From: a virus | Virus record (IMG/VR): IMGVR_UViG_3300045988_079349 | DNA length: 23,036 bases | Direction: 5' to 3' (one strand) | In this document: positions 1 through 23,036 of the stretch, one piece after another | Layout: every line of letters starts with the position of its first letter | Numbering within the stretch: the first letter of the stretch is position 1 | Translations under genes and position numbers: made by a program | Notes under the pieces: model-generated | The model's input: only the letters and a program-made list of their open reading frames with translations | Told to the model about the DNA's origin: nothing | Database searches by the model: none

Positions 1-9122: not shown

Positions 9123-11299
9123 TCCATATACCCCACATGTTTAACTCTATTGTTTACTTCATCCTGCTTTCCTTTATTAAAGGCGGTCTTGTAGTTACCA
9201 GTTAGATAGCCTGTTACCCTTCTTAACTGTTGAATTTCTTTACTACCGCACTGAGGGCACTTATCATTAAACTCGCCAGTATATCCGCAATTTAGGCAGG
9301 TGTCACATGGAACATTTATTGCAAAGTATGGAATATCTTTATCCATAGCATAATTTACTAATGTCTCCATAGCATCAATATTCTTTTCCATGCCAGTATC
9401 TAACTCAACATAAGTAATACAACCAGCAGAAGAATATCCAGTTAATTGACTTTCAATATCAATTTTATCAAATGGAGAGAGTTGGTGCCATACTGGTACG
9501 TGCATAGAATTAGTAAAGAACTCTCTATCGCTTACATTAGGAATGATACCATACTTATCACGGAATTTTTTAAGAGAGGTATAGCAAAGATTCTCGGCTG
9601 GAGTATAATATACTCCGAAATTAAGTCTATATTTTTCTTTATACTCTGCGCATCTATCTTTAAATAACTGCTCTATTCTTTTTGCTAATTTCATGCCCTC
9701 TGGCTCAGTATGATCACATCCAATAAGAATTTGTAAAGTTTCTGCCAATCCAATCTGCCCAAGACTCAATGTGCCATGTTGTAAAGCACTTCGAGTAGAA
9801 ATTCCATCATATCCAGCCATTAAGCCATTTTCATACATGAATTTTGCCGAATCCGCAGGTTGCGCACAGATATATTCAAATCTTTCAAGAAGCATATCTT
9901 TCGCTTCTTCGATCTTAATATCTAAAAGTTTCATAAAAGTTTCTACGTCACCATTAGCTTCCATTGCTATTGTTGGCATTATAATAGTAACAGGACAGAT
10001 ATTTCCTCTACCGTCTTTCTGTTGCTTTAAGCCGTTAATATCGAATCCATTAGCAGTTCTACATCCCATTGTAGAGAAATATGTACTTGGATCGTTTACA
10101 TCATATCCGGCATTGCCAGACCAATCTACATTAGCATAATTAGGATATAATCTAGTGGCAGTAGACTTTAATGCTAATCTAAATAAATCGTAATTTGGAT
10201 CTCCAGGCTTCCTATTTACACCTTTCATACATTGGAAAATTCCACAGGGGAAAATTGAAGTCTTGTGAAGTCTACCAAGTCCTTCAATAGAGACTTCCAG
10301 AAGAGCTTTAGTAACCATTCTTCCTTCTGGAAGAGTACAAGTTCCATAGTTAATAGAAGTAAATGGAAGTTGATTGCCGGAACGAGATTGAAGAGTATTT
10401 AGATTATGATACATTCCCTCAACCGCTTGATGAACTTCCTTTTCTGTCATAGCGATAGCATATGAATATGCGCCTTTAAATTCCTTATAGATAGGATCTT
10501 CAATAGACAGTTGATTATTTAATCTATCATCCATGCTAATGACTTGTTCGATATATGTCAATCCATCCATATAATGTTTATAGAAACTTTTTCTTACATA
10601 AGGAATCATAGTCCAATCAAGATGTGTAGCAGAAACGCCACCAAACTGCTGTAAACTTTGAAGCTGAAAGATTACAGCAACAAGTTGAAAAGCTGTATTT
10701 ACTGAACCCGCTGGTCGTACATCAGTTTGTCTTGTATTGAATCCTTTTGCAAGCAAATCATCAAAAGGAATAGAAAGACAGTTATGCATACCTACTGCAT
10801 AAGCATTTAAGTCATGAATATAAATCTCATTATTCTCATGGTTTGCGCGTGATTTATTAGATACAAGATAATCAAGAGCGTACTTCTTCATTTGCAAATC
10901 AGAAGCTGCACCAACTCTTCCGCCGAATGACATTTCATCAACATTAGCATTTTGATTCTCTATATCTGAACCCTGCACTTTGGCAGAAAAGGCTTTCATA
11001 AAATCGTCTTGCCCTTTTCTGGCAATTTCTCTTTTATATCTATATCTAATGTATGCTTTAGCAACGTCTCTCCGCTCAGACTTCATAAGAAAATCTTCCA
11101 CCATGTCTTGAATTTTTTCTACAGAAACCACATCGTCAGAAGTTTTTACTGCATACTTAATTTCATCTGCAATATCATTTGCAGTATCATCTTCATATAA
11201 TTCTCCATCTACTTCGATGAAGGCTTTATTGATAGCGTTGATAATTCGTTCTCTATCAAATGGAACTACTATACCATTTCTTTTCTTTATTTGTAACAT
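9119..11299 (-). CDS. nrdD: Anaerobic (class III) ribonucleoside-triphosphate reductase, 726 aa. No TAG.
   Basis: ATP-cone-like N-terminus, glycyl-radical motif RRVTGYL near the C-terminus, C-terminal Cys cluster CDTCLNCGYTGE...CPQCG. True start is ATG 11297-11299 with SD aaggag 9 nt upstream; the ORF-track start is an upstream TTG. Confidence 0.95.
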   Translation of the reverse strand: MLQIKKRNGIVVPFDRERIINAINKAFIEVDGELYEDDTANDIADEIKYAVKTSDDVVSVEKIQDMVEDFLMKSERRDVAKAYIRYRYKREIARKGQDDFMKAFSAKVQGSDIENQNANVDEMSFGGRVGAASDLQMKKYALDYLVSNKSRANHENNEIYIHDLNAYAVGMHNCLSIPFDDLLAKGFNTRQTDVRPAGSVNTAFQLVAVIFQLQSLQQFGGVSATHLDWTMIPYVRKSFYKHYMDGLTYIEQVISMDDRLNNQLSIEDPIYKEFKGAYSYAIAMTEKEVHQAVEGMYHNLNTLQSRSGNQLPFTSINYGTCTLPEGRMVTKALLEVSIEGLGRLHKTSIFPCGIFQCMKGVNRKPGDPNYDLFRLALKSTATRLYPNYANVDWSGNAGYDVNDPSTYFSTMGCRTANGFDINGLKQQKDGRGNICPVTIIMPTIAMEANGDVETFMKLLDIKIEEAKDMLLERFEYICAQPADSAKFMYENGLMAGYDGISTRSALQHGTLSLGQIGLAETLQILIGCDHTEPEGMKLAKRIEQLFKDRCAEYKEKYRLNFGVYYTPAENLCYTSLKKFRDKYGIIPNVSDREFFTNSMHVPVWHQLSPFDKIDIESQLTGYSSAGCITYVELDTGMEKNIDAMETLVNYAMDKDIPYFAINVPCDTCLNCGYTGEFNDKCPQCGSKEIQQLRRVTGYLTGNYKTAFNKGKQDEVNNRVKHVGYME

Positions 11300-11365
11300 A
11301 TAATACAACTCCTTGTAATATATTTTTTGTTGAACACTATATATTGTGATTTCTAATATAATTAT

Positions 11366-11911
11366 TTAATAGAATTGTCCAAATATAGTATCAACAGCTA
11401 TATCAATATCATCTAAGGTATTGTTCTAAAGAGTTATATATTTTATATCATTAAGAAAACTAAAATCTTCTGTATCCGCTTTGTATCTTCTAATTATTTC
11501 GTCTACATCAGGATTTTCTTCTCTATTCAGCTATCTTAAAAGACGCTACTTACCCGCGGCCCGCACATAAAATACATACAGTTCAATGTTTTCATCTTCC
11601 TGTAAGCATCTAACTCCTTCTGGATTAAATACTCCTATATTTATCTTATCTATTGTTAGACTTTGACTATCTGTTCCATAGTGCCAACCATTAAATTCAG
11701 TAGCCTCTAGCATATCTCCATTTAAGATTTTTCTAATAAAATCTTCAACGGATAAGAAGTGATAATTAACTCCTTCTTTCTCTCCCTGCCTAGGAGGTCG
11801 AGTCGTACAACTAATAATTTCATTGAAATAGGAAGGATACTTCTCCATAATTCTATGGAGAATAGTATCCTTACCGCTTCCTGCTTCACCCATTAATGCT
11901 ACTATCTTCAT
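11366..11911 (-). CDS. gmk: Guanylate kinase-like nucleoside monophosphate kinase, about 182 aa. Extended through TAG 11546, 11531 and 11426 to TAA 11366.
   Basis: P-loop GEAGSGKDT and TTRPPRQGEKEGVNYHF (Gmk signature). The read-through tail KQRLLRQLNREEN...YITLQNN resembles the Gmk C-terminus. Start chosen at ATG 11909-11911, which has SD spacing 9. Confidence 0.8.
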
Positions 11912-14900
11912 CTTCATCTTCTCCTTGTTTTCTTTCGCTTCTCAAGATTAGATCTGTTCCATTGATAATTTCATCAATGTGATAAAGTTGATGGCCTCCA
12001 GAACTTGCATATTTCTTTGTTACAAATTCATCGCCTCGTCTAATCCCTTGCACAACAATCATATTACCTCTATTAAACCAAGACTTCTCTACAACTCTCT
12101 TTGTTCCATCTGCGTTTCTTTGGAAGGTTTGTTTATCAAACAAAGCAAAGTATTCTTGTCTGAATTTAACTGCTACTACTCCAGTTGTTGTAAGAAGATA
12201 TACAGTACTCTTCACCTTATTTTTTGCAATGCACGTCCCGCAGATTTTATGCAGTTTATAAATAGGAATTAAAGAAGCACCTTTTTTAAATACTTTATCT
12301 ACTTGAGGTTCTTCTGGAAGGCTAAAGAAGTCTACAAATCCATATTTGCTATTGTTAATATTCGCTAGCTCATGGTCGTGATAATAAAAACATAGAGATT
12401 CCATTTCCCAAGAAGATATGTTCCCTGAAGCATACTTTTTCCAATCTTCCATAAAGATGGTGGTGTTTAAATTATCTAAAATCGTTTCTTTATTTTCAGA
12501 GATCCAATTTCTAAATACGTCCATGTAACTTTGATAAATTTTATCCCAGGCTTTTATGTCAATATACCATGCTAGATTATCTGTTTCCAATAGATCCTCG
12601 CAATCAATTTCAACGAGAAAGGTGATTGCTCTTTCGTCGAGTTTATATTTTGCTACATTGTAAGGATCTTTACACTCTGCTTTTAGATACCTATTAAATT
12701 CATACACTCTTTTCGGCATCACAAACTTTTCTTCATAGGGGATAAGATCATATCTCATTAACCCAGGAAGGTTTTGTAAAGTAATTCTCTTTTTCTTATC
12801 GCAGGTAATCCATATATATTGAATCATAGCCTCCATACGTGAACTAAACTGGTCGAATCCTCCACCTTTAATTAAAGAAATCATTGCTTGTTTATTAGGA
12901 TGAACTCTGTTATAGAAATCAACAAGAGATACATAGGGTCGATTATCTACAATAGTTTTTATCAGTTCATTATTAACATTTGACAAACCCTTTAATCCGA
13001 AAAGAATCTAGTTATTTTTTACATCTGGCTTAAATCCAAAGTCAGAATTATTAATATCCACAAGGGAAACCTTAATTCCTGCATTACGAATTTCTCCTAT
13101 TGCTTTTGCAATCTTTGTATAATCTGATTGTTCTCCTTCTTCTTCATCAATAGCACCACTATTTACAATCAGATACGCCGTATTCCAATATACCGGATTA
13201 AAATGAGTAGCAAGATACAGAGTTTGCATACCAACAAAACTATAAGCAAGAGCATGGATAATACTGAACGAATAACCCATTTGCGGGCCGATGCCATAAG
13301 TCCAGACATAATGTCCTAACGCGGGAGATTTCGCAGAGTTTAAGACCTTTTCTTTAAGTTCTGGGATTTTATTCATTTGCTTTTTACCAACAATTTTTCT
13401 TGCAGCATTCGCTTCTTCAAGAGTAAATCCGCAGATATTCTCGTCTTGTAACATGGTCATCATTTGTTCTTGGCTAGGAGGAACACCATAAGAACGTAAG
13501 AAATGCGGTTCGAGAATCCTTTGTTCTTCTTTTGTTAATCCTTCTCTGTCCATTTCTTGATACCAAAGAGAAATATTATTCTTAAATCGAACATACTTCT
13601 CCATTGGAGTTTCAGCACCTTTTTCGGAAGTCATTAGGCGCATCAATCCATTCGCGTCAGCCATCTCATGCGGATTTTGAGGTTTAATCTTCTTCGCGGC
13701 TTGTGCACCAACGCTTGAGTCAAATTGGAAACATCCAAGAACATCACCATTAGCTAAAGCATCCCACATTTTTTTATCATCTTGAGGCAAGACAGATGGA
13801 TGAAGATATTTATTATATACTTCTCTTAAAGTTAAATCTTTTTCGATAACTCCATCTTCTTGTAGTAATTCAACAGCTTGGATAATAATATCTTGAACTG
13901 CTGTTAAGAGAAAGTCATACTTAACAGAACCAGCAGCCTCTTGGTCATGCAAATCCCATTGAGTAATTAATGCACCCTTTGGTGTTCTCATAACTGCGGC
14001 ACTGTCGAAAATATTTTCATCAAACAAAATAACGCCGGATGCATGACTAGAACGTTTATTTACAAGCCCTTGAATTCTAGTAATAATATCTAGAAGACCG
14101 GGATATTGATTTACAGTATTTACAAATGTAGTAACTGCTTTACGTCCCTTTTCTGGGTTTCCATTAACGACGTCCTCAATGGGCCACAAGAAGCCTCTTT
14201 CCTGCGGAATTAGGGAACTCATATATTGAGCCATATCAACATCAATACCTTCTGGATAATCGTCAGATCTATAACCTCTACAGGCTGTCAATATGGCAGA
14301 TTTAGTTCCCTCAGTTCCGAAGGTACATACTTGGACTAGCCCTAATTCTCCTCGTTCTTTTCTGATTTCAGCAAAGATTTTTTGAATCTTAGATGGAGCC
14401 AAGTCCAAATCAATATCTCCAAGTTCTGTTCTTTTGTCATTGATATATCTCCAGAAAGGAAGATCCCATTCGATTGGATCCAGCTGAGTAATTCCAAGAA
14501 GATAATGATTAAGAGCTGCACAAGCCGAACCTCGACCCGCACCTACCGTACTTCCGCAATCCCAAAACAAATCAACATAGTGTTTTAATGTATTTGGATA
14601 AGCGAACATACAAGTTTGTAATTTCTCTCCAATCACTCTCTTTACTCTTGCTTCTTCTTCAAGTCTTTCTGGATATTCTGGTCTATCAATCCAATCAATA
14701 CCTTTTGCTTCTAGCGCTTTCCAGCATTCATTTATCCAATAACGCTCTTGAATATTATCGGAAGTGAAAAGTGATTTTAGGATTGGATACTTAGACATTT
14801 CATCTGCATAATCATTGTTAGTTCCCCACCATGCAGTAGGAGGGTAATCAGTTACTTCTACTTCTGGAATAGACTGATGCTTTTCCAGAGAGTAAAATTC

Positions 14901-15788
14901 TATTTTATCTTTAATCTCGTTTGAGCAATTAAAAATCCAATCAATAATATTATCTTCATAGCTCAAACGAAGTAATTCTCTAGTTTCAGTTTCGTCCATA
15001 AGACGAGTAAATTCATAGAAGCTATCGACTTCTCTTTCTCCGCCCTTAGAATTTAAATATGCTTTATGGACATATCTATCTTCTTTTGTTAGATAGTGGG
15101 CATCTGTGCCGATACACATATTAACAGAGAACGCTTCTGCAATTTTTAACATTCTTTTATTTGCAATAATCTGGTCAGGATATGACGCTGGTGCGCACTC
15201 AATATAAAAATCATCTTGACCAAATACATCTATACAGAAAGTAATAAAATCTACAATCTGTTGATGATAACGCTTTGCGTTTACTTCATCTTTTATTTCT
15301 TCACAATTATTTAGATTTAAAATGGATTGACCTAATTCACCGCCAATACAAGCAGTAGTGCCAATAATATGCCCTTTAAATCTCTGCATTACATCTTTTA
15401 ATTCTGATTTAAGCAAAGGAACTCTTTCCATTCTTCTATCATAATAACCATTCATCCAGGCGATAGAAGATAACTCCTTTAGTCCCCTATAACCAATTTC
15501 GTCTTTAGCAATTAAGATAAAGTGATAGTATCTTTGTCCTAAATCTCTAGTATCTGTAAGATAGATTTCATTACCAAGAGCTATAACAAAACTGGGATTA
15601 GTTTCTTTGATTTTTTTCGCATATTTATTTACTCTCATATGCGCGGAGAGAGATTCGTGGTCCGTGATAGCTATTCCCGTTAATCCAACTTCAATAGCTT
15701 TATCAATCAGCTCTTCTGGTTTATTTATACAGTCAAGCAAACGCAAGTTACTAAACTCCGTATGCGAATGATTGTTAAAGTAACTCAT
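11886..15788 (-). CDS. dnaE: DnaE-type DNA polymerase III alpha subunit (PHP domain, polymerase core, HhH, OB), about 1300 aa. ORF-track ORFs 13008..15788 and 11886..12986 are one gene joined in frame across TAG 13008-13010.
   Basis: N-terminal PHP motifs (HSHTEFSNLRLLD, GLTGIAITDHESL). The C-terminal piece has the HhH motif (LIKGGGFDQF) and OB fold. Same reading frame, no other stop. SD agagagg with ATG 15786-15788. Confidence 0.9.
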
Positions 15789-15830
15789 ATTATACCTCTC
15801 TTATATTACTATATAATATATTATACTATA

Positions 15831-17006
15831 TTATTTCTTTAAAATCAATGTTAGTTTCTTTGCTGCTCTAGTGCAGGCGGTATAAAGCCATCTAGCATGC
15901 TCTTCTTTATCGAAAGGAAAATTTTCCTCTATAACCAATACATTGTCCCATTGTGAACCCTAGGCTCTATGAGTAGTGATTGCGTACCCATAGTTAAACT
16001 CTATTGGGAGAGGTGGATTATCCTTTCTTTTATTAAGATAATATTCTTGCTGTGGAGTAAAAGTTTTCTTACCTGTTAAAAGCGAATTATAATCAATAGG
16101 AACATCAAGATAGGTGTCTCCAGAGGTTGTCTCAATACTAGAAAGAAGTATTTGAGCCGTAAAAGATTCAGTAAGAGTTTTGTACTGCATAGTAACTAGA
16201 GAGAAATCTTTTAAGTAACCTATTGTGCCGTTGATAAGAGGGTTTTCATCTTTAACAGAACAAATATCCCACGTATTTCTTAGACAAATAACTTTATCGT
16301 CTCTTTCTGGTTCTGAGCTTCTTCCGGCATCAAGTCTCATAAACTAATTTATATCAAATCTATTCTTATTTGTCGCAACAAGAATTTCATCGGCCCAACC
16401 GTACATCCCAGCTACAAGTTCTTGTTTTCTAAATATTTGAGTATCATTTCCTCGCATTGGAACGATTGATTTGCCTTCTCTGATATTCATACTTGTAACA
16501 ATAATATCGCTTTCTTTAGCTTGTCTCATTACCTCATCTAAGAAAATATGCGGGTTGTCAAGTATATGGTTTTCTTTAGTCTTGTCTACAGGTGGCAACT
16601 GGAACGGGTCGCCGCAAGCAATAACATATACTCCATGAGAAAGTAACAATTCCCACATATCAATAGGTAACATAGATACCTCGTCTACAACAATAAGACT
16701 ATATTCAATATGTGGCCGAGGTTTATAAACAAACTTACCATTAGGCATTTGTTTACTATAATAAAGTAATCTATGCGCGGTTTGAGCATTAGGACACCCT
16801 TTTTCTCGCAGTACTTCTGAAGCCTTTCCAGTAAAAGCGATATAAGCAACCTCTTCCTCATACATATTAAGAGCAGCCACAATAAATTTAATTAAGGTGC
16901 TTTTCCCTGTTCCTGCGTATCCCGCGATACAAGTATATGGTTCGTGAGCTTTATATCTTGCTACCGCTATTTTTAATCCTTCCTCTTGTTTACGAGTTAG
17001 TTCCAT
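15831..17006 (-). CDS. RecD/Dda-like SF1 DNA helicase, about 391 aa. ORFs 16344..17006 and 15960..16340 are joined across TAG 16344 and extended across TAG 15960 to TAA 15831.
   Basis: Walker A GYAGTGKST. Motif VI reads AITTHRA-Q-GSQWD with TAG exactly on the conserved Gln of the SF1 QGSE motif. Then LYTACTRAAKKLTLI, the RecD C-terminal signature. Confidence 0.8.
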
Positions 17007-17212
17007 TAGTCATGTTCTCCAATCAAATCATCAAGAATTTCATAGAAACGCAGTTTATCTCGTTCAGCTAAAGAAAGTGCCATATGTGGATTGTCTTTAC
17101 GAGTAGTTTTCATTTCAAGTTGAGCTTGAGCATCTCTAGCTATATTATATCTTAAACAAAGACTATCATATCCATATCCTTTAATTTTTTTCTCAATATC
17201 TTTATATTCCAT
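17006..17212 (-). CDS. Hypothetical small protein, 68 aa.
   Basis: ATG 17210-17212 with SD gaggt. Its TAA stop overlaps the helicase ATG. Confidence 0.45.
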   Translation of the reverse strand: MEYKDIEKKIKGYGYDSLCLRYNIARDAQAQLEMKTTRKDNPHMALSLAERDKLRFYEILDDLIGEHD

Positions 17213-17252
17213 ATATTTTACCTCGAAAAATAGTTAAAGCCATTTTAGTTCC

Positions 17253-17287
17253 TGCGGACGGCCGTCTAGGTTCCGGCCAGTCCGCAG
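17253..17287 (-). terminator. GC-rich hairpin ctgcggacggccg / cggcc-a-gtccgcag, 11 nt downstream of the lysozyme-like gene stop. Candidate intrinsic terminator or processing site.
   Basis: Inverted repeat seen directly. It is the most GC-rich 35 bp in the window. Confidence 0.45.
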
Positions 17288-17297
17288 ATATTTCATT

Positions 17298-18065
17298 TTA
17301 GCTTACAAAATAATTATACGCGATAATTGCATTATTTTGTCTTGTCGTATAACTTCCAGATCCACACCTCTCATAGCATTTCGCAAATGCTAAAGCAGCA
17401 TCAGTTATACTTGTCATATTTAGAAAATCATTATAGTCAAACCCTTTCTTATAGGCGTGACCGAATGTATTAAATTCATATTCAATAGTATTTTCCAAAT
17501 AATTGCATTGCTCTTCTAATGAGGCTCCCCAAACCTCAGAATACGCTTTATTCCACTGACACATTCCATAATATGAAGAATTGCTTAATTCATATTGAAT
17601 GTTCAATGTATTACCACCAACTTCAGTCATTATATTACCAAGTATGCCCGCACAAACTTGATCGTTATAACCTAAGTCTTTGAAATAGCTCCAAATATAT
17701 GTTGCCACTGGGTACTCTTCTTCCTTTTGATGCCAATGTTCCATGAGGTTATCATATACATCTTGATAAGATTGTCTTAGCTCATTCGCCTTATCATATT
17801 CATTCACGGCTAGTTCGATAACATCATGATTTTCAGAATAGCCTAACTGTCTAGCAGCATCGGCCATTTGATGTGCGGCGTTCATATTAGAGATTTGTTC
17901 CGCAATAAGCTCAACCAATGTATCTAAATCATTATAGGTATAACTAATACTGCTGTTATACGGTACTGAATATGCTGATGCAATAGAAATGAAAGGACTA
18001 TTGCAACTACACATTATAGATAATAAAATGATTAAACTTAGTATAATACTCATAAAACGTCTCAT
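17298..18065 (-). CDS. Secreted lysozyme-like peptidoglycan hydrolase (phage tail-lysozyme / Phage_lysozyme2-like domain) with N-terminal Sec signal peptide, about 255 aa.
   Basis: Signal peptide MRRFMSIILSLIILLSIMCSCNSPFISIASA with an AxA cleavage site. Family motifs CAGILGNIMTEVGG and YGMCQWNKAYSE. Start taken at the internal ATG (18063-18065) that has an aaaggagg SD. Confidence 0.55.
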   Translation of the reverse strand: MRRFMSIILSLIILLSIMCSCNSPFISIASAYSVPYNSSISYTYNDLDTLVELIAEQISNMNAAHQMADAARQLGYSENHDVIELAVNEYDKANELRQSYQDVYDNLMEHWHQKEEEYPVATYIWSYFKDLGYNDQVCAGILGNIMTEVGGNTLNIQYELSNSSYYGMCQWNKAYSEVWGASLEEQCNYLENTIEYEFNTFGHAYKKGFDYNDFLNMTSITDAALAFAKCYERCGSGSYTTRQNNAIIAYNYFVS

Positions 18066-18104
18066 TGTGATTGTTTCCTCCTTTAGTAAGAGGTTGCGCA
18101 ATCA

Positions 18105-19856
18105 TTAAAAGTAATACTTCTATCTACTTATAATTTCATAATCTGTAATAATAATTTGTGGTGTCACACTACCGAAGTATCTATTTACTTCTGGTTTACC
18201 AATCAAATTTATACTCACGCAACCTAATTCGCTAGATAAATTATCTAGCTCCTCTTCGCTTGATTTAAACTTGATGCAAGTAACTCCATTTGGTAATTGA
18301 ATCTTCAAAGTAGGATTCTTGTCTCGTGACATGAGACCAATCATATCATTTGTTACTGCAACATTTTCCACCGCGATAAGCGGCTCGTCGATATTTTGAC
18401 CCCAAAGATATTTTGCATCGCCTAAATCGAGAATATCCTTAGAATTAATATCTGACATAGAGTAAATAAAATCTACCTTGTAACTTGGAGAAAATTCTAT
18501 ATCTTTTAGCTATTTATCTGACCATGAAATAAAACTTTCAAAATCTTTATCATAAATACCAAAACCGAAAGCATTGGCGTGTCCTTCGGCGAGGAATACT
18601 AAGTTTGATTCTTTAACAAACTATCTAAAGTCTTTCATTTTAGATTTTTCATATCCTCTAGCAGACCCTTCCCAAGCCTCCAATCCTTCATGCTCTGTTT
18701 TAGAAAGAAGAACTACAGGTCGTTTATATTTACTCATTAACTCGTTAGCAATTAACCCAGTAATACCTCTATCAATAGACATATTATCTAATTTAATTGC
18801 CAGAACTTTATGCTCCAGAAGATTATTTTCCTAGATTATATTCTCTATACATTCAACTTCTGCATCTCTAGTTCTAGTCTAACGATTTTTAACATTAGTA
18901 CAAACTCTTAGTGCTTGTTCTAATCTTGTTTCTTCTTGTCCCTTACATCCTCGTTTAGTAGAAGGAATAAGATCATATGCTTTCCATTCAAGCATACTTT
19001 CAAATAGAATCTACTTTTCGTCTTGAGTACCCACACGAGTAATAGCATTAACAAGAGGAACAATATAGAACGCTACTCCTATAGGAGTTAAATCTCCTTT
19101 CCCTAACTAATAAACATTTTTATCAGCCATACCTTTAATAAATGGATTGCGGAGACTCGATCTCTATAGCCCCTACTGGATAAGATAATGAGTTTCAAAA
19201 TCTCGAATATCCATCATGTCTCCAACAAGACCAGTTGCTACAATATCAAGATAATCGTCCGCATATGCGGTTCCGCAAATACTATCCATATATTGGCATA
19301 GCTTATAAACTACTCCTACACCAGATAATGATTTTGTTGGATAATCGCAAAGCTGATTATTAACAACGCAGGCATATTCGGATACTTTATCTGCTAAGTG
19401 ATGGTCTATGACCAGTACGTCAATTCCGCGATTAGCTAGTTCTTCATGCTCTTGATAATCATTGGAGCTAGAATCTGGCGCAATAACAAGTGAAACATTT
19501 TCGGGGATTAACTCTGGTTTTATTCCATGAATCTTGCCAGAATGAAAGTTATAAATAAACTTGTTAATGGCCGAAGGAAATTGTGCATGAAGGTAGTTTA
19601 ATAACAACGCAGAAGAAGTATATCCATCACAGTCGCTATCTACCTAGATATAGATGTAAGAATCGTCCTTTAAAATATGTTTAATAATTAATTTAGCAGC
19701 GTCCTCAATGTTATTGAGAAGTAAGGGGGATAAATTATCTTTTTCTGATACTGTTAAATAATGCTATATATCATTATACTAAATACCCCTATTAACTAAT
19801 ACTTGCTCTAAAGCACTATAATTCTAATTTCTTGGATTTATTAATGAATATTCCAA
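18105..19856 (-). CDS. RecJ-like DHH/DHHA1 phosphoesterase (ssDNA exonuclease-like), about 583 codons with 12 in-frame TAG (19824, 19779, 19764, 19644, 19173, 19107, 19011, 18879, 18831, 18621, 18510, 18120). Candidate TTG start at 19854-19856 after SD agggag; stop TAA 18105. Merges ORF-track ORFs 19173..19607 and 18120..18458 plus uncalled sequence.
   Basis: One continuous frame checked codon by codon. Motif I VDSDCDGYTSSALLL, motif II LVIAPD, motif III VLVIDHH, DHHA1 GHANAFGFG. N-terminal LVNRGI resembles RecJ. Confidence 0.75.
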
Positions 19857-19862
19857 TCCTTA

Positions 19863-20147
19863 TCACTCCCTTTTATTTTGATGCGCCAGTCCTGTTCCAT
19901 TACAGCCCCTACATTTAATATAATCACTTAGATCATTAGGGTCTGGCCTATCATCCTCTGCGCAAGATCTGTTTCTTAGAACACGACCTGTACCGTTACA
20001 ATATTCACACGCTTGATTTATTTCTCTAAGTTTTTCTAAACTATCTAAATATGGTTGAATTTTCTTATTATACCTCTGCGCCAATTCATTTAGCTCTTTT
20101 TCTATTGATTTAATAGCAGGTACTAAGTTTAGAACTTCTTTACTCAT
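19863..20147 (-). CDS. Small DnaJ-type zinc-finger protein (two CxxCxGxG repeats: CEYCNGTG, CRGCNGTG), 94 aa.
   Basis: The motifs were read directly. TGA stop; no TAG. Confidence 0.5.
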   Translation of the reverse strand: MSKEVLNLVPAIKSIEKELNELAQRYNKKIQPYLDSLEKLREINQACEYCNGTGRVLRNRSCAEDDRPDPNDLSDYIKCRGCNGTGLAHQNKRE

Positions 20148-21243
20148 AAGGGATTATCCTTTCGTTTAATAGCTTCTCAAAGATTTGCGGCCCTCTATCT
20201 ATAGGACTTGCTTTATATGGCAAAATCATTCCTTTATCAAATATAGCTGATATACGAACATTTTTACTATATTTATTATAAATATGAATTAGTTTTGCTT
20301 TTAATCTCTTAAATTCATCATCGCTAATCTCAACAAATTGTCTATCAAAAGCAATTATAATTTCATTAACTCCTAAAGACCTAAGTAAATCTATATGATA
20401 GCTAGATACACTACTTCCGCAACAAGCCACAGATATATCATTATCATACCCATAATAAGACTGATACATAAGACAGCTTTTTTCTGATTCAAATATAATT
20501 GCGGCTTTCACCTTTTTTATATTTTCTTTACTATGGTTTAAATTATACAAATTCATGCTCAAAGGATGATTGTATAACTGTCTATTTACCATAAGAGGTC
20601 TATATTTACCATATCTTTCTGCATCCTCAGAAGATAATGTTCTCCCTCTTATTCCAACTAATCTATTATCAATATCGAAATGAGGAATTGTTATTTGCCC
20701 TCCGCCAGGATAGTAACCAATAAAATTTCTTCTATTAACTTCTGGTAAAATTCCCTCAGCTTCCCATCCTGAAATTCTAGGATAGGCAAAACGAGTAAGA
20801 ATAATTGGATTATATTCTTTCAAAGAAATAGGTTGTTTGGACTTTGGAAGTTGAATATTATGCCTTCTAAATATATCCCAATCTTCTAATTCTTCTTTTT
20901 CATCTTCTAATTCTACTCCGTTGAAGCCAAAGTATCCTGCTATATAATCCATAGCATTATACAATTCCCATTTCTTATCTTCTTGCTTTTTTTTAACCTT
21001 TATACATAGGTCAAATATATCAAAAGTAGGATCTATGCATCCAGTATAGCACCTAAAAAGTTTTGTATTTTCGTAATAATATAACTTTCTTGATCCTTCA
21101 CCGGGAAGATTATGACATATAGTTTGGGAGATGAGCCCGCCATCTACATATTCAGGCTCACCACCCCACGCTTCGAGTAAATCATAAATTTGTTCTAATT
21201 CAAGTTTACTCTTTAACTCATCTTTATCATAGTATCTTGACAT
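20140..21243 (-). CDS. dnaG: DnaG-like DNA primase (CHC2 zinc finger plus TOPRIM), 367 aa, no TAG.
   Basis: CHNLPGEGSRKLYYYENTKLFRCYTGC (CHC2 zinc finger). TOPRIM-like acidic motifs AIIFESEKS and IIIAFDRQ. Confidence 0.8.
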   Translation of the reverse strand: MSRYYDKDELKSKLELEQIYDLLEAWGGEPEYVDGGLISQTICHNLPGEGSRKLYYYENTKLFRCYTGCIDPTFDIFDLCIKVKKKQEDKKWELYNAMDYIAGYFGFNGVELEDEKEELEDWDIFRRHNIQLPKSKQPISLKEYNPIILTRFAYPRISGWEAEGILPEVNRRNFIGYYPGGGQITIPHFDIDNRLVGIRGRTLSSEDAERYGKYRPLMVNRQLYNHPLSMNLYNLNHSKENIKKVKAAIIFESEKSCLMYQSYYGYDNDISVACCGSSVSSYHIDLLRSLGVNEIIIAFDRQFVEISDDEFKRLKAKLIHIYNKYSKNVRISAIFDKGMILPYKASPIDRGPQIFEKLLNERIIPYE

Positions 21244-21245
21244 AA

Positions 21246-21422
21246 TTAAGCATCATAGAAAGATACTTTATTTACTGTTTCTTTCAAGCCAAATTGCTCA
21301 TTGATAATTTGTATCACATAAACATAAGGATTCTGTTTCTTTTCTTCCTCTGTTCTGCTTGAAAGAAGCTCATTAAACATTTTCTTGCTCATTCTGTACT
21401 CTAAACCTTGACTATTCTTCAT
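21246..21422 (-). CDS. Hypothetical small protein, about 58 aa (start at ATG 21420-21422, which has a GGAGGA SD).
   Basis: The ORF-track start is a TTG; the ATG with strong SD lies 27 nt further in. Confidence 0.4.
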   Translation of the reverse strand: MKNSQGLEYRMSKKMFNELLSSRTEEEKKQNPYVYVIQIINEQFGLKETVNKVSFYDA

Positions 21423-21436
21423 TATATATTCCTCCA

Positions 21437-22975
21437 TTATTTTTCCCAAGCTGCTGGCCCTTCATCGACAATTACTCGAATATCTTCAATGCCCACCATC
21501 TCATGTCTCCAATTAGTACAAAATTGTGGTAAAATTCTACAAGTTCCTAAGTTAGCAGAACACCATAGATATACTCCTTTGTACGAACCTCGTCTATTTT
21601 TATAGATAGATAATTTTAGATTCGGACGCAATAAGTTCTTGTTACCCTCTAGTATTGGATCTAACTTAACTAAGTCCTCATCTGTAACACTTAGTAGAAT
21701 CATGCCAACGTCTATTCTATCGGCTATACTTTTTGCGCCTCTTAATAGATTTTGATCTGGCGTTTCACTACTCTAATAATCGGCGTTTAATTGAGTTGCA
21801 GACATGATAAATACACCATATTTATTAGCTAAATCTTTCAATCTAGCGGAGAGCATAAATAAGATATTATCCTCTCTTAATCTAACTCCCCCAGACTTCT
21901 TACTAATTTCTTCAAGAATTTTAAGCGACGTTTGAAGATAGTCGAAAAGAACATATTTAACTTCATTTTCTCTAATATTCTTTTTTATTTTATTCTCTAC
22001 ATCTTGTAAAGAAAAATCTGGTAATTCTTCTATCCAAATTGGACTGCGTTTAATTATTTCTGCGGCCTTTAGCACCCTCTCTTTTTCACCCTCAAAGTAT
22101 TGACCGTTAAGGATATGTTCTTCATCTACGTCAGATAGGAAAGCTAACATCATTGTTTGAACTTCGCTTTTATCTTGCTCTGTGGCAATAAACAAAGTTG
22201 GTTGAGAGGTTCCATTTTTAATCCATCCAAATTGGTCATGATAGATTTCATTGCACGCAAAATTACACGCATCCGCTATCATAGATCTAGTTTTACCGGT
22301 TCCCGTAGCCGCCGACCGCAAATAAAATTTTCGCAATCTTGCTCCTCTTGTTACTGTATTAATTAACGGGCCATATAGTGGAATACCAACTTCGGGATGC
22401 TGTTCTAAATCACTAATAAGTTCATTGATTCCGTCTCCGGCTTGATAGCCTAATCCAAGATCATCTTCTATGTACTTACTTTTGATTTCATCTATTTTTG
22501 TATCAATAGCATGAGCTATTTCAACTAAGCTAGTATTATCCAGCCAATCTTCTTGCATTTGGCGTTTTTTGGTATCGAGAATATTATTTGGATCATAAAG
22601 ATAGCTAACATCAAGACCAAAATTGCTATATGCTCTTAACAAAGTAAACTTCTTTAATCTATTATAATAATAATTAAAAGTATCTTGCCTTGCACTTTGC
22701 GATGCTTCAAGGAGATATTCTACACCCTTGTTTTGCTTAAATATGGCGTCAAACTTTGGTCTGTTTGCTAGATAATCTATAATCGCGTCTATATTAACTT
22801 GACTACCTGTTAGATGGATATTATAGATACTACCGAAAATTATCTTATGAAAATCTTCTTGGAAGTCATCTTCATGAATTATATACTTATCTGTATCATC
22901 AAGAATAGAAGCATTATTGAATACACATCCAATTACCTAAGTAATCGCCGCTGTATCTATATAATTACTCTTCAT
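21437..22975 (-). CDS. dnaB: DnaB-like replicative DNA helicase, about 512 aa. ORFs 21773..22642 and 21437..21703 are joined across TAG 21773 and extended upstream across TAG 22937 to ATG 22973-22975.
   Basis: Walker A SAATGTGKT, Walker B VLFDYLQ, and SATQLNADY-Q-SSETPDQNLLRGAKSIADRIDVGMILLS matching the DnaB SQLNR...RESG.IEQDAD region. Upstream extension AAITQVIGCVF resembles the DnaB N-terminal domain. SD GAGGAGG 6 nt before the ATG. Confidence 0.85.
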
Positions 22976-23036
22976 GCGCTTCCTCCTCATTTAAGAAAGT
23001 AAATAGCTTTCGTATATGTTTCATTGGTTGCCGTTG

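What the first reader, a model, noticed from the sequence alone, without database searches (positions are those of the whole stretch)
18105..19856. Very uneven TAG density: RecJ-like (12) and RuvC (7 in 159 codons) versus zero in NrdD, primase, dUTPase and lysozyme
Within one co-oriented replication module, some genes are free of TAG (NrdD 726 aa, DnaG 367 aa, dUTPase, lysozyme-like, Zn-finger). DnaE has a single TAG near the HhH domain. The recombination and processing nucleases RecJ-like and RuvC-like are saturated with TAG. In recoded phages this pattern has been proposed to make translation of TAG-rich genes conditional on late expression of the suppressor tRNA. Here it would split replication-initiation functions (expressible immediately) from nucleases and resolvases and the structural/lysis genes (delayed).
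Basis: partly seen in the sequence, partly recalled or inferred. Interest (0 to 1): 0.7.

Follow-up and report, generated by a model that had tools for sequence, protein, structure and literature searches.

The report
Gene-specific amber codon use in phage
In a gut phage that reads the stop codon TAG as glutamine, TAG is used freely in a few DNA-cutting enzymes (RecJ-like exonuclease, RuvC resolvase) and almost purged from neighbouring replication genes; the contrast is conserved across related phages and fits an already proposed, untested idea that such codons hold back translation of risky proteins.

Summary
RuvC has 7 in 159. NrdD, primase, dUTPase, the lysozyme-like gene and the Zn-finger gene have none, and DnaE has one. 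The unevenness survives normalising to length and to Gln codons. It is specific to TAG: the other 17 codon families do not differ between the two gene sets.

TAG alternates with Gln in orthologues, and no gene ends in TAG. A CUA-anticodon tRNA lies about 37 kb upstream in a 99%-identical contig. RecJ-like is the most TAG-rich replication gene in most recoded relatives, including phAss-1. RuvC carries 6-10 TAGs in about 30 relatives of two clades. Both genes are under strong purifying selection.

TAG-rich genes sit at my rough estimate of the neutral share (about half of Gln codons); the anomaly is the purge elsewhere. DnaB, DnaE, RecD-like and NrdG also need read-through, and the suppressor tRNA sits in the replication-oriented arm, not the late one.

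Gating or dosage limitation of nucleases and lysins is the best reading, but it is untested. This is a new member of a known kind (Borges et al.; the phAss-1 paper).

The parts
18105..19856 (-). RecJ-like ssDNA exonuclease gene, 583 codons, 13 in-frame TAG. Their + strand coordinates are 19824-19826, 19779-19781, 19764-19766, 19644-19646, 19173-19175, 19164-19166, 19107-19109, 19011-19013, 18879-18881, 18831-18833, 18621-18623, 18510-18512 and 18120-18122.
   Evidence: Single frame only if TAG is read through. PHROG 2484 'RecJ-like ssDNA exonuclease', E 6e-150, full length. Pfam DHH and RecJ_OB above their cut-offs. PDB RecJ 8y30, E 5e-24, over residues 47-575. TAG share of Gln codons 13/25. 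dN/dS 0.06.
6178..6657 (-). RuvC-like Holliday junction resolvase gene, 159 codons, 7 in-frame TAG (codons 9, 54, 67, 76, 121, 154, 156).
   Evidence: Pfam RuvC 32.2 bits (cut-off 22.2), end to end. E. coli RuvC 1hjr aligned over residues 4-156. 6-10 TAG in about 30 orthologues of two clades. dN/dS 0.06.
9119..11299 (-). NrdD (anaerobic ribonucleotide reductase), 726 codons, 0 TAG among 31 Gln codons.
   Evidence: P(0 TAG) = 2.5e-8 under the estimated neutral share of 0.43. 0-2 TAG in relatives.
11886..15788 (-). DnaE-type polymerase gene, 1300 codons, one TAG at codon 927 (13008-13010), inside the HhH domain.
   Evidence: Pfam PHP, DNA_pol3_alpha, finger and HHH_6 (904-983). 1 TAG among 48 Gln codons, p = 6e-11 for depletion.
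20140..21243 (-). DNA primase gene, 367 codons, 0 TAG.
   Evidence: PHROG 47 'DNA primase', E 2e-30. 0 TAG in most of the roughly 60 orthologues examined, 1 or 2 in a few.
21437..22975 (-). DnaB-type helicase gene, 512 codons, 2 TAG (codons 13 and 401).
   Evidence: Pfam DnaB and DnaB_C. The four full-length clade-A orthologues examined carry 2 TAG, positions not compared.
17298..18065 (-). Lysozyme-like gene (Phage_lysozyme2 domain, N-terminal hydrophobic segment), 255 codons, 0 TAG.
   Evidence: Pfam PF18013, E 4e-18. 0-2 TAG in relatives.
19863..20147 (-). Small Zn-finger (CxxC) protein gene, 94 codons, 0 TAG. Its stop lies 6 nt before the RecJ-like start.
6654..7220 (-). dUTPase gene, 188 codons, 0 TAG. 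It overlaps the RuvC start by 4 nt.
   Evidence: Pfam dUTPase. 0 TAG in 28 of 30 orthologues and 1 in the other two.
1476..2099 (+). Serine recombinase gene, 207 codons, 5 TAG. It is a third DNA-cutting enzyme with free TAG use.
   Evidence: Pfam Resolvase, E 6e-31. 4-7 TAG in all relatives of clades A and B.
8649..9122 (-). NrdG activase gene, 157 codons, 2 TAG (codons 120 and 151), although its partner NrdD has none.

Best explanation
The window is part of a roughly 133-149 kb gut phage that reads TAG as glutamine (genetic code 15). Read-through is by its own tRNA with anticodon CUA.

The genes fall into two classes. In one class TAG is used as freely as base composition allows, at about half of all Gln codons. 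This class holds the RecJ-like exonuclease, the RuvC resolvase, the serine recombinase, tail-fibre and some other late-arm genes. In the sister contig it also holds a GIY-YIG endonuclease and an endolysin-like protein. In the other class TAG is removed by selection. This class holds DnaE, NrdD, primase, DnaB, dUTPase, topoisomerase subunits and some late-arm proteins.

Inferred working (not shown): every TAG is a contest between the suppressor tRNA and host release factor 1, so the yield of full-length protein falls roughly as efficiency to the power n. A gene with 7-13 TAGs then gives almost no product until suppression is efficient, while its TAG-free neighbours, probably on the same transcript, are made at once. 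If so, TAG load holds back or caps DNA-cutting and wall-degrading enzymes gene by gene, without separate promoters.

Shown here: recoding, TAG = Gln, the two classes, their conservation across clades, the suppressor tRNA gene, and purifying selection on the TAG-rich genes. Inferred: competition with release factor 1, the yield law, co-transcription, and the biological purpose.
For: - Recoding: only TAG read-through restores long frames. 0 of 30 genes end in TAG.
- TAG = Gln: TAG and Q alternate at the same columns among 88-92% identical orthologues and align with Q in distant ones.
- Suppressor tRNA: a tRNA with anticodon CTA lies at L116 3232-3306, in a contig 99.3% identical to window 1-16988. 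It scores 60 bits on Rfam tRNA. It is 88% identical over 65 nt to a phAss-1 tRNA-Sup-CTA.
- Heterogeneity: p about 1e-11 per codon, and 0 of 20,000 shuffles after Gln normalisation.
- TAG-specific: the 17 other codon families do not differ between RecJ+RuvC and TAG-poor genes (chi2 29.2, df 40, p 0.9). Gln does (chi2 61.5, p 4e-14).
- My rough neutral estimate of the TAG share is about 0.43. RecJ 13/25 and RuvC 7/12 fit it. NrdD 0/31, DnaE 1/48, DnaB 2/21, primase 0/10 and lysozyme-like 0/11 are depleted.
- Conservation: RecJ-like exceeds the pooled DnaE+DnaB+primase+RecD-like genes in clade A (p 1e-6), B (0.008), D (3e-4), L092 (6e-6) and L017 (4e-4), and pooled neighbouring genes in phAss-1 (6/25 versus 0/154, p 4e-6). 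RuvC has 6-10 TAG in about 30 loci.
- The genes are functional: dN/dS is 0.06 for both, like their neighbours. There are no TAA/TGA stops or frameshifts, and length is conserved.
- Tight packing: 6 nt and 39 nt gaps flank the RecJ-like gene, and RuvC overlaps dUTPase by 4 nt.
- Other TAG-rich genes in the same arm of the sister contig are a GIY-YIG nuclease (9 TAG in 228 codons) and an endolysin-like protein (10 in 444).
- Precedent: Borges et al. describe a strongly recoded homing endonuclease inside an early gene and recoded lysis genes.
Against: - No expression, ribosome-profiling or proteome data exist, so timing and yield are pure inference.
- TAG-rich genes do not exceed the neutral expectation, so tolerance suffices and no positive selection for TAG is shown.
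- TAG positions are uniform along genes (KS p 0.81), with no N-terminal bias and no +4 context bias.
- Essential replisome genes carry TAG in clade A (DnaB codon 13, DnaE codon 927), so suppression must already work when replication genes are translated.
- NrdG has TAGs although NrdD has none.
- phAss-1 RuvC has no TAG.
- Some TAG-rich genes are not obviously dangerous: guanylate kinase (3 of 7 Gln codons) and ThyX (3 of 5).
- The promoter and terminator scan was uninformative: 85 promoter-like sites found against 81 expected.
Confidence: 0.55

Rival explanations
1. Efficiency selection only, with no regulatory role. TAG is simply a costly codon, slow and leaky because release factor competes. 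Selection removes it from long or highly expressed genes. It drifts to its compositional equilibrium in low-expression genes such as nucleases and recombinases. The pattern is then a by-product of expression level.
For: TAG-rich genes sit at, not above, the estimated neutral share. TAG sites turn over like synonymous sites: the window and L001 RecJ-like genes share 8 TAG sites and each has 5 private ones, at dS about 0.7 between the window and a clade-A relative. TAG positions are uniform along genes. TAG-poor genes include late-arm proteins (g8, g9), and TAG-rich ones include guanylate kinase and ThyX. The longest genes are the most depleted.
Against: No other codon family shows relaxed bias in RecJ+RuvC (p 0.9). 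That is unexpected if weak translational selection were the cause. In clade B nearly all genes purge TAG, yet RuvC and the recombinase stay saturated. One TAG near codon 18 of RecJ-like recurs in 8 of 15 representatives, and in two of them it is the only TAG in the gene.
Confidence: 0.3
2. Mosaic origin. TAG-free genes were acquired recently from standard-code phages or hosts, while RecJ-like and RuvC are old residents of a recoded lineage.
For: Mosaicism exists. The block 17215-23036 is 96.4% identical to the sister contig, against 99.3% for the rest. Two genes elsewhere in that contig (SPFH, TROVE-like) have an aberrant CAG-rich usage.
Against: Gene order DnaB-primase-RecJ-...-DnaE is kept in all clades. 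Codon usage outside Gln is the same in both classes. dS values are similar for TAG-rich and TAG-free genes. TAG-free genes stay TAG-free over saturated synonymous divergence, which needs selection rather than recency.
Confidence: 0.05
3. RecJ-like and RuvC are decaying pseudogenes broken by amber stops in a standard-code genome.
For: Under the standard code the RecJ-like region yields only 112- and 144-aa ORFs.
Against: There are no TAA or TGA stops or frameshifts in 583 codons. The length of 580-583 codons is conserved in most relatives down to about 53% identity. dN/dS is 0.06. The DxD and DHH motifs are intact. TAG alternates with Gln. TAG is never a terminator in the window. A suppressor tRNA is present.
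Confidence: 0.02
4. The host itself reads TAG as Gln, so TAG has no regulatory meaning and the unevenness is historical noise.
For: The host is unknown. Near-identical 148-149 kb contigs were binned with Oscillospiraceae and Eubacterium MAGs, and nothing was tested on their code.
Against: Strong and persistent avoidance of TAG in core genes and a phage-borne CUA tRNA both imply that TAG is costly in the host. From my own knowledge, no bacterial lineage with TAG = Gln is established.
Confidence: 0.03

Closest known systems
Stop-codon-recoded (code 15, TAG to Gln) gut phages and the 'recoding regulates lytic genes' model of Borges et al. (bioRxiv 10.1101/2021.08.26.457843)
   Same: TAG is a Gln codon in a phage, and a phage suppressor tRNA is present. 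Only part of the genes use TAG. Lysis and virion genes use it heavily. [quoted passage not shown] It tests gene families for a recoded-codon bias, and it describes a heavily recoded homing endonuclease sitting in an early gene.
   Different: Here the strongest and most conserved TAG users in the stretch studied are recombination and repair nucleases (RuvC, RecJ-like, GIY-YIG) and a serine recombinase. They are embedded gene by gene between TAG-free neighbours. In clade B they are saturated while the holin and the other late-arm genes within the fetched loci are TAG-poor. Core replisome genes are not fully standard-code compatible.
phAss-1 and the proposed Phassvirus group (PMC10607447; OQ749652)
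   Same: Genome size is similar (136 kb). The module order is the same: late genes on one strand, and a replication arm related to the SPbeta yorK-yorL genes on the other. TAG is read as Gln, and there are tRNA-Sup-CTA genes, one 88% identical to the tRNA found here. RecJ-like is the only TAG-bearing gene among the eight replication-arm genes compared. The paper notes recoded 'DNA-processing enzymes'.
   Different: Protein identity is only 25-40% and there is no nucleotide similarity. GC content is 44.5% against 34%. phAss-1 RuvC has no TAG. Two of its suppressor tRNAs sit directly upstream of nrdD, whereas here the tRNA is about 37 kb upstream of the RecJ-like gene.
SPbeta yorK-yorL replication genes (Bacillus phage SPBc2, NC_001884)
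   Same: The RecJ-like protein is 36% identical over 99% of its length to YorK, which is annotated as a RecJ-like ssDNA exonuclease. The window also has a DnaE-type polymerase, a DnaB helicase and a primase.
   Different: From my own knowledge, SPbeta uses the standard code. The role and timing of YorK are not established in any source consulted here.

Membership tests
Code 15 (TAG to Gln) recoded phage | Conserved genes are interrupted by in-frame TAG and become full length when TAG is read through | tested here: met
   RecJ-like, RuvC, DnaE, DnaB and others then match Pfam, PHROG or PDB families end to end.
Code 15 (TAG to Gln) recoded phage | TAG columns align with glutamine in homologues | tested here: met
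   TAG/Q alternation among close relatives, and Q in distant ones, for example RecJ columns 73, 361, 624 and RuvC columns 9, 48, 73-75, 128, 147.
Code 15 (TAG to Gln) recoded phage | TAG is not used as a terminator | tested here: met
   0 of 30 genes end in TAG; 23 end in TAA and 7 in TGA.
Code 15 (TAG to Gln) recoded phage | Phage-encoded suppressor tRNA with anticodon CUA | tested here: met
   Not in the window. Present in the 99.3%-identical contig at L116 3232-3306, and in the three other clade-A contigs that span this place. Which amino acid it carries was not tested.
Code 15 (TAG to Gln) recoded phage | Gln detected at TAG positions in peptides | not testable with these tools
   Needs metaproteomics, as done for crAss-like phages (PMC9523058, abstract seen).
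Recoding as a timer of late/lytic genes (Borges model) | Genes needed before the code switch are free of the recoded stop | tested here: inconclusive
   Primase, NrdD, dUTPase and the topoisomerase subunits are TAG-free. DnaB, DnaE, RecD-like, NrdG and ThyX are not.
Recoding as a timer of late/lytic genes (Borges model) | Structural and lysis genes use the recoded stop heavily | tested here: inconclusive
   Endolysin-like 10 TAG, tail fibre 5, g6 8, g7 4, holin 2. But g8 has 2 of 26 Gln codons, g9 has 1, and the holin and g8-g10 of clade B have 0. The capsid genes were not reached.
Recoding as a timer of late/lytic genes (Borges model) | Suppressor activity appears only after an early phase | not testable with these tools
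   Only position is known: same strand as the replication arm, about 37 kb upstream of the RecJ-like gene.
RecJ / DHH-family ssDNA exonuclease | DHH domain with its DxD and DHH motifs | tested here: met
   Pfam DHH 60.8 bits against a cut-off of 28.1. DSDCDG and DHH align with RecJ 8y30.
RecJ / DHH-family ssDNA exonuclease | DHHA1 domain | tested here: inconclusive
   Pfam 23.6 bits, below the cut-off of 25.9. The region is aligned to RecJ 8y30, including the G-H motif.
RecJ / DHH-family ssDNA exonuclease | RecJ OB domain | tested here: met
   Pfam RecJ_OB 29.2 bits against a cut-off of 27. PHROG 2484, E 6e-150.
RecJ / DHH-family ssDNA exonuclease | 5'-3' ssDNA exonuclease activity | not testable with these tools
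   Needs biochemistry.
RuvC Holliday junction resolvase | RuvC fold with the acidic catalytic residues | tested here: met
   Pfam RuvC 32.2 bits against a cut-off of 22.2, covering 2-148 of 148 profile positions. Aligned end to end to E. coli RuvC 1hjr, with D8, E63 and D141/D144 of the query at the aligned acidic positions (residues read from the alignment).
Phassvirus (phAss-1 genus) | High nucleotide identity to phAss-1 (80-86% between the described species) | tested here: not met
   No megablast match in the phage collection. Protein identities are 25-46%. The phage is related at a higher level only.

The most novel reading that the evidence does not exclude
In-frame amber codons act as a selected, gene-by-gene safety catch on DNA-cutting and wall-degrading enzymes (RuvC, RecJ-like, GIY-YIG, serine recombinase, endolysin) that are co-transcribed with TAG-free replication genes. 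Part of this catch would be ancient: one TAG near codon 18 of RecJ-like (motif ALE-TAG-VLxNRG) is kept from this clade to phAss-1. It is the only TAG in that gene in two otherwise TAG-poor representatives (L076, L080).
Probability: 0.3. Interest if true: 0.6.

Novelty: new member of a known kind. Interest (0 to 1): 0.45.

Why it matters
If TAG load really sets when or how much of a protein is made, these phages control individual genes inside an operon by codon choice alone. This locus gives a clean test pair: RecJ-like or RuvC against primase or NrdD, probably on the same transcripts. The comparative series from 0 to 13 TAGs in one orthologous gene shows the order in which genes accept a reassigned stop codon. 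That order bears on how genetic codes change. On the practical side, standard-code annotation breaks these genes into fragments. The RecJ-like gene is annotated as three hypothetical proteins in the phAss-1 record.

Tried and rejected
- Nucleotide search of the whole window against 50,697 phage records found no match. No close relative with an annotated complete genome was available.
- tRNA scans of the window and of about 65 related loci around the replication genes found nothing. The suppressor tRNA appeared only after three extra walking scans upstream. About half of the genome is still unseen (contig 075249 positions 1-15.6 kb and 79-133 kb), so the capsid genes and any further tRNAs were not reached.
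- The promoter and terminator scan matched the shuffled expectation and says nothing about transcription units.
- N-terminal clustering of TAG and a +4 base bias were tested and not found.
- Site-specific conservation of the TAG near codon 18 of RecJ-like gave p = 0.005 with all 15 non-independent sequences. With one sequence per clade it gave p = 0.45. I keep it as a lead, not a result.
- Rfam found only the tRNAs next to the suppressor tRNA, and no ribozyme of the kind reported near phage suppressor tRNAs (PMC10879173). It found nothing in the window.
- An invertible switch at the 21-nt inverted repeat near the serine recombinase was looked for. All roughly 30 relatives have the same orientation.
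- Pseudogene, foreign-origin and general-codon-bias explanations were rejected.
- My own greedy gene caller gives spurious opposite-strand ORFs in places. Conclusions rest on genes with homology support.
Full report
**What the window is**

The 23 kb window has 34% GC and two convergent gene arms separated by a hairpin at 5640-5667.

- The plus-strand arm (1-5656) encodes a tail-fibre-like protein, a serine recombinase, a holin and several proteins of unknown function.
- The minus-strand arm (5676-22990) encodes, in transcription order: DnaB, a small ORF, primase, a Zn-finger protein, the RecJ-like exonuclease, a lysozyme-like protein, a small ORF, a RecD-like helicase, DnaE, guanylate kinase, NrdD, NrdG, a formate/nitrite-transporter-like protein, three small ORFs, dUTPase, RuvC and g12.

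Long frames appear only when TAG is read through.

**Check of the observation**

- With starts chosen by ribosome-binding sites, the RecJ-like gene (18105-19856, minus strand) has 13 TAGs in 583 codons.
- RuvC has 7 in 159. NrdD, primase, dUTPase, the lysozyme-like gene and the Zn-finger gene have none. DnaE has one, at codon 927 inside its HhH domain.
- The distribution over 30 genes is far from uniform (G = 111.6, df 29, p about 1e-11). It stays so when TAG is counted against all Gln codons: 0 of 20,000 shuffles reached the observed value.
- No gene ends in TAG.

**TAG is glutamine, and the genes are alive**

- Among orthologues 88-92% identical, TAG and Q swap at the same columns. In distant, TAG-free relatives many of these columns are Q.
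- RecJ-like and RuvC have dN/dS of 0.06, like their neighbours.
- RecJ-like keeps its DxD and DHH motifs and aligns with RecJ 8y30 over residues 47-575. RuvC aligns end to end with E. coli RuvC.
- The pseudogene reading is excluded.

**The effect is specific to TAG**

- Codon usage in the 17 other degenerate families does not differ between RecJ+RuvC and the TAG-poor replication genes (chi2 29.2, df 40, p 0.9). Gln differs massively (chi2 61.5, p 4e-14).
- This argues against foreign origin and against generally relaxed codon selection.
- I made a rough neutral expectation from analogous synonymous pairs: TTG/CTG for C/T at the first position, and Lys/Glu A/G at the third. It puts the TAG share of Gln codons near 0.43.
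- RecJ-like (13/25), RuvC (7/12), the recombinase, the tail fibre, g6 and g7 fit that value.
- NrdD (0/31), DnaE (1/48), DnaB (2/21), primase (0/10), the lysozyme-like gene (0/11) and g8 (2/26) are significantly depleted.
- 'Saturated' is therefore apt. The TAG-rich genes are at the ceiling for free use, and the real signal is purging elsewhere.

**Relatives**

Three scans of IMG/VR gave about 100 related loci.

The window is 99.3% identical over 1-16988 to contig IMGVR_UViG_3300045988_075249 (132,915 bp). It is 96.4% identical over 17215-23036.

TAG counts in RecJ-like across clades, with protein identity to the window copy in brackets:

| Group | TAGs in RecJ-like |
|---|---|
| Clade A (92%) | 13 |
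| Clade B (67-70%) | 1-4 |
| L017 group (65%) | 5 |
| L076 group (66%) | 1 |
| Clade D (53%) | 4-5 |
| L090 (47%) | 9 |
| L092 (41%) | 10 |
| phAss-1 (36%) | 6 |
| L008-L019 group (49%) | 0 |

- DnaE, DnaB, primase and RecD-like have 0-2 TAGs nearly everywhere and 0-3 overall.
- Fisher tests of RecJ-like against those four genes pooled are significant in clades A, B, D, L092 and L017. In phAss-1 the test against seven neighbouring genes (DnaE, primase, RecD-like, RuvC, NrdD and two others) gives p 4e-6.
- In the L008-L019 group RecJ-like has no TAG, and the few long ORFs that end in TAG reach a TAA or TGA within 5-16 codons, so TAG looks like a true stop there.
- RuvC has 6-10 TAGs in all of about 30 loci of clades A and B, partly at shared columns. 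phAss-1 RuvC has none.
- The serine recombinase has 4-7 TAGs throughout.
- In clade B only about 10% of Gln codons are TAG. There RuvC (8/14) and the recombinase (7/14) are already saturated, while the holin, g8-g10 and RecJ-like (3/25) are TAG-poor.
- Genes thus seem to accept TAG in a reproducible order: RuvC and the recombinase first, then RecJ-like, and the core replisome last.

**The suppressor tRNA**

- No tRNA lies in the window or around the replication genes of relatives.
- Walking upstream in contig 075249 found a four-tRNA cluster: Ser-UGA, CUA, Leu-CAA, Cys-GCA. The CUA tRNA is at L116 3232-3306.
- That is contig position about 18.9 kb, roughly 37 kb upstream of the RecJ-like gene and on the same strand as the replication arm.
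- It folds as a cloverleaf and scores 60 bits as tRNA in Rfam. It is 88% identical over 65 nt to a phAss-1 tRNA-Sup-CTA that sits next to nrdD. The recoding machinery therefore looks shared by descent with phAss-1.
- Clade B lacks this tRNA at the syntenic place.

**More TAG-rich islands**

I reconstructed 63.6 kb of contig 075249. The only well-supported TAG-rich genes in the replication-oriented arm are:

- an endolysin-like protein (lysozyme, amidase and SLH domains; 10 TAG in 444 codons);
- a GIY-YIG endonuclease (9 in 228);
- ThyX (3 in 208);
- RecJ-like;
- guanylate kinase;
- NrdG;
- RuvC.

All of these lie between TAG-free neighbours. Most, though not all, are enzymes that cut DNA or cell wall.

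**How it most likely works**

Shown: TAG is a Gln codon read by a phage tRNA. A defined and conserved subset of genes uses it freely, and selection keeps it out of the rest.

Inferred: each TAG is a contest with host release factor 1. Full-length yield would then fall steeply with TAG number, and a gene with 7-13 TAGs would be nearly silent until suppression is efficient.

The RecJ-like gene is separated from its neighbours by 6 and 39 nt, and RuvC overlaps dUTPase. Separate transcriptional control is therefore unlikely, and TAG load would give gene-level control within operons.

Against a strict early/late switch:
- DnaB (TAG at codon 13), DnaE, RecD-like and NrdG need read-through.
- The suppressor tRNA is in the replication-oriented arm.
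- TAG positions show no N-terminal bias.
- TAG-rich genes do not exceed the neutral share.

The main rival is that TAG is merely a costly codon purged from long or highly expressed genes.

**A lead that is not established**

One TAG near codon 18 of RecJ-like (motif ALE-TAG-VLxNRG) occurs in 8 of 15 clade representatives, including phAss-1. In L076 and L080 it is the only TAG in the gene. The window itself has CAA there.

A permutation test gives p = 0.005 for all 15 non-independent sequences, but p = 0.45 with one sequence per clade.

**Comparison with what is known**

- Borges et al. (10.1101/2021.08.26.457843) report recoded structural and lysis genes and variable recoding of replication machinery. 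They also report gene-family tests and a heavily recoded homing endonuclease in an early gene.
- The phAss-1 paper (PMC10607447) notes recoded 'DNA-processing enzymes'.
- A full-text search found no paper that combines in-frame TAG or alternative-code phages with resolvases.
- The finding is therefore a well-documented new example, with some added resolution, of a known phenomenon. It is not a new mechanism.

Noticed in passing
window 8110-8652 (-): A short (180 aa) formate/nitrite-transporter-family gene lies directly downstream of nrdD-nrdG (Pfam PF01226, E 2.6e-15). From my own knowledge, class III ribonucleotide reductase uses formate as reductant, so this may be a phage auxiliary formate channel. 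It is conserved in clades A and B.
   Followed up: partly
window 42-62 and L024 17508-17528 (outside the window); recombinase at window 1476-2099 (+): A 21-nt inverted repeat (90% complementary) covers codons 3-9 of two divergent tail-fibre-like genes 328 nt apart, near a Hin-type serine recombinase. This would suit an invertible switch of receptor-binding proteins. All of about 30 relatives have the same orientation, so inversion is not shown.
   Followed up: partly
window 16989-23036 versus L004/L054: Mosaic structure relative to the sister contig 075249: 99.3% identity over 1-16988 and 96.4% over 17215-23036. The RecJ-like and lysozyme-like proteins are only 93-94% identical, while DnaB and primase are 100% identical. 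The g24 segment (16989-17214) is replaced in the contig by a different insert with a Zn-ribbon ORF.
   Followed up: partly
L116 2483-4198 (contig 075249, about 18.1-19.8 kb): A four-tRNA cluster Ser(UGA)-Sup(CUA)-Leu(CAA)-Cys(GCA) is co-oriented with the replication arm. Clade B relatives keep Ser, Leu and Cys but lack the CUA tRNA at this place, although their RuvC and recombinase are TAG-saturated.
   Followed up: partly
L115 3466-7800 (contig 075249, about 27.9-32.1 kb): About 4 kb has only one credible ORF (an RNA-ligase-like gene, by its N-terminal sequence). It lies just upstream of phosphoesterase, Thg1-like and kinase-like genes, which I judged from sequence motifs only. Rfam gave no hit.
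   Followed up: partly
L102 799-1695 and L116 4328-5851: An SPFH-like gene (CAG 16, CAA 2) and a possibly TROVE/Ro-like gene (CAG 11, CAA 0) use Gln codons quite unlike the rest of the genome, where CAA dominates. They are probably recent acquisitions. I did not confirm either family with a profile search.
   Followed up: no
L004 2244-2930 and L102 4849-6183: A GIY-YIG endonuclease (9 TAG in 228 codons) and an endolysin-like protein with lysozyme, amidase and SLH domains (10 TAG in 444) sit as TAG-rich islands among TAG-free genes of the replication-oriented arm. A small membrane protein follows the endolysin.
   Followed up: yes
window 8098-8126 (-) and 5640-5667: The best sigma-70-like site of the scan (TTGACA, 17 nt spacer, TATTAT, with a TG) lies just upstream of g17. 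It could start a sub-operon g17-g16-g15-dUTPase-RuvC-g12. An 11-bp-stem hairpin lies between the convergent arms. Overall the scan did not exceed the shuffled expectation.
   Followed up: no
L110, L111 (genome contigs): Contigs of 148,971 and 147,780 bp with 91-93% identical primase are binned in MAGs named Oscillospiraceae and Eubacterium. They are probably whole phage genomes and hint at a Clostridia host.
   Followed up: no
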